DNA from: Deltaproteobacteria bacterium
GTDB taxonomy: Bacteria; Desulfobacterota; Syntrophia; Syntrophales; Smithellaceae
Assembly (NCBI GenBank): GCA_025361065.1
Contig: JANYAY010000169.1
Coordinates: 1-59,698, forward strand
Length of the DNA stretch: 59,698 nt
Direction of reading: 5' to 3'
This document shows positions 1 to 59,698 of the stretch, piece after piece (position 1 is the stretch's first letter; the number at the start of each line of letters is the position of its first letter). The position numbers were made by a program, and so were the translations under genes. The notes beneath the pieces are model-generated. The model ran no database searches, had not been told where the DNA came from, and was given only the letters and a program-made list of their open reading frames with translations.

Positions 1-582
1 GGCCTTGCACATGATGAAATCCATGATATCCGGATGATCGATCCGCAGAATACCCATATTGGCGCCCCGGCGTGTCCCGCCCTGCTTGATCGTTTCCGTG
101 GCCACATCAAAAACGCGCATGAAAGAAATCGGCCCGCTGGAAATACCGGTGGTGGTTAAAACAACATCATTGGCAGGACGCAGACGGGAAAAAGAAAATC
201 CGGTACCGCCGCCGGATTTATGAATCAGGGCGGTATATTTAACGGCATCAAATATTTCCTCCATGGAATCGCCTACGGGCAATACAAAGCAGGCCGACAA
301 CTGGCCCAGCTCACGCCCGGCATTCATCAGTGTCGGTGAGTTGGGAAGAAATTCCAACAGCGTCATCATGCGGTAAAACTCTTCCGCAATCGGCGCTGTA
401 TCCGCTTTTATATTGAACTTTAGATCAGCGGCCGCGATGGTATCGGCTACACGCCGGAACATCTGGATGGGTGTCTCCAGGATTTTTCCTTCTTTGTCAC
501 GTTTCAGATAACGGCGCTCCAGAACTGTTAGGGCATTTTTCGTCAATTCCGGAGTAATCGGAGTGTAAGGCTGCTTTTCCAT
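1..582 (-). CDS. nrdJ: Adenosylcobalamin-dependent (class II) ribonucleotide reductase, N-terminal 194 codons; runs off the window edge
   Basis: Manual translation from ATG at 582 (not in ORF track): [29 protein letters not shown]...[29 protein letters not shown]...[15 protein letters not shown]...[20 protein letters not shown]. These are diagnostic RNR large-subunit motifs. Confidence 0.93.
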
Positions 583-627
583 TCAAGTTTTGCTCCTGGG
601 ATAAAGTAAGAGGGCTGTTAATTATAA

Positions 628-675
628 GTACTACATGTAGTATTATTTATTTCCATTAAACACAACATCTAGATG
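628..675. promoter_or_regulatory. Tandem NrdR boxes
   Basis: GTACTACATGTAGTAT (628-643) and ACACAACATCTAGATG (660-675) match the NrdR consensus acaCwAtATaTwGtgt. They are 32 bp apart and immediately upstream of nrdJ. Confidence 0.85.
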
Positions 676-769
676 TTGTCAATATGATGATGCATCTTTT
701 AAAAAAAAGTTGCGAAGTGGCGGACAGGACTGGAGAAAAATTCGGAATGATCTCACGACAGCAGGGAAA

Positions 770-850
770 CCCTCCTTTTCTAAAGGAGGGTTAGGGAGGA
801 TTTTACAAACAAATTTAAATCCCCCTCAATCCCCCTTTATGAAAGGGGGA
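770..850. repeat. REP-like palindrome doublet
   Basis: CCCTCCTTTTCTAAAGGAGGG ... CCCCCTTTATGAAAGGGGG, with complementary GGGAGGATTT / AAATCCCCCTC arms. Confidence 0.7.
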
Positions 851-868
851 ATCAAAAATTTATGTTTA

Positions 869-966
869 ATCCCGCTGCTGCGGGACGAGCGTTAATTCTC
901 GTGAGCGAGCTCGCGATATAATGACGTTCATTTCATACATCGACAGCTTGCTGAGAGGTGGTTGAT
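869..966 (+). repeat. Family A hairpin repeat (long copy)
   Basis: ATCCCGCTGCTGCGGGACGAGCGTTAATTCTC...ATATAATGACGTTCATTTCATAC...GGTTGA. Related copies at 27696, 38959, 45807 and 57867. Confidence 0.85.
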
Positions 967-2489
967 TACTTGAAAAACGGGGCGTGGTTGGAAGTAAAAT
1001 AATCCGGTGTGCGTTGAATAATTTTGGCGACGGCCGGATGTTTTTTGAAAGTCTTTTCTAAAAATTTGCGCACATCGGAGCGTTGCCAGCCCTTTGGATG
1101 CACAAAGTCTTGATAAAGCGACAAATCGCCTTCATAAAAATTGGTGGTGGCCAGGCTTTTTGCTTCGGCGCTTAATACCGGCAAGTTAAAAATCGCCAGA
1201 TTCAAAAAATCGATACAATCATGGTGATCAACGGTAAACTGCAAAGTCTTCCCGGCGCTTTCTTCGTTTTCCGGCGGTGTACCAAAAAGCAGATAAACAT
1301 AAGTGGCAATGCCGGCGCGGGAAATTGCTTTTAACGCCTGCGAAGCCATAGGTATTTCTATGCCCTTGTTGAGCGAATCGAGCACTGCCTGGTCGCCCGA
1401 TTCGATGCCGAGTTTCAGCATAGTACAACCGCTGCGCCGAAGCTGCCGGCAAAAATCGTCATCCGTCAGATGGCGGGTAATTCTTGTAAATCCATACCAG
1501 GGGACACCCAAGTCACTCCGGGCCAAAGCATTGAGCAGCGCGGGGCTCAGAGCATTATCCAGCAGATGAATCATTCCCGGACGCATTTCGCCGCAAAGCC
1601 TGTGCAGTTGCGCCAATACTTGAGTTGCTGATTGCGGCAAATAGGGATTATTTTCAGCCTTCTCGGGGCAGAAAGAACATTGATGCCAGTAGCAACCCTG
1701 CGCTGTGCTGTAAGGTAAAATGGAGACAGGCGAAAGATAGTCCTTTAAAGGAAAATCCCGGTAGCCGGGCGGCGTATCGATTGGACCGCTTTTACAACCC
1801 AGCAATTCCAACAATTTCCTTTCACCGGCCCCGGCGACCATTTCATCAACAAGTCCACGGAAAATATTGTTATTGCCGGCAATCTTCACCCAGGACGTTG
1901 CGAGAGAGCCACCCAGGATAACTTTCTGCCGGGGATTTATTTTTTTAATGAATCCGATCATGGCGAAGGTACAAAGCGCCTGGCTTAAATAATTCAAGGA
2001 AAACCCTATAAATTCAGGATCTTCTTTTAGAGCATTCCCCAGACGTGAAGAAAAGTAAGGATAAAAGGGATTTAAGTGCGGCTTTTCGGCAGCCCCCAGC
2101 AAATCACTGCTTTTAACCGGGCTTAATTGCCGGTCATGATAATCGGTGAGCGACAGATCAACACCGTAAGCTTTCCCGGCCAGGCTGACGAGACGATTGA
2201 TATCGGCAACGGTGCGCTGGTAGCGGCTATAATTGCCATAAATATTACTGCCCCGCAAGGCACAAAGATTTTTCTCCCGATGTTTCCAGGCACGCGCCGT
2301 CCAGCGATCGCTACCGCAGTTTTCCCCGGCCGGATTTTCCAGCAGATAGAGAATGCCTTCCAGATTGGCATCGATTATTTGATGAGTAATGCCGTTTGCC
2401 TGCAGACAGCCGACAAGTTTGGCGATGCCTGCCGGCGGTTCTGAAGGTTTGCTGACTGGCGGATGAATCAGAATTATTTGCGGGTTCAT
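966..2489 (-). CDS. B12-binding-domain radical SAM protein
   Basis: CYWHQCSFC (CxxxCxxC) motif; N-terminal cobalamin-binding-like domain (LIHPP...IIDAN...IGFS...ILGG); GIESGDQAVL. Confidence 0.85.
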   Translation of the reverse strand: MNPQIILIHPPVSKPSEPPAGIAKLVGCLQANGITHQIIDANLEGILYLLENPAGENCGSDRWTARAWKHREKNLCALRGSNIYGNYSRYQRTVADINRLVSLAGKAYGVDLSLTDYHDRQLSPVKSSDLLGAAEKPHLNPFYPYFSSRLGNALKEDPEFIGFSLNYLSQALCTFAMIGFIKKINPRQKVILGGSLATSWVKIAGNNNIFRGLVDEMVAGAGERKLLELLGCKSGPIDTPPGYRDFPLKDYLSPVSILPYSTAQGCYWHQCSFCPEKAENNPYLPQSATQVLAQLHRLCGEMRPGMIHLLDNALSPALLNALARSDLGVPWYGFTRITRHLTDDDFCRQLRRSGCTMLKLGIESGDQAVLDSLNKGIEIPMASQALKAISRAGIATYVYLLFGTPPENEESAGKTLQFTVDHHDCIDFLNLAIFNLPVLSAEAKSLATTNFYEGDLSLYQDFVHPKGWQRSDVRKFLEKTFKKHPAVAKIIQRTPDYFTSNHAPFFK

Positions 2490-2679
2490 AAACTGATATT
2501 TCCTAATTCTGCCCGGAGAACTTATTTCCGGAAATTTTCATTCACAATCGTTGTGTCTATTATCCAATGATCGTTAAAGCAAGATGATTTTACATCCCCT
2601 TGTCCCGGCATTTTTAAAAGGTTGTGTTTTCAGGCCTTATTGGCTAGAGAGGAAACATTGATCAACGTGGAGCCGGACA

Positions 2680-3600
2680 ATGTTAAAACTGCTAGCCAAC
2701 CGCAATTTCATTTTTCTCCTGGCCATTACCCTGGGCCTCGTTTTGCCCGGGCCCGCAGCCTGGACGACACCATTCATGATCCCCGCTTTGGCGTTTGTAA
2801 TGACGCTGGCAACGATCGCTGTACCCAACGACTATTTTCTGAAGCTACGTTCGATTTTACTGCCGTCGCTGTCCGGTATCCTCATGACGTATGTTGTGCT
2901 GGGAGGCGCTATTCTGGCGGCATCGGCCCTGCTTATTTCCGATCAAAACATATGGATCGGTTTTGTCCTGATAGCCGCAGTGCCTCCGGCCGTAGCCGTC
3001 ATTCCTTTCACAGCCATTCTGGAAGGAAATGTCTCTTATACTTTATCGGGCACTGTATCTTCGTACTTGACGGCTTTGCTGATCATGCCTTTGATGTTCT
3101 GGATATTTATCGGAACTACCTTTGCTGACCCCTCTAAGCTTTTCCGGATCATGCTGTTGTTGATTATTCTGCCGCTCGTCCTGTCCCGGCTGATTCTTTA
3201 CTTCCAGCTGCAAGAGCGGATTGCTCCAGTCCGCGGAATGCTGACCGACTGGGGATTTTTTATCGTCCTGTATTCGATGATTGGCGTGAATCGTGATTTG
3301 ATTTTCGCAAAACCGCTGATGACCTTTCCTGTAATGCTGGTTGTGCTTTTGACAACATTTGTTCTGGGATTTGCTATTGAAAAAATTGGGGGTTTTCTCC
3401 GGATCGATAAAAAAAATATTATCAGCCTGGTTCTTCTGGGCACTTTGAAAAATCAGGGCATCGCCGGAGGTCTGGCTATTGTTCTGTTCGAGAAAGAAGC
3501 AGCGCTTCCTTCCGCCGTCTACAGCATCTTTATGATTCTTTATTTTCTGTGGTTAGATTGGCACAGGCGCAGGCAATTAGCCGGAGCGGCGAAGGGGTGA
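2680..3600 (+). CDS. Bile acid:sodium symporter (BASS/ACR3-like) family transporter
   Basis: About 9-10 hydrophobic segments; AAVPPA and GTLKNQGIA motifs typical of the BASS fold. Confidence 0.75.
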   Translation: MLKLLANRNFIFLLAITLGLVLPGPAAWTTPFMIPALAFVMTLATIAVPNDYFLKLRSILLPSLSGILMTYVVLGGAILAASALLISDQNIWIGFVLIAAVPPAVAVIPFTAILEGNVSYTLSGTVSSYLTALLIMPLMFWIFIGTTFADPSKLFRIMLLLIILPLVLSRLILYFQLQERIAPVRGMLTDWGFFIVLYSMIGVNRDLIFAKPLMTFPVMLVVLLTTFVLGFAIEKIGGFLRIDKKNIISLVLLGTLKNQGIAGGLAIVLFEKEAALPSAVYSIFMILYFLWLDWHRRRQLAGAAKG

Positions 3601-3816
3601 ATTTTCACTCCTTCGTTTATCTTTTATTCAATGGCTGTTAATGTCAGGTGTGTTTAGCTTCACTATTTCCAGCTTGACAGGAAAGGTAATGTTTGCGCAA
3701 TATATAGCTATTGAAGTATGTTTCGATTACTACCAATAACGACACTGAAGCGAGCAGGCCAAAGTTAACTCGCTAAAAAAGAAAGCGTTTAATATTAAAA
3801 CCCATTTTGGTATTTT

Positions 3817-4608
3817 GTGACAAATAAGATAATCCAATCGCCTAAAAGTGGCAAATTGATAATGGCGTTTCTGGCAGCAGTTTTTGTAGTACTCACCTGC
3901 GGCCATTTATTTGCTGCGGAAAAATACCCGCAACCGCGCGGAGCCGTTAACGATTTTGCCAATGTTATTGATCAGGGCAGTAAAGCCAAAATGGAAGCCC
4001 TGGCAAGCGAAGTACTGCAAAAAACAGGCACGGCGGTCGTCGTGGTAACTGTTCCTACTATCGGGGAGAATGAAGAAACCAGCCTTTACGTCAATGGCCT
4101 TTACAAAGCCTGGGGTATCGGGAAAAAGGGCGAAGACAAAGGCGTTTTAATATTTTTAACTGTCAAGGAAAGAAAAGTCCGTATCGAAACCGGTTACGGT
4201 GTCGAAGGTATTTTGCCTGATGGTTTGGTCGGGGAAATTCGCGACAAGTATTTAAAGCCTCAACTCCAGGCCGGCAACTATGGTCAGGCCTTTTATGACA
4301 CAATGTATGTCCTGAGTTCTTACATTGCCAAAGATGCCAATGTGCAACTCAGCGGGTCTCCTGTTCCTGCCCGATCCAGGGCCAGGGCGGAGAAAAAAGG
4401 ATTTAATGTTTTCGGGCTGATTATCTTTTTGGCGGTTGCGGCATTGCTTTTGGGAACAAAAGCCGGGAGATCAATGCTTCCCTGGTTATTGCTGCTGCTG
4501 ATGAGCGGTGGCGGCCGCGGCGGCGGAGGTGGCGGAGGATTCAGCGGCGGCTTTGGCGGCTTTGGCGGAGGCGGCAGCGGCGGAGGTGGAGCCGGAGGTG
4601 ACTATTAG
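3817..4608 (+). CDS. TPM-domain (YgcG-like) membrane protein with Gly-rich tail
   Basis: VNDFANVI, WGIGKKGEDKGVLI and RIETGYGVEGILPDG motifs; TM helix; GGFSGGFGGFGGGGSGGGGAGGDY tail. Confidence 0.92.
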   Translation: MTNKIIQSPKSGKLIMAFLAAVFVVLTCGHLFAAEKYPQPRGAVNDFANVIDQGSKAKMEALASEVLQKTGTAVVVVTVPTIGENEETSLYVNGLYKAWGIGKKGEDKGVLIFLTVKERKVRIETGYGVEGILPDGLVGEIRDKYLKPQLQAGNYGQAFYDTMYVLSSYIAKDANVQLSGSPVPARSRARAEKKGFNVFGLIIFLAVAALLLGTKAGRSMLPWLLLLLMSGGGRGGGGGGGFSGGFGGFGGGGSGGGGAGGDY

Positions 4609-4730
4609 GGACCGTTACGAAATAACCACCCATGCGGGTGGCAAGACCATCTCATTTCCAAGAATTTCGTTACGGACCCTTATGCCGGTTATGATATTAC
4701 AATGTTACAGTTATTGTTGAACAACGGCTT
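4609..4730 (+). repeat. Family D repeat (ACCACCCATGCGGGTGG hairpin element)
   Basis: Shares CCGTTAC..AATAACCACCC, CGGGTGGCAAGACC, ATTTCG.TACGG..CCTTATGCCG and TTGAACAA.GGCTT blocks with 29131-29329. Confidence 0.7.
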
Positions 4731-4756
4731 GATATATGAAGAAATGGATTGAATTT

Positions 4757-5482
4757 ATGACAAAAATACCAGATCGGCCCCAAGACATTTTTGTTCCCTT
4801 GACGCAGGATTATTTAAAAATATTCGGCAAGGAGCTGGTTTCACTCGTTCTTTACGGAAGTGCAGCCGGCGGGTCATATATTAAGGGCAAGTCGGATATA
4901 AATTTGCTGGTCGTGCTGACGCCCGCCGGAATGGATAAATTTTCGGATGTTTTGGATACCGTCAAATCCTGGAAAAAGCGCCGTGTCGCCGTGCCGCTGA
5001 TTATGACCAAAGATTTTATTGAATCCTCATTGGATTCCTATCCCATAGAATTTTTAGGCATGAAAAACAATCATATCTTAATTTACGGGGAAAACATATT
5101 AGACGGATTGAACTTTAATCCGGCTGATTTACGCCTGCAAATAGAGAGGGAGCTGCGGGGCAAGTTGATTCTCCTGCGACAGGGATACCTGGAAGCAGAA
5201 GGTAAAGCGCAACTATTGAGAAAACTTATCGGTAATTCACTGACAGCTTTTATTGCTGTTTTCAATGCCCTGCTGTATTTTAAACAGGGAAAAGCGCCGC
5301 GGGGCAGGCGCGATACAATAAAAGAAGTGGGAGAGCTCTTTACAATTGATACGGCAGTATTTATGCTATGCGCCGATATTAAAGAAGGCAAAGATAAGCT
5401 TACAAGCGTTGAAGTTGTGGATATTTTTAGAAAATATCTACAGAAAGTCAATAATATTTGTAACATAGTCGATCGCTTATAA
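4757..5482 (+). CDS. Pol-beta-superfamily nucleotidyltransferase-domain protein with helical C-terminal domain
   Basis: LVLYGSAAGGSYIKGKSDINLLVVL (GS...DxN). Start at 4757 or 4736. Confidence 0.8.
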   Translation: MTKIPDRPQDIFVPLTQDYLKIFGKELVSLVLYGSAAGGSYIKGKSDINLLVVLTPAGMDKFSDVLDTVKSWKKRRVAVPLIMTKDFIESSLDSYPIEFLGMKNNHILIYGENILDGLNFNPADLRLQIERELRGKLILLRQGYLEAEGKAQLLRKLIGNSLTAFIAVFNALLYFKQGKAPRGRRDTIKEVGELFTIDTAVFMLCADIKEGKDKLTSVEVVDIFRKYLQKVNNICNIVDRL

Positions 5483-5514
5483 TAGAGACACTTTAACATA
5501 ATCAGGAGGTAAAA

Positions 5515-6090
5515 ATGGATTCCAAAAAGAAAACTTTGCTCATCGTGCTGGCGGTAATTGTTGTTCTGGTCATAGCCTTATATTCTTTCTTTGCAGGCAA
5601 CTATAATAAATTCATCAAGATGGATGTGGGAATAAAAGCGGCCTGGTCGCAGGTGGAAAATCAGCTGCAACGCCGGTATGACCTGATTCCCAATCTGGTG
5701 GAAACAGTCAAGGGTTATGCCAAGCAGGAAAAAGATGTGCTGGTGGAAGTCACCAATGCACGGTCAAGGGTTGGTGGTGCGGGAACTGTACCGGATAAGA
5801 TTGCCGCCAACAATGAATTGAGCGGCGCTTTAAGCAGATTGATGGTTGTTGTGGAGCGCTACCCGGATTTGAAATCAAATCAAAATTTCATGAAATTACA
5901 GGATGAACTGGCGGGCACGGAAAATCGTATTGCGGTGGAAAGAATGAGATATAACGAAGCCGTGAAGGTTTATAATGAAGCTATTCGATCATTCCCGGCT
6001 AACATTCTGGCCGGTATGTACGGGTTTAAAGATGCGGCCTTCTTTGAAGCTCCAAAAGATGCGAAAGTAGCTCCTAAAATTAAGTTCTAG
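5515..6090 (+). CDS. lemA: LemA family protein
   Basis: N-terminal TM; WSQVENQLQRRYDLIPNLVETVKGY, ERYPDLKSNQNF, ELAGTENRIAVER. Confidence 0.95.
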   Translation: MDSKKKTLLIVLAVIVVLVIALYSFFAGNYNKFIKMDVGIKAAWSQVENQLQRRYDLIPNLVETVKGYAKQEKDVLVEVTNARSRVGGAGTVPDKIAANNELSGALSRLMVVVERYPDLKSNQNFMKLQDELAGTENRIAVERMRYNEAVKVYNEAIRSFPANILAGMYGFKDAAFFEAPKDAKVAPKIKF

Positions 6091-6115
6091 CTTGCTTCTC
6101 CGTTCAATAAAAATC

Positions 6116-6152
6116 AAAAGCCCTGAATCTCTTAAAAAGATTCAGGGCTTTT
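6116..6152. terminator. Bidirectional intrinsic terminator
   Basis: AAAAGCCCTGAATCT-cttaaaa-AGATTCAGGGCTTTT between convergent genes. Confidence 0.85.
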
Positions 6153-6224
6153 CAACTTATCACATATTTCCTTCCGGGTAAAAACGGCTGGCAGCAATTT
6201 TTTATAATTTGCCTGACAATCAGG

Positions 6225-7265
6225 TCATTGCACCTTTACACCGCCTTCGTTAAACAGGATGATGGATCCATTAGCATCGAACTTTCCACTCGTGGCTATC
6301 CATTTGTTTCCTGCCGCATCGACCTCCAGCCAGTAGCTCGAATTATTGGGCAGTTTGAATGATCTCATTTTTTTGCCGTCTTGCCGCAACAATCCAGGTT
6401 CCCGACCCGGGCCACGGTTGATATTATTGGCTAACCAAAGGACGTTCTGCCGATCAACGGCCACATCCTCAAAATAACAGCCGCCGCCATAGTTACATCC
6501 AATCAAATGGAATTTTCCGTCAGCATATCTGTATGCTTCGCCGGTGTAATTGGTAAAGTACATAACGCTATTCGTATCGAATTTAATGCTTTTCACCATG
6601 CGGCCCGTCGGAAGACCGATAGTTTTCCCGGCTTTGAATATTTCCCATCGCTTACCGTCAAATTTAGCGATATCTCCTTGTCCAGTGCCGATCCAGACGG
6701 TACCATTTTTGTCGATACTCAAGGCGGAAATCTGCCGATACGGAAGAGATGAGTTCTCCGGAGAAAATAAATTCCACTCTTTACCATCGTAACGAACCAA
6801 TCCGCTATAGGTTGCAAGCCACATGACGTTGTTTTTATCGAAAACCATGAGTGATACAGTTTTTACATACTCAGGGAGGGGAATAATATCTTTGGTTATA
6901 AGCTGCCAGGTATTACCGTCAAACGTGGCCAGCGGTGCCCCCTTGTAACACTGCAACCCAACCCACAACACACCTTTGGTGTCGACCGCAAGCGGTTGAA
7001 AGTTGCCGCAGGATGAATCAGCGAAGGCGGCTACGTTTTCCCTGCTGAAAGCCTCGTGCTTCCCGCCGGTGAACCGTAAAATGGTTTTCATTGTGCCTGC
7101 CCAAGCCGTTTTACCGTCAGGGGCTATCTTAAGAGAAGAGAAAAACGGCCTATCTGTATTCAACCGTGGAGAGTCAAATATAACTTTCACATCATCGGCA
7201 AACCCTGACAACGGCAGCAAGCATATGACAAAAATGCTGACTAACAGGGAATAAATATTTTTCAA
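6225..7265 (-). CDS. Secreted beta-propeller protein (Reg_prop-like repeats)
   Basis: Signal peptide; repeated D-x-x-G-x-x-W-I/V-G-T...YDGxxW blades; NSSLP motif. Confidence 0.75.
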   Translation of the reverse strand: MKNIYSLLVSIFVICLLPLSGFADDVKVIFDSPRLNTDRPFFSSLKIAPDGKTAWAGTMKTILRFTGGKHEAFSRENVAAFADSSCGNFQPLAVDTKGVLWVGLQCYKGAPLATFDGNTWQLITKDIIPLPEYVKTVSLMVFDKNNVMWLATYSGLVRYDGKEWNLFSPENSSLPYRQISALSIDKNGTVWIGTGQGDIAKFDGKRWEIFKAGKTIGLPTGRMVKSIKFDTNSVMYFTNYTGEAYRYADGKFHLIGCNYGGGCYFEDVAVDRQNVLWLANNINRGPGREPGLLRQDGKKMRSFKLPNNSSYWLEVDAAGNKWIATSGKFDANGSIILFNEGGVKVQ

Positions 7266-7362
7266 TTTACTTTCCTCCTTAAGTTTTGGTTCGTTTTACA
7301 GACGGGGCAAAGCGCTGCGATGACTTGCGCTGCCTCATCGAAGTGATTATGAGGAACCGGAA

Positions 7363-8583
7363 TTACTTTTCCTGATTGCCTGCTGCATCCAGTTTGAACA
7401 GCCACACCGCTACACCTTTGTCATCGCTTCCGCACACAACATAGCCACCGTCAGAGGACTGCACCACGGCGTATCCGGTTGACAGGCGTCGGTCGGAAAT
7501 TTCTTTATCCCAGAGCTGCACTCCTTTGTTGTCAATTCGCAGAACCCAGAGGATAGCCTTGCCCGGACTTATCCCGCCAGTGGCGATAAATCCGTTATCT
7601 GCTGTTGGCGTTACAGCCCACAGCCCGGCACTTCTTCCCTGCTGATTTTTACCAAAGGTTTTGTGCCAGCCGACAGAGCCGTTGGCATCAAACTTAGCCA
7701 ACAGTCCGTCTCCATCACCGGAACCTGCAAAAACCAATCCCCCATCGCTTACTGCATTTATTGCCCCCAAAGAACTTTGCCGATACTGATCGAGCTGACG
7801 CCGCCACACAATATTGCCGGAAGAGTCCAGCTTCAGGACAACGGCATGTTCATCAGGTGCTGTAAAAGCAGCATAGAAATGTCCATCTGTCGCCGCGGTA
7901 ATGGCAACCGGAGAAGCTCCGCCTCTGTCGTCCGCAGCTCCCGGAAATTTTTCCCACTGCCGGTTTCCGTTTTTGTCCAGGCGGACAAGCCATGCTGTCA
8001 CGGCTCCACCTACGCTGCCGAATCCACCCACAATAAAACCACCGTCAGCGGTCTGGAGAAGGGAGCGCCCTTCACCGGCAGAGGTATTGGCACTCCATTG
8101 GCAGCCATAGGCTTTTTCCCAAATGGTCGCGCCGTTTTTGGTAAGTTTAATTACCCATAGTTCGTTCCACGTCGATCCGCCATGCTGAGCAGATAACTCT
8201 TTTGTGCCGGTCACCAGATAGCCGTCAGCCGTTTCCAGAACCGCATAACCGTGGTTAGAACTGTTTTTCTGAGGGGAAAATCCTTTTTCCCAGATCTTCG
8301 TGCTACGGCTGTCGGTTTTCATAACCCAAAGTGAAGAGCCGTTGTCGTTGGCGTTTTCTCCTTTTGAGCCGGTCAGCAGGTAGCCGCCGTCGGAGGTGGC
8401 AATAACCGCTGCCCGATAGTTGTTAAATGTCGGAAATGTTTTGCTCCATGTTGCAGAGGCGCCGGTTGTTTTTTGCTGTTTGAGGTTCTTTGCCCCGGCA
8501 TCCACAAAATCAAAAAATCCTGCTCCCATGCCCAGCAGTACAACAATGCCGGTTGTGGCAAGCAGTCGGGTAAGTCCCGTCAT
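7363..8583 (-). CDS. Secreted beta-propeller repeat protein (TxDGGY...W..K.D..G...W repeats)
   Basis: Signal peptide; about 7 repeats such as ATSDGGYLLTG, QTADGGFIVGG, QSSDGGYVVCG and KLDxxGNxxW. Confidence 0.75.
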   Translation of the reverse strand: MTGLTRLLATTGIVVLLGMGAGFFDFVDAGAKNLKQQKTTGASATWSKTFPTFNNYRAAVIATSDGGYLLTGSKGENANDNGSSLWVMKTDSRSTKIWEKGFSPQKNSSNHGYAVLETADGYLVTGTKELSAQHGGSTWNELWVIKLTKNGATIWEKAYGCQWSANTSAGEGRSLLQTADGGFIVGGFGSVGGAVTAWLVRLDKNGNRQWEKFPGAADDRGGASPVAITAATDGHFYAAFTAPDEHAVVLKLDSSGNIVWRRQLDQYRQSSLGAINAVSDGGLVFAGSGDGDGLLAKFDANGSVGWHKTFGKNQQGRSAGLWAVTPTADNGFIATGGISPGKAILWVLRIDNKGVQLWDKEISDRRLSTGYAVVQSSDGGYVVCGSDDKGVAVWLFKLDAAGNQEK

Positions 8584-8631
8584 TTTTGCTTCCTTTCCCT
8601 TATCTTTTTGGCAAATCAGAAAAATCCCGTC

Positions 8632-10353
8632 TCAGGGATTTACATAAACGCCCTTGATCTCGACCATCCCGTTACCTCCCGATCTCGCGTTTTGCGACCA
8701 GGAGCCGGGATTGGAGGTTTCCACGAGGTATGTACCCGGTTGCAGGACAACTTCCGGTGTAATCTCCCAATAATAAGAGGGGCGGGGGCTTCCCGATCTT
8801 CCCCGAGCCTGCCAGATGCCAACCTCAACGCCTGTCGCACTGACTATCCGGATACTTCCCGGTGTCCCGCTGTAGCCATAATGATAAGTAAACATATTGG
8901 TGATCCATACCGGCCGGTCAATACTGAAACGTGGACTTCTTCCTCCCGATGAAACACTATCGTCGTTGCCATTGTAGAATATAACCGATTCTTTACCCTG
9001 TTTATCGGTCTTAGTTCCGCTGTCATCGGCACCGTTGCTATTGCCCCCTATCGATCTAAATGTGCTGTCCTTGCGGAAAATGTCGTCATTGCCGCTTTCC
9101 ACATAGAGGTGAAAATCCCGATGCCGCAGATAGCGGCCGGGATAGTTGACGGATTCAAAAGAATTCCAGGATGGGTCGGCCAGACCCGGCACTACGCGAA
9201 AAGAAGCATCTTTACGGAACAGATCGCTGTTGTCCAATTGATGCAGTTTGATCCGGAATCCCTGGTGCCGGAGGTAATAGCCCGGATATTTTTTCGATTC
9301 GAAAGATACTGTATTGCCACCGGCCAATCCCGGCACCAGCCGGAAGGATGAATCGGCGGAATCGAGCTCAGAGCTGATAGGCGTGATTTCGCCAAGGTAA
9401 TTCCTGTGCCGGATATAGTGACCCTGAAAGTTATAGGATTGCCATGTCTGGTATCTCCCGGATATCCGCTGATCATCCGAGCCGCTGTTATCGGCAGGCG
9501 TGCCCGCCATTGCGCCCCCGCAGACGATGCGCGAGAAGCCTACGCAGAAGCCCTCGTTGCACACTTTATTGTCTCCCATTACCAATGTCGGGCGACGATT
9601 AGCCAATTCGAATGAAATCGCCCCGGAGAAACCATTTTTCCGACAGAAATAGTCTGCCGCCGGCTTTTGACAGTTGCTCCCCCAATTCAGGCAATTATCC
9701 ACATAGTGTCCGTTGATCATGGGATCAGGATATGTTCTGGAATTACCGGACTCATTTGCAGGAACTGTCGCCGGAGCCGATCCGCGCAATTTCACGCCTG
9801 AAACCGCGTCGCCGTTGCTCGTCCCATTGGGTATGCCTGTCTTCAAACAGCAATGGAAGGCAGACTTCACGTAGGTGTAGGCGGCACATTTGCTCTCCGT
9901 GGCGCATTGGTTCTGACAAAACTGCACTGAAGGCGCATTATCGATTCTCCGGTAGTCCGCACCCATGCGGTCGGTGTTGGGCTCACAGGTCACGCCATCC
10001 ACAGTAGCACAGCTTCCTCCCCCGACGGCGCGCTTCTTTACGCCGGATATGGTATCATTGTTGGGGGTTGGTCCGGGCACGCCTCTTTTCAGCCAGCAGT
10101 GGTGAGCTGATTTCACATATGTAAAAGCATCGCACTCCTTTTCGGCGAGACAGGCGGAATGACAGGCCTCAACCGACGGGCTGCCGTCGATGCGGCGATA
10201 GTCCGCGCCCATGCGATCGGTGTTGGCCTCCATGGTGACCATGTCGGCCTGGACCGACGCTGAAATCAAGAGAATCGCCAACAAGATGATCAGCCCTGCT
10301 CCCCTTACACAATGCGCTGCCCCGACACTAAAACGACTCATAATGACCTCCAA
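8632..10353 (-). CDS. Secreted multidomain lectin-like protein: PAN/Apple x2, Cys-rich domain, AbfB (CBM42), C-terminal beta domain
   Basis: Two NTDRMGADY...C...C....C.A.TY....C.LK repeats; three Y(I/L)RH repeats with DxSF motifs (AbfB beta-trefoil); signal peptide ending VQA. Confidence 0.8.
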   Translation of the reverse strand: MEVIMSRFSVGAAHCVRGAGLIILLAILLISASVQADMVTMEANTDRMGADYRRIDGSPSVEACHSACLAEKECDAFTYVKSAHHCWLKRGVPGPTPNNDTISGVKKRAVGGGSCATVDGVTCEPNTDRMGADYRRIDNAPSVQFCQNQCATESKCAAYTYVKSAFHCCLKTGIPNGTSNGDAVSGVKLRGSAPATVPANESGNSRTYPDPMINGHYVDNCLNWGSNCQKPAADYFCRKNGFSGAISFELANRRPTLVMGDNKVCNEGFCVGFSRIVCGGAMAGTPADNSGSDDQRISGRYQTWQSYNFQGHYIRHRNYLGEITPISSELDSADSSFRLVPGLAGGNTVSFESKKYPGYYLRHQGFRIKLHQLDNSDLFRKDASFRVVPGLADPSWNSFESVNYPGRYLRHRDFHLYVESGNDDIFRKDSTFRSIGGNSNGADDSGTKTDKQGKESVIFYNGNDDSVSSGGRSPRFSIDRPVWITNMFTYHYGYSGTPGSIRIVSATGVEVGIWQARGRSGSPRPSYYWEITPEVVLQPGTYLVETSNPGSWSQNARSGGNGMVEIKGVYVNP

Positions 10354-10548
10354 TTCTTATGATAACACAATTTTTGGGGAAAACTATAGGACGCGGTCTT
10401 GTAAGTCAAGGAAAGCTTGAGAAAATGTGGAGTGGGGTGTCGATATTTCATTACATGTCCGGATAAAACCTGCGGCGTGTTGCAAAGTGAAATTTTCAGT
10501 TAGATTAGATTTTAAGTGTTTGAACCCTGAACTTTTCATTTATAAAGT

Positions 10549-11451
10549 TCAGGGCCTTTTTATATCCTGATAGAAAGCCGCTTTCCACACTCCGTCTTCG
10601 GCAATAATGCGGGAGGGTTCATCCGGGTTTGCCGGTTGTCTATATTGCTCAAGGCCGTACTCCGGATCATGCGGTAATTTGATTCCCTGATCAAAAATCT
10701 GCGGCAGGATGGGATAAATAATGCGCCTCTTGGCCGCCGCGAAAAGCTCATCAACACTTTTGAATGGAAGCAATTCCATAACCGTTTTGAGTGTCGGCGG
10801 CATTAACATGATTTCCCGGGATAAATGCATCCGGAGCGCATTTTGCGGTGTGACCCACAAGAATTCAGTAAGTTCCATATTATCGGAAACAGTCTCCTGA
10901 CCTTGGGGCAGCTGGGCCAGAAAAAAGCGGGTATCAAATCTTTTCCCCTCTCTTTCCGGAGTAATCCAGTGACTAAAAGGTACCAGGGTATCCGGAAATA
11001 ATAAAATATTTTCCTTGCGGAGAATATCGGCCAAAGAAATTTCGCCTGAGTTCAGGGCCCGCCTGTGAGCGGAAAAACGAACAACAGCTTCCTTCTCCTG
11101 AAAAGCAATAAAATTCCCATTGCTGTAGCCGGCCAGAAAAATTCCCGCTTCTTCAAAAGTTTCCCGAATGGCCGCGATAAAAAATCCCCGTGCTTTGTCC
11201 GGTGTCAGGCCGTCCTCCTGCAATAAGGCCCGGGGATGAAAATTGTCTGCCGCTAAAACAAGAGAAGAAAGTTCCGGATCACTGTCGCTATTCTCCAGTT
11301 GTCCGCCCGGAAAAACAAAAGCACCGGCCATAAATGTCTGGCGGCGATGGCGGCGGGCTAAAAATAATTCCCACGAACCATCATTTATTGTCCGCACCAG
11401 AATTACGGTTGCCGCATCTCTGGGGGTAACAATATTTACTGATGTAGACAA
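10549..11451 (-). CDS. NUDIX hydrolase (NUDT19-like acyl-CoA diphosphatase type)
   Basis: PRDAATVIL, FVFPGG, AAIRETFEEAG, HWITP..RFDTRFF, MPPT. Confidence 0.85.
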   Translation of the reverse strand: MSTSVNIVTPRDAATVILVRTINDGSWELFLARRHRRQTFMAGAFVFPGGQLENSDSDPELSSLVLAADNFHPRALLQEDGLTPDKARGFFIAAIRETFEEAGIFLAGYSNGNFIAFQEKEAVVRFSAHRRALNSGEISLADILRKENILLFPDTLVPFSHWITPEREGKRFDTRFFLAQLPQGQETVSDNMELTEFLWVTPQNALRMHLSREIMLMPPTLKTVMELLPFKSVDELFAAAKRRIIYPILPQIFDQGIKLPHDPEYGLEQYRQPANPDEPSRIIAEDGVWKAAFYQDIKRP

Positions 11452-11475
11452 ATTTCTTTTCCTTATAAGACAATT

Positions 11476-12264
11476 CTAGTGGGCCAGCATACCACCGTCC
11501 GCAACAATGATATGGCCGGTCATATAAGCCGATGCAGCGGATGCCAGAAATACGGCAATCCCTTTGATATCATCCATTTTCCCCATACGGCGCAGAGGAA
11601 TAACACCAAGAGTCGCATCGTATGCCGGCTTAAACTCCGGCCTTTCGATGTAGGCCATCATATCCGTCAGAAAGAACCCGGGGGCAATGGCATTGACCCG
11701 GATGTTGTAGGGAGCAAGTTTTACGGCCAGATTCATAGTCAATATGTTGATGGCGGCTTTGGTGGAATTGTAAGGAACCGCCGGGTGTGCCTCTTCCAGC
11801 GTGCCGCGAAAAGCCGTGACGGAAGAAATATTAATAATATTGCCGCCACCCTGATTCTTCATGATGCGGGCAACTTTTTGGGTAATTACCCAGACGCCGC
11901 GGACATTGACATTGAAAAGTTGATCCCATTTTTCCAGAGGGAATTCCAGTGTAGGTGCGCCCCAGGTAACACCGGCGTTGTTAACCAGAATATCAATATG
12001 CCCGAATTTCTTTTGCGCTTCTTCCAGCATGGCGTCAACTGTATCTTCTTTGCTCATATCACTGGCAATAGCCAAAGCGCGTATTTTATAATTGTCTTCC
12101 AACTCCCTGGCTGTAACTTCCAGGTTTTTTATTTTACGGGATGTTAAAATTAAATCGGCGCCGGCCTCCGCCAAGCCCGTTGCGATAAATTTACCAATAC
12201 CACGGCCACCGCCCGTAACCAGGGCCACCTTTCCTTTAAGCGAAAACAAATCTGCAAGCTGCAT
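11476..12264 (-). CDS. Short-chain dehydrogenase/reductase
   Basis: TGGGRGIG, NNAG, YNSTK. Start moved to 12264 behind a GGAGG RBS. Confidence 0.9.
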   Translation of the reverse strand: MQLADLFSLKGKVALVTGGGRGIGKFIATGLAEAGADLILTSRKIKNLEVTARELEDNYKIRALAIASDMSKEDTVDAMLEEAQKKFGHIDILVNNAGVTWGAPTLEFPLEKWDQLFNVNVRGVWVITQKVARIMKNQGGGNIINISSVTAFRGTLEEAHPAVPYNSTKAAINILTMNLAVKLAPYNIRVNAIAPGFFLTDMMAYIERPEFKPAYDATLGVIPLRRMGKMDDIKGIAVFLASAASAYMTGHIIVADGGMLAH

Positions 12265-12575
12265 AAATTTTCTCCTCCACGAATAATAATTTTTGCCCGG
12301 CAGCCATATCCTCAATCTTTGCCCATTGAGAATTTGATTTACCCGGACGATTTTTCCTTGTGGCTATTCATCTTCCGCATCTGCGGGAAGAACACTTTGT
12401 AGTCGTATTATCACTAAAGTGGCCTACCGGTATAGCATTTTTTTGTGGGGAAAATATCAGACCGGCTTCAGAATCGAACTAAACAGCAAACCTTGCACAG
12501 TTTGCCCAAACGGGTTTGAAGCCCGCGGCCGGCGCCAGCCGACTAAACCGGTCATGGTTTTAATTTTGGCAGCCT

Positions 12576-13289
12576 TTAGCGTCCTGCTTCAATGAAATCC
12601 AGATAGGCCACAGCACTTGCCCCTGTATTGTCCGTATCGCTCATGACGGCCAATCCTGCCGTTGGTGGAGGCTCCTTACCAAAGGCCTGACGGTAATCGT
12701 CCAGAACATTGACCGATTCTTCCACCCACCGGCCGACGCGCTGCCTTCCTTTCTCCAGGATGACCATATATGCTTTGTCCGTATAAGGGCTGACAATAAA
12801 TCGTTCCGGAATGCTCGCACCCGTCCAGACATAATTCAGTGAGCTGTGCGGCGGGTATTTACCATAGATAGTCTTGGTGGCGTTATAAAGCAGACGTTCT
12901 CCCAGCGAGGCCTGAGCGGGATCATATTGGAAAATGACATACACCCGAAGGGGATAATCGTCTCCCGCTTTCTCCTTCGGGTTTCCGCGATCCGAGAATT
13001 GTTCTACCTTCCAGCGCCAGCGAAGGCGGGGATTTTCGTAAATATTGAAAGTCCGGCGATAGACAATAGCGGAAGCCGAGGCATGGCTTTCAGCCTTCAG
13101 GACAAACTTGCTTCCTTCGGGAACTAATGTATATGTTGAATGGGTCTTGATCTTGGGAAAAGTCAGCGTTTCCCATCCGGCGAGAGTGTCAAAATTTTCC
13201 CGGAAAAGAATCTTTTGCTGTGCCCACAACACAGTTGTCCCGGCAAATATGACCAAAAGCAGAGCAATAAAGGTGATTCTTCGTCTCAT
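12576..13289 (-). CDS. DUF3047-domain secreted protein
   Basis: LRWRWKV, GDDYPLRVYV, SLNYVW and AVMSDTDNTG motifs; signal peptide from M at 13289. Confidence 0.8.
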   Translation of the reverse strand: MRRRITFIALLLVIFAGTTVLWAQQKILFRENFDTLAGWETLTFPKIKTHSTYTLVPEGSKFVLKAESHASASAIVYRRTFNIYENPRLRWRWKVEQFSDRGNPKEKAGDDYPLRVYVIFQYDPAQASLGERLLYNATKTIYGKYPPHSSLNYVWTGASIPERFIVSPYTDKAYMVILEKGRQRVGRWVEESVNVLDDYRQAFGKEPPPTAGLAVMSDTDNTGASAVAYLDFIEAGR

Positions 13290-13433
13290 CAGAACTCCCC
13301 GCGAAGTGTTGAACTCGAACGTATCTTGCAGTTGCTTCTTCTTAATATTCTTCCGTGGATTGAAGATATCATAATAATCAACCATAATTCAATTTATCAT
13401 TTTCTGGTAGTTGGCTGCCGGACTTACGGAGAA

Positions 13434-15146
13434 TTAACCATCTGTCTCTTGTTTACTTTCTCCGATTTTGCGGAAAAACGGCCGCAGAGCAAGAGGAATC
13501 AGAAAAGCACAGACAGCAATGACAACTCCGACAATGACACCGCGGATATTCCCCCGCAGTATCAACTCCGAAAGCGAGCTGCCAAAAGCCACAAAAGCGA
13601 TACACGCCGGAAGCATAAAAACAAACGTGCTCCAAAGGTACTGCAGAAAGGGAATGGGGGTCAAGCCAAAAAGGTAATTAAGCAGGTTGAAGGGGAAGAC
13701 GGGGATCAGGCGGGTTGCGGCAACGGCCTTCCAGCCATGTTGATTCACCTTATCCTGAAGCCATTGCCAGCGCTCCTGCGCAACCTTGTTTTTAATAAAG
13801 TTTTGCAGAAGATACCGCGACAGAAAAAAGGGCAGGCAGGACCCAAGCGTTGCCCCGGAAATGGAAAAGAGTACTCCCCAAACCGGTCCCCAGAAAAAAC
13901 CGGCCGCCAGCGTCAGGGGAATGCTGGGCAAAAAGAGAGCCGGAGCAAGGGCATAGATGCCCAAAAAGATTACAGGCGCAACAACAGGATAATGGCCCAG
14001 AAGGTCTGCAAGCGCATCCGCAGCAAAGAAATACTGCGCGTTTAGGTAAATGCCGCCCGCAACAAGCAGAGCGATGACGAACAGTGCCGGAATTATCGGC
14101 ATTTTGAGCCTGGACTGAGTGGCCAGAACCAAGCGGTTGATCCATTGTCGCAGCGGAGAAGGAACTATCCGGCGCGGCGGTGTATCGACCAGACATTCCA
14201 GAAGATGGACCGCTGCGACGCCGCGTTGCAAAAGACGATTCTGACAACCGGTGCAATATGTCACAATCGTCATGTCTGTTCCCTTCTGAATAATCCGTGA
14301 AATAAAACGATCCGCCAGCTCCGGAGACAGTGAACTTAAACCGCCACCCGCACCACAACAAAGCGGGACGGATGCTTCAACACTATTGTTAACAAAATAT
14401 TCCCCCGGAGAACAATGTGACTGATAAATATGATTGACCACCTCCTGGGCAGCATTGCGAATTCCCTCCCACCGGGAGGATGGGCAGGGGTGATGGAGAT
14501 AAATCTGGTCGCGCTGCTGTTGCTTAAATATCTCCGGCGGGAGCACCTCCAGGATAAAGACAACTTCAATACCCGGGAGATGTTCCGACAGAAGCTTATG
14601 ACAATTCAGACAGCCGGTGATCACCTTTCGCACGCCGCCGGCATGGAGGCGCTGCTCAATTTCGTGCAACGCAGCAAAAGAAGCTTGAGTATCGCCCAGT
14701 GTAAACACCGGATCATAGCAGCAGTCCAGAACCAAACCGACTTTTTGCTGCAACTGACGGCTCAGGATATCGCGTACTTTGCGGACCAGCCCCGGAAGGT
14801 TTGCGGCAAGCCCGCACCCCGGCCAGAAGACAGTATTCGCACTTCCGTAAAAAGCAAAGGGAAACCTATGTCCGGCTTTAGCAAACGCCCTGGCGCTTTC
14901 CATTACTTTGCGGACAGAATTTGCTATCTGCTCCTTTTGAACCAGCCGTTCTTTTATTGCCAAAAAGGCCGACGCCGGCGACAGATGGCGAGGGCACACG
15001 GCCTCACAACGGCGGCAGGACTTACAGTTAAAAGCCGCTTCCGGACAATCCGCAAGAATCTTCCGGTGCGTCCCAAACTCGGTGAGAAAGGAGCAAACAG
15101 CGACGCAGACGCCACACCCTGCATAATCTTTCGTGAAGCCTGTCAC
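13434..15146 (-). CDS. Fe-S/CCG-domain oxidoreductase fused to a TVP38/TMEM64 (DedA/VTT) membrane domain
   Basis: CKSCRRCEAVCP; FWPGC...CCYDP...GCLNC; HHPC...CCGAGGG...YCTGC; C-terminal PSIPLTLAAGFFWG and RLIPVFPFNLLNYLFGLT. Confidence 0.8.
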   Translation of the reverse strand: MTGFTKDYAGCGVCVAVCSFLTEFGTHRKILADCPEAAFNCKSCRRCEAVCPRHLSPASAFLAIKERLVQKEQIANSVRKVMESARAFAKAGHRFPFAFYGSANTVFWPGCGLAANLPGLVRKVRDILSRQLQQKVGLVLDCCYDPVFTLGDTQASFAALHEIEQRLHAGGVRKVITGCLNCHKLLSEHLPGIEVVFILEVLPPEIFKQQQRDQIYLHHPCPSSRWEGIRNAAQEVVNHIYQSHCSPGEYFVNNSVEASVPLCCGAGGGLSSLSPELADRFISRIIQKGTDMTIVTYCTGCQNRLLQRGVAAVHLLECLVDTPPRRIVPSPLRQWINRLVLATQSRLKMPIIPALFVIALLVAGGIYLNAQYFFAADALADLLGHYPVVAPVIFLGIYALAPALFLPSIPLTLAAGFFWGPVWGVLFSISGATLGSCLPFFLSRYLLQNFIKNKVAQERWQWLQDKVNQHGWKAVAATRLIPVFPFNLLNYLFGLTPIPFLQYLWSTFVFMLPACIAFVAFGSSLSELILRGNIRGVIVGVVIAVCAFLIPLALRPFFRKIGESKQETDG

Positions 15147-15677
15147 TTATTTTACCTGTTCAACCGGATAGTCTGCTTCAGCCCAGGCTTTAATACCGCC
15201 GGGATGGCGAAATACATTTTTATAGCCAAGCTTCACGGCCCACATGGCCCCGTTGTGGCTCCGGGTACATTTCACGAAACCACAATAGAAAACGATGAGG
15301 CGGTTTTTATCCGGACCCAAAAGCGTTTCCAGGACGGCTTTGGTTTTGTCGTCCGGTTTCGTCATTTCGGGAATCGGAAATTCCATCTGGACAGCGCCGG
15401 GAACATGCTGCTTCTTATAGCTGGCTTCAAAGGGCATTGTGTCCACGATGAGCATCGGCCTCTTCTGATCGATCCAGCTTTTCAGTTCCTGTGTGGTGAC
15501 GACCTTATATTCCCCGCGCTGGACTTCCCCGGCAAAGGCTACGGCAATCTTCTCAGTATCCAGTTCCTTGGTTCCCCATGCCGCCATGGCGCCGCCGGCC
15601 AGACTGAAAACCAGCAGGGCCGCAATCAACACACTCCACAAACTTCTTTTGCACTCCATACTTTTTTCTCCTTTCAT
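15147..15677 (-). CDS. Exported single-domain rhodanese
   Basis: Signal peptide (AMA-A); HVPGA; FYCGFVKCTRS active-site loop; GGIKAW. Confidence 0.88.
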   Translation of the reverse strand: MKGEKSMECKRSLWSVLIAALLVFSLAGGAMAAWGTKELDTEKIAVAFAGEVQRGEYKVVTTQELKSWIDQKRPMLIVDTMPFEASYKKQHVPGAVQMEFPIPEMTKPDDKTKAVLETLLGPDKNRLIVFYCGFVKCTRSHNGAMWAVKLGYKNVFRHPGGIKAWAEADYPVEQVK

Positions 15678-15714
15678 TGATTAATTAAATCCCGATCCTC
15701 ATGAAACCATCTAA

Positions 15715-16230
15715 TTATTTTTCTATACTCTGTCTTTCCTCCGCCCTCGTTCCAAACCGTCGGGCGGCATACAGATACGGCATGACAATCCCGATCAGGA
15801 TCAGGTCGCGATAAAATGCCGCCCGCAGGCCGGCCTGCTTATTTAGTTCCTCCGCACCAAAGCAGCCGCAATCAACGTTCAGATCGCCAAGAATGCCGTA
15901 GCCGAGCACAAAGGCAAACAGGGCCAAAAGCACTGTGATCAGATGGAGCCCCCACGGACGGTCGAAAAGCAGGGCCAGTCCGGCAACAGCCTCGATCAGG
16001 GGCAGACCGATCGCCACCACGGGAAGAAACATCTCGTCAACCAGATCATAGGAAGAAATGGTCGAGGCAAACGATCGGGGATCGAAGAGCTTAATAACGC
16101 CACCGTAGATAAAAAGACACGCCAGAGCAATCCGGACAATCCGGTAAGGCCAGGGAGAAATCAGCGCCTGATGGAAAATATTCCTGATGCGCTGCGAATA
16201 TAGCCAATTTCCTGAATGTTGGCTGATCAA
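15715..16230 (-). CDS. MauE/DoxX family membrane protein
   Basis: RIALACLFIYGGVIK, LPLIEAVAG, DCGCFG, RDL. Confidence 0.85.
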   Translation of the reverse strand: MISQHSGNWLYSQRIRNIFHQALISPWPYRIVRIALACLFIYGGVIKLFDPRSFASTISSYDLVDEMFLPVVAIGLPLIEAVAGLALLFDRPWGLHLITVLLALFAFVLGYGILGDLNVDCGCFGAEELNKQAGLRAAFYRDLILIGIVMPYLYAARRFGTRAEERQSIEK

Positions 16231-16595
16231 CTCCTACTCCTTATGTCGTCAGGCCGTTTTTTCTGTCATTTGGCTCCGTTAAACCTGACCGGTATCCCGG
16301 GCGACATACCAATGAGACTCGATGATATTAACCACTTCCCGGCGCAATATTTTTTTCATTTACCGTTATGTCAGAAGGCTAAAAATCCGCAGGAAAGCTA
16401 ACAGACGGTTAGACAAATAGCCAATTCAAAATAGCTATAATTGAATGCTTCATATTCATTTAAGTAATAATCGATATGCCGGCAGATGAATGATATGATT
16501 CAGGATTGAAGAATTAATATTTTTCCATAAGGAATTTATTGATTAAACAGTAAGTAATGCCGCAAATTCCATATAGTTATAATAACCATTGGTGA

Positions 16596-16610
16596 ATAAG
16601 AAAAATTTAT
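16596..16610. promoter_or_regulatory. Candidate LysR recognition site
   Basis: ATAA-GAAAAAT-TTAT dyad (T-N11-A core) just upstream of lysR; the surrounding region is AT-rich. Confidence 0.4.
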
Positions 16611-16624
16611 GCTAAAAATACGGC

Positions 16625-17551
16625 ATGAGTGCAGAGAGTTTTAAAAACATAACCATGCAACAGATGGAGGCGATTATTTCTCTGGCCCAGGAGGGAAGTT
16701 TCAGCCGCGCTGCCAAAAAAATGCTTTTAACCCAGCCCGCGCTGACCAAGAACATAAAGAATATCGAAAATTATCTCGGAGTCCGGATTGTCAACCGCAG
16801 TCCCCTGGGGATTTCGCTGACGCCGGAAGGAAAAATTATTTACGAATACGCCCAACGGATAATTAAATTACGCAATGAGGCGGGAGAAAAAATTATTCAG
16901 CTCAATGAAAATACCGGCGGCGAAATTTATATCGGAGCCAGCACGATTCCCGCCACGTACATTCTCCCGCGTGCTTTAAGCCTTTTTAGAAAAAAATATG
17001 ACAATGTCCGAGTGCATGTTCAAACGGCGGACAGTGAAGAAACCATGAATATGGTTTTGGCGGGCGAGGTGGAGATAGGCTTAATCGGCAAAAACCCCCT
17101 GAATAAAAAACTCCTTTCCGAACCATTGGGAAAAGACCGCCTGGTCCTGGCCGCTGCTCAAAATCATCCCTGGTGCAAAAGAGAATCAATCACGCTCACC
17201 GAATTATCTGCGGAGCCTTTTGTTATTCGGGAAAAAGGATCGGCAACAAGAGATGTGTGGGAATTCTATTTGAAAGAGCATAAGGCGGTTAGTCTCGCCG
17301 AGTTTAATATTTGCTGTGAGTTCGGCAGTTCGGAAGCGGTAAAAGAAGCGATTATTGCGGGGCTTGGTGTTTCCATTCTTTCTCTCCACGCCATCGGGCG
17401 GGAATTGCTGCAGGGCTTATTGAGGGAAATTAAGATCGCCAATCTTCCCGCCATGGAAAGAGATTTTTATTTAATCCGCCAAAAGCAATTGGATTTAAAA
17501 CCAATCCATAAACTATTTATGGATTTTATCAGGGGATATTTCCCGCAATAG
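16625..17551 (+). CDS. LysR regulator (CysL / selenium-metabolism-associated type)
   Basis: HTH GSFSRAAKKMLLTQPA; GASTIPATYILP, REKGSATR, GSSEAVKEA. Confidence 0.88.
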   Translation: MSAESFKNITMQQMEAIISLAQEGSFSRAAKKMLLTQPALTKNIKNIENYLGVRIVNRSPLGISLTPEGKIIYEYAQRIIKLRNEAGEKIIQLNENTGGEIYIGASTIPATYILPRALSLFRKKYDNVRVHVQTADSEETMNMVLAGEVEIGLIGKNPLNKKLLSEPLGKDRLVLAAAQNHPWCKRESITLTELSAEPFVIREKGSATRDVWEFYLKEHKAVSLAEFNICCEFGSSEAVKEAIIAGLGVSILSLHAIGRELLQGLLREIKIANLPAMERDFYLIRQKQLDLKPIHKLFMDFIRGYFPQ

Positions 17552-17594
17552 CCAATTTCATTTATTTTATTCAAACCGTGAGGAAAGGACATTA

Positions 17595-18758
17595 ATGGAG
17601 CCGATTTATTTTGATAATGCGGCGACATCCTGGCCGAAGCCGCCGGAAACGTTGTCCGCCATGCAGCATTATATGCAGGATATAGGCGGCAGCCCCGGAC
17701 GTTCCGGACATCGCCTGTCGGTTGCAGCAGCCCGGATAATTTTCGCGGCGCGGGAAAAACTGGCCGAATTGTTCAATATTGCCGATCCGCTGCGAATAGC
17801 ACTGACAAAAAATGCTACGGAGGCTTTGAACATAGCCGTTTTCGGTTTCTTAAAACCGGGGGATCACGTACTGACCTCCGGTATGGAGCACAACTCCGTG
17901 ATGAGGCCCCTGCGGGCAATGGAGAAAAAGGGAGTGGAGATAACGGTAGTTCCGTGCAGCCCGCAAGGCGAACTTGATCCCGGAGATATCATCAAATCAA
18001 TCCGAAAAAATACGCGGGCGATATTTCTCACTCATGCCTCTAATGTAACGGGAACAGTTATGCCGGTTGCCGCTCTCGGCCGGATTGCGCGGGAACACGG
18101 GCTCTCTTTATGTGTTGACGCCGCCCAGACGGCAGGTTGTTATCCTATTGATGTTCAGGATATGAACGTGGACATGCTGGCATTTACCGGGCATAAGTCG
18201 CTGTTCGGTCCTGCGGGAACCGGCGGACTATATCTCCGCGAGGGAATGGAAACAACCGTCGAGCCGGTTTGTATCGGTGGAACGGGAAGCCGCTCGGAAC
18301 AAGAAGAACAGCCGGATTTCCTGCCTGACCGTTACGAAGCCGGCACACCGAATACGGCGGGCATTGCGGGTCTGGCAGCCGGTGTGCAATTCATACTGGG
18401 AAAAGGCCTGGCACAGATCAAAAGCAGGGAAGAGAGTCTGGTAAAAATGTTTATCGAAGGAATTCAAACTGTGCCTTCCATAATCCTCTATGGACAAACC
18501 GATACGGTCTTGCGCACACCAATTGTTTCCTTCAATATCGAAGGGCTGGATCCGGCCGCCGTGACACTCGAACTGGACGAACGCTTCAACATCATGGCCC
18601 GGCCCGGCTTGCACTGTGCTCCGTCCGCTCATAAAACCATCGGCACCTATCCGCAAGGCACTGTCCGCTTTAGTTTCAGCTACTATAATACGAAAGACCA
18701 GATAATATACGCTGTGGACGCGGTAAGACAAATCAGCAGGGAAGCAAAAAGCAGCTGA
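17595..18758 (+). CDS. Cysteine desulfurase / selenocysteine lyase family (class V PLP enzyme)
   Basis: YFDNAATSWPKP, EHNSV, DAAQ, FTGHKSL (PLP Lys), RPGLHCAP. Confidence 0.88.
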   Translation: MEPIYFDNAATSWPKPPETLSAMQHYMQDIGGSPGRSGHRLSVAAARIIFAAREKLAELFNIADPLRIALTKNATEALNIAVFGFLKPGDHVLTSGMEHNSVMRPLRAMEKKGVEITVVPCSPQGELDPGDIIKSIRKNTRAIFLTHASNVTGTVMPVAALGRIAREHGLSLCVDAAQTAGCYPIDVQDMNVDMLAFTGHKSLFGPAGTGGLYLREGMETTVEPVCIGGTGSRSEQEEQPDFLPDRYEAGTPNTAGIAGLAAGVQFILGKGLAQIKSREESLVKMFIEGIQTVPSIILYGQTDTVLRTPIVSFNIEGLDPAAVTLELDERFNIMARPGLHCAPSAHKTIGTYPQGTVRFSFSYYNTKDQIIYAVDAVRQISREAKSS

Positions 18759-18787
18759 AGAACCTTAAGCCTGACTTTCAGACAATG

Positions 18788-19390
18788 TCAGAAAACATGA
18801 AGAGATTGCAAAGCAGTTTCCAGTTGCTGGGAGCTTTTAAATTGTATTGCCTGCATCCCGGCAACTTTTGCCGCCTGCACATTTTCGGCAAGATCATCAA
18901 TAAACAACAACTTAGAAGGACGTATTCCCTGATCCCGGATAATCGCCTCATAAAAACCGCCCTCCGGCTTCATGGCCTTTAATTGATACGAAAGATAGTG
19001 TTTCTGAAGAAGTTGGAGAGCCTCCACTTTCGTTTGACATAGTTTGTAATGAATTTCGTTGGTGTTGCTGACCAAAGCAGTTTGCCGGGTACGCGATAGG
19101 CGCGAGACAATAGCGGATACTCCGGCAACTGGTTCCCCAATAATGCCGGAAAATGCTCTTTGGAGCCGTCCGATACTGAATTTTTTGTTAAAAACAAGGC
19201 GAAGACCGCTCAGGTAATCATCTGTCCCCATATATCCGGTCTCATATTGTCTGGTCAAAGAGGTATATCCATCTGTAAAAGGAGCCCTTTCTTCCGGTTG
19301 GAAAAATCCCAGGCCACTCCAGAATGCCCGTGAATCAATATCCACCAGAACATTCCCGAGATCAAACAACACAGTTTTTACTGCACTCAC
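18788..19390 (-). CDS. HAD-superfamily phosphatase (YihX-like)
   Basis: FDLGNVL, SNTN, KPE, FIDD. Confidence 0.88.
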   Translation of the reverse strand: MSAVKTVLFDLGNVLVDIDSRAFWSGLGFFQPEERAPFTDGYTSLTRQYETGYMGTDDYLSGLRLVFNKKFSIGRLQRAFSGIIGEPVAGVSAIVSRLSRTRQTALVSNTNEIHYKLCQTKVEALQLLQKHYLSYQLKAMKPEGGFYEAIIRDQGIRPSKLLFIDDLAENVQAAKVAGMQAIQFKSSQQLETALQSLHVF

Positions 19391-19698
19391 ATCAATTCTC
19401 CGTATTTTTCTGTTTGGATAAAAAACCGCAAGAATTTATAGAAAATAAAACGAGAATAATCAACTGCAACTTCCGGGATACGGGAAGTCCGTTAATAAAA
19501 AAACTGCGGTAAAAAGTGTCCGTGGTTATTGCCGACTCCGGAGCAGTAAATACGGTTCCTCCGGTTTTCCGTTACTGGTGAAAGATGATTTGTCCCGTGA
19601 AGTTTTGTTGCTCTATTTTGCCGTTTATGCCAGATTACGGGAGAAAGCAGTCTACTTCAATCAAAGAGACTATACTATATGAGGCAAGGAGGTTGATC

Positions 19699-20508
19699 AT
19701 GACAGAGAAAAAAAATCCATTCAGAGTTGAGCTGGAAGGGCATATAGCCTGGTTGATTCTGGATCGGCCGGAAAAGCGCAATGCCATGGGCTTTGACTTT
19801 TATAAAGGGCTGGCCGAACATTTTACGGCTTTCGATGAGGATCCGGAAGTTCGCGTCGTTGTCATGCGGGCGGAAGGGAAATCATTTACGACCGGGACGG
19901 ACCTGACCGAGTTGGGATCTATGTACACCCAGATGGATGCCGGTACGAGGGAAAAATTGCGTCTCATGATCCTGAAGGCGCAGGGCGGTATAAATCAGAT
20001 TGAAAAATGCCGCAAACCGGTAATTGCCGCGGTCCACAGCCATTGTCTGGGAGGCGGCGTCGATCTCCTGTCCGCCTGCGATATCCGCATCGCCACTTCG
20101 GATGCGGTCTTCGGCGTCCGGGAAGTTCGGGTGGCCTTTATTGCCGATGTCGGGACGCTGCAACGGCTTCCGCACATTATCGGTCATGGGTGGTTCCGGG
20201 AGTTGGCGTTGACCGGACGGGATTTCGGTGCTGATGAAGCACTGAAAATTGGATTCATCACCCGGATCTGCGCGGACCGGGATGTTCTGATTACGGAAGC
20301 GAGAAAGCTGGCGCAAGAGATTGCCGCCTGTTCGCCCCTGGCCGTTCAGGGAACAAAGGATGTGATCCTGTACAGTCGGGACAAGGGGATTTATCCGGGG
20401 CTGGAGTACGTCGCCCAGAAGAATGCCGCGGCCATCCCCTCGGAGGACATGATTGAGGCCGCCACAGCCTTTATGGAGAAGCGAACACCGGTCTTCACAG
20501 GTAAATAA
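19699..20508 (+). CDS. Crotonase/enoyl-CoA hydratase family (dienoyl-CoA isomerase-like)
   Basis: RPEKRNAM, KPVIAAVHSHCLGGG, ADVGTLQRLP. Start at 19699 behind AGGAGG. Confidence 0.88.
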   Translation: MTEKKNPFRVELEGHIAWLILDRPEKRNAMGFDFYKGLAEHFTAFDEDPEVRVVVMRAEGKSFTTGTDLTELGSMYTQMDAGTREKLRLMILKAQGGINQIEKCRKPVIAAVHSHCLGGGVDLLSACDIRIATSDAVFGVREVRVAFIADVGTLQRLPHIIGHGWFRELALTGRDFGADEALKIGFITRICADRDVLITEARKLAQEIAACSPLAVQGTKDVILYSRDKGIYPGLEYVAQKNAAAIPSEDMIEAATAFMEKRTPVFTGK

Positions 20509-20596
20509 TCGCCGGCTCCGGGGCACCGGGTCTTCCGATCATCTGCAGCTGCGCCTGGTTTTTCATAGAGCAGTTCTTTGCGTAATCGTCATTTTT

Positions 20597-20729
20597 GACG
20601 ACCTCGTAAAAAGTCGGAAAAGCCTCAGAATCGTCATTCCGGCGAAAGCCGTAATCCAGATATATCAAAGACTTACAAAACGCTGGACACCGGTTTTCAC
20701 CGGTGTGACGGACTTTTTACGAGACCATC
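20597..20729. mobile_element. MITE (family C) enclosing a GTCATTCC-type REP doublet
   Basis: Imperfect TIRs GACGACCTCGTAAAAAGTC / GACTTTTTACGAGACCATC; ATTTTT on both flanks (possible TSD); internal GTCATTCCGGCGAAAGCCG...CACCGGTTTTCACCGGTGTGAC. Confidence 0.75.
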
Positions 20730-20783
20730 ATTTTTGATGACTGACCGCTGATCGATGCCTGGAGCGATCGCCGGTACCATTCC

Positions 20784-21833
20784 TTAAAACCGTGCCCGGT
20801 ATGGAGCGAAAAGCGGAAAATGGAAAATACCCGCCGGAGCGGCGCAAACTTCCGGAATGGCATTGATGACCGATCCGGCTACGGCATATTGTTCCGCCCT
20901 GGTTTTCTCACCGGTATTTTCGGGCTCTACGATGTTCATGGCGATATCAATGCCGGGTTTGCCGCGGATGACGATCTTCCAGTGATCAAAGGTCTCAAAA
21001 CCAGGGAGGGTATTGCCCATGATCCAATTGACAGAGAGTGTAATGAGCCGCTGGCCCCTGATGATGGCGTGCCAGCACCAGTTAGTCGCGGCGACCGTGC
21101 CGGCGCGGACGATACCGGCCCGGGCCTGAATGTCCGCAGGCGCCAGGAGGACACTGTGATCGGATTCGACCCGCTCGAGGGTCATTCCCAGACGGAAGGC
21201 GATCAGGGCGAGAACCTCGGCGTACATCCCGGTCATGAGTTCCGTCACCGGCCCGGCCGCAGTCAGGTCGAGCTTGTCCGGATCGGAACCCATCCCGCAG
21301 ACGTTGAACACATAATCATGATCCGGTGCGCTGCTGACGTCAAAAACTTCCCGGACATAAATGGATTCCAGCGACGTACAGATGCCCGTGGCGGCGGCGG
21401 CGATCTTTTCCATCACAAAACCGGGATTTAGTCCGGTACTGAAGAAAGAGGCGTTCCCTTGTTCGCAGGCCTGTTCGAAATCTGCGGCATAAGCGGAACC
21501 GTGATAGGCCGGAAAACTATGCCCGTTAATCGTAATCAGATTCTTGCCCGAGGCCAAAAGGCGGCACATGTCTTTATTATGGTGGCGATAGGGAAACTGG
21601 ATGCGCGGGGCATGAATGACCACGTCGGCATCCAGGGCCAGGATATCTTCCATTTTGCTGGTGGCAATTACGCCCGTCGGCGGCCGTCTGGCGATCTCGC
21701 CCGCATCCCGGCCGATTTTCCGGTCACTGTAAACGAAAAGTCCCACCAGTTCCAGGTCGGGATGATCGATCACGGCCCGGAGACATGTCTTTCCCATCGA
21801 ACCGGTTGCCCATTGAATCACTCGGTATGTCAT
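20784..21833 (-). CDS. NAD(P)-dependent amine dehydrogenase family (2,4-diaminopentanoate dehydrogenase / DapB-N-like)
   Basis: RVIQWATGSMG, GRDAGE, TGLNPGF, NAIPEVCAAPAGI. Confidence 0.78.
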   Translation of the reverse strand: MTYRVIQWATGSMGKTCLRAVIDHPDLELVGLFVYSDRKIGRDAGEIARRPPTGVIATSKMEDILALDADVVIHAPRIQFPYRHHNKDMCRLLASGKNLITINGHSFPAYHGSAYAADFEQACEQGNASFFSTGLNPGFVMEKIAAAATGICTSLESIYVREVFDVSSAPDHDYVFNVCGMGSDPDKLDLTAAGPVTELMTGMYAEVLALIAFRLGMTLERVESDHSVLLAPADIQARAGIVRAGTVAATNWCWHAIIRGQRLITLSVNWIMGNTLPGFETFDHWKIVIRGKPGIDIAMNIVEPENTGEKTRAEQYAVAGSVINAIPEVCAAPAGIFHFPLFAPYRARF

Positions 21834-22045
21834 ATGTTGTACCCCTTTCCAGACATTGATTAGTCTGCACAAAAGATTTTACACGATTCATATCAATTAT
21901 TCCATACAAACGAAAAACCATCTCCGGCGGGGGACTAGACAGTCGATATACCTGATGACATTTCGTTTGCAAGAATCAATGATCCCTGCAGAATAATTTT
22001 TGGCTGCTCTTGTTTTAACTTATCCGGAATGCACAATCCCGGATA

Positions 22046-22939
22046 TCAGGCGTTTTTTTTGCAACGCAGATCCAGAAAGACAAGCAGGAAAATTCCGCCC
22101 AAGATCAGGATCATCCCGGTTATTTCGCCGGCCGACGGCCTTTCGCCAAGCTGAACGGCTGCGGCTGTGGCGCCGATCACCGGTGTGGCCAATGTACCCA
22201 TGGTAGCCGATCCCGTCGGCAATTTCTGCAGGGCGTAAAACCATAACAGAATAGCGATAGCGGTTGCAAATACAATGTTATAGGCAAGCGCGCCCAGCAG
22301 ATAAGCTGTCCACTGGATCGCCGGAGACGGGGTCAGTACAGCCACAAGACCAATCGGGATAGCCCCGAAAAAAAGTTGCCAGGCCGTAACGGACAAGAGG
22401 TCAAAATCGCTTTTTTTACCCATTATCTTGATCAGAATGGATCCACCCGCCCACATAAGACCCGACGTAATCGCCAGAAGAGAGCTGGAAAAATCGAGGG
22501 ATATTTTCCCGGGCGACAAAATCGCCATTAACCCCGCCAGGGCGAGCCCTGCAGCGACCCACTGCAGGCCGCGGATACGTTCGGCAAGGATGGGCCATCC
22601 CAGCAACAGAGCCCAAAACGGCATGGTGTACACCAGAATCGCCGTTTTCCCGGCCCCTCCGTTTTGCAGGGCCCAGGTGGAAAGGCCGGTTCCGCCCGTA
22701 GTGGAAAGAATGCCGGTCAAGACGAGAAGGGGAATGTTTTGAGGGACGATGCTTCCGCGCTGCCAGGCAATAATGAAAAGCAGGACAAAAGACCCGAAAA
22801 AAATGCGCAACGCACTGAAAACAAAGGGGTCGCAGTATTGGAGCGACTCCTTCATAATGACCCAGTTATATCCCCAGAGGAGGGTCACGACCGCGAGGGC
22901 CAGATAGGCCTTGCGGCGAGAGCTTAGCTGTTTGGTCAT
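22046..22939 (-). CDS. EamA/DMT family transporter
   Basis: LWGYNW, YTMPFW, LGER; about 10 TM segments in two repeats. Confidence 0.88.
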   Translation of the reverse strand: MTKQLSSRRKAYLALAVVTLLWGYNWVIMKESLQYCDPFVFSALRIFFGSFVLLFIIAWQRGSIVPQNIPLLVLTGILSTTGGTGLSTWALQNGGAGKTAILVYTMPFWALLLGWPILAERIRGLQWVAAGLALAGLMAILSPGKISLDFSSSLLAITSGLMWAGGSILIKIMGKKSDFDLLSVTAWQLFFGAIPIGLVAVLTPSPAIQWTAYLLGALAYNIVFATAIAILLWFYALQKLPTGSATMGTLATPVIGATAAAVQLGERPSAGEITGMILILGGIFLLVFLDLRCKKNA

Positions 22940-22953
22940 ATATACGACTATAA

Positions 22954-23712
22954 TTATGTCTTTTTTAAGATTTCCTCGCACAGGCTCAGAAAATCTTCCG
23001 CGCCATGACTTTTCGGTGCATATTCAAATATTGTCTGGCCGAAGCTCGGGGCTTCCGCCACCACAATATTTTCACGAATTACGGTAGAAAACACTTTATC
23101 CCCGAAGCGCTCGCGAATGCTGTCCATAATGGCATTATTCAATTTCTTGCGGGAATCAAAACGGGTGGGAATAATACCGGATATCTTCAGTTTCTTATTG
23201 AAACTTTTCTGAACTTCTTCTATGCGGCTCATGAGCCGTCCCATTCCCTTCAAGGCCAGAAACTCCATCTGGAGCGGAATGTAAATCTCGCGGCTGCAGG
23301 CCAGCGCATTTACGGTAAGAAATCCCGCAGAAGGGGGACAGTCAATAAGGACATAATCTTTGTCCCGGATACCTGCCAGTTTATTCTTCAAGGTAAATTC
23401 GCCGTCAGGAAAAGCGGCTTTTTCGTTTTCCATCTGGGCCAGATCAAGATTGGCCGGAAGCACACTCATCCCCCCATGTTCCAGGAGAGCCTCTTCCAGA
23501 GGTAAGGAACCTTTCATTACTGAATAAACAGTCTGACGAAGATCGTGGGCAACAATACCGAGAGAATAAGTTAAATGCGCCTGGGGATCAAAATCAACAA
23601 GCAGTACCTTTTTACCCAGCCTGGTCAGTCCGGCAGCAATATTTAAAGCACAGGTGGTTTTCCCTACGCCGCCTTTTTGATTACAAAGGGCAATAATGTC
23701 GGGCTTCATCAT
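22954..23712 (-). CDS. parA: ParA/Soj family ATPase (no adjacent parB)
   Basis: NQKGGVGKTT deviant Walker A, DFDPQ, IDCPPS, EAPSFG. Confidence 0.9.
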   Translation of the reverse strand: MMKPDIIALCNQKGGVGKTTCALNIAAGLTRLGKKVLLVDFDPQAHLTYSLGIVAHDLRQTVYSVMKGSLPLEEALLEHGGMSVLPANLDLAQMENEKAAFPDGEFTLKNKLAGIRDKDYVLIDCPPSAGFLTVNALACSREIYIPLQMEFLALKGMGRLMSRIEEVQKSFNKKLKISGIIPTRFDSRKKLNNAIMDSIRERFGDKVFSTVIRENIVVAEAPSFGQTIFEYAPKSHGAEDFLSLCEEILKKT

Positions 23713-23773
23713 TTACTCCTTGCGGCAATTCGCGTTCGCAGGCTAAGTTTGTCGGCAACAAAGCCCGGCTCAT

Positions 23774-24098
23774 GAGACTGTGTCGTAATTACCATTTCGT
23801 CATTCTGTCCAGCATACCCAGGCATGCGCCGGGTAGACTGCCGGATTATATTCCAGAGCAGCACGACGAAGAGCCTGCCCCGTACACGATACGGGGGAAT
23901 CCAGTAACTTTGAACTGGTTCCCGGCTTTCGAGACTGTGTCGTAATTACCATTTCGTCATTCCGTGCTAGCGAAGCGCGACAAAGAGCCTGCCCCGTACT
24001 GCGATACGGGGGAATCCAGTATTTTCAGTAAGTTCTGGATGCCGGTTTTCACCGGCATGACGGTGTTGATGGTTTTATTTGCTATTGCGACACAGTCT
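23774..24098 (+). mobile_element. Family B MITE, compound: two left TIRs (23774, 23931) and one right TIR
   Basis: GAGACTGTGTCGTAATTACCATTTCGTCATT occurs twice; right end ATTGCGACACAGTCT; REP cargo with an AGAGCCTGCCCCGTAC..GATACGGGG insert. Confidence 0.8.
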
Positions 24099-24139
24099 AG
24101 CGTGCCGGCGCACCAGTGTTGATTTATTCTGCCGGGCTA

Positions 24140-25014
24140 TTACGCAATCTGCCGGCTGAATTCTTTGATAATTTCGGTAATTTCCCGGGGTTTCTGCATG
24201 GGAATTAAATGCCCCGCACCCGCTACCGATTTATATTTCCCTTGACTTAATAAAGAAACGGCTTTTTTGATGTCGACGAACCCCTTGTTCTCGGTAAGCT
24301 CTCCTTCAATAACCAGAACAGGACAGTTTATTTTTGCCAGTAACGGCCAGGGATTTATATCCCAGCCACCCATGAACATTGTGCTTCGTTTTGGGGAGAA
24401 CAGGTCAGTTGTAAACTTCCTTCTTCCTGTTTTTGCATGCCATATTTATGGTATATCTGCAAAACCCGCTCGTCCCAGCTGGCAAAAAGCGGTTTGGATT
24501 TAAGGTAAGACCAGGCTTCTTCTTCGTCTTTCCAGTGGTTAGTCCTTTTAATCGATTTAGAAGCTAAAGGATGGCTGTTGACTTCCGGTTTCATCTCATA
24601 GAATTGGTCCGGCAGGAAAATAGGTTCAATGAGAATCAGACCGCGGGGCTGTAGACCGTAAAGGGCAGTAGCAATTGAGGACACGGTCGCCCCCATGGAA
24701 TGACCGACAATCAATGGCTCACGGATTTGCTGACGCCGGCAGAAAGTAGCTAAATCGCGGGCGATGACGTCCCAGCTCAAGCCTCCCGCATCCGGATTAC
24801 AGGAACGATAGTCACAAATAAAGGGAGCCCATACATTGTTGGCCGGAATGAATTCTTCGATAACCGGTTGCCAAAGCCAGGGCAGGAAACCGGTGGCATG
24901 CATAAATAACATTTGCGGCGCGGAAGTGTCTGCCTCGAAGAAAAGATAGGGAAACTCGGCACCCCCAACATCCTGCAGGTTTAACTCAAACATCTCGGTT
25001 TTCTTGTCAGTCAA
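24140..25014 (-). pseudogene. Alpha/beta hydrolase split by a 1-bp frameshift near 24380
   Basis: ORF 25014-24355 carries HATGF and GHSMG; ORF 24379-24140 carries CPVLVIEG...GAGHLIP. The junction reads GAA GCA CA ATG TTC. Confidence 0.8.
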
Positions 25015-25068
25015 TTATATCTCCAAAATAGCAGTAGCTCAGTTCCCGCAGGGATTAATTTTTCATTT

Positions 25069-25590
25069 CTATTCGTCGCCGGAAACTTCCACCGCTTTAA
25101 TTTCTTCAACAGATAAAACCTGGTCAATATCGAGCAGGATCTTAATACCACCGGCAATTTTGGCCATACCCAGGATAAATTCGGTATCGAGCTTCGTACC
25201 GAAAGCGGGTGTTGCTTCAATATCAGTCTCCTTAATACTAAGAACCTCCGAAACGGAATCAACCACTATACCCATGAGAATAGTTCGTCCTGCTGCTGAT
25301 ATTTCCACTACAATAATGCAAGTCCTTTCCGTGTAGTCAGCCGGAGCCATCATGAACTTGGCACGCAGATCAATAACCGGAATTACTTTACCACGCAGAT
25401 TGATTACTCCTTTAATGTAGGAAGGTGTCTGAGGAACAATTGTAACAGGCATCATGCCGATTATTTCTTTGACTTTCAGGATTCCGATACCATATTCTTC
25501 TCCAGCCAGACTAAAGGTCAAATATTTACCTTCTTTATCGCCAATAACTTTGACAGCCTGATCCATTATTTTTGTTTGTTGTATTGCCAC
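25069..25590 (-). CDS. cheW: Chemotaxis adaptor CheW
   Basis: YLTFSLAGEEYGI, VPQTPSYIKGVINLRGKVIPVIDLR, GIVVDSVSEV. Confidence 0.93.
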   Translation of the reverse strand: MAIQQTKIMDQAVKVIGDKEGKYLTFSLAGEEYGIGILKVKEIIGMMPVTIVPQTPSYIKGVINLRGKVIPVIDLRAKFMMAPADYTERTCIIVVEISAAGRTILMGIVVDSVSEVLSIKETDIEATPAFGTKLDTEFILGMAKIAGGIKILLDIDQVLSVEEIKAVEVSGDE

Positions 25591-25637
25591 GTGTTACCCC
25601 TCCTCATTCCTGATTGTTGTAATAATATGGTCAATGT

Positions 25638-26186
25638 TTAGAAAACAAACACAGCGGCGGCGATTATAGTGGTGTATTTATTATTTTTGCATTTTGTTGA
25701 TTGAGTGACATTGAATGTACGGACTATTTTCCCGCTGATTTTGAATATTTCCTTTTTCTCATCCCAGCTTTCATCAACATCGAAATCAATACCTAAAGTG
25801 GAGGCCAGCATAGCTGCCGCAAGATCCTCGGCATATTCACCGGCCTGCTTTTCCGTTTGGCCGAATGCATGATGTTCACTGATATAGCCATATGATGATT
25901 TATTCGCCGGAATGGCGCAACCGACAGACGCCGCCAGCAGCCGTTTTGGTTCGTTACTGCAGCAACGGCTCATGACACAATAAGTAATGGCACCGGGAAC
26001 CAGTTCCTTGAGCCCATGGGGCTTGGAAATCATTTTACAGTGCGGCGGGAAGATACTGGAAACCTGGACTAAATTACATTTTTCAATGCCGGCATCACGC
26101 AATGCCCGCTCAAACGAATGCAACTCATCCTTGTGTGTTCCAACTCCTTTGGTAAAAAAAATCTTTTTAGGTACAAAAACAGACAC
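25638..26186 (-). CDS. pdaD: Pyruvoyl-dependent arginine decarboxylase
   Basis: [25 protein letters not shown] (Ser-Ser cleavage site); YGYISEHH. Confidence 0.9.
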
Positions 26187-26249
26187 TTTCTATCTCCTTC
26201 TTTTCGACCACATAGGGCGAATTCTTAATATTTGCCGGAATCCAAACTG

Positions 26250-26717
26250 TTATCCGCCGTCAGTTTGAACAAACGCAGTATTTGCATATAAATACTCTAC
26301 CTTTTCTTTATGCTTCATTTCCTGATTGGCCATCTTCAGTAACATTTGTTTTATTTCGCCGTCCGGATGAATAGCCGCCAGTCCCTTGTAAAAATTATAG
26401 GAGTTTAACTCTCTTGCGGCAGCCAGAAGATAAACATCTTTGCTATCCATATCGTATTTGACCTGGGGAGACTGTAAAAACTCGGCAATTTGGTTATTAG
26501 TTGCATCATCGGTTTCCGTGGCATTGCCGATAAAACTCTCCTGCCGGTAATGCAGAAGATATTCTTTATGTTGTTTTTCTTCTCTCGCCAGATAAAGAAG
26601 CGTATCTTTTGCCATTTTATCGGTAACTATCTCGGCAAGCTTTAAATAAAACTGGTTTGCTTCTTCTTCATTGACAATCGCTTTTTCCATGATGGAATCA
26701 AATTCGATATTCTTCAT
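26250..26717 (-). CDS. Ferritin-like / rubrerythrin diiron-domain protein
   Basis: AIVNEEEA..FY, EEKQH, ARE..SYNFY, QEMKH. Confidence 0.85.
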   Translation of the reverse strand: MKNIEFDSIMEKAIVNEEEANQFYLKLAEIVTDKMAKDTLLYLAREEKQHKEYLLHYRQESFIGNATETDDATNNQIAEFLQSPQVKYDMDSKDVYLLAAARELNSYNFYKGLAAIHPDGEIKQMLLKMANQEMKHKEKVEYLYANTAFVQTDGG

Positions 26718-26746
26718 AATTATTTCACCTGTCTGCAAATTAAAGA

Positions 26747-26763
26747 ACCGGCCGCCGGCCGGT
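26747..26763 (-). promoter_or_regulatory. Putative bacterial SECIS for the C-terminal UGA
   Basis: ACCGGCC-GGC-GGCCGGU hairpin starting 11 nt after the UGA at 26775-26777. Confidence 0.7.
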
Positions 26764-26765
26764 AT

Positions 26766-26981
26766 TCATACACCTCAGGATCCGCCATAACCTACCGTTA
26801 CCTTATCATTTTCAATGATCACCGGTACCTGGCGTCTCCCACCGGAAAATTGCAGCATTTCTGCCAATTTATCGGCATTTGCTGTTACATCGACATAAAC
26901 AGCCGAATTACCAAAAGCCACCCTGGCCTTATCTGTATAAGGTCAACCGCCTTTTCCGTAAATAATTATTTGCTCGGACAT
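26766..26981 (-). CDS. Glutaredoxin-like selenoprotein with two Sec (UXX-star type), 71 aa
   Basis: Manual translation: MSEQIIIYGKGG-U-PYTDKARVAFGNSAVYVDVTANADKLAEMLQFSGGRRQVPVIIENDKVTVGYGGS-U-GV*. UGA occupies the Cys position of a CPYT active site; cis-Pro motif VPVI; both UGAs are followed by hairpins. Confidence 0.88.
26914..26930 (-). promoter_or_regulatory. Putative bacterial SECIS for the active-site UGA
   Basis: AAGGCCA-GGG-UGGCUUU hairpin with G-rich loop starting 12 nt after the UGA at 26943-26945. Confidence 0.65.
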
Positions 26982-27005
26982 AGTGCCACTTTTTTATATA
27001 ATTAA

Positions 27006-27491
27006 TTAATATTCGCTTAAAACGGAAAGTCCTCTTTCCCCTACTAAAATTATTCGAGTATGGGTCAATCTTGTCGCAATTAATTTAGCCACAACCTGCA
27101 TAATTTTGAACCCGAGATTACAGTCTTCCTCCATCAGTTTTCTCAAACCGAAGGAATCAAAGGCAATTACTTTGGAATCATCGATGCAAAGAGCTCCAAG
27201 AGTATATAAAAAAGGCTCAACCACTGCTGACCAGCCCATGGACTCCCCTTTAGTGATCATGTCCACTGTAACTTGCATCGGCGGCTTATGCGGGCCCATA
27301 TAATTATCTATAAACAAGACGACTTTACCTTCTTTAACCAGGTAAAGGGATCTGGCGGTATCACCATTTTGGTACATTTGATGCCCGGCCAAATAGCTTT
27401 CTTCGCTCGCCAGGGCCGCCAATTTGTCTAGCTGCTCATCATTAAATTCTTTAAAAAATGCAAATTCCTTTAAAACACTAATGGGGACCAT
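27006..27491 (-). CDS. Stand-alone cyclic-nucleotide-binding (CAP_ED) domain protein
   Basis: LKEFAFFKEFNDEQL, GDTARSLYLVKEGKV, GESMGWSAV; no HTH. Confidence 0.82.
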   Translation of the reverse strand: MVPISVLKEFAFFKEFNDEQLDKLAALASEESYLAGHQMYQNGDTARSLYLVKEGKVVLFIDNYMGPHKPPMQVTVDMITKGESMGWSAVVEPFLYTLGALCIDDSKVIAFDSFGLRKLMEEDCNLGFKIMQVVAKLIATRLTHTRIILVGERGLSVLSEY

Positions 27492-27695
27492 AAACTATCT
27501 CCTTCAGCTTAGATTTAAATGGTTTATCTCTTATATCAGCCTTCAATATCTTATGCCACAAAATTATTTTGCGGGCCAAGCTAAAATCTACATCTTTAGT
27601 CATTTAATCTGTCATTTAATCTTGCTCAAACACCTAAAAAAGATTATAAAAGTTTTACATGAAGATTGCCGAAGGCGGGGGCAGTAGAAGTTCGA

Positions 27696-27793
27696 ATCAA
27701 CCACCTGGCGAGCTCGCTTACGAGGCATGAAATGAACGTCATTATATCGCAGCAGGCTGCGGAGAATTTGCGCTCGTCCCGCGTGAGCGGGAA
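27696..27793 (-). repeat. Family A hairpin repeat (long copy, inverted)
   Basis: Reverse complement of the 869-966 pattern, including ATGAAATGAACGTCATTATATC. Confidence 0.85.
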
Positions 27794-27806
27794 TAAAGGA
27801 TTTTTC

Positions 27807-29147
27807 GTGAAATTAAAATTTTTCGTTTTTATTCTGGTTACATTTTCCTTAACAGCTTGCCTGAAAGCGCCGGAAACAATTAAAGACGTAAGCGATTTAC
27901 AGCAGAATCATCTTGCCTATTTGCAAGACCAGACCAAAAGCAAAGATCTGATTACTCTCGAAAACCAAATTCGCCAAGCCGCAGACTACAACATCATCTA
28001 TTTTTCCGTCTGGCACCAGCGTGAACCTTTTTACGCTAAATCCAATGCTGTGAACATCGATTCCCGAAGATTTGCCGCGAATTTTGGCTTCGGTGAAAAC
28101 AAAAGAAAACATACCGGAGAATGGTATAACAAGCTCGTGCAAAATGCTGCTCTGGATAATTACCCCAATGCCCGCTATCCCGCCATCACTATCCGCAACA
28201 CCTCTCTTCGGTCATTGCCGACGCAGCAGCCTCATTTTTCCAGCCCGGACGGAGACAGCAACGGCTGGCCTTTTGATAATCTGCAACGCTCAGCGGTGGC
28301 CGCCAACACGCCGATTTTTGTCTGTCATTTAAGCGCCGACAAAGCCTGGGCGCTTGTGGAAATTTGTTTCACTTTCGGCTGGATGCCGGTGTCCGATTTT
28401 GGCCGCGTAGACAGCAACTTCATTAAAAAATGGGAATCGGGCCGTTATGCTGTAATTACCAGAGACCAGACGGCAATATTCTATAAAAACGGGCAATTCG
28501 GCTTAAAGTCATCGCTTGGATATCTCTTCCCCCTAGTCGAAGAAACACCGGAAAAAATGGAAATTCTTGTGGCCACGATGAGCATTTTCAGTGACTATGC
28601 CGTTATTAAAAAAAGCTATGTTTCCCGGGATGCGGCAGTAGTCGCGCCCCTGCGGTTAACCTCGCTCAATGCAGTTAAAATTGCCAATGAAATGATTGGC
28701 GAGCCTTATGGCTGGGGTGGACTTTACGGAAACCGTGATTGCTCAGCTATGACCAAAGATTTTTTTGCTGTCTTTGGAATATGGCTGCCACGCAATTCTG
28801 AGGATCAAGTCAAGGAAACAGGCAGTTATGTTAATCTTAGCGGCATGACGCCGGAACAAAAAGAAAAAATAATTTTAGAGAAGGGAATCCCTTATTTAAC
28901 CCTGCTTTGGCGTAAAGGCCACATCATGTTGTACATAGGCGCAAAAGACGGTCAGGCCCTGATATTTCATAATATCTGGGGCGTAAAAACCAAAGACTTA
29001 AGAGGGCGGGAGGGAAGAAAAATCATCGGACAGGCAGTAATCACGACATTGCGACCGGGCCGGGAATTAAGAAACTTTGATGCCGAGGCCGGTGATTTAT
29101 TAACCAACATTTCGGGCATGAGCATTTTAGGAGCCGTTACACAATAA
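27807..29147 (+). CDS. NlpC/P60 cell-wall endopeptidase lipoprotein with SH3b-like domains
   Basis: GTG start after AAAGGA; lipobox LTAC; PYGWGG...RDCS...LPRNS...GHIMLYIG...H. Confidence 0.88.
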   Translation: MKLKFFVFILVTFSLTACLKAPETIKDVSDLQQNHLAYLQDQTKSKDLITLENQIRQAADYNIIYFSVWHQREPFYAKSNAVNIDSRRFAANFGFGENKRKHTGEWYNKLVQNAALDNYPNARYPAITIRNTSLRSLPTQQPHFSSPDGDSNGWPFDNLQRSAVAANTPIFVCHLSADKAWALVEICFTFGWMPVSDFGRVDSNFIKKWESGRYAVITRDQTAIFYKNGQFGLKSSLGYLFPLVEETPEKMEILVATMSIFSDYAVIKKSYVSRDAAVVAPLRLTSLNAVKIANEMIGEPYGWGGLYGNRDCSAMTKDFFAVFGIWLPRNSEDQVKETGSYVNLSGMTPEQKEKIILEKGIPYLTLLWRKGHIMLYIGAKDGQALIFHNIWGVKTKDLRGREGRKIIGQAVITTLRPGRELRNFDAEAGDLLTNISGMSILGAVTQ

Positions 29148-29329
29148 CCACCCCTGCGGGTCTTGTGACCTCGCGTGACCTCCAGGTTATGATGTTATGA
29201 CAAGACCACCATGCTGGTGGCGAGACCACCCATACGGGTGGCAAGACCTGTTCTTTTTCTCTATTTCGATACGGCTCCTTATGCCGTTTGCTATAATGTA
29301 TTGATCAGTGTGTTTTTGAACAATGGCTT
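29131..29329 (+). repeat. Family D repeat (expanded copy with three ACCACC..GG hairpins)
   Basis: Homologous to 4609-4730; overlaps the last codons of the NlpC/P60 gene; contains TGCTATAAT at 29289-29297. Confidence 0.7.
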
Positions 29330-29376
29330 AGCGCCTCGACAACAGTCCAACAACTAAACCTTTTTTCTTTCCAAGG

Positions 29377-30300
29377 ATGATGATGCCAGCAAAGTTAACC
29401 GAAGACCGGAAGCGCATTTCTGAAAGGACACGCAAAATAACTGCATCTCCCGTTGCCGGCAAGAGTCGCCTGCAATTTAGCAACTTGCAAGTAAATAGTC
29501 TAAAGGGACAGGACAGGGCAACAATAGCGCATAAATATAAGATTACTTTGGAATATGACGGCACCAATTACAGCGGATGGCAAAAACAAAACAATGCCAG
29601 AAGCATTCAAGGCACTTTAATTACCGCTGCACAAAATTTTTTAGGCGTCCCGGTAGAAATTCAGGGCGCCGGACGCACCGATGCCGGAGTTCATGCCCTG
29701 GCTCAAGTTGCTCATCTGGAATCTTCCCAAAAAATCAATCCTGAAACTCTGCGGATCGGGCTTAATGATAATTTGCCGGCCAGCATAAATATCCTGCGGA
29801 TCGAAAATGCCCCGCCGCGCTTTCATGCCCGCCATCATGCTGTAAGCCGCAGCTATCTTTATCTTATCGCCCGGAGGCGCACCGCCTTTGGCAAACGTTA
29901 CGTCTGGTGGATTAAAGACAATCTGGATATTAAAAAAATGCAGCGGGCAATCAATGTTTTCGTAGGCTTTCACGATTTTTCTTCCTTCGCCGACAAGAGA
30001 ATGGATAAAGATACATCTACTCAAGTTAATATTGAAAATGTCCAGTTGAAAGAATTTGCCGATATTATTGCCTTGCGTGTTACAGGCTCGCATTTTCTAT
30101 GGAAAATGGTCCGGCGCATTGTCGGCATAACCGTAGAGGCCGGCCGGAGCAAATTCACCATTGGCGATATAGAGCAAATGATCAATTCCCATTCGATTAC
30201 CCCGGCGCAATTTACCGCCCCGCCATCCGGCCTTTTTCTGGAAAAAGTATTATATGAAGGTGATACCCTGCCGGAGATAAAGCCGCCAATTTATTTATAG
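29377..30300 (+). CDS. truA: tRNA pseudouridine(38-40) synthase (start uncertain)
   Basis: EYDGTNYSGWQKQ, GAGRTDAGVHALAQVAH, FLWKMVRRIVG, TAPPSGLFL. Confidence 0.92.
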   Translation: MMMPAKLTEDRKRISERTRKITASPVAGKSRLQFSNLQVNSLKGQDRATIAHKYKITLEYDGTNYSGWQKQNNARSIQGTLITAAQNFLGVPVEIQGAGRTDAGVHALAQVAHLESSQKINPETLRIGLNDNLPASINILRIENAPPRFHARHHAVSRSYLYLIARRRTAFGKRYVWWIKDNLDIKKMQRAINVFVGFHDFSSFADKRMDKDTSTQVNIENVQLKEFADIIALRVTGSHFLWKMVRRIVGITVEAGRSKFTIGDIEQMINSHSITPAQFTAPPSGLFLEKVLYEGDTLPEIKPPIYL

Positions 30301-30368
30301 ATATACAAAACCTTGACAAGGTAAACGCCTTAAGATAAATACTGCGCTGCTTACCGGGTATTATGGAT

Positions 30369-30444
30369 GCCGATGTAGCTCAGCCGGCAGAGCAACTGAT
30401 TCGTAATCAGTAGGTCGCCAGTTCGATTCTGGCCATCGGCTCCA
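30369..30444 (+). tRNA. tRNA-Thr (anticodon CGT)
   Basis: GCCGATG acceptor pairs with CATCGGC; anticodon arm ACTGA-TTCGTAA-TCAGT; T-loop TTCGATT; encoded CCA; 76 nt. Confidence 0.95.
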
Positions 30445-30491
30445 AGTAAAATCAAGGGGTTGCGAAAGCTGCCTCTTTTTTTATGGGTGAC

Positions 30492-30959
30492 TTATATGGG
30501 TGACTCTGGATTATCCATTGCTTCTTTTAAACTTGGTCTTATTGATTGAAGATAGATGTCGGTTGTGGTCGGTCGGGCATGCCCTAACAGTATTTGAATA
30601 TCTGTAATGGGAACTCCCGCGTCCGCTAACCTGCTTGCTCCGTAATGCCTGAGGTTGTGAAAAGTAAACTTTTTTACTCCCGCATCCCTGCAAAGGGTTC
30701 TCATCATCTTACTGCGATATCTGTACTTTTCACCAGCGTTTTTGCCTGACTTGTGACAGAAAACATACTCGCCAATTATAGGCATAGACTCAATGACTTT
30801 TTTGAGCGCTTTATTCTTGGGAATTTTCCTTTCAGTCAGATCGGAATTTTTCGCTTTGCGTGTCCTTAAGACGATGTAACCTTCAAAATCATCCGCCCAT
30901 TGCAATTTGTTGATTTCGTTTACTCTGGCAAGTGAATGGAATTCGTGTACTATGCCCAT
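30492..30959 (-). pseudogene. N-terminally truncated tyrosine integrase
   Basis: ARVNE (box I Arg), FHNLRH, LLGH, TTDIY; no core-binding or arm domain; ends 47 bp from the tRNA 3' end. Confidence 0.8.
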
Positions 30960-31768
30960 CCCCAGTTTGGTTTCTGTGCCGAAGATCCAATCTGTAAAAG
31001 TTCAGGTCTATCTTTTACCGGCACGATCTCCACAACTGTATTGAATATGGGAGCACCACTCTCTTCTTTGCCGCCTATATACACCATGTTGGAATTCAGA
31101 TCCGACATATCGGTATAAATGGCAATATTGTCGCCTGGCATAGCTTCCCTGATATAATTTATCTGCATGGATTTTATGTAATACTGCAAGTGTTTCTCAA
31201 CGGTAAAACAGTCCGTGGCAAAATCAATGTATTTTGCATTATTGATATGCCCGTTGAAATCCGTATCGCTGTAACTGATCGTTTTTTTATACGCGATTTT
31301 TGTATGTGCAAAAGGCTTGATTTGCCCCAGCCTGAAGTTCGTCATGGCTCGTTCTTCAAAAAACTGCGGGTGCTGAACTGCTATTGATTCTGTTTTTTTC
31401 AGTTTCCTTGTTTTTATATCTATTATTATCCACATAGTTACCATTCTTATGATCACATTCCCAGCGGCATCACGTAAAATAAAGTCCCTTTCAAACTCAA
31501 ATTTTTTCGGTTTTTGATGCCATGTTTCTATTGTAATATCCTCGTTCCAGGAAGGATATCTTGCTATTTCCGCCTTGGCGCGCATTAATATCCATGTCGC
31601 TCCACAGCGTTTTTCTATCGCTTCTACGCCGATACCGAGGTTTTCAACATGCAGACTTGATATCTCCTGGAGATAATTAAAAAGGGTGCTTAGTTTTAGC
31701 TTTCTCGTGAAGTCGACATCGTGCAGTTCGACATGATAATTCTTTTTAAAAACAGAGACAGGCTTCAT
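30950..31768 (-). CDS. Acyl-ACP thioesterase (FatA/B-like double hotdog)
   Basis: DVDF, YPSWNEDITIETW, DTDFNGHINNAKY, INYIRE. Confidence 0.88.
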   Translation of the reverse strand: MKPVSVFKKNYHVELHDVDFTRKLKLSTLFNYLQEISSLHVENLGIGVEAIEKRCGATWILMRAKAEIARYPSWNEDITIETWHQKPKKFEFERDFILRDAAGNVIIRMVTMWIIIDIKTRKLKKTESIAVQHPQFFEERAMTNFRLGQIKPFAHTKIAYKKTISYSDTDFNGHINNAKYIDFATDCFTVEKHLQYYIKSMQINYIREAMPGDNIAIYTDMSDLNSNMVYIGGKEESGAPIFNTVVEIVPVKDRPELLQIGSSAQKPNWGWA

Positions 31769-31864
31769 GCAATCCTTTTTTTGCTATGAATTTATTTCCA
31801 GGGAAATTACTTTATTTATTTTTCGATTGTTTTTCAAGTCAACCTTTGGACTGAAGGGGACGCC

Positions 31865-32362
31865 TTATTCTCTCTTGAATATCTTTAAGATAAGAGGATT
31901 ATCACTGCATGAGGTTTCGATGGTCCTGCCCAGTTCATTCTGGTATCCCGTAATAATGGCGGCAACAACCCGATCAAAATACAGGTTCACATAGAAATCT
32001 ATTTCCATAAGACGCTTATGATCAACGTCGCTGTCCATCTGTTCTCTGAACACATGCCATATTTCTCTCTTGATAAGATGAAAGAGCAAAATGAGCTCGT
32101 CCAGAGGGATTCCTTCCCGAAATCTCTGGACCCCAAGATCCGAGTAATAGGCAAACAACGTGTTCTTCGATTTGTTTTCGTCCAGCCACCTTCCCAGTCT
32201 CTCATAAACGTTGCGTATTACCTGGAAAATACGTTCCAGAGAAACATCTTGGGAGATCTCCTGGTAATGCCGGAATTCATCCTTCTTCTGGATCTCCTGC
32301 AACAGGTTTTTTGCAAGATCTTCCGCATTGATTTCTATGATCTTCATAAAATTTTTGTACAT
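31865..32362 (-). CDS. Hypothetical all-helical protein (RsbRD_N / globin-like sensor fold possible)
   Basis: YSDLGVQRFREGIPLDE and LYFDR...GY patterns; AAGGAA upstream. Confidence 0.6.
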   Translation of the reverse strand: MYKNFMKIIEINAEDLAKNLLQEIQKKDEFRHYQEISQDVSLERIFQVIRNVYERLGRWLDENKSKNTLFAYYSDLGVQRFREGIPLDELILLFHLIKREIWHVFREQMDSDVDHKRLMEIDFYVNLYFDRVVAAIITGYQNELGRTIETSCSDNPLILKIFKRE

Positions 32363-32493
32363 GGTTCAATTATTCCTTCTTCCTTTGTTGTTGATGTTTC
32401 TCCTCCTCGCAAAGTTCTCACTGGTTGGGAGTTCTCCCTTTATTTGATAAGGACTCCGCACGCAACATTTATCATTTTTACCCGGCGGACTCA

Positions 32494-32527
32494 AGTATGA
32501 TCTTGTACAGTATGATCTTGTACAGTA
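32494..32527. repeat. 15-bp tandem duplication
   Basis: AGTATGATCTTGTAC x2 plus AGTA. Confidence 0.85.
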
Positions 32528-32544
32528 ATATCCGCTCCTTTGCG

Positions 32545-32700
32545 TTCTTCTGTGGACTATAAGCAGGTTGACATCCATTCTCCGGATTTCCGGATGGTTG
32601 GGAAACATAGCGGAAATACTTACGATAATCTTCTACGAAGCCGAGATATCCACCCTCGTTTTGCCACTATAACCCTTGATGCTTTGAAAGGTCAAGGTAA
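32545..32700 (-). pseudogene. Remnant of an ADP-forming acyl-CoA synthetase ATP-grasp C-terminus
   Basis: One frame across the TAG at 32633-32635 reads IKGYSGKTRVDISAS*KIIVSISAMFPNHPEIRRMDVNLLIV, resembling the LxGYRG..D......SxL...PEIxEMDINP tail. Boundaries approximate. Confidence 0.55.
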
Positions 32701-33062
32701 GATACGGTGCTGGTCGGCAGCCTCGAGAATGCAGTATTTCTTTATGCCCATCACCGCAGCTGCAATTCAGTAATTTCACGGCCGGTCTCAGGTTAAGACA
32801 AAACCGGTATCCAGAAGATTTTGATATAACAGGATTACTTATCGAACTCCGTATGCCTGGATGACAAATAACAATTACACCACAGTCTCCCCTGCACGGG
32901 AAGTGTGAAAAATACGCCTCCTGTTTGATCGACTTTCCTGTTTTTCCCGATAGAACTTTACTTACCTTTGGTCTTAATGTTATGTTTAATCTGCAATATT
33001 GAACCAGCGAAAAGCCTGGAACGATATTATGAATGATGAAAAGAATATAGAGGAGGTGTTCA

Positions 33063-34055
33063 ATGTTTAAAACTGCAATTACGGAAATGTTCGGCATCAA
33101 GTATCCCATCATCTGCGGAGCGATGATGTGGCTTTGTAAACCGTCACTATGCGCGGCTGTTTCCAACGCCGGGGGCATGGGTAACCTGACCGCGGGCAAT
33201 TATGAAACGGCGGATGAGTTTCGCGCGGCGATCCGCGAGACCCGCAAGCTCACGGATAAACCCTTCATGGTGGCTATTACGATTTTGCCTTCAGTCCGGA
33301 TTACGCCGGAGCATCATAAAATGTATGTTACAGTTTGTGCGGAAGAAAAAATCAGCGGTATCGAATTTTCCGGCACACCGCTGGATAAAGTAGCAGGAAT
33401 GGGAGCCGTCGAAATGTTGCAGAAAGCGGGCGTGAAGATGTTCCATAAGGTCGGTGCGCTGCGCCATGCGTTGCATGCGGAGAAGATCGGCTTCGACGGT
33501 ATCTACGCGGCGGGTATTGAAGAAGGCGGACATCCGTTAAATGATGACGTCACATCCATGGTGCTGACGCCCCGGATTGCCTCCGCGGTGAAAATTCCGG
33601 TAGTGACTGTTGGCGGTATTGCCGATGGCCGGACGATGGCGGCAGCGCTTGCTCTGGGGGCACAGGGTGTCATGATGGCCAGCCGCTTTATCGCCACGAA
33701 GGAATGTGATGTCCATGAGAACATCAAGCAGGAGTTGATTCGCAAACAGGAATTCGATACGGTTATCTATGGAAAATCCATCGGGCTTCAGGGACGCGGG
33801 CTGAAATCCAAAGTACTCGACGAAGTCCTGGCTATTGAAGCAAGACACGGTGGTTTTGAGGAACTGATTCCCCTGTTGTCCGGCCAGAAGGTCAAAGAGG
33901 CTTGGGAAAATGGTGATGTGAATTATGCACCGCTCATGGTCGGCCAATCCATCGGCCTGATTAATGATATTCCATCCTGCAAGGAATTGCTGGAGAGAAT
34001 GGCCGCAGAAGCTAAGGATAGCTTATCTATGGCCAGCAATGCTTGTAATGCTTAA
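33063..34055 (+). CDS. Nitronate monooxygenase / FabK-like flavoprotein
   Basis: GIKYPIICGAM, VSNAGGMG, GIEEGGH, GGIADGR, GQSIGLI. Confidence 0.88.
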   Translation: MFKTAITEMFGIKYPIICGAMMWLCKPSLCAAVSNAGGMGNLTAGNYETADEFRAAIRETRKLTDKPFMVAITILPSVRITPEHHKMYVTVCAEEKISGIEFSGTPLDKVAGMGAVEMLQKAGVKMFHKVGALRHALHAEKIGFDGIYAAGIEEGGHPLNDDVTSMVLTPRIASAVKIPVVTVGGIADGRTMAAALALGAQGVMMASRFIATKECDVHENIKQELIRKQEFDTVIYGKSIGLQGRGLKSKVLDEVLAIEARHGGFEELIPLLSGQKVKEAWENGDVNYAPLMVGQSIGLINDIPSCKELLERMAAEAKDSLSMASNACNA

Positions 34056-34299
34056 AACCGCGGAATGGCCTTGGGCAACCTGTGTTGCAAAAGGCCGTTT
34101 CCTTTCATCCATGTGCTATTATTTCATTGACATAAAAGGCTGTTTTGCCCTAAATACCCACTGAGGAATAAAATAAAACAAAAATCCATCTCTGCGCGGA
34201 ATGTATTTTCGTTGAACATACATTTTGCGCTCATTCATTCTTCTGGCAGAAAAATGGAACCCTTTCCGCTGGTGTTCTTAGCTGAGGAGACATATTAAA

Positions 34300-34734
34300 A
34301 TGAATGCCTTAAAAAGAAAACTAACAGTTGTGGAAACGGAAAGATGTGTCGGCTGTCAGAGCTGTATGTTTGCCTGCTCCAGAAGACAAGGAGAAGCGGG
34401 GCTGACAAACTCTTGTATTGCTGTCCGCTCTATCGGCGGAATGGAGCGGGGCTTTACTGTTGTTGTTTGTCACGCCTGCGAAAATCCCCCCTGTGCGAAT
34501 GTTTGTCCCACGGACGCCCTTAAAAAACGAAAAGGCGGCGGTGTTTTGCTCCAAGCGGATGCCTGCATCGGCTGCGGAAATTGCCTTAAGGCTTGTCTTA
34601 TCGGCGCGATTGAAATGGATAAAACCACTATGAAGCCGGCGATATGCATCCACTGCGGCTACTGCGTCTCGTTCTGCCCGCACAATGTTTTAGGCTACAA
34701 CAGGGCAAAAAGTGATGAAGAAAATGCTCAATAA
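34300..34734 (+). CDS. 4Fe-4S polyferredoxin (AOR electron-transfer subunit)
   Basis: CVGCQSCMFAC, CHACENPPCANVCP, CIGCGNCLKAC, CIHCGYCVSFCP. Confidence 0.92.
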   Translation: MNALKRKLTVVETERCVGCQSCMFACSRRQGEAGLTNSCIAVRSIGGMERGFTVVVCHACENPPCANVCPTDALKKRKGGGVLLQADACIGCGNCLKACLIGAIEMDKTTMKPAICIHCGYCVSFCPHNVLGYNRAKSDEENAQ

Positions 34735-36487
34735 AGAATCATTGGACAATGTCCTTTACATAAACCTGTCCAAAAAAACCTTTAAAATTGAAAAGCGCAC
34801 CGAATTATTTGAAAAATACATCGGTGGAACAGGCGTTGCCACACAATTACTCCTGGAAGAATGCCCTCAAGGGATCGACCCTCTTGGTGCGGAAAACCCG
34901 ATTATTTTTGCCGTCGGACCGCTCACGGCTCTTTATCCGTTGGCGTCAAAAACAGTGGCGATGTTTAAGTCCCCACTCACCGGAAATCTGGGGGAAAGTC
35001 ATTGCGGCGGCCGAAGCGCCGTGGCCATTCGTATGGCCGGCTATGGCGCAATTGTTATCAAAGGGGCCAGCGATATTCCCCTCTATTTATCAATACAGAG
35101 CGGCAAAGTGCTTTTTCGCGACGCCTCTTTGCTGTGGGGTTTGCGGACGGATTCAACAGGGCGCATTATCAGGGAAAATGAAACAGGCGCCGGTTTGCGC
35201 ACCATTATGCGGATAGGAAGGGCAGGAGAAAATCTCGTCTCGTATGCTTCGGTGGCAACAGAAACATACCGACACTTCGGCAGATTGGGACTGGGCGCCG
35301 TTTTTGGCGCGAAAAAGCTCAAGGCAATTGTTGTACAGGGGAAATCATCTCTTCCCGTTACCGACTGGAAGCAATATCGTAAAAGCTATGACGAAATTTA
35401 TCAACAGGCGGTTCATTCGCCGGTCATGAAAAAGTACCACGATTTAGGTACGGCGGAAAATGTTTTTCCTCTCTCCGCAAAGGGCGGATTGCCCACAAAA
35501 AATCTCCAGGAAGCAAGCTTCTCTAATGCTCAAGCCATTTCCGGCGAAAATTTTGCGAAGAATTTTTTAGGACGAAGGCTTGCCTGCTCGCATTGCCCTG
35601 TTGGTTGCATTCATATCGCCGCGCTGCGGGAACCATGTACCGCTGAAGACTACTTTTATAAGACGTCGATGATTTCCTATGACTATGAACCAATTTACGC
35701 GCTGGGTTCTCTGCTGGGCATCTCTACTCCGGACGCATTTCTTAGACTTATGGATGTTGTTGAAGCCTGCGGCATCGATGCAATGAGTGCGGGAGTCGTC
35801 CTTGCCTGGGCAACGGAAACATATGCCAAGGGCCTTATCTCGCCAAAAGAAACGCTGGGAATTATACCGTTATGGGGTGACGATTCCGCTTACATTGCCA
35901 TGGTAAAAAACATTGCTGATCGAAAAAATGATTTTTATAAAGATCTCGGGCGGGGCGTGGAGCAGGCCGCACGAATATACGGAAATATAGATGGCGCGCT
36001 GTCCTTCGGCAAGAATGAAATGCCCGGTTATCACACCGGTGCGGGAACGCATATCGGGACGCTCATCGGAATGAGGCACAGCCACTTGGATAATGCCGGT
36101 TACAGCATTGACCAGAAGATGTCGGCAAAAGGCAATGTCTCTCCCCAACAACTCGTCGATGCTCTTCTGGAAGAAGAACGCTGGCGACAAATACTGTCCA
36201 GCCTCGTTGTTTGCTTCTTCGCACGGGGAATTTACACGCCGGAACTGGTTTCTCAATTGCTCGCACTCTCCGGACTGAATATGCCGCCGGGGAAATTAAA
36301 CGATATAGGACGTTCCATTCATCTGCAAAAATACCTGTTTAAGAAACGGGAAGGTTTTTCTTTTGATGATATGCTCATTCCCCGCAGAATTTTGGAAACA
36401 CCAGCCCCCGGTGGCAAAATTGATGAAGAATACATCCGTCAGGCCTTAGTCTATATAAAAACCATCCTCGCAAGCGACAATGGATAG
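34724..36487 (+). CDS. aor: W-dependent aldehyde:ferredoxin oxidoreductase family protein
   Basis: KSPLTG...SHCGG, GRAGEN, GRLGLGAVFGAKKLKA, CSHCPVGC, DYEP, GIDAMSAG. Confidence 0.9.
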   Translation: MLNKESLDNVLYINLSKKTFKIEKRTELFEKYIGGTGVATQLLLEECPQGIDPLGAENPIIFAVGPLTALYPLASKTVAMFKSPLTGNLGESHCGGRSAVAIRMAGYGAIVIKGASDIPLYLSIQSGKVLFRDASLLWGLRTDSTGRIIRENETGAGLRTIMRIGRAGENLVSYASVATETYRHFGRLGLGAVFGAKKLKAIVVQGKSSLPVTDWKQYRKSYDEIYQQAVHSPVMKKYHDLGTAENVFPLSAKGGLPTKNLQEASFSNAQAISGENFAKNFLGRRLACSHCPVGCIHIAALREPCTAEDYFYKTSMISYDYEPIYALGSLLGISTPDAFLRLMDVVEACGIDAMSAGVVLAWATETYAKGLISPKETLGIIPLWGDDSAYIAMVKNIADRKNDFYKDLGRGVEQAARIYGNIDGALSFGKNEMPGYHTGAGTHIGTLIGMRHSHLDNAGYSIDQKMSAKGNVSPQQLVDALLEEERWRQILSSLVVCFFARGIYTPELVSQLLALSGLNMPPGKLNDIGRSIHLQKYLFKKREGFSFDDMLIPRRILETPAPGGKIDEEYIRQALVYIKTILASDNG

Positions 36488-36822
36488 GAAATCAAAATTG
36501 CTGCCGATTCTCTTTCACCCCAAACAGGTTCATCGTATCTGCCTGGGCATTACCTGGCCGGGGGGAAATTACACCTTCGAGCGGGCGGATAGGCTATATC
36601 CGGTTATGAGCATTTCATATCCTGCACAGCAGGAACCGGAACATTACAATTGACGGCAGATGAGCATCAGATATGGACCGCTCCTCGAGTATTTCAGGCC
36701 AGTTTTTCATTGACATACAATACCCCTTGTCTTAAACTCCGCCCGTCAGAGAAGTAATATCTTATCAATTAATTGGACCGCTGATTTAACGACACTGAAT
36801 TTATCTTAATGATAAACGGAGG

Positions 36823-37785
36823 ATGGAAAAGATGGCACCTGTTTTACTGAACACCGTGGACAAGGTAGAAATACTAACCCTGCAGGACAACTACATTGAC
36901 ATTACGGCGATGGACAACAACGCTGTCGTCACCCGGGCAATGCCGATCAAAGACGGTCAGATCAAAGTATCCATCGGTGCCGAGCACGGATTTTCGGCTA
37001 TTGTCAAGACAACAAGCTGCGACCAGACCAGGACATTGTTGTTCGACTTCGGTTTTTCCGCAGACGGCGCCGCCCGTAACGCCGCAGCCCTAAATGTCGA
37101 TATGACTCAGGTGGAAGCGGCCGTTCTCTCCCACGGACACAGCGACCATACAGGCGGCCTGGAAAAGCTCGCGGCAATGATCGGCGGAAAAGATGTTCCG
37201 TTTATCGTTCATCCAGGCGTCTTCCAAAGCCCCCGCTACATGAAGTTCAGCGAAGAATTCAAGATCTACATGCCCGAGTTCACCCGCGAGATGGTCGCCC
37301 AGGCGGGAATGAAGGTGACCGAAACTAAAGAACCCTTTTTGCTTTTAGGCGGCAACTGCCTCTTTCTGGGCGAAGTGCCGAAACGAAGTGATTTCGAGAA
37401 GGGTATCCCCATGGCCCACCTTGTGGAAGATGGAGTCGAGAAGTGGGACGCCATTGCGGATGATACGTCCATTGTCATGAATCTAAAGGAAAAAGGGCTG
37501 GTGATCCTTTCCGGCTGCGCCCATGCCGGGATCATCAATACGGTCTCCTATGCCCGGGAGGTAACCGGCATCGATAAGGTGCACGCCATCATGGGCGGTT
37601 TCCATCTTTCCGGCCCCCTGTTTGAACCCATAGTTGACAGAACAACCGCCGAGTTCAAGAAGCTGGCCCCCCGGTATGTTATTCCTGTCCACTGCACGGG
37701 ACGCAAAGCGATCATGCAGATGGAAAAGGAAATGCCCGAGCAGTTCATCCTGAACATGTCGGGAACAAAACTGACGTTCGTCTGA
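36823..37785 (+). CDS. MBL-fold metallo-hydrolase (DHPS-like MBL type)
   Basis: AEHGFS, LLFDFG, SHGHSDHTGG, GCAHAG, GGFHL, HCTG. Confidence 0.85.
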   Translation: MEKMAPVLLNTVDKVEILTLQDNYIDITAMDNNAVVTRAMPIKDGQIKVSIGAEHGFSAIVKTTSCDQTRTLLFDFGFSADGAARNAAALNVDMTQVEAAVLSHGHSDHTGGLEKLAAMIGGKDVPFIVHPGVFQSPRYMKFSEEFKIYMPEFTREMVAQAGMKVTETKEPFLLLGGNCLFLGEVPKRSDFEKGIPMAHLVEDGVEKWDAIADDTSIVMNLKEKGLVILSGCAHAGIINTVSYAREVTGIDKVHAIMGGFHLSGPLFEPIVDRTTAEFKKLAPRYVIPVHCTGRKAIMQMEKEMPEQFILNMSGTKLTFV

Positions 37786-37836
37786 AAATTCGTGAAGCGT
37801 GAAGCGAAGTTCGTGAAGCGCGTAAGCCCGGCGAAT

Positions 37837-37991
37837 GAGACTGCGTCGCAATTACTTTTTTGTCATTCCGGGCAAGCGAAGCGCGACGAAGAGCCTGCCC
37901 CATACTCGATACGGGGGAATCCAGTATTTTCAGTAAGTTCTGGATACCGGCTTTCGCCGGTATGACATACTTGTTAATTACGACACAGTCT
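37837..37991 (+). mobile_element. Family B MITE
   Basis: GAGACTGCGTCGCAATT ... AATTACGACACAGTCT; nearly identical to the reverse complement of 43688-43817. Confidence 0.85.
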
Positions 37992-38035
37992 GGAATGGCT
38001 GGTGAAGCGGATTTCGTAAATTATAAGGAGATTCC

Positions 38036-38512
38036 ATGACAAAAAAGGCCTTTCAGGACTATTACCCCGATAATCTCAGCCACTGCTATGGCTGCGGCCG
38101 TCTGAATGACGCGGGCTTGAAGATTAAAAGCTACTGGGAGGGAGATGAATCTATCTGCATCCATGAACCCAGGCCTGAACACACAGCTATTCCGGGCTTT
38201 GCCTACGGGGGCATCATAGCCTCCCTTATCGACTGCCACTCCACGGGCACGGCAGCGGCGGCAAAGTACCGCGCCGAAAACCGCGAGATGGACAGTCTGC
38301 CGCCGTTGCGCTTTCTCACCGCCTCGCTGCATGTGGACTTTCTGCTGCCCACGCCTTTGGGCGTACCGCTGGAAATTCGCGGCCGGGTGAAAGAGGTCAA
38401 GGGTCGGAAGGTGATCGTGGAATCGACGCTGTCGGCAAACGACCGGATCTGCGCCCGCGGAGAGGTCGTCGCGATCCAGGTGCCGGAGCATATGATTCCC
38501 GGGCAATCCTGA
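38036..38512 (+). CDS. PaaI-family thioesterase
   Basis: CYGCG..N..GL, YGGIIASLIDCH, TASLHVDFL.PTP. Confidence 0.85.
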   Translation: MTKKAFQDYYPDNLSHCYGCGRLNDAGLKIKSYWEGDESICIHEPRPEHTAIPGFAYGGIIASLIDCHSTGTAAAAKYRAENREMDSLPPLRFLTASLHVDFLLPTPLGVPLEIRGRVKEVKGRKVIVESTLSANDRICARGEVVAIQVPEHMIPGQS

Positions 38513-38663
38513 TGTTCAGCTAAATATGTTATTCCCTTTCTCAATCAAACGCAGTCTTTATTGGCTTGCGAGCGAATTGGTATAGAATTAATAATTAAAG
38601 CCTAATACACCAACACAAGGAGAGCCTTAATTTTTAAACCATAGAATTGGACAGGAGGAAAAA

Positions 38664-38888
38664 ATGATCGACGCAGCAAATAAAATTAAATTAGCGGTTT
38701 GCCTTTCCAACGGAACAATAGTCAAGGGCAGCTTAAACATCCGCAAATACAACCGGCTAGCCGATTATCTTAATTCCCCGGAAGCCGACCCTTTTCTCAC
38801 AATCTATGACGCTGTGATGCCCGGTTCAACCGACAAAATAGTCATCGTTAATCGCCGGCATGTTGTCTGGGCAACACCGGAAGCTTAG
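38664..38888 (+). CDS. Small hypothetical protein (DUF6812-like)
   Basis: Strong AGGAGG RBS; G.LNI...RL.DYLN....FL...DA......IVN...VVW pattern. Confidence 0.65.
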   Translation: MIDAANKIKLAVCLSNGTIVKGSLNIRKYNRLADYLNSPEADPFLTIYDAVMPGSTDKIVIVNRRHVVWATPEA

Positions 38889-38958
38889 AAGACGCGGCTG
38901 CAAAAACCAACCCTGCGGGTGGTAAATCGCCCTTATTATATCCACAGGTGTTTTTTCA

Positions 38959-39014
38959 ATCCCGCTGCTGCGGGACGAGCGTTAATTCTCAGCAGCTTGC
39001 TGCGAGCCGGTTAA
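38959..39014 (+). repeat. Family A hairpin repeat (short copy)
   Basis: ATCCCGCTGCTGCGGGACGAGCGTTAATTCTCAGCAGCTTGCTGCGAG; first 32 bp identical to the copy at 869. Confidence 0.85.
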
Positions 39015-39021
39015 TTCGCTG

Positions 39022-40053
39022 TCAGATATTAAACCGGAAGGTAATAATGTCGCCGTCCTGGACAACGTATTCTTTCCCTTCGAGGCGCATGCGGCCGGCT
39101 GATTTTACCGCCGCTTCCGTCTTGCCGCAGGCAATGAAATCATCGTAGGACATTACTTCGGCCTTGATAAACCCTCTTTCAAAATCATTATGGATTGTTC
39201 CGGCGGCTTTGGGCGCTTTTATTCCTTTCGTAATGACCCAGGCTTTCACTTCATCTTTCCCGGATGTAAAAAAAGAGATGCGTCCCAGCAAAGAAAATGC
39301 CCCCCGGATGATCCGGCCAAAAGCAGGTTCGCTAATGCCTAAGGAAGCCAGAAATTCTTTCTGGTCAGCGGCATCGAGCGAGGCGAGTTCCGCTTCGATC
39401 TTACAGCAAATGCCCATTACCGGTTCCGTTAAGTTTGCGGCCTTCGCAAAAGCGTCGGCAAACGCGATGTTATCTTCGGCAACATTCATTACAACCAGCT
39501 CGGGCTTAATCGACCAGAACGAAAAGCTGCGCAAAGTAAAAACTTCCGCTTCCGTCAGGCCGGCAGACCTAAGCGGCTTGCCTGCTTCTAAAATATCTTT
39601 TAATTTCGGCAGAATTTCTACCTGATTGATATCCTGCGGAGTAAGCGCCTTTTTGGACATTTTCGTCAGACGTTCCAGCTTTTTTTCAATGATCAAAAGG
39701 TCGGAAAGGATCAGCTCATCTTCCAGTTTGCGATAGGAATCAATGCATAACTGGACGTCAGGCAGGGAAAAACCATCCACAACATGCAAAATGCCGTCGG
39801 CGCCGCTTAAGTTTTGCCGGACGGATTCCCAGGGATGCTCGCCTACGGCATGAACATCAACAAACGGAACTTTCGCCGGTGATACTTTCAACGGCTGATA
39901 TATTTCGACCAGCTGATCAAAACGTTCATCCGGAACTGCGGCCTGGCCCCGCACACAGGTTTCGGTATGCGAAGCGCTGCTTTTTGTGCCGGTCATTATT
40001 TCAAACAGGGTGCTTTTCCCGCTCTGGGGAAGCCCCAATATGCCCATTTCCAT
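39022..40053 (-). CDS. YchF/OLA1-family NTPase, divergent G-domain
   Basis: GLPQSGKSTLF; VPDERFDQL; C-terminal TGS domain FFTSGKDEVKAW...AAGTIHNDFERGFIKAEV...RLEGKEYVVQDGD. Confidence 0.85.
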   Translation of the reverse strand: MEMGILGLPQSGKSTLFEIMTGTKSSASHTETCVRGQAAVPDERFDQLVEIYQPLKVSPAKVPFVDVHAVGEHPWESVRQNLSGADGILHVVDGFSLPDVQLCIDSYRKLEDELILSDLLIIEKKLERLTKMSKKALTPQDINQVEILPKLKDILEAGKPLRSAGLTEAEVFTLRSFSFWSIKPELVVMNVAEDNIAFADAFAKAANLTEPVMGICCKIEAELASLDAADQKEFLASLGISEPAFGRIIRGAFSLLGRISFFTSGKDEVKAWVITKGIKAPKAAGTIHNDFERGFIKAEVMSYDDFIACGKTEAAVKSAGRMRLEGKEYVVQDGDIITFRFNI

Positions 40054-40067
40054 AATTTAGCCTTTTA

Positions 40068-40123
40068 GACTGAAGGCTGAGGGCTGAAGGACACTAATAG
40101 CCTTCAGTCTTCAGCCCTCAGCC
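40068..40123. repeat. Inverted pair of 7-mer tandem repeats
   Basis: (GGCTGAA/GGCTGAG)n ... (CTTCAGT/CCTCAGC)n forming a long hairpin between dapL and the ychF-like gene. Confidence 0.7.
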
Positions 40124-40130
40124 GATTTAC

Positions 40131-41300
40131 CTATTGTTTAAATTCCTTTTCTATTCGCCCCATAGCCTCTGCCAGGCGATCATCCGGAACCGTCAGCGAT
40201 ATGCGCACAAAGCCTTCGCCATATTGGCCATAGGCGGTACCGGAAGCAACAACAACGGCTGTTTTATCAAACAGGCGATTGGTGAACTCGAGCGATGTCA
40301 TGCCTTTCGGCACCGGCACCCACAAATAAAATGTCCCGCGGGGCGGATTAAAGTCAATGCCGATTTTCTTCAGCGTTTTGAGCACCAGTTCCCGGCGCGA
40401 TCCATAAACCGCCAGCATTTTTTCGATAAAGGGCGCCTCATTGCGCAGAGCTTGAATACCCGCATATTGAATAGGATTAAAAATCCCGGAATCAGTGTTT
40501 TCTTTTACTTTGCTGATGGCCGCAATCAAATCGGGATTGCCGCAGGCCAGCCCGATCCGCCAGCCGCACATATTAAACGGTTTGGATAATGAATTGAGCT
40601 CCACACCCACATCTTTCGCCCCTTGCGCCATCAGAAAACTGATGCGGGGCTGCCCGGAAAATAAAATTTCGCTATAGGGATTATCATAGCAGATGGCAAT
40701 GTCCGACGCCTTGGCAAAAGCCACGAGCTTATTGAGAAACTCCAGAGTCGCGCAGGCGCCGGTTGGATTATTCGGATAATTAAGAAACATCGCCTTGGCC
40801 TTTTTGACAATATCCGTGGGAATATCTTCCAATACCGGAAGATAATTATTTTGCGGCAGAATAGGAACATTGTAAGGAATGCCTTCACCCATAAGAATGC
40901 TTGCCCGGTAGGCCGGATAGCCTGGATCGGTCATCAACACGGTATCCCCGGGGTTGACCCGCGCCATGATAAAATGATGGCAGCCTTCTTTTGATCCGAT
41001 TAATCCCAGAATTTCATTTTCCGGATTCAAACTGACACCGTATCTTGTTTGATACCAGGCGGCGATTTCCTTTCGATAAAGGAGCATTCCTTTTTCTTCA
41101 TCCGTCGGATACCGGTGATTTAAAGGATCTCGCGCTGTAGCGCATAATTCATCGATAATAGAATCCGGTGTTGCTTCGATGGGATCGCCAATTGCCAGCG
41201 AAATGACATCAACTCCATCAGCCTTGGCTTTACTGATTTTTTTTCTGAGCTCCATAAACAAATATGGCGGAATCTTCGCCAAACGCTCCGCAGTCTGCAA
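40131..41300 (-). CDS. dapL: LL-diaminopimelate aminotransferase
   Basis: IPPYLF, GSKEG, LNYPNNPTG, DNPYSE, NSLSKPFNMCGWRIG; adjacent to dapF. Confidence 0.85.
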   Translation of the reverse strand: MQTAERLAKIPPYLFMELRKKISKAKADGVDVISLAIGDPIEATPDSIIDELCATARDPLNHRYPTDEEKGMLLYRKEIAAWYQTRYGVSLNPENEILGLIGSKEGCHHFIMARVNPGDTVLMTDPGYPAYRASILMGEGIPYNVPILPQNNYLPVLEDIPTDIVKKAKAMFLNYPNNPTGACATLEFLNKLVAFAKASDIAICYDNPYSEILFSGQPRISFLMAQGAKDVGVELNSLSKPFNMCGWRIGLACGNPDLIAAISKVKENTDSGIFNPIQYAGIQALRNEAPFIEKMLAVYGSRRELVLKTLKKIGIDFNPPRGTFYLWVPVPKGMTSLEFTNRLFDKTAVVVASGTAYGQYGEGFVRISLTVPDDRLAEAMGRIEKEFKQ

Positions 41301-41346
41301 TGTAAACCTCCTGTTTAATGAAAATTAATAGCTTGCAACGCAAATA

Positions 41347-42165
41347 TTATTTGTACGCTTCTGCAAAAAGAAAACCCTGATAGACCATTTTTACTTTGCC
41401 TTCAAGATAAATTTCCCGGAAGCCTTCATCTTTCCGGTCATAATAAATACGCAGCGTTTCCCCGCTTTGCACCAAAACATCAACCGGTGATACAACCAGA
41501 CCTCTTTGGGCTGCTGCCAAAACTGCCGCGACCATACCGGTGCCGCAAGCCAGTGTCTCATCTTCCACGCCGCGCTCATATGTGCGCAACTGAATTTTCT
41601 GCGGCGCAAGAACGGTGGCAAAGTCAGCATTCGTTCCCTGGGGCGCATAATGTTTAGAGAAGCGGATCTTGCGTCCCCATTCGGCTACGGGGAAAGATTG
41701 TAAATTATCCACGAAGGCAACGGCATGGGGAACGCCGGTGTTGACGCTGTCCAAAAGAAAAATCCGGCCGTCGACATCAATCTTTTCCCCTAATTTGACC
41801 TCCGAGGGGTCGGTCAATTTCACCTTTACCACATCATCGTTAACTTCTGCGCTGATTATACCGGCCATCGTTTCAAATGACATTTTCTTCCCGGCAATGC
41901 CTTTGTGATAAGCATAACGCGCCACACAACGGCTGCCATTGCCGCACATTTCCGCATTGCTGCCGTCAGAGTTAAAAAATTGCCATTTAAAGTCGACACA
42001 CGCCGATGGTTCAATTAAAAAAAGCCCGTCTGCCCCGACGGATAATTTGTGCCGGCAAACCTTTTGCACGAACTGCCGAATATCACCCACATCTAAAGAT
42101 AAATCACGATTATCGATAATAATAAAATCATTGCCGCTGCCGCTCATTTTATAAAATTCAATCAT
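41347..42165 (-). CDS. dapF: Diaminopimelate epimerase
   Basis: KMSGSGNDF, NSDGSNAEMCGNG, NTGVPH, ERGVEDETLACGTG. Confidence 0.95.
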   Translation of the reverse strand: MIEFYKMSGSGNDFIIIDNRDLSLDVGDIRQFVQKVCRHKLSVGADGLFLIEPSACVDFKWQFFNSDGSNAEMCGNGSRCVARYAYHKGIAGKKMSFETMAGIISAEVNDDVVKVKLTDPSEVKLGEKIDVDGRIFLLDSVNTGVPHAVAFVDNLQSFPVAEWGRKIRFSKHYAPQGTNADFATVLAPQKIQLRTYERGVEDETLACGTGMVAAVLAAAQRGLVVSPVDVLVQSGETLRIYYDRKDEGFREIYLEGKVKMVYQGFLFAEAYK

Positions 42166-42177
42166 CTTTGCTTCCGT

Positions 42178-43068
42178 TTACTTCAGCAACGCCTGGATCT
42201 GCAAATCCTTTTCCTGCCATAACTGCTGCACCCATTTTTGAAATTCGGCACGATAGGCCTCATCGCCCTCGTAATCGCCGTGCAGAAGTTGTGGCGGCAC
42301 CTCTACTTGCTCGAAACGCACAATAATCCTTTTGACCTTGCCGCAAAGAAACTCCCATAATGTTGGAATACCGTCGGGGTAAACGATGGTGATATTCAGC
42401 AGACAATGGAACTTGTCACCCAGCGCATCGAGCGCCAGGGCGATGCCGCCGGCTTTCGGGCGCAGCAGATAGCGGTAAGGAGACTTTTGCCGGTCGTGTT
42501 TAGATTTAGTAAAGCGTGTACCTTCCAGAAAATTCATTACGCCGGTCGGTCTATGGGCAAACTTTTCGCAGGCCTTACGCGTTATTTCTAAATCCTTACC
42601 CTTCTGCCCGGGATGCTTTTTCAAGTATTCGGCACTATGCCGGTGCAGAAAAGGAAAATCCAGCGCCCACCAGGCTATACCCATGATCGGCACCCAAATC
42701 AGCTCACTTTTCATAAAAAACTTCATCAAAGGAATGCGGCGATTGAGCAAATGCTGCATCACAAAAATATCCACCCAGGACTGGTGATTGCTGCTGATCA
42801 GATACCAGCCGTGATAATCCAAACTTGTCAGACCTTCTACATCCCACTGAGTATTCTGGGTCAGACGCATCCACAAACTATTACACGCTATCCAATTTTC
42901 CGCAAACCACAGTAAAATTACATCAAACAGACGGCGCAATGGCGGCAGCGGCAGGAGAAATTTGAGGATGGAAACTACAAACACCAGCGTTGGCCAAAAC
43001 ACAACATTCAGAATTAAAAGCAGTAAAGCTATGATCCCCACCAGCAGGGACGGCAGAAAATTTAACAT
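42178..43068 (-). CDS. yihG: YihG-like lysophosphatidate acyltransferase
   Basis: NHQSWVDI, KFFMKSELIWVP, FLEGTRFT, LLRPKAGG. Confidence 0.85.
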   Translation of the reverse strand: MLNFLPSLLVGIIALLLLILNVVFWPTLVFVVSILKFLLPLPPLRRLFDVILLWFAENWIACNSLWMRLTQNTQWDVEGLTSLDYHGWYLISSNHQSWVDIFVMQHLLNRRIPLMKFFMKSELIWVPIMGIAWWALDFPFLHRHSAEYLKKHPGQKGKDLEITRKACEKFAHRPTGVMNFLEGTRFTKSKHDRQKSPYRYLLRPKAGGIALALDALGDKFHCLLNITIVYPDGIPTLWEFLCGKVKRIIVRFEQVEVPPQLLHGDYEGDEAYRAEFQKWVQQLWQEKDLQIQALLK

Positions 43069-43204
43069 ATTTTTTCCTATTATCTCTTTGTTAGTATGAT
43101 GTTTCTTAATTTCCTCTCTCATTTTAGTCAAGCATTCTTTTGTTTAGCACAAAATTGTTCCGGATCACACAGGTTACTTGATATTTAATAGCATGTTATT
43201 CTAT

Positions 43205-43405
43205 TTAATCGTTAAAGGGTAAGGATAATTGTAATAATGATTTGTAGCAGCGGCGGCATGCCGGACGATTGAGCGACCGGGCCTGACAGGCAGAAAGATC
43301 AATAAAGTAGCCGTATTTTTTACACCAATTGTTTTCCCGACCCGGCTGTTCATCAGCGTTGGCAAAATGCCGGCAGTTCTGATCGGGAAGTATAATTTTT
43401 TTCAT
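43205..43405 (-). CDS. Small Cys-rich hypothetical protein
   Basis: 66 aa with C..F...WC.KYG..I...AC..R......C..C and a QLSLPF C-terminus; weak RBS. Confidence 0.5.
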   Translation of the reverse strand: MKKIILPDQNCRHFANADEQPGRENNWCKKYGYFIDLSACQARSLNRPACRRCYKSLLQLSLPFND

Positions 43406-43471
43406 GGGGAAAACCATAAGAACCAACAGCCCAAAAAGTCAACAGGAGAATGGTAATTGTCCCTCCAAAAG

Positions 43472-43502
43472 AAGAGAGCCCCCAGATTCCGGGGGCTCTC
43501 TT
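43472..43502 (-). terminator. Intrinsic terminator-like hairpin
   Basis: AAGAGAGCCCCC-agattcc-GGGGGCTCTCTT, followed by CTTTT on the minus strand. Confidence 0.6.
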
Positions 43503-43550
43503 GATTGGGTAAAATACATCCGGGATCCCGGACAGCTTCGCCCTGCATCC

Positions 43551-43817
43551 GAGACTGTGTCGTAATAGAAAAAGTGCTATCAATAGCGTCATGCCGATGA
43601 ATACCCTAAAGGGCACGCGAATCGGCATCCAGAAGTCGTCACGGAGAAAGAGACTGTGTCGCAATAGCAAGAAGCGCTATAAAAGCAGTCATACCGGCGA
43701 AAGCCGGTATCCAGAACTTAATGAAAATACTGGATTCCCCCGTATCGAGTACGGGGCAGGCTCTTCGTCGCGCTTCGCTTGCCCGGAATGACAAAAAAGT
43801 AATTGCGACAAAGTCTC
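43551..43817 (-). mobile_element. Family B MITE, compound (TIRs at 43551, 43650 and 43817)
   Basis: GAGACTGTGTCGTAATAG and GAGACTGTGTCGCAATAG, closing with ATTGCGACAAAGTCTC; REP cargo; CCCTAAAGGG mini-insert in the first REP. Confidence 0.82.
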
Positions 43818-43898
43818 ATCCGCCGGGATCTGCCTGCGGGATCAATTCCACTGACGCTTCAACCGCAACTGCGCTTGTTTTCAGCGAGTGTTATTGAT

Positions 43899-44216
43899 TT
43901 ATTTCTTTGCTGCCTTTTTGACGGCTTTCTTTTTAACTACCGTTTTCGGGACGACTTTCTTTTTGGAAGCGGGCTTTTTAGCAGCCGGCTTGGCCGCTTT
44001 CTTTTTGGCTGCGGGCTTTACTTTTTTTATGGCCGTCTTCTTTTTGGCGGCCACCGCCGCGATCGGATTTTTCTTCGGAGCTGCAGGTCCTTTATTCACC
44101 ATGGGTTCGTCGCAGCAAATAATTTCCGCAACTGCACAACCGCACTCTTCGTCAACAACTACAGTCAACCCACATACTTCACAGTTCAATGCATCTCCGG
44201 TTTTTACCTTAGACAT
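43899..44216 (-). CDS. Desulforedoxin-like Cys knuckle fused to a histone H1-like Lys/Ala/Pro tail
   Basis: GAGGAGG RBS; CEVCG...CGC....ICCDEPM, then AAKKKAAKPAAKKPASKKK. Confidence 0.8.
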   Translation of the reverse strand: MSKVKTGDALNCEVCGLTVVVDEECGCAVAEIICCDEPMVNKGPAAPKKNPIAAVAAKKKTAIKKVKPAAKKKAAKPAAKKPASKKKVVPKTVVKKKAVKKAAKK

Positions 44217-44409
44217 TTTTTATCCTCCTCGTTGATTGATTTGAATATTTACCCTGCCGTATTCTTGTGAGATCACTTGCAGCCATTCTAATTAAAGATT
44301 ACATAATTTTCAAGCATTGATTAAATTATTTCTTTATATATAATACCGGCCGACAATTTATACAAACTTCTTTACTCAGCATTTACAATATTCGCCGAAA
44401 TGGAGCCGT

Positions 44410-45684
44410 ATGGAAAAAGCACTGATAATCCTGTTTTTGGTTTTATTTGCCGGAAGGTATAGCTTACGTTATGTTTTGCAGCAGCTGAATATCCGGCATT
44501 TGCAAAAGCACGGCAAAGAGGTCCCGCCTGTCTTTCAGGGTATTATTGACAAGGACACATTGACCAAAATGGTGGACTACACGATTGACAATACCACTTT
44601 AGCCGCCAAAGAAAATCTTGTGAATGATTTAGTCGAACTCGCCATTGTACTTCTCTTTCTGCCTGTCCTTGTCACCTTTATTCTGATCTTGAAAATCCCC
44701 TTTATCGTCCAGGCACTGATATTTTTCGGAGTGCTGGCCGCAATCGGCGGGATTACCGGAATGCCTTTTGAGCTTTATTCCACTTTTGTTCTCGAGAAGA
44801 AATATGGCTTTTCGACCATTACCTGGCGTCTGTGGCTTGCCGACCTGGGCAAGTCTTTGGTCCTGTCCATAATTCTTATGGGTATTTTAATCAGTGCCTT
44901 TATGGCGTTTATTTTTTACTTGCCGGCCAGCTGGTGGTTCTGGGCATGGATCTTTTTTACGTTGTTTGAAATTTTACTGCTCTGGATTTATCCGGTGGTC
45001 ATTGCCCCGTTGTTTAACAAATACGACCCCATCGCGGATGAAGCGCTGAAAGGGCAAATTGAGTTGTTGATGGCGAAAGTCGGCCTGAAAGCGCAGGGCA
45101 TTTACCAGGTGGATGAAGGCAAGCGCTCCCGGCATACGAATGCCTATTTTACCGGGATCGGCAAAACCAAGCGCATTGTTTTGTTTGACACACTGCTGGC
45201 ATCTCATACCGCAGAAGAGATATTATCCGTATTGGCGCATGAAATCGGTCACTGGAAAAAGAAACATATCTTGAAGCAGCTGGTCTTCATGATTGCCGCC
45301 TCGCTCGCCTTGCTCTATTTTGTCTATACCGTCGCTTCCGCCCCGGTTCTCTACCGTGCCTTTGGTTTGAGCGCAATGCCGCTTTATGCCGGCCTTTTTC
45401 TGGTCTCGCTCTACCTTAGTTGTCTGGGATTTTTTGCAAGCCCCGCAGGCGCCGCAATTATGCGCCGCTATGAACGGGAAGCAGACAGGACCGCGTTCGA
45501 GTTGACGGGAACTGCCGAACATATGATCTCGGCTCTCAAAAGGCTGGCGAAAGACAATTTAGCTAATTTACATCCGCATCCTTTTTATGTCTGGTTTTAT
45601 TATTCGCATCCGCCACTTTTGGAGCGTATTGCCAGTTTGCAGGCCCTGCAATTAAAAAAGGAGCAACTCTATAAAAACAACTAA
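44410..45684 (+). CDS. Ste24/M48A zinc endopeptidase
   Basis: NAYFTG, RIVLFDTL, LAHEIGH, EREAD, YSHPP..ER. Confidence 0.92.
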   Translation: MEKALIILFLVLFAGRYSLRYVLQQLNIRHLQKHGKEVPPVFQGIIDKDTLTKMVDYTIDNTTLAAKENLVNDLVELAIVLLFLPVLVTFILILKIPFIVQALIFFGVLAAIGGITGMPFELYSTFVLEKKYGFSTITWRLWLADLGKSLVLSIILMGILISAFMAFIFYLPASWWFWAWIFFTLFEILLLWIYPVVIAPLFNKYDPIADEALKGQIELLMAKVGLKAQGIYQVDEGKRSRHTNAYFTGIGKTKRIVLFDTLLASHTAEEILSVLAHEIGHWKKKHILKQLVFMIAASLALLYFVYTVASAPVLYRAFGLSAMPLYAGLFLVSLYLSCLGFFASPAGAAIMRRYEREADRTAFELTGTAEHMISALKRLAKDNLANLHPHPFYVWFYYSHPPLLERIASLQALQLKKEQLYKNN

Positions 45685-45806
45685 AGTTCATTTTCTGAAA
45701 ATGATGCCTCTGAAAGTCTTCGTCGCCAGCTATACATTTCAGGGAACCAAGCGAAAAAGAGACAATTAAACCTGATTAGCAGAGTGCCCAATAGAGAATT
45801 AGTTTA

Positions 45807-45862
45807 ATCCCGCTCACGCGGGATAAGCGTTAATTCTCCGCAGCTTGCTGCGAGGTAGTTGA
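45807..45862 (+). repeat. Family A hairpin repeat (short copy)
   Basis: ATCCCGCTCACGCGGGATAAGCGTTAATTCTCCGCAGCTTGCTGCGAGGTAGTTGA. Confidence 0.85.
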
Positions 45863-45863
45863 G

Positions 45864-46142
45864 TTATTTTTTAAACAGTGCCGCCAATTTATCTTGAGCG
45901 TCTTGTTTTTCGGTATTTTTGTTGCTTGTTTGCTGGAAGCGGAAAAAATCACAAAAATTGGAGCGGGATTTGTCCAAGACTCTTTCCGCTTGCCTCTCGC
46001 GACAATCATTATAGAGACCGCGCTCATAAAACGTGCAATTCCAACAGCAGTGCAAATCGGCGCCGCAAAAAGGACATAGTTCCCGCCTGCCTACGAAACT
46101 TTCGAATACAATTTCTTTTTTACACTGTTGGCAAATTTTCAT
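45864..46142 (-). CDS. Small Cys-rich (Zn-ribbon-like) hypothetical protein
   Basis: CQQC, CPFC, HCCWNC.FY, CRE, NFCDFF. Confidence 0.7.
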   Translation of the reverse strand: MKICQQCKKEIVFESFVGRRELCPFCGADLHCCWNCTFYERGLYNDCRERQAERVLDKSRSNFCDFFRFQQTSNKNTEKQDAQDKLAALFKK

Positions 46143-46447
46143 CGGCGCAAAATGTTGATATTACAAAAAATAGTCAATACAAAATCCGCAGTAATTTAAG
46201 TTGGATAAACGCTGATATACCATTTTCCTTGTAATTACAACTGACGAAGTGATAACTTGCAATATCTGTTGCTCACTTACCAAGGATCGGATTCGGCAGG
46301 GAGGAAGCTCTGAAAAGAATTTACAAGCTAGACATTCAGGTTATAATTCCCGAAGCGACGGCGCCCCGGCAAATGGATTCCTCATTATGTTCAGACTTGA
46401 GGCATACAATTGAGATGGCTTTATAGGATATAATAATATCAGGTGTT

Positions 46448-47824
46448 TTGATGAAATCCAATATTTTAGTAATTGACGACGACGCCGTTGCTTGTGAGTT
46501 TCTGCAGGAAGCTCTCTCCCGCGAAGGCTATGCAGTGGTCACTTATACATCCGCCCTGGAAGCCTTGCAGCAGGACCTTTCGAGCTATGATTTGCTGATG
46601 TCTGATATACGTATGCCCGGCATGGACGGATTGCAATTATTGAGTGCCGTGCAAAAAAAATGGCCGAATTTGCCGGTAATTCTGATGACGGCTTATGGAT
46701 CCCTGGAAACCACAATGGAAGCGATAAGTCTCGGCGCCTGGGATTATATCAGCAAGCCCTTTTCTCCGGATGACTGCCGGGCCATTGTCAAAAAGGTTCT
46801 GGAAGTCAGGGAATTACGGGAGCGACGCCTCAAATTGGACTTACCGGAAGCAGGCGAAGGGCCGAAATTGATCGGTTCCTCAGCGGCAATGGTGGAATTT
46901 TATAAACAGATCGCCCGCGTTACCGATGCCCAGGCCAGCGTTTTAGTTGAAGGTGAAAGCGGCACCGGCAAAGAATTAACCGCCCGGTCTCTGCATAATA
47001 TGTCTTCGCGCCGCGACAAGCCTTTTGTCGTGGTTCACTGCGGGGCTATTCCCGATAATTTACTGGAATCCGAGCTCTTCGGCTATGAGAAAGGATCATT
47101 TACCGGAGCCGATCATCAGCACGTAGGATTGCTGGAGTCGGCCCAGGGCGGCACAATTTTTCTCGATGAAATAACCGAAATGTCCACCGCCCTGCAGGGA
47201 AAGTTTTTGCGCTTCATGCAGAATGGCGAAGTCAGAAGAATCGGCGGTCACGATGTGCGCCATGCTGCAGTAAGGGTAGTGGCGGCAGCCAATAAAGATA
47301 TCGATGAAGAAGTGAGCCAGGGCCGTTTCCGTCTTGATTTGCTTTATCGGTTTATTGTGCGGCTGCGCATTCCGCCGTTGCGTGAGCATACGGAAGATAT
47401 TCCGCTGCTCATCGAGTCCATGTTGAAAAAATTCGGTTATCCCGGAGTACGCATTTCTGTGGAAGCTATGGAATTGTTGATGGCCTATTCCTGGCCGGGC
47501 AATGTCCGGGAGGTGGAAAATGTTCTGCAGCAAACGCTGCTTCTTTCACCTTTTGTGGTAGTTTTGCCGGAAAATTTGCCGCAGCGTTTCGCGCGGCAGA
47601 AAGAAAGTAAGGAAAACATAAATCTGCCGGACATGACTCCGCTGGAGGAAGCGGAAAGAGACAAGATTTTGCAGACGATGAAGGCGGTTTCCTGGAATCA
47701 ATCTAAAGCCGCAAATCTTCTGGGCATTGACCGCAAAACATTGCGTCTGAAAATTCGCCGTTATGGTTTGTTGGAGGAAAATCTTCCAACAGGCGCCGGT
47801 TTATCTTCTTTCGAAAACAGTTAG
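46448..47824 (+). CDS. Sigma54-dependent response regulator (NtrC/ZraR family)
   Basis: REC domain (DD, SDIRMP, KPF); GESGTGKE; ESELFG..KGSFTGA; Fis-type HTH. Confidence 0.93.
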   Translation: MMKSNILVIDDDAVACEFLQEALSREGYAVVTYTSALEALQQDLSSYDLLMSDIRMPGMDGLQLLSAVQKKWPNLPVILMTAYGSLETTMEAISLGAWDYISKPFSPDDCRAIVKKVLEVRELRERRLKLDLPEAGEGPKLIGSSAAMVEFYKQIARVTDAQASVLVEGESGTGKELTARSLHNMSSRRDKPFVVVHCGAIPDNLLESELFGYEKGSFTGADHQHVGLLESAQGGTIFLDEITEMSTALQGKFLRFMQNGEVRRIGGHDVRHAAVRVVAAANKDIDEEVSQGRFRLDLLYRFIVRLRIPPLREHTEDIPLLIESMLKKFGYPGVRISVEAMELLMAYSWPGNVREVENVLQQTLLLSPFVVVLPENLPQRFARQKESKENINLPDMTPLEEAERDKILQTMKAVSWNQSKAANLLGIDRKTLRLKIRRYGLLEENLPTGAGLSSFENS

Positions 47825-47845
47825 TTTACTTATAAGCCGTCTTAC

Positions 47846-49393
47846 CTAAGGCCGCTCCCCGTCGTCCGATACCGGCAGATAAAGGGTAATGGAAGTTCCC
47901 CCGACCTGTGAACTCTTAATTTCCATTTTACCGCCATGAGCTTTAACAATATCCCGGACAATAGCCAGACCCAGTCCGCGCATGCCCTCGTTCTTGTGTG
48001 AGCTGTAAAATGGTTCGCAGGCCTTATTCAGCATTTCCGGAGACATCCCGGAGCCTGTGTCCCCGACTGTTATTGATACCATCCGCAGTTCCGGCAGGGC
48101 CCGAGCAGTAATAGTTATTTTTCCGCCCGCCGGCATTGCTTCGAGAGAGTTTTGAATAATATTAAACAGAGCTGTCTGGATGCGGTAACGATCGAGATAT
48201 AATGGCGTAATGTTGGCATCAATATCTACATCCATCGTAATATTAGTTTTCTGCATCAGCGGTTCCACTAACGGTAATGTTTCATTTAAGATTTTCTGAA
48301 TGGTCAGAATCTCAAAGTGCGGTTCCGGTAATCGTGTCGCCCGACGGACATTTTGAATAACATTATCCAGCCTTTGAGTCTGCTGAACAATCAGCTGCAG
48401 CTTGTGGGCTACATCCGGCGGCCAGCCTTCCCTCTCCAGCAAAAGATTGGCGAGACCGCCGATGGAATGCAGAGGTGTACCTAAATCGTGGGCAAGATTG
48501 GCAGTTAAATGCCCCAAGGCCGTTAACTGTTTTAAATCATCAACTTGTTTTTGCAGTTGAACTACCTTGAGAGTTTCTTCTTTAACCCGGTATTCCAGAT
48601 GCCTTGTTAAATCCAAATTACTGGCCATTACCTGCTGAATTTCCGTGGCCATCATGTTGAAATGTTCAGCTAACTGCCCCCATTCATCCCGCCGGACAAT
48701 GGGAATACGTTGGACGTATTGTCCCTTTTGGAATTCGTCAATTGTATCAATGATGAGCTGCAGTGGCCTGCCGATAATCCAGCCATAACTTAAGCCCAGT
48801 ACCAGCAGAATAACCAGCAATAAACCGGCACTGCTCAAGATCAGAAGCTGGTTGGCGCGGGCCATAATTTCAGCATTGGCGCGGGAAAAGCCGATGATGG
48901 CTACAACAATGCGGGAATCTTTCGTTTCCCCTGATACCGGATATATCAGACCCAGCGCCGGCCCGCCTTCAGTTGTTATTTTAACATAACGCGGGGTATT
49001 CTTTTCCGTAACCTGGGCAATAATGTTATCCGGCCATTCGTATTGAACGCGACTGGCGCCGGCAATATAATCAACATTGCCGCGACTGACATCGAAAATG
49101 TCTATGCGTGCCAGACGCACATCTGATTGCACATGATCTTTCATTGCGGAATCGAGTGCGGCCAGTCCTCTCTTGGTAGGAAAATTCGAATAAAAGGTGC
49201 TCACCGTTTCGGCTACACCTTCGAGTCTCTTGCCCTGCTGTTCAACAAGGATTCTATCGAGTGCGGTCAGTTGGATAAATCCCCAGATGGCCATAGTTAC
49301 TGCAAGGCCGGCAATGGTTAAAGTGATTAACCTTGCCCGTACGGTAACATTATCATTATACACAACAATGTTATGGAGAAGTTTTTTCAGCAT
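47846..49393 (-). CDS. Membrane sensor histidine kinase (periplasmic sensor, HAMP, HisKA, HATPase)
   Basis: Two TMs; DEWGQLAEHFN (HAMP); AHDLGTPL; NIIQNSLEA; DTGSG; GLGL. Confidence 0.92.
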   Translation of the reverse strand: MLKKLLHNIVVYNDNVTVRARLITLTIAGLAVTMAIWGFIQLTALDRILVEQQGKRLEGVAETVSTFYSNFPTKRGLAALDSAMKDHVQSDVRLARIDIFDVSRGNVDYIAGASRVQYEWPDNIIAQVTEKNTPRYVKITTEGGPALGLIYPVSGETKDSRIVVAIIGFSRANAEIMARANQLLILSSAGLLLVILLVLGLSYGWIIGRPLQLIIDTIDEFQKGQYVQRIPIVRRDEWGQLAEHFNMMATEIQQVMASNLDLTRHLEYRVKEETLKVVQLQKQVDDLKQLTALGHLTANLAHDLGTPLHSIGGLANLLLEREGWPPDVAHKLQLIVQQTQRLDNVIQNVRRATRLPEPHFEILTIQKILNETLPLVEPLMQKTNITMDVDIDANITPLYLDRYRIQTALFNIIQNSLEAMPAGGKITITARALPELRMVSITVGDTGSGMSPEMLNKACEPFYSSHKNEGMRGLGLAIVRDIVKAHGGKMEIKSSQVGGTSITLYLPVSDDGERP

Positions 49394-49441
49394 AAGCGCC
49401 GGTAATATATCAGAAAGAAAAAAAATTAACTAGAAGGGAAT

Positions 49442-49473
49442 AAAAAAAGGACAGGGGTCACCTGTCCTTTTTT
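49442..49473 (-). terminator. Intrinsic terminator
   Basis: AAAAAAAGGACAGG-ggtca-CCTGTCCTTTTTT. Confidence 0.8.
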
Positions 49474-49498
49474 CATTTTGCATAAGCTGATAATAAAC

Positions 49499-49747
49499 TT
49501 ATTTTGCTGCCGGTGCTGCTTTGGCGGCGTCTTCAACTTTTTCTTCAGCTTTCTTTGCGTCTTTCTTTACTTTCTTTGCTGCTTTCTTGGTGCTTTTCTT
49601 TACTTTCTTTTCGGCTTTCTCTGCGTCCGCTTTCACTTCAACCTTTGCAGCCTCTGCTGCGGGTGCTACTGCGGCCTTCTCAGCTGCCATTACGGTGGTG
49701 CTAAATGCAAAAACCAATGCTACAACGAACAATGCTAAACGCTTCAT
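49499..49747 (-). CDS. Small secreted Ala/Lys-rich low-complexity protein
   Basis: AAGGAGG RBS; signal peptide ending VMA-A; KKVKKSTKKAAKKVKK. Confidence 0.75.
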   Translation of the reverse strand: MKRLALFVVALVFAFSTTVMAAEKAAVAPAAEAAKVEVKADAEKAEKKVKKSTKKAAKKVKKDAKKAEEKVEDAAKAAPAAK

Positions 49748-49838
49748 CTTAAAATCCTCCTTCTAAATTTTTGTTTTTATTACTACCCTTAATAATATTT
49801 TAAGGGATTCCACATTAATTAAGCTACCAACAAAAACC

Positions 49839-50225
49839 CTACTTTTTCCCTGACGCCGATTGCTCGGGGACATTTTCTTTTTTAACCGCTTTTTTAGGAA
49901 TTATTTTGGCCACCCGGGAAGCCAATAAAGCACCGTCTTTTTCAATATAAGCTATCTTCACGGCATCATTGACAGCGATGTTTTCTGCGGGTTTGTCGAG
50001 AACAAATTCCATGGTTTCCACATTATTTTTAACTTTGCGTTCAATCTTAATCGTTTTGTCCGAAATCTCGACAACCTTTCCGGTGGCATTCATTTTAGCA
50101 ATTCTTACGGGACTGACCTTAACCTGATCGGCAGCGGCCGCAGTGGAAGCGGGTTTATCGGCAGCAAATGCTATTGCTGATAATAAAAAAGCTGCGCCAA
50201 TTATATATACCAAAGCTTTTTTCAT
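49839..50225 (-). CDS. Small secreted protein (OB-fold-like core)
   Basis: GGAGG RBS; signal peptide AFA-A; ATGKVVEI...ITI-like strands and VNDAVKIAY. Confidence 0.72.
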   Translation of the reverse strand: MKKALVYIIGAAFLLSAIAFAADKPASTAAAADQVKVSPVRIAKMNATGKVVEISDKTIKIERKVKNNVETMEFVLDKPAENIAVNDAVKIAYIEKDGALLASRVAKIIPKKAVKKENVPEQSASGKK

Positions 50226-50259
50226 TCCCTGCTACCTCCGTGAATTTCAGAAGGGTATT

Positions 50260-50276
50260 AGCAATCTATATGCCAA
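50260..50276 (-). promoter_or_regulatory. Sigma54 (-24/-12) promoter
   Basis: Minus strand TTGGCATATAGATTGCT (GG-N10-GC), 35 bp before the ATG at 50225. Confidence 0.82.
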
Positions 50277-50369
50277 CCTGATAAATGTTTCCAATCTCTC
50301 TTATGTTGTTGAAATTGTTTACTATGATATTTTACTTTATTTTATCTGCTTTCTTTTCCCGCCATAAGA

Positions 50370-50406
50370 GGGGAATTATTCCCCACCGGGTGGGGAATAA
50401 TTCAAC
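50370..50406. promoter_or_regulatory. Tandem enhancer (UAS) sites for a sigma54 activator
   Basis: GGGGAATTATTCCCC (50370-50384) and GGGGAATAATTCAAC (50392-50406); 22-bp period; about 95-130 bp upstream of the sigma54 promoter. Confidence 0.7.
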
Positions 50407-50536
50407 AGCAGGATGATTGTTATCCGTTAATTGATCTCCTTTAAGATTGTGAGAATTCTCCTGCAGCATTTTTGATAGATTGACCGGATCAGCTTTTTCA
50501 TGTTATTCCGACGCAACTTTTGATAAGGGAAAGCAA

Positions 50537-51886
50537 ATGCTGCGGGAAAAGAAAATGTCTTTTGATATCATCGTAGTTGGCGGTGGCGCCGCAGGCCTCA
50601 TGGCCGCAGGACGGGCCGGTCAGCTCGGGGCTAAAGTATTGCTTCTGGAAAAGACGGACGGCTGCGGTAAAAAAATCCTGGTCAGCGGGAAAACGCGCTG
50701 CAACCTGACCAACGATGCCGAATTGCAGAATTTCATTGCCATGTATGGCGTAAACGGCCGTTTTCTCTACAATGCTTTTCATCATTTCTTCCGCCCCGAG
50801 TTACTGAGTTTCTTTGCGGGTTATGGCGTTGAGGCCAAACTGGAAAGAGGAGGCCGGATTTTTCCTGTCTCTGATGATGCCCATGATGTTGTGCGAGCAC
50901 TGGAACATTACCGCGACGACCATAAAGTGCAGACGGAATTAAATGCTAAAGTAACCACAATCGCCCAGGGGGAAAATGGATCTTTTGCAGTTCAAACTTC
51001 CCGGGGCAATTATTCGGCAAATTCCGTAATTTTAGCAACGGGAGGAGCTTCCTGGCCGCAAACAGGGTCGACAGGCGATGGTTATAAGATCAGCGCCGCA
51101 TTGGGACACAATATTACAGCCCTGAAGCCGGCGCTGGTGCCACTGATAGTTGAGGAAATAGATCTGGCCAAATCTATGCAGGGAGTAAGCCTGCGCAATA
51201 TCCGGGCCACAGCTTTTCAGGGCAAGGCCCGGGAGATTGATGCACAGTTGACGCCGCAGGTCAACTATGGCCGCGGCGAGAAAAAATTACCCCATGCACC
51301 GGTCATCGAAAGCCGTTTCGGGGAAATGCTCTTTACCCACTTTGGCCTGGGTGGACCGATTATTCTGCTGATGAGCCTGGCCGTTGTGGAAGCGCTGGAA
51401 AATGGTCCGGTATCAATATTGATTGATTTAAAACCGGCACTCCGGCGCGAACAGCTCCGCGGACGACTGCAAAAAGATTTTGACAATTACGGCAAAAGAA
51501 AAATAGGCAGCATTATTCAGGAATATCTGCCCGGCAAAATGATTGAGCCCTTTGTTGCTCTCGCCGGTATTGATCCGGAAAAACAGGCGCATCAGATTAA
51601 TGGCCCGGAAAAAGAGATGATTATCGAACAACTGAAAGCTTTGCGCTTTAATATAAAGTCCGCATTGCCTTTGGCCCGCGCCATAGTTACCGCCGGCGGT
51701 GTGGAACTTCGCGAAATTGATCCCCGGACAATGGCTTCCAAATTAATCCCGGGAGTTTACTTTTGCGGTGAAATCATCGATATCGACGCCGATACCGGCG
51801 GCTACAATTTGCAGGCCGCATTTTCGACAGGATATATGGCCGGTGAAAGCGCTGCTAAATACATAGCATCGTTCGCCGGTGAATAA
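50537..51886 (+). CDS. HI0933/YhiN (BaiN-like) flavoprotein
   Basis: GGGAAGLMAA, GKKILVSGKTRCNLTN, ATGG.SWP.TGSTGDG, TAGGV, GGYNLQAAFSTG. Start 50537 or 50555. Confidence 0.9.
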   Translation: MLREKKMSFDIIVVGGGAAGLMAAGRAGQLGAKVLLLEKTDGCGKKILVSGKTRCNLTNDAELQNFIAMYGVNGRFLYNAFHHFFRPELLSFFAGYGVEAKLERGGRIFPVSDDAHDVVRALEHYRDDHKVQTELNAKVTTIAQGENGSFAVQTSRGNYSANSVILATGGASWPQTGSTGDGYKISAALGHNITALKPALVPLIVEEIDLAKSMQGVSLRNIRATAFQGKAREIDAQLTPQVNYGRGEKKLPHAPVIESRFGEMLFTHFGLGGPIILLMSLAVVEALENGPVSILIDLKPALRREQLRGRLQKDFDNYGKRKIGSIIQEYLPGKMIEPFVALAGIDPEKQAHQINGPEKEMIIEQLKALRFNIKSALPLARAIVTAGGVELREIDPRTMASKLIPGVYFCGEIIDIDADTGGYNLQAAFSTGYMAGESAAKYIASFAGE

Positions 51887-51972
51887 TGTTGCACTGTGAA
51901 CCGGTGTCCTAGATGATTGAATTTATCAGCTGTAGCGGCGACGCTCTAAACCATTGTTATTGCCCGGCATGA

Positions 51973-52154
51973 ATAATGTGTCATAATTACTATTTTTGTT
52001 CTTCCATGTCCTCCGCTGGCGGAGGTGGATAAATTACGTCAAATCAATAACTTATTAACATTAGGGCCATATTAACGCGTCCACCCCCTTAATCCCCCGC
52101 CGGCGGGGGACATCACGTGTGAAGCCCAATCGCTACCTGTCATTACGACACAGT
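51973..52154 (+). mobile_element. Family B MITE (degenerate) with GTCCTCCGCTGGCGGAGG-type REP cargo
   Basis: TGTGTCATAAT ... ATTACGACACAGT; flanked by TGCCCGG / CCGGGCA; cargo related to 59558-59698. Confidence 0.7.
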
Positions 52155-52201
52155 TCTTCTTACCGGGCAACCTGCTTATTTCTCCGAATTGCCTTCTCCC
52201 G

Positions 52202-53563
52202 TCAGCCGTCGATTAATGGTAACAGGATTTCACTCAATGTCGGATGAGGAATAACCCAGCCCTTGAGTTGCTTTCTTGTCAGTTCATTGGATACCGCGAG
52301 GGTCAAGGGAACGATGAGATCCGCGGCGTGATCACCGGCAATAGTTGCGCCGATGATTTTATCCCGGCAAAAGATGGCTTTCACAAAACCCTGCCCCATA
52401 AGTTCAGCACGGGCAATAATATTAGCGCTGTAACTGGATTTAACAACTTCAATCGCTAAACCTTCGGCCTCGGCCTGCTTTGCAGTCAGCCCCACGCGGG
52501 CAATTTGGGGATGGCTATAGACGGCGGAAGGGATATGGCGTTCATTATACGGCGGCGCCTCATACCGGCAAATATTTGCCGCGGCGACTTTTCCCTGCTG
52601 TGTGGCCCGATGGGCAAGCATCATCCCGCCGGTTATATCGCCTACGGCATAAATGCCCGGCACAGTGGTCATCATATTTTTATTAACTTTTATCCCCATG
52701 CGGTCATAAGCGATACCGCAATTTATTAACTCGGCTTCCAACAATTGCGGCTTCCGGCCGGTGCAAAGCAAAACATAATCGGCATTCCATTCCAATTGTT
52801 CAGATTTCTTTTGCGCCTGGATGGCGACACCGCTGTCCGTTTCTTTAAGGCCGGTAAGCCCGGTCGAGTTATGGACGGCAATACCGACACGGGCTAATTC
52901 CTGCTGCAAAAAGCCTGAAGCTTCTTCGTCTTCCTGCGGCAAAATATTATCCAATAGTTCTATTAAAGTCACCTGTGCGCCTAATTGTGCAAAAAATGTT
53001 GCAAATTCTATTCCGATGAAACTGCCGCCGACAATGACAATGCTCCGAGGAAGAGCCTGGAGATTCAAAATGCCGTCGGAAGTAAGAATGCGCGACGAGA
53101 TCTTGATGCCGGGGATAACCTGCGGCTCGGAACCCCAGGCGACAACGATGTTGTCGGTAGAGATAATTTGAGTTTGGCCTGATTGATCGGAAAATTTTAC
53201 TTCCTGCGGTGAAAGAATTTCACCCGTCCCCACTTTTGTTTCCACCCCGGCATCTTCGAGCGTTTTTTGAGCGCCCAGCGCCGCAACTTTTACTATTTGC
53301 TGCTGATGCTTTTTTATGGCGGAAAAATCAAAGGTGGCGGACGCAAGATTGATTCCTAATCTTTTGAGTTTTTTTAAATCTGCATAATATTTGCTGCAGG
53401 TAAGCAGAGCTTTAGTGGGAATGCAGCCTTTATGCGTGCAGGTGCCGCCCCAACCGGTTTTCTCAATAATCAGCGCGCGCTTCCCGGCTCCCGCCGCCAA
53501 TTTTGCCGCTTCCAGACCTCCCGGCCCCCCGCCGACAACAATCACATCATACTTATCCGGCAT
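52202..53563 (-). CDS. lpdA: Dihydrolipoyl dehydrogenase
   Basis: GGGPGG, GGTCTHKGCIPTK redox disulfide, GDITGGMMLAH, HPTLSE. Confidence 0.88.
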   Translation of the reverse strand: MPDKYDVIVVGGGPGGLEAAKLAAGAGKRALIIEKTGWGGTCTHKGCIPTKALLTCSKYYADLKKLKRLGINLASATFDFSAIKKHQQQIVKVAALGAQKTLEDAGVETKVGTGEILSPQEVKFSDQSGQTQIISTDNIVVAWGSEPQVIPGIKISSRILTSDGILNLQALPRSIVIVGGSFIGIEFATFFAQLGAQVTLIELLDNILPQEDEEASGFLQQELARVGIAVHNSTGLTGLKETDSGVAIQAQKKSEQLEWNADYVLLCTGRKPQLLEAELINCGIAYDRMGIKVNKNMMTTVPGIYAVGDITGGMMLAHRATQQGKVAAANICRYEAPPYNERHIPSAVYSHPQIARVGLTAKQAEAEGLAIEVVKSSYSANIIARAELMGQGFVKAIFCRDKIIGATIAGDHAADLIVPLTLAVSNELTRKQLKGWVIPHPTLSEILLPLIDG

Positions 53564-53646
53564 GCTATACCACCCCTGATTTATTCAGCATTTCTTTCAG
53601 GATACTACATTACGGACAAAGAAACAATAATTACCGAAGCGTCAAT

Positions 53647-56160
53647 CTATTTGCCTCGCAGCGCCAGAGTCATATTGTTCACCAGTCGTTCCAGAGAGTC
53701 GGGGCCGGTGATTTTTCGTTTGTGCTGATCGGTGACGTAGAAAACATCCACCGCCCGGTCGTTTCGTGTCGACAGACGGGCGGAGACAACATTCACATTA
53801 TTTTCATGAAAACAGCGGGCAATCTTGTGCAGTAAACCAAAATTATCGGCGGTATCGATTTCAATAATTGTGTAAACCTGCGAATCGCCATTGTTGACTT
53901 GAATTTCTACTTTTTGGGCAGATTGTCCCAAACGCAGCACTGCGGGCGGATAAAGGGCAATGCGCTCGCCGGCCAATTCATCGGCAGTCGTCCTGCCCTC
54001 CTGAATTAATCCCCACTTGCGATAGATGTTGTTGATTCTTTTTTGTACCGTAATGCGCGGCCGCTCCGGCGGCTCGAGATGAAAAATGTCCAACACCTTG
54101 CCGTCGACAGTAGAATAAATACGAGCACTTAATATGTTGCAGCCTTCGGCGGCAATGCAGCCGATCACATCGCTTAAAAAACCGGCGCGGTCAACTGAAC
54201 AAACCGTAAGGCGCTCAAAACCGGTAAAAGATTCGTGGTGCAGTTGAAATCCCTTGCCGCCTATTTCGGCAAGCCATTGCTGATGCTTGATTCTGTCTTC
54301 GGGCATCGTATAATGCAGATAGGAGGGATCAGGAATTAACACCCCGGTTGGGAGCAAAGCAGGTTCCGGGGCGGCCTCAGGCTCCCGCAAAGCCTGCCCG
54401 ACACGATCATGCAATTGCTCCAGTTGGTATGCTTTCCATCCCGTCCAGGTATTCGGCCCCACACTGCGAATATCGGCAATCGTCAAAATATAAAGCATGT
54501 CCAGCATATCGGGGCTTGCCACTTCCCGCGCAAAGTGGCCGATATTATTGCTGTCGAGCTCTCGGAGCAAAGACAGATTCGACATGTCGAGATGATGGTA
54601 CACCAGAAACCGAACTTGTTCAGTTTGCGTTTCCGTCAATCCCAGGCGCTGGCAAATATTTTCCGCAATAACGGCTCCGTTTTGCACATGATCGCCTTCC
54701 TGAACTTTACCGATATCATGCAAAAGCACCGCCAAACGCAAAATCAACTTGTCCGATATGGAACGGCTGAGATCACAAATCCGGGGATCCTGATCATTAA
54801 TCATTTCATCACAGGTTAAGCAGGCCAGCAGGATATGCTGATCGAGCGTATATTCATGATATTGATCGTATTCTACCTTGCAGGTCAGGGCATCAAAGGG
54901 CGGCAGCAGTTTCCCCAGCAGGCCTGTTTCCTGCATTACCAGTAATAGCTGGCCGATTGCCGAAGGCCAGGCCAGGATCGCCAGAAACAAATCATCGACG
55001 ATCTTGGATTTAAATTCATCCGGATTGACGGCGTCAACCGCCTTCCGAATTCTGTTGCGCAACTCCACACTTAATGTCGCCTGACAGGTCAAGGCGCTTT
55101 GAAAGAGCTGAACAATCGAGTAACCCGTTTCCAGGCGGATATCTTTTTTATGCACCGGAAAAATGATGCCGTCGAGAAGGCCGATACCCGGTGCAATGGA
55201 GAGAGCGCTCACCCGTCTGCGCATGCTGCGCCACAGACTCTTGCCGGACAAATCTTTTTCCAGAAATGAAAGCAGCGACCAGCGGATGTCCCGCACGGTT
55301 TTAAAAAATTTTTCCATCAGGGCGCCGGCATCGTTTGGAGGGAAACCATAGCGCGAGGCAATTTCTTTTTGCAATCCTGTTTCCAGAACATCAATACGCA
55401 TACCGCAAATCAGATGCAGCTCTGTCCGCAGTCCGGCAAGATATGAATAATTTGCCGCAAATCTTTTTGTTTCGTTTTGGGAAAATCCCGACTTTGTATG
55501 GAGGTCGGCAATTTTTGAAATGCCGTTGTGGATGCGCTCCGCCCAGAGCAGACGTTGGCAATCACGCAGGGTGCAGATGCCGTTTTTGATGTCAGGTTCA
55601 ATCCGGTAAAGCGAATTTTCCGAAGAATAGAGACCTTCCCGCAAAGAAGCAGATATTTCTTCTAAGTAAGTCTTCTTGTTTTTTGCAAAATGCGGGCGGA
55701 TGCATTTGTTTTGCAACCTGTGGAAAAGATCACGATTACCGCAGACATAACGGGATTCCAGCATAGCGGTATCCGTCGCGAGGTCATCGCCGATTATCGC
55801 CGCGCATTCGTCTACTGTTCGCACAACTGAGCCCGGCGTGTAACCAATGTTCCATAAAATATGGACAAAATCGGTCAGTTTGGCTGAACGGTGCTTGTTT
55901 TCATGGAGCATCAGAACATCAATATCGGAGTAAGGCCAAAGCTCATTGCGGCCGTAGCCGCCCAGCGCCACTAAACAGAAGTCCCGGTCCGCTCCCCCGG
56001 CATCAATGATCCGGCTGTAAATTTCCCGCAATATTTTATCGGCATCGCGGCAATAGGCATGAATGGTTGCCAGCGGTGCATTCAATCTTTGTTTTGAGCC
56101 AAACCGGTTTTCGCGTCCCGAGATGACTTTTTCTTTATATTGAGAGATGAGTTTGTCCAA
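53647..56160 (-). CDS. glnD: [PII] uridylyltransferase / uridylyl-removing enzyme
   Basis: ALGGYGR..L.PYSDID; EPDIKNG...LRD; YHEYTLDQH; LLHDIGK (HD); two ACT domains. Confidence 0.9.
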   Translation of the reverse strand: MDKLISQYKEKVISGRENRFGSKQRLNAPLATIHAYCRDADKILREIYSRIIDAGGADRDFCLVALGGYGRNELWPYSDIDVLMLHENKHRSAKLTDFVHILWNIGYTPGSVVRTVDECAAIIGDDLATDTAMLESRYVCGNRDLFHRLQNKCIRPHFAKNKKTYLEEISASLREGLYSSENSLYRIEPDIKNGICTLRDCQRLLWAERIHNGISKIADLHTKSGFSQNETKRFAANYSYLAGLRTELHLICGMRIDVLETGLQKEIASRYGFPPNDAGALMEKFFKTVRDIRWSLLSFLEKDLSGKSLWRSMRRRVSALSIAPGIGLLDGIIFPVHKKDIRLETGYSIVQLFQSALTCQATLSVELRNRIRKAVDAVNPDEFKSKIVDDLFLAILAWPSAIGQLLLVMQETGLLGKLLPPFDALTCKVEYDQYHEYTLDQHILLACLTCDEMINDQDPRICDLSRSISDKLILRLAVLLHDIGKVQEGDHVQNGAVIAENICQRLGLTETQTEQVRFLVYHHLDMSNLSLLRELDSNNIGHFAREVASPDMLDMLYILTIADIRSVGPNTWTGWKAYQLEQLHDRVGQALREPEAAPEPALLPTGVLIPDPSYLHYTMPEDRIKHQQWLAEIGGKGFQLHHESFTGFERLTVCSVDRAGFLSDVIGCIAAEGCNILSARIYSTVDGKVLDIFHLEPPERPRITVQKRINNIYRKWGLIQEGRTTADELAGERIALYPPAVLRLGQSAQKVEIQVNNGDSQVYTIIEIDTADNFGLLHKIARCFHENNVNVVSARLSTRNDRAVDVFYVTDQHKRKITGPDSLERLVNNMTLALRGK

Positions 56161-56169
56161 AGCTTTCGA

Positions 56170-56517
56170 TTATATCGCCTCCGGCCCGCGTTCGCCCGTA
56201 CTGATGCGCATGACGTCCTCCAGCGGCAACATAAATATTTTCCCGTCGCCGATTTTTCCTTCGGACCCGGTGCGCGCCGCCTGAGCAATAGCTTTAATCG
56301 TCGGTTCAACAAATTTGTCGTCAACGGCAATTTCCAGTTTGACTTTGCGGATAAAATTTATGCGATATTCATGGCCGCGATATGATTCCGTATGCCCTTT
56401 TTGCCGCCCTACTCCCTGAACATCAGTTACGGTTAAACGAAAAACTTCGATATGACTTAAAGCTTCTTTAACAGCTTCCAGCCGCGTCGGTTGAATAACA
56501 GCAATGATATATTTCAT
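56170..56517 (-). CDS. glnK: PII nitrogen regulatory protein
   Basis: GRQKGHTESYRGHEY T-loop (Tyr51); GKIGDGKIF; linked to amtB. Confidence 0.92.
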   Translation of the reverse strand: MKYIIAVIQPTRLEAVKEALSHIEVFRLTVTDVQGVGRQKGHTESYRGHEYRINFIRKVKLEIAVDDKFVEPTIKAIAQAARTGSEGKIGDGKIFMLPLEDVMRISTGERGPEAI

Positions 56518-56607
56518 CTGAATTCCTCCTTATATTGTTGGAGTATATATTGTTTTACCTTATAATGCATGCTCTTGGGATTTCCCGCGAGCCTGCCCTG
56601 CTGCGGA

Positions 56608-57846
56608 TCAGCCTCGAATATCCCTTTCCGGATAAGCGCCAACCTTATGAAGGCTTAAATCTGCCCCTTGCATTTCTTCTTCCCGGCTGAGACGTATGCC
56701 GACAGTATTTTTCAACGCCAGATAAACCACTGTGCCCACAGACAATGCAAGAATAATGGCGGCAACCGTTCCGCAAACCTGGGCCACAAAAGATACATCG
56801 CCGGTCCCGCCAAAGAATTTCTGTCCGAATATTCCTGTCGCCAGCCCTCCCCAGGAGCCGGTGATGCCGTGCAAAGGCCAGACTCCCAGCACATCATCAA
56901 TTTTCATTTTTTCCGTTTCTATCTGGAAGCCGAATATGAAGATGATCGCCGCAATACCGCCGACGAAAAAAGCGCCAAACGGATGAACCACGTCGGAACC
57001 GGAACAAATGGCAATCAGTCCGGCCAGCGCACCGTTGTGGATGAAGCCGGGATCGTTTTTGGAGAATAGCAGAGCAAAAAGGATTCCGCCCACCATGGCG
57101 AAAAGTGAATTGACGGCAACCAGGCCGCTGATCCCGGCGATGTCCTGAGCGCTCATCACATTGAACCCGAACCAGCCGATAGCTAAAATCCAGCTGCCCA
57201 GCGCCATAAACGGAATGTTGGAAACAGGAATACCCTGGCTCACCCCATTGCTCCAGCGGCCGATGCGCTGGCCTAAAATAATTATTGCCGGAAGTGCCAG
57301 CCAGCCGCCCATCGAATGCACAACAACGGAGCCCGCGTAGTCATGAAACTTTGCTCCGGTGCCGGCCAAAAGCCAATCCTGAAAAAAAGTAAAGCGTCCC
57401 CAGATCACCGATTCAAACAGGGGATAGCAAAGTCCCGCCAGTATGGCCCCCGCTATAAATTGCGGCCAGAATTTCGCCCGCTCGGCAATGCCGCCGGAAA
57501 TTATCGCGGGGATACAGGCGGCAAAAGTTGTCAGGAAGAAGCAATGGACCAGATCAAAGCCCCGCGCCCCCGCAACAACCTTGCCGCCCAGCAGATTGGA
57601 AAGGCTTCCGGCGTCCATCCAGAAATTTATTCCATAGGCAATGGGAAAGCCGATCAAAAAATAAACCACCGTTGAAGCCGACCAGTCCGTAATAATTTTC
57701 ACCAGCGCATTGACCTGATTTTTCTGCCGCACAGTGCCTACCTCCAGGAAAGCAAAGCCGGCGTGCATGGCAAAAATCATGACTGCGCCCAGCATCAGAA
57801 AAAGCGTGTTGCTGGAAAATTGTAAGTTTTGCAAAGTTTCGTTCAT
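56608..57846 (-). CDS. amtB: Ammonium transporter
   Basis: MHAGFAFLEVG, DYAGSVVVH, GWFGFN, DDVLGVWPLHG. Confidence 0.95.
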   Translation of the reverse strand: MNETLQNLQFSSNTLFLMLGAVMIFAMHAGFAFLEVGTVRQKNQVNALVKIITDWSASTVVYFLIGFPIAYGINFWMDAGSLSNLLGGKVVAGARGFDLVHCFFLTTFAACIPAIISGGIAERAKFWPQFIAGAILAGLCYPLFESVIWGRFTFFQDWLLAGTGAKFHDYAGSVVVHSMGGWLALPAIIILGQRIGRWSNGVSQGIPVSNIPFMALGSWILAIGWFGFNVMSAQDIAGISGLVAVNSLFAMVGGILFALLFSKNDPGFIHNGALAGLIAICSGSDVVHPFGAFFVGGIAAIIFIFGFQIETEKMKIDDVLGVWPLHGITGSWGGLATGIFGQKFFGGTGDVSFVAQVCGTVAAIILALSVGTVVYLALKNTVGIRLSREEEMQGADLSLHKVGAYPERDIRG

Positions 57847-57866
57847 GATGCCCCCTTATGGCTGAT

Positions 57867-57964
57867 ATCCCGCTCACGCGGGACCAGTGTTCGTTCTCCG
57901 CAGCGGGCTTGGATATAATGACGTTCATTTCATACCTCGGAAGCGAGCTCGCGAGGTTGTTGAT
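57867..57964 (+). repeat. Family A hairpin repeat (long copy) in the amtB leader
   Basis: ATCCCGCTCACGCGGGAC...ATATAATGACGTTCATTTCATACCTCG...GGTTGTTGAT. Confidence 0.85.
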
Positions 57965-57991
57965 TTGATCCCGTCCTAATCATTCCCAGAG

Positions 57992-58007
57992 AGCAAATAG
58001 CTTGCCA
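57992..58007 (-). promoter_or_regulatory. Sigma54 promoter for amtB-glnK-glnD
   Basis: Minus strand TGGCAAGCTATTTGCT (GG-N10-GC). Confidence 0.78.
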
Positions 58008-58386
58008 CATAAATGTAGAAATTATTATTAAACCAGTGATACTTTTGTTCTGGTAAGGCAAGCAAATGAAATTACATGGTTATTTTAGAAACAATATTGT
58101 ACTCATGCTGTCCGGGCCCGATTGTCGCGCCGGTAAAATTAATACATATTCGTATTTTTTATTTTCCGTTGTAACAATTGCGTCCCTTACCGGAGTGGCC
58201 ATTCTCGCCATTATTGGGAATCAGTTCGGGAGAGTGTCACGTTTGCCTAATCCCTTGGCAAGCGCATCTGACAGATGCCTGCCGCAGGGTAACCAATGGT
58301 TGATATTGGATTGACACACAAGGCCGTTATCTATATACATTCTTACACTGACATTAAGAAATTACAGGCAGAGGAGAAAAAGCACG

Positions 58387-58929
58387 ATGAGCTTGTTTGG
58401 GAAACCGAAGGGGGAAAAATATCACACCCGAACCATAGAGGTGAGTACTTACGAATATGACGAACAGAGATTAGCCGTAGAGGGATGTTTGACGGATCAT
58501 CGCTTTCAGGAATACCATCTGGCCACGGGTGAAAAAAGGCCGCCCGGCATATTGCATCAGATGATCATTCATTTGCTCGTTTGCAAAGCAACCATGGAGA
58601 TCGATGATCTGCACGTGGAAATGCCTTGCGTTCCCCGTGAAGAATGCCTGGAGACCATCAACAGTATCGAGGGTGTCAAGGGATTACGAATTACCGGCGG
58701 ATTTACAATGAAAGTAAAGGAACTGGTGGGTCGGGGACAGGGGTGTAACCATCTGGTGGCGCTTCTGACAGCAATGGGCGCCCCAACCATACAGGGATAC
58801 GCCGCCTACAAACTGCAGAAATCTTCCGGATTCATAGCCGACATGATCCATATGATTGCGGACACCTGCTGGACCTGGCGGGCGGACGGGCCCTTGATTA
58901 AGGCTATAAAAGAAAAAAGCAAAGTTTAA
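58387..58929 (+). CDS. DUF2889-domain protein
   Basis: HTR.I, G.L.D, H.M, P..EC, GCNHL, TCWTW pattern. Confidence 0.8.
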   Translation: MSLFGKPKGEKYHTRTIEVSTYEYDEQRLAVEGCLTDHRFQEYHLATGEKRPPGILHQMIIHLLVCKATMEIDDLHVEMPCVPREECLETINSIEGVKGLRITGGFTMKVKELVGRGQGCNHLVALLTAMGAPTIQGYAAYKLQKSSGFIADMIHMIADTCWTWRADGPLIKAIKEKSKV

Positions 58930-59276
58930 GCTTTGATATTGAGAAGCTCTTTTTGCATTTCGGCGGCTGTTTTGAGAGTCAGGATATTGGCCTCATACGA
59001 ATATTGAGCGACAATTTGATTGGCAATTTCTTCTTCCAGGTTCACATTTGATTCCTGCTGCGCTCTTCCGGTGCGCTCATTGTGATCAATAACCATGCCC
59101 GGAGTATTAATGCTGCTAATCGTTACTTCCACGCCACCGTTGGCTGCCTCTTGAAGCTCGACACGGCTTTTTTGGAAATTGTTTGTTTCCAAATTGGCGA
59201 CATTGTTGGCGTTTACATCGATCTTAGTAGAAAAGACCTTTAATGCACTCAGTGCGATACCAAAAGCGGACGGCAT
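58926..59276 (-). CDS. Short flagellar rod/hook-like protein (only the N- and C-terminal D0 motifs)
   Basis: ANNVANLET and SNVNLEEE...YEAN..TLKTAAEM..LL; AAGGAGG RBS; 116 aa. Confidence 0.78.
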   Translation of the reverse strand: MPSAFGIALSALKVFSTKIDVNANNVANLETNNFQKSRVELQEAANGGVEVTISSINTPGMVIDHNERTGRAQQESNVNLEEEIANQIVAQYSYEANILTLKTAAEMQKELLNIKA

Positions 59277-59557
59277 AAATTTGTCCTCCTTTAATTGATT
59301 ATCGGCAAGAGAAGGCCAAGCTTGAATACGGAGAATAAATTGCCACGGAACAAAGCACACCGGAAAGTGTAGGAAAAATAATTTCTCGCTGTCATTGCTC
59401 CATGGCCGGTAATTTTTCGAGCAGAAGCTATTTCCAACGTTATTCTTTATAAGCCATTGGATAAATTTCCCATGATATACCTGCCGGGCATTTAGTCCTA
59501 ATTATACCAAGTCGCATTCTTTAGCTAACTTTGTTGGCACAGCCCACCCCGGCGCAG

Positions 59558-59698
59558 GAGACTGTGTCGTAATAGGATAAATTGCCATTTCGTGTCCTCC
59601 GCTGGCGGAGGTGTCACGAGGTGACGGAGGTGGACTAAGGAGTGCCAATGTGTAACTTATTAATATTACAGCCACTTAAAAAACATCCACCCCCTTGC
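59558..59698 (+). mobile_element. Family B MITE, truncated by the window edge
   Basis: GAGACTGTGTCGTAAT followed by GTCCTCCGCTGGCGGAGG REP; preceded by CCCGGC-N4. Confidence 0.75.

Follow-up and report, generated by a model that had tools for sequence, protein, structure and literature searches.

A probable unannotated UXX-star family 1 selenoprotein gene with two in-frame UGA codons and SECIS-like hairpins in a Syntrophales contig

A gene with two in-frame UGA codons and its family

The gap between the cNMP-binding and ferritin-like genes of the window, by which we mean the entire 59,698-nt stretch of DNA that was analysed, very probably holds a genuine member of the NF041114 selenoprotein family that has gone unannotated. 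Taken as a whole this is the best explanation of the region, and its functional part is graded separately below. The first-pass annotation had proposed a hidden 71-residue frame with two recoded UGAs, and the coordinates confirm it: the minus-strand frame 26981..26769 comprises 71 codons, with in-frame TGA at codons 13 and 69 when TGA is translated as U. Its claim that the true stop is also a UGA, 2 nt from the second hairpin, is likewise correct (26768-26766). The features discussed in the text are listed here.

27006..27491, minus strand: upstream neighbour of 161 aa with a cNMP-binding domain only (Pfam cNMP_binding, 35.2 bits)
26769..26981, minus strand: glutaredoxin-like coding sequence of UXX-star family 1, 71 residues with Sec13 and Sec69 (translation with TGA as U)
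26981-26979, minus strand: start ATG
26943..26945, minus strand: UGA-1, read as Sec13 in the active site GG-U-PYT
26914..26930, minus strand: SECIS-like hairpin 1, within the coding sequence, beginning 12 nt past UGA-1
26775..26777, minus strand: UGA-2, read as Sec69 in GGS-U-GV, third residue from the C-terminus
26766..26768, minus strand: stop UGA, the third in-frame TGA, 6 nt past UGA-2 and 2 nt ahead of hairpin 2
26747..26763, minus strand: SECIS-like hairpin 2, in the 3' UTR beyond the stop, 7 pairs with loop GGC, 11 nt past UGA-2
26250..26717, minus strand: downstream neighbour, a ferritin-like protein (rubrerythrin/erythrin-type) of 155 aa (Pfam Rubrerythrin, 44.3 bits)
12459..12553, minus strand: tRNA-Sec gene with anticodon TCA (Rfam RF01852, 52.7 bits; ARAGORN)

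Table 11 ORF calling across the gap gave no ORF, only a 48-aa internal piece at 26775..26921. The 3' end of the frame reads TGA-GGT-GTA-TGA at 26777-26766, that is, the Sec codon, exactly two codons and the stop, and the active-site motif is U13-P-Y-T, from which the second Cys is absent. The gene is also spanned by a DNA contig from a relative (X5), which shows 22 differences over 844 nt and has all three TGA codons unchanged; both stems are unchanged too, except at position 26920 on the edge of loop 1. In metatranscriptome run X11, two 172-nt contigs from a 95-99% relative fell on the ferritin-like and cNMP genes and none on the selenoprotein gene.

Other ways of reading these codons were rejected. 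A three-TGA frame of 243 codons that reads through the stop into the ferritin-like gene was dismissed as chance; the selenoprotein and ferritin-like genes share a frame in the window and at locus L061, and have different frames in L056 and L059. An alternative genetic code with TGA as Trp or Gly was also discarded, as TGA terminates 13 of the 43 long frames in the window and the recoded positions align with Cys.

Membership of the UXX-star glutaredoxin-like selenoproteins, which had been suggested beforehand, was borne out by the family model. With NF041114 ("UXX-star selenoprotein family 1", NCBIfam), for which the curated equivalog threshold is 72 bits, the read-through protein scored 104.4 bits; with Pfam Glutaredoxin it scored 30 bits. 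A six-frame search of the genome with NF041114 gave 89.9 bits for the sole match above the cut-off, and of 401 sampled genomes of the phylum, 95 had a match above the cut-off, most of these matches having two in-frame TGA codons. The window copy agrees with UXX-star family 1 in equivalog score, UxxT site, number of Sec residues, placement of one Sec three positions from the end and length of about 70 residues. It differs from the family in no testable feature and is simply unannotated.

The family with its two Sec residues is already catalogued, both in NCBIfam and in a review table. The table in question, from a 2026 review, enters UXX-star family 1 as 'UxxT, 2' (two Sec), passages of the reviews PMC9312934 and PMC13188914 call the NF041114 family 'Distant Grx-like protein 1', and a review passage credits further UXX-star families to Haft and Tolstoy 2025. 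UXX-star family 1 is not named in the main-text passages of the GOS paper, whose supplements may bear on priority, and no biochemical characterisation of the family was found in the literature searched. Among the copies in public protein libraries some are truncated and others misread, with Trp at the Sec sites. For annotation, the window thus adds one more selenoprotein gene overlooked by standard gene callers; current knowledge is not overturned by any of these results.

Codons, hairpins and decoding at the two Sec sites

The alignment of Cys or TGA with the two UGAs, put forward beforehand as a check on the reading, was found in the relatives. Among 37 family genes, site 1 (active site) is TGA in 29 and Cys (TGC or TGT) in 8, while site 2 (tail) is TGA in all 37. 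UGA-2 is followed in every one of these genes by two codons and an immediate stop. The two residues are GV, AV, GI, RV or DI, with all four bases represented at both third positions, and the stop codon is TGA in 20 genes, TAA in 12 and TAG in 5. In metagenome locus L098 both codons are TGC; its 3' end is TGC-AGC-GTT-TAG, which means that translation there runs through the tail. The first-pass annotation had cast the tail Sec as the resolving residue, and the Sec/Cys pattern opposes this. Since site 1 alternates with Cys and the tail codon is invariably TGA, the pattern suggests that the tail Sec is harder to replace than the active-site one and is more than a resolving residue.

Library proteins ending in C-x-x were checked at the DNA level for one group. 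In a separate codon count, seven of fifteen regions fetched entered the counting script and six matched. L053 was missed by the count pattern and by eye has Cys at site 1 and U-Q-V followed by TGA in the tail, and L049, which was left out of the count, reads U at site 1 and U-K-V, then TGA. L044-L047, L050, L051 and L054 were left out as a different variant, having a longer insert and a U without the layout of two codons and then a stop.

Each UGA had been described as followed at 11-12 nt by a 7-bp stem. This agrees with what was found, the distances being 12 nt and 11 nt, with 7 pairs in each stem and covariation in both. Hairpin 1 (AAGGCCA / GGG / UGGCUUU at 26930-26914) has 7 pairs if one G-U pair and the A-U pair closing the 3-nt loop are counted; its conserved core consists of 5 pairs (26929-26925 with 26919-26915) that enclose the 5-nt loop AGGGU in the centroid fold. 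In 18 relatives, chosen after the pairing table was already known, 81.5% of cells are paired compared to 73.7% after shuffling, double-change cells number 10 against 3.0, and 14 of the 18 lack the outermost pair. In the remaining 19 family genes just 1-4 of 6 hairpin 1 pairs form. The hairpin is also kept in L026 and L048, which have Cys at site 1, so codon constraints (Ala-Arg-x-Ala) account for part of it.

Hairpin 2 (ACCGGCC / GGC / GGCCGGU) begins 2 nt beyond the stop UGA. Model R1 gave it 34.8 bits in the window and matched nowhere else in the genome. In alignment A3, which was fitted to the model in a way that favours pairing and takes in two further weak matches (E 0.42 and 0.63), pairing holds in 96.6% of cells, compared to 66.1% after shuffling and 25-40% in slid controls. 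Double-change cells number 68 against 14.9 after shuffling, compensatory changes occur in 6 of 6 pairs, and the observed covariation score was reached by none of 500 shuffles. At site 2, 35 of the 37 family genes have a stem of five or more pairs without interruption, the loop contains a G in all 37, and the distance from UGA to loop is 17-24 nt. Judged from these aligned sequences, support for hairpin 1 is weaker than that for hairpin 2.

When the regions were folded alone, hairpin 1 of the window gave z +0.72 (147 of 200 shuffles fold as well) and hairpin 2 gave z -1.31 (21 of 200). As folding in the window is no better than chance, the case rests on comparison, namely the family HMM, the recurrent TGA columns and covariation. 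No hairpin was found after the second site of the Cys/Cys locus L098 (z +1.87; 199 of 200 shuffles fold as well), and the same region of the Sec-form locus L100 gave -16.2 kcal/mol and z -2.68. The codon counts at the two sites, the coding pattern after UGA-2 and a Cys/Cys homolog without the hairpin together indicate that the Sec codons are under selection.

Passages of PMC10778597 place the working distance from UGA to apical loop of bacterial SECIS elements at 16-37 nt, and describe a bacterial SECIS in the 3' UTR that works for C-terminal Sec in engineered thioredoxin reductase (TrxR). In the window the loop lies about 18 nt past each UGA. The stop is itself TGA, 9 nt after the Sec TGA, in 20 of the 37 family genes, and a distance of 17-24 nt from the Sec UGA to the loop leaves 8-15 nt from the stop to the loop. 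The earlier proposal that distance to the hairpin separates the Sec UGA from the stop UGA is supported indirectly, 8-15 nt being below the range given in those passages of PMC10778597.

From this anatomy and the comparison we infer that SelB with Sec-tRNA(Sec) would be recruited by a small hairpin with its loop at such a distance past each Sec UGA. Hairpin 2, lying beyond the stop codon, would be a bacterial SECIS naturally placed in the 3' UTR. The stop UGA, just 2 nt from hairpin 2, would be too close for SelB delivery, and for this reason would be read by release factor. The Sec machinery whose presence had been set as a check was detected: selA (608 bits), selB (364 bits, the match spanning positions 2-580 of a 581-position model) and selD (379 bits, carrying its own in-frame TGA) are in the genome, and the tRNA-Sec gene is in the window.

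SECIS elements of the fdhF type in bacteria are small hairpins 11-12 nt past the UGA with a G in the apical loop and the loop within 16-37 nt, and the two hairpins resemble them in all of these respects. They differ from the fdhF type in their short stems of 5-8 pairs and loops of 3-5 nt; moreover, hairpin 2 is untranslated and SelB binding is putative. In about half of the family only 9 nt separate the Sec UGA from a stop UGA, which offers a test of the SelB spacing rule, and the family provides, for testing, a natural bacterial SECIS wholly after the stop codon.

Hairpin 2 might instead be a plain intrinsic terminator, with UGA-1 alone recoded and UGA-2 ending a protein of 68 residues. In the window it is G+C-rich and followed by TCTTTAATTT, a T-rich run lies directly 3' of it at 26746-26737, it appears in the terminator scan list, and T-rich tails occur in close relatives too. 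However, only 4 of the 37 family genes have five or more T among the 8 bases that follow the hairpin, and the terminator features present in the window are not conserved as such across the family. The spacing between UGA-2 and the hairpin is fixed and the loop G is present throughout, the codons after UGA-2 show a coding pattern with a stop at once in all genes, and the Cys/Cys homolog L098 translates the tail. We consider this account very improbable, although hairpin 2 may double as a terminator, judging from the T-rich run in this clade. The frame could also have arisen by chance, or be what is left of a glutaredoxin gene that has decayed through two nonsense mutations, as the skipping of the gene by gene callers and its loss or decay in relatives (L092, L062) might lead one to think. 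Such an origin is hard to reconcile with TGA in the same two columns across 37 genes from many genera, a read-through HMM score over the cut-off, covarying hairpins and a complete Sec machinery, and we give it hardly any credence.

Fold and gene neighbourhood

The AF2 model (pLDDT 84.8) has the order b1-a1-b2-a2-b3-b4 of a glutaredoxin fold that stops short of the last helix. Model confidence is lowest in the tail (pLDDT 68 for the last block). TM-scores were 0.77 to 3ic4 and 0.76 to E. coli Grx3. A Foldseek search of the 71-residue model against PDB gave no match at E <= 0.001 (best 2.1e-3, TM 0.77), so the fold was taken from the TM-scores and from the sequence profile, which matches PDB glutaredoxins down to E 2e-9. 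As modelled, the protein is a glutaredoxin fold minus the last helix, with a UPYT site and a glycine-rich GGSUGV tail.

Compared with class I glutaredoxins and NrdH/YruB-type redoxins (E. coli Grx3, 1FOV/3GRX; A. fulgidus Grx, 3IC4; NrdH, 1H75), the fold is alike at TM 0.76-0.77, and shared features are the K-x-x-[C/U]-P-Y surroundings of the active site, a cis-Pro loop and the G-[FY] that follows the last strand. In contrast to those redoxins, Thr replaces the second active-site Cys and a GG-[ST]-U-x-x tail replaces the C-terminal helix. All glutaredoxin NCBIfam models stayed below their curated cut-offs (at most 28.8 bits against cut-offs of at least 84), and only the broad Pfam domain passed. 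The CPYC-type site, C-terminal helix and curated score of a glutathione-dependent class I glutaredoxin are all absent. In the genome, which is 97% complete, the two glutathione synthesis models searched, gshB TIGR01380 and gshA TIGR01434, had no match, and TrxR was found at 373 bits against a cut-off of 343. For the function proposed below, thioredoxin reductase would be a likelier reductant than glutathione.

The cNMP gene ends 24 nt before the ATG of the selenoprotein gene, and its upstream position is conserved in Syntrophales-type MAG loci. Fifteen related loci carry the selenoprotein gene intact, and in 14 of them the ferritin-like gene follows it; these loci are kin and not independent. 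The ferritin-like gene is directly downstream in L056 as well. In 10 related loci it occurs without the selenoprotein gene; L092 retains only the N-terminal half of the latter and L062 is without it. No NCBIfam model matched the ferritin-like neighbour above cut-off. Its invariant columns among 22 relatives include E17, E47, H50, E103, E133 and H136. A tblastn search with the two window neighbours against 30 loci across the phylum gave one weak match. In a distant clade, a gene cluster adjoins the selenoprotein gene in five loci (L029, L031, L035, L036 and L042), and its L029 member, the sole one scanned, matches Pfam Rubrerythrin. Synteny is confined to the order, except for the ferritin-like gene, which recurs in one further clade. 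No metal-handling genes were found beside the selenoprotein gene in other clades; NDK, protoglobin-PsiE and M48 peptidase genes are located there.

Possible function of the two Sec residues

In the mechanism that we propose, the tail Sec would shuttle between the active-site Sec, through an Se-Se bond, and an outside substrate or partner; in relatives with Cys at site 1 the bond from tail to site would be S-Se. We put forward this shuttle function tentatively, as a reading that falls somewhat short of probable. The neighbouring ferritin-like diiron protein is a candidate partner. A fuller version, in which the tail Sec would be the catalytic centre of a TrxR-reduced Se-Se/S-Se shuttle serving the adjacent ferritin-like diiron protein, is distinctly unlikely. 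If it were true, syntrophic anaerobes would gain a minimal selenium-dependent module for oxygen/peroxide or iron handling, and the two UGAs, with their 9-nt separation, would provide a natural measure of minimal SelB-SECIS spacing. A two-selenium redoxin with a tail Sec almost never replaced by Cys is a test case.

With the same gene and the same decoding, the selenolates could coordinate a metal or a metalloid, or transport a small species of selenium or sulfur, without Se-Se cycling. A review passage counts the family among those whose Sec may bind metals, the conserved neighbour is an iron-binding ferritin-like protein, and a tail Sec with almost no Cys counterpart fits selenium-specific ligation. 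Against this stand the redoxin fold as scaffold, Sec at the canonical nucleophile position, the retained cis-Pro loop (VP), the toggling of site 1 with Cys as in redox Sec/Cys pairs, and the lack of metal-handling genes beside the gene in other clades. On balance, metal or metalloid ligation seems rather unlikely.

The proposed Se-Se shuttle can be compared with known Sec redox proteins. SelL is a UxxU diselenide selenoprotein. The window protein resembles SelL and the bacterial UxxU proteins, families of which are listed in a review table, in having two Sec in one small redox protein with a proposed Se-Se oxidised state. It differs from them in that the two Sec are 56 residues apart and each needs its own SECIS. 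Mammalian TrxR has a GCUG motif, and its C-terminal Sec tail works on a redoxin domain. Sec lies within three residues of the C-terminus in a Gly-rich tail both there and in the window protein, whereas the partner of the tail Sec would here be the second Sec, 56 residues away, and not an adjacent Cys. According to passages of PMC10778597, mammalian TrxR expressed in E. coli has its SECIS in the 3' UTR just past the stop, as in the window. Unlike that construct, the window arrangement is natural and bacterial, and the tail is on a 7.7-kDa redoxin instead of a flavoenzyme.

Identity of the gene and its selenocysteine machinery

Under table 11, the gap between the cNMP-domain and ferritin-like genes holds only a 48-aa fragment. 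When TGA was translated as selenocysteine (Sec), it read as one frame with a Sec at the active site (site 1) and another third from the C-terminus (the tail). Re-reading of the frame and sequence found the gene, UGAs and SECIS-like hairpins of the first-pass annotation accurate in every detail.

27491..27006 (-), cNMP-domain gene, upstream neighbour
26981 (-), ATG of the selenoprotein frame, 71 codons with TGA as Sec
26945-26943 (-), UGA-1, codon 13, GG-U-PYT, with TGA as Sec
26930-26914 (-), hairpin 1, AAGGCCA/GGG/UGGCUUU, 12 nt past UGA-1
26777-26775 (-), UGA-2, codon 69, GGS-U-GV, with TGA as Sec
26768-26766 (-), third TGA, frame end in the translation with TGA as Sec
26763-26747 (-), hairpin 2, ACCGGCC/GGC/GGCCGGU, 11 nt past UGA-2 and 2 nt past the stop
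26717..26250 (-), ferritin-like gene, downstream neighbour
12459-12553 (-), tRNA-Sec, anticodon TCA, 14 kb from the selenoprotein gene

NCBIfam NF041114, "UXX-star selenoprotein family 1", is an equivalog model whose cut-off is 72 bits; the read-through protein scored 104.4 bits with it and was alone above that cut-off in the 3.95-Mb genome. The protein is more than chance, unlike the two hairpins of the window taken alone, whose folding energies were ordinary compared with shuffles (z +0.72 for hairpin 1 and -1.31 for hairpin 2). The gene is real, was correctly read, and is a member of an already known, curated two-Sec family. A table in a 2022 review lists this family as "Distant Grx-like protein 1 ... 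UxxT" (PMC9312934), and a passage of review text states that its Sec residues may bind metals or unknown substrates (PMC13188914). Further UXX-star families were reportedly introduced by Haft and Tolstoy in 2025. The Sec machinery by which the reading was to be checked was all present in the genome, namely selA (608 bits), selB (364 bits), selD (379 bits) and the tRNA-Sec. The selD gene (G000:C167:13840-14763, L012) contains a single TGA in frame, which makes the selenophosphate synthetase of this genome a selenoprotein too. The two-Sec gene of the window is ordinary for a Sec-rich anaerobe.

Codons and hairpins across the family

In a six-frame search of 401 sampled genomes of the same phylum, NF041114 was over its cut-off in 95, and most of the matches in these genomes contained two TGA. 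Codons were counted in 37 genes: the window's own, those of the 30 best loci, and those of six out of seven further regions submitted to the count. The tail codon was TGA in all 37, while site 1 was TGA in 29, TGC in five and TGT in three. The stop codon was TGA, TAA and TAG in 20, 12 and 5 genes, respectively. The two residues past the tail Sec were GV (26), AV (4), GI (4), RV (2) or DI (1); both codons used all four bases at their third positions, and the fifth base was always T. This is a coding signature, indicating that translation continues beyond UGA-2.

Searching 1.84 billion representatives with a profile returned 201 proteins at E <= 1e-10. Among the best 150 of these, many copies stopped exactly at GG[ST] and some started at an internal Met. 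Others had Trp at both Sec positions and ran through the third TGA (P0012, P0015, P0019-P0021, P0023, P0025, P0027, P0028, P0030 and others, the stop TGA often being read through); we attribute these copies in public protein libraries to gene calling in which TGA was translated as Trp. Of the best 150, a few ended in C-x-x, and the DNA of one such group was checked. Metagenome locus L098 has TGC at both sites and ends TGC-AGC-GTT-TAG. The family therefore does include Cys opposite each of the UGAs, as in the homologs for which the first-pass annotation proposed to search. L099 and L100 of the same group have TGA at both sites and a TGA stop. Cys is rarely found at the tail position.

Structural conservation is clear for hairpin 2. 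With a plain MAFFT alignment as input, RNAalifold gave six pairs, with compensatory changes in all. A covariance model was then built and the sequences realigned; in this alignment, whose fitting to the model favours pairing, 96.6% of cells were paired (66.1% in shuffles), double-change cells numbered 68 (14.9 in shuffles) and the score was reached by 0/500 shuffles. Sliding the partner by 1-3 columns as a control left 25-40% paired. A simple stem finder detected a stem of 5 or more pairs without interruption in 35/37 genes. The stem started mostly 11 nt (12 genes) or 12 nt (9 genes) past the tail UGA and the loop 17-24 nt past it, with a G in the loop in 37/37. A T-rich run followed the hairpin in only 4/37 genes; in the window, TCTTTAATTT comes directly after it. 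No such hairpin was found in the Cys/Cys locus L098 (z +1.87, 199/200 shuffles folding as well), and that of the Sec-form L100 folded at -16.2 kcal/mol. In the window's genome the model matched this one site and none other.

Support for hairpin 1, which overlaps the codons of a conserved Ala-Arg-x-Ala, was weaker than for hairpin 2. In 18 genes with Ala/Val at the fourth position, a group picked after the pairing table had been looked at, 81.5% of cells were paired compared to 73.7% in shuffles, and double-change cells numbered 10 compared to 3.0. The outermost pair of the seven-pair stem first described was unpaired in 14/18. Hairpin 1 was kept in two genes with Cys at site 1. The other 19 genes (Asp/Glu at the fourth position) could form only 1-4 of 6 pairs, and other folds were predicted.

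A second Grx-like variant was seen in L044, L046, L047, L050, L051 and L054 (genomes G116, G240, G394, G321, G213 and G324). Its site is U/C-P-F-C or similar, and an insert of 10-15 residues past b4 precedes GG-T-U. Its frame continues 3 to about 10 codons past U, compared to two in family 1, and here too a hairpin is present, about 13 nt past the TGA, e.g. in L044. Both variants occur in G116 and G394. L045 (G270:C322) has Tyr at the active-site position and an apparently duplicated tail, S-U-S-L-S-U-S-C-U.

Three UGAs, protein fold and proposed redox role

The mechanistic extras of the first-pass annotation are reasonable and in part follow from known SelB rules. Both Sec UGAs lie about 18 nt from their loops, and the stop UGA about 9 nt from loop 2. 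With the stop UGA in the ribosomal A site, the ribosome footprint would place the stem already in the mRNA channel, melted. According to a review, the bacterial rule is 16-37 nt from UGA to apical loop, and in an engineered thioredoxin reductase a bacterial SECIS moved to the 3' UTR acts for a Sec at the C-terminus (PMC10778597). The stop UGA falls outside this range, and distance would distinguish Sec from stop. The 20/37 genes with a TGA stop 9 nt past a Sec TGA show that this arrangement is tolerated; they represent no defensible statistical excess, the relatives varying in base composition. TGA ends 13/43 long frames in the window.

AlphaFold2 with the 37-row alignment gave a model (pLDDT 84.8; 68 in the last block) of order b1-a1-b2-a2-b3-b4, lacking a C-terminal helix. 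The top PDB matches were glutaredoxins (3ic4, TM 0.77), with all structure matches at E above 1e-3. E. coli Grx3 superposed with TM 0.76 and rmsd 1.6 over 66 columns, and profile positions 4-68 aligned with Grx3 residues 2-65. The family's G-[FY] after b4 matches the point at which the Grx "GG" region ends, and the start of the last Grx3 helix is replaced by the GG-[ST]-U-x-x tail. The Grx region matching this tail borders the active site, which would make a Se-Se contact between site 1 and the tail Sec plausible.

No match to gshA or gshB was found (two models only, genome 97% complete) and thioredoxin reductase was present (373 bits), which points away from glutathione as the reductant. The tail Sec had been proposed as the resolving residue, but the single-Sec genes among the 37 say otherwise: eight were Cys/Sec (site 1/tail) and none Sec/Cys. 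Sec usually holds the attacking position in redox selenoproteins. Retention of the tail Sec when only one remains would therefore favour a tail-first mechanism, like that of the C-terminal tail of thioredoxin reductase.

Gene neighbourhood

Between the end of the cNMP gene and the selenoprotein ATG are 24 nt, so the two genes are likely co-transcribed. Thirty-nine loci encode relatives of the cNMP protein, and all except one of these loci come from MAGs of Smithella/Syntrophaceae/Syntrophales type. An intact UXX-star gene lay right behind the cNMP gene in 15 of them (12 by pattern, 3 by alignment) and partial copies in two; the ferritin-like gene was next in 14 of the 15. Ten loci had the ferritin-like gene alone behind the cNMP gene and eight had neither. 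L056 has the order of the window, cNMP, selenoprotein, ferritin-like, arginine decarboxylase, and the decarboxylase is a constant downstream neighbour in related loci (85-94% identical). Five loci of an unrelated clade (L029, L031, L035, L036 and L042) share a gene cluster next to the selenoprotein gene, and the L029 member, the only one of the five scanned, matched Pfam Rubrerythrin. In another clade the neighbours are instead NDK and a protoglobin-PsiE gene. The ferritin-like protein reached no curated NCBIfam cut-off; its invariant residues E17, E47, H50, E103, E133 and H136 presumably form a doubled E...ExxH diiron site. Together, gene order is suggestive of a link between the selenoprotein and the ferritin-like protein.

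Reading through every TGA joins the selenoprotein and ferritin-like genes into one 243-codon frame (26250-26981, minus strand), which was taken as chance since L056 and L059 have the two in different frames. Past the ferritin-like gene lie genes for a pyruvoyl-dependent arginine decarboxylase (25638-26186, minus strand, 210 bits) and a CheW-like protein (25069-25590, minus strand). Signs of repeated loss were seen: in L092 the selenoprotein gene is reduced to its N-terminal half, L062 passes from the cNMP gene straight to the ferritin-like gene, and L060 and L067 retain just 21-27 residues of the latter. In L029 and in G334, G284, G227 and G358, family genes lie in open frames of 231-440 codons, and an M48 peptidase gene is found just upstream of the selenoprotein gene in L029 and L031.
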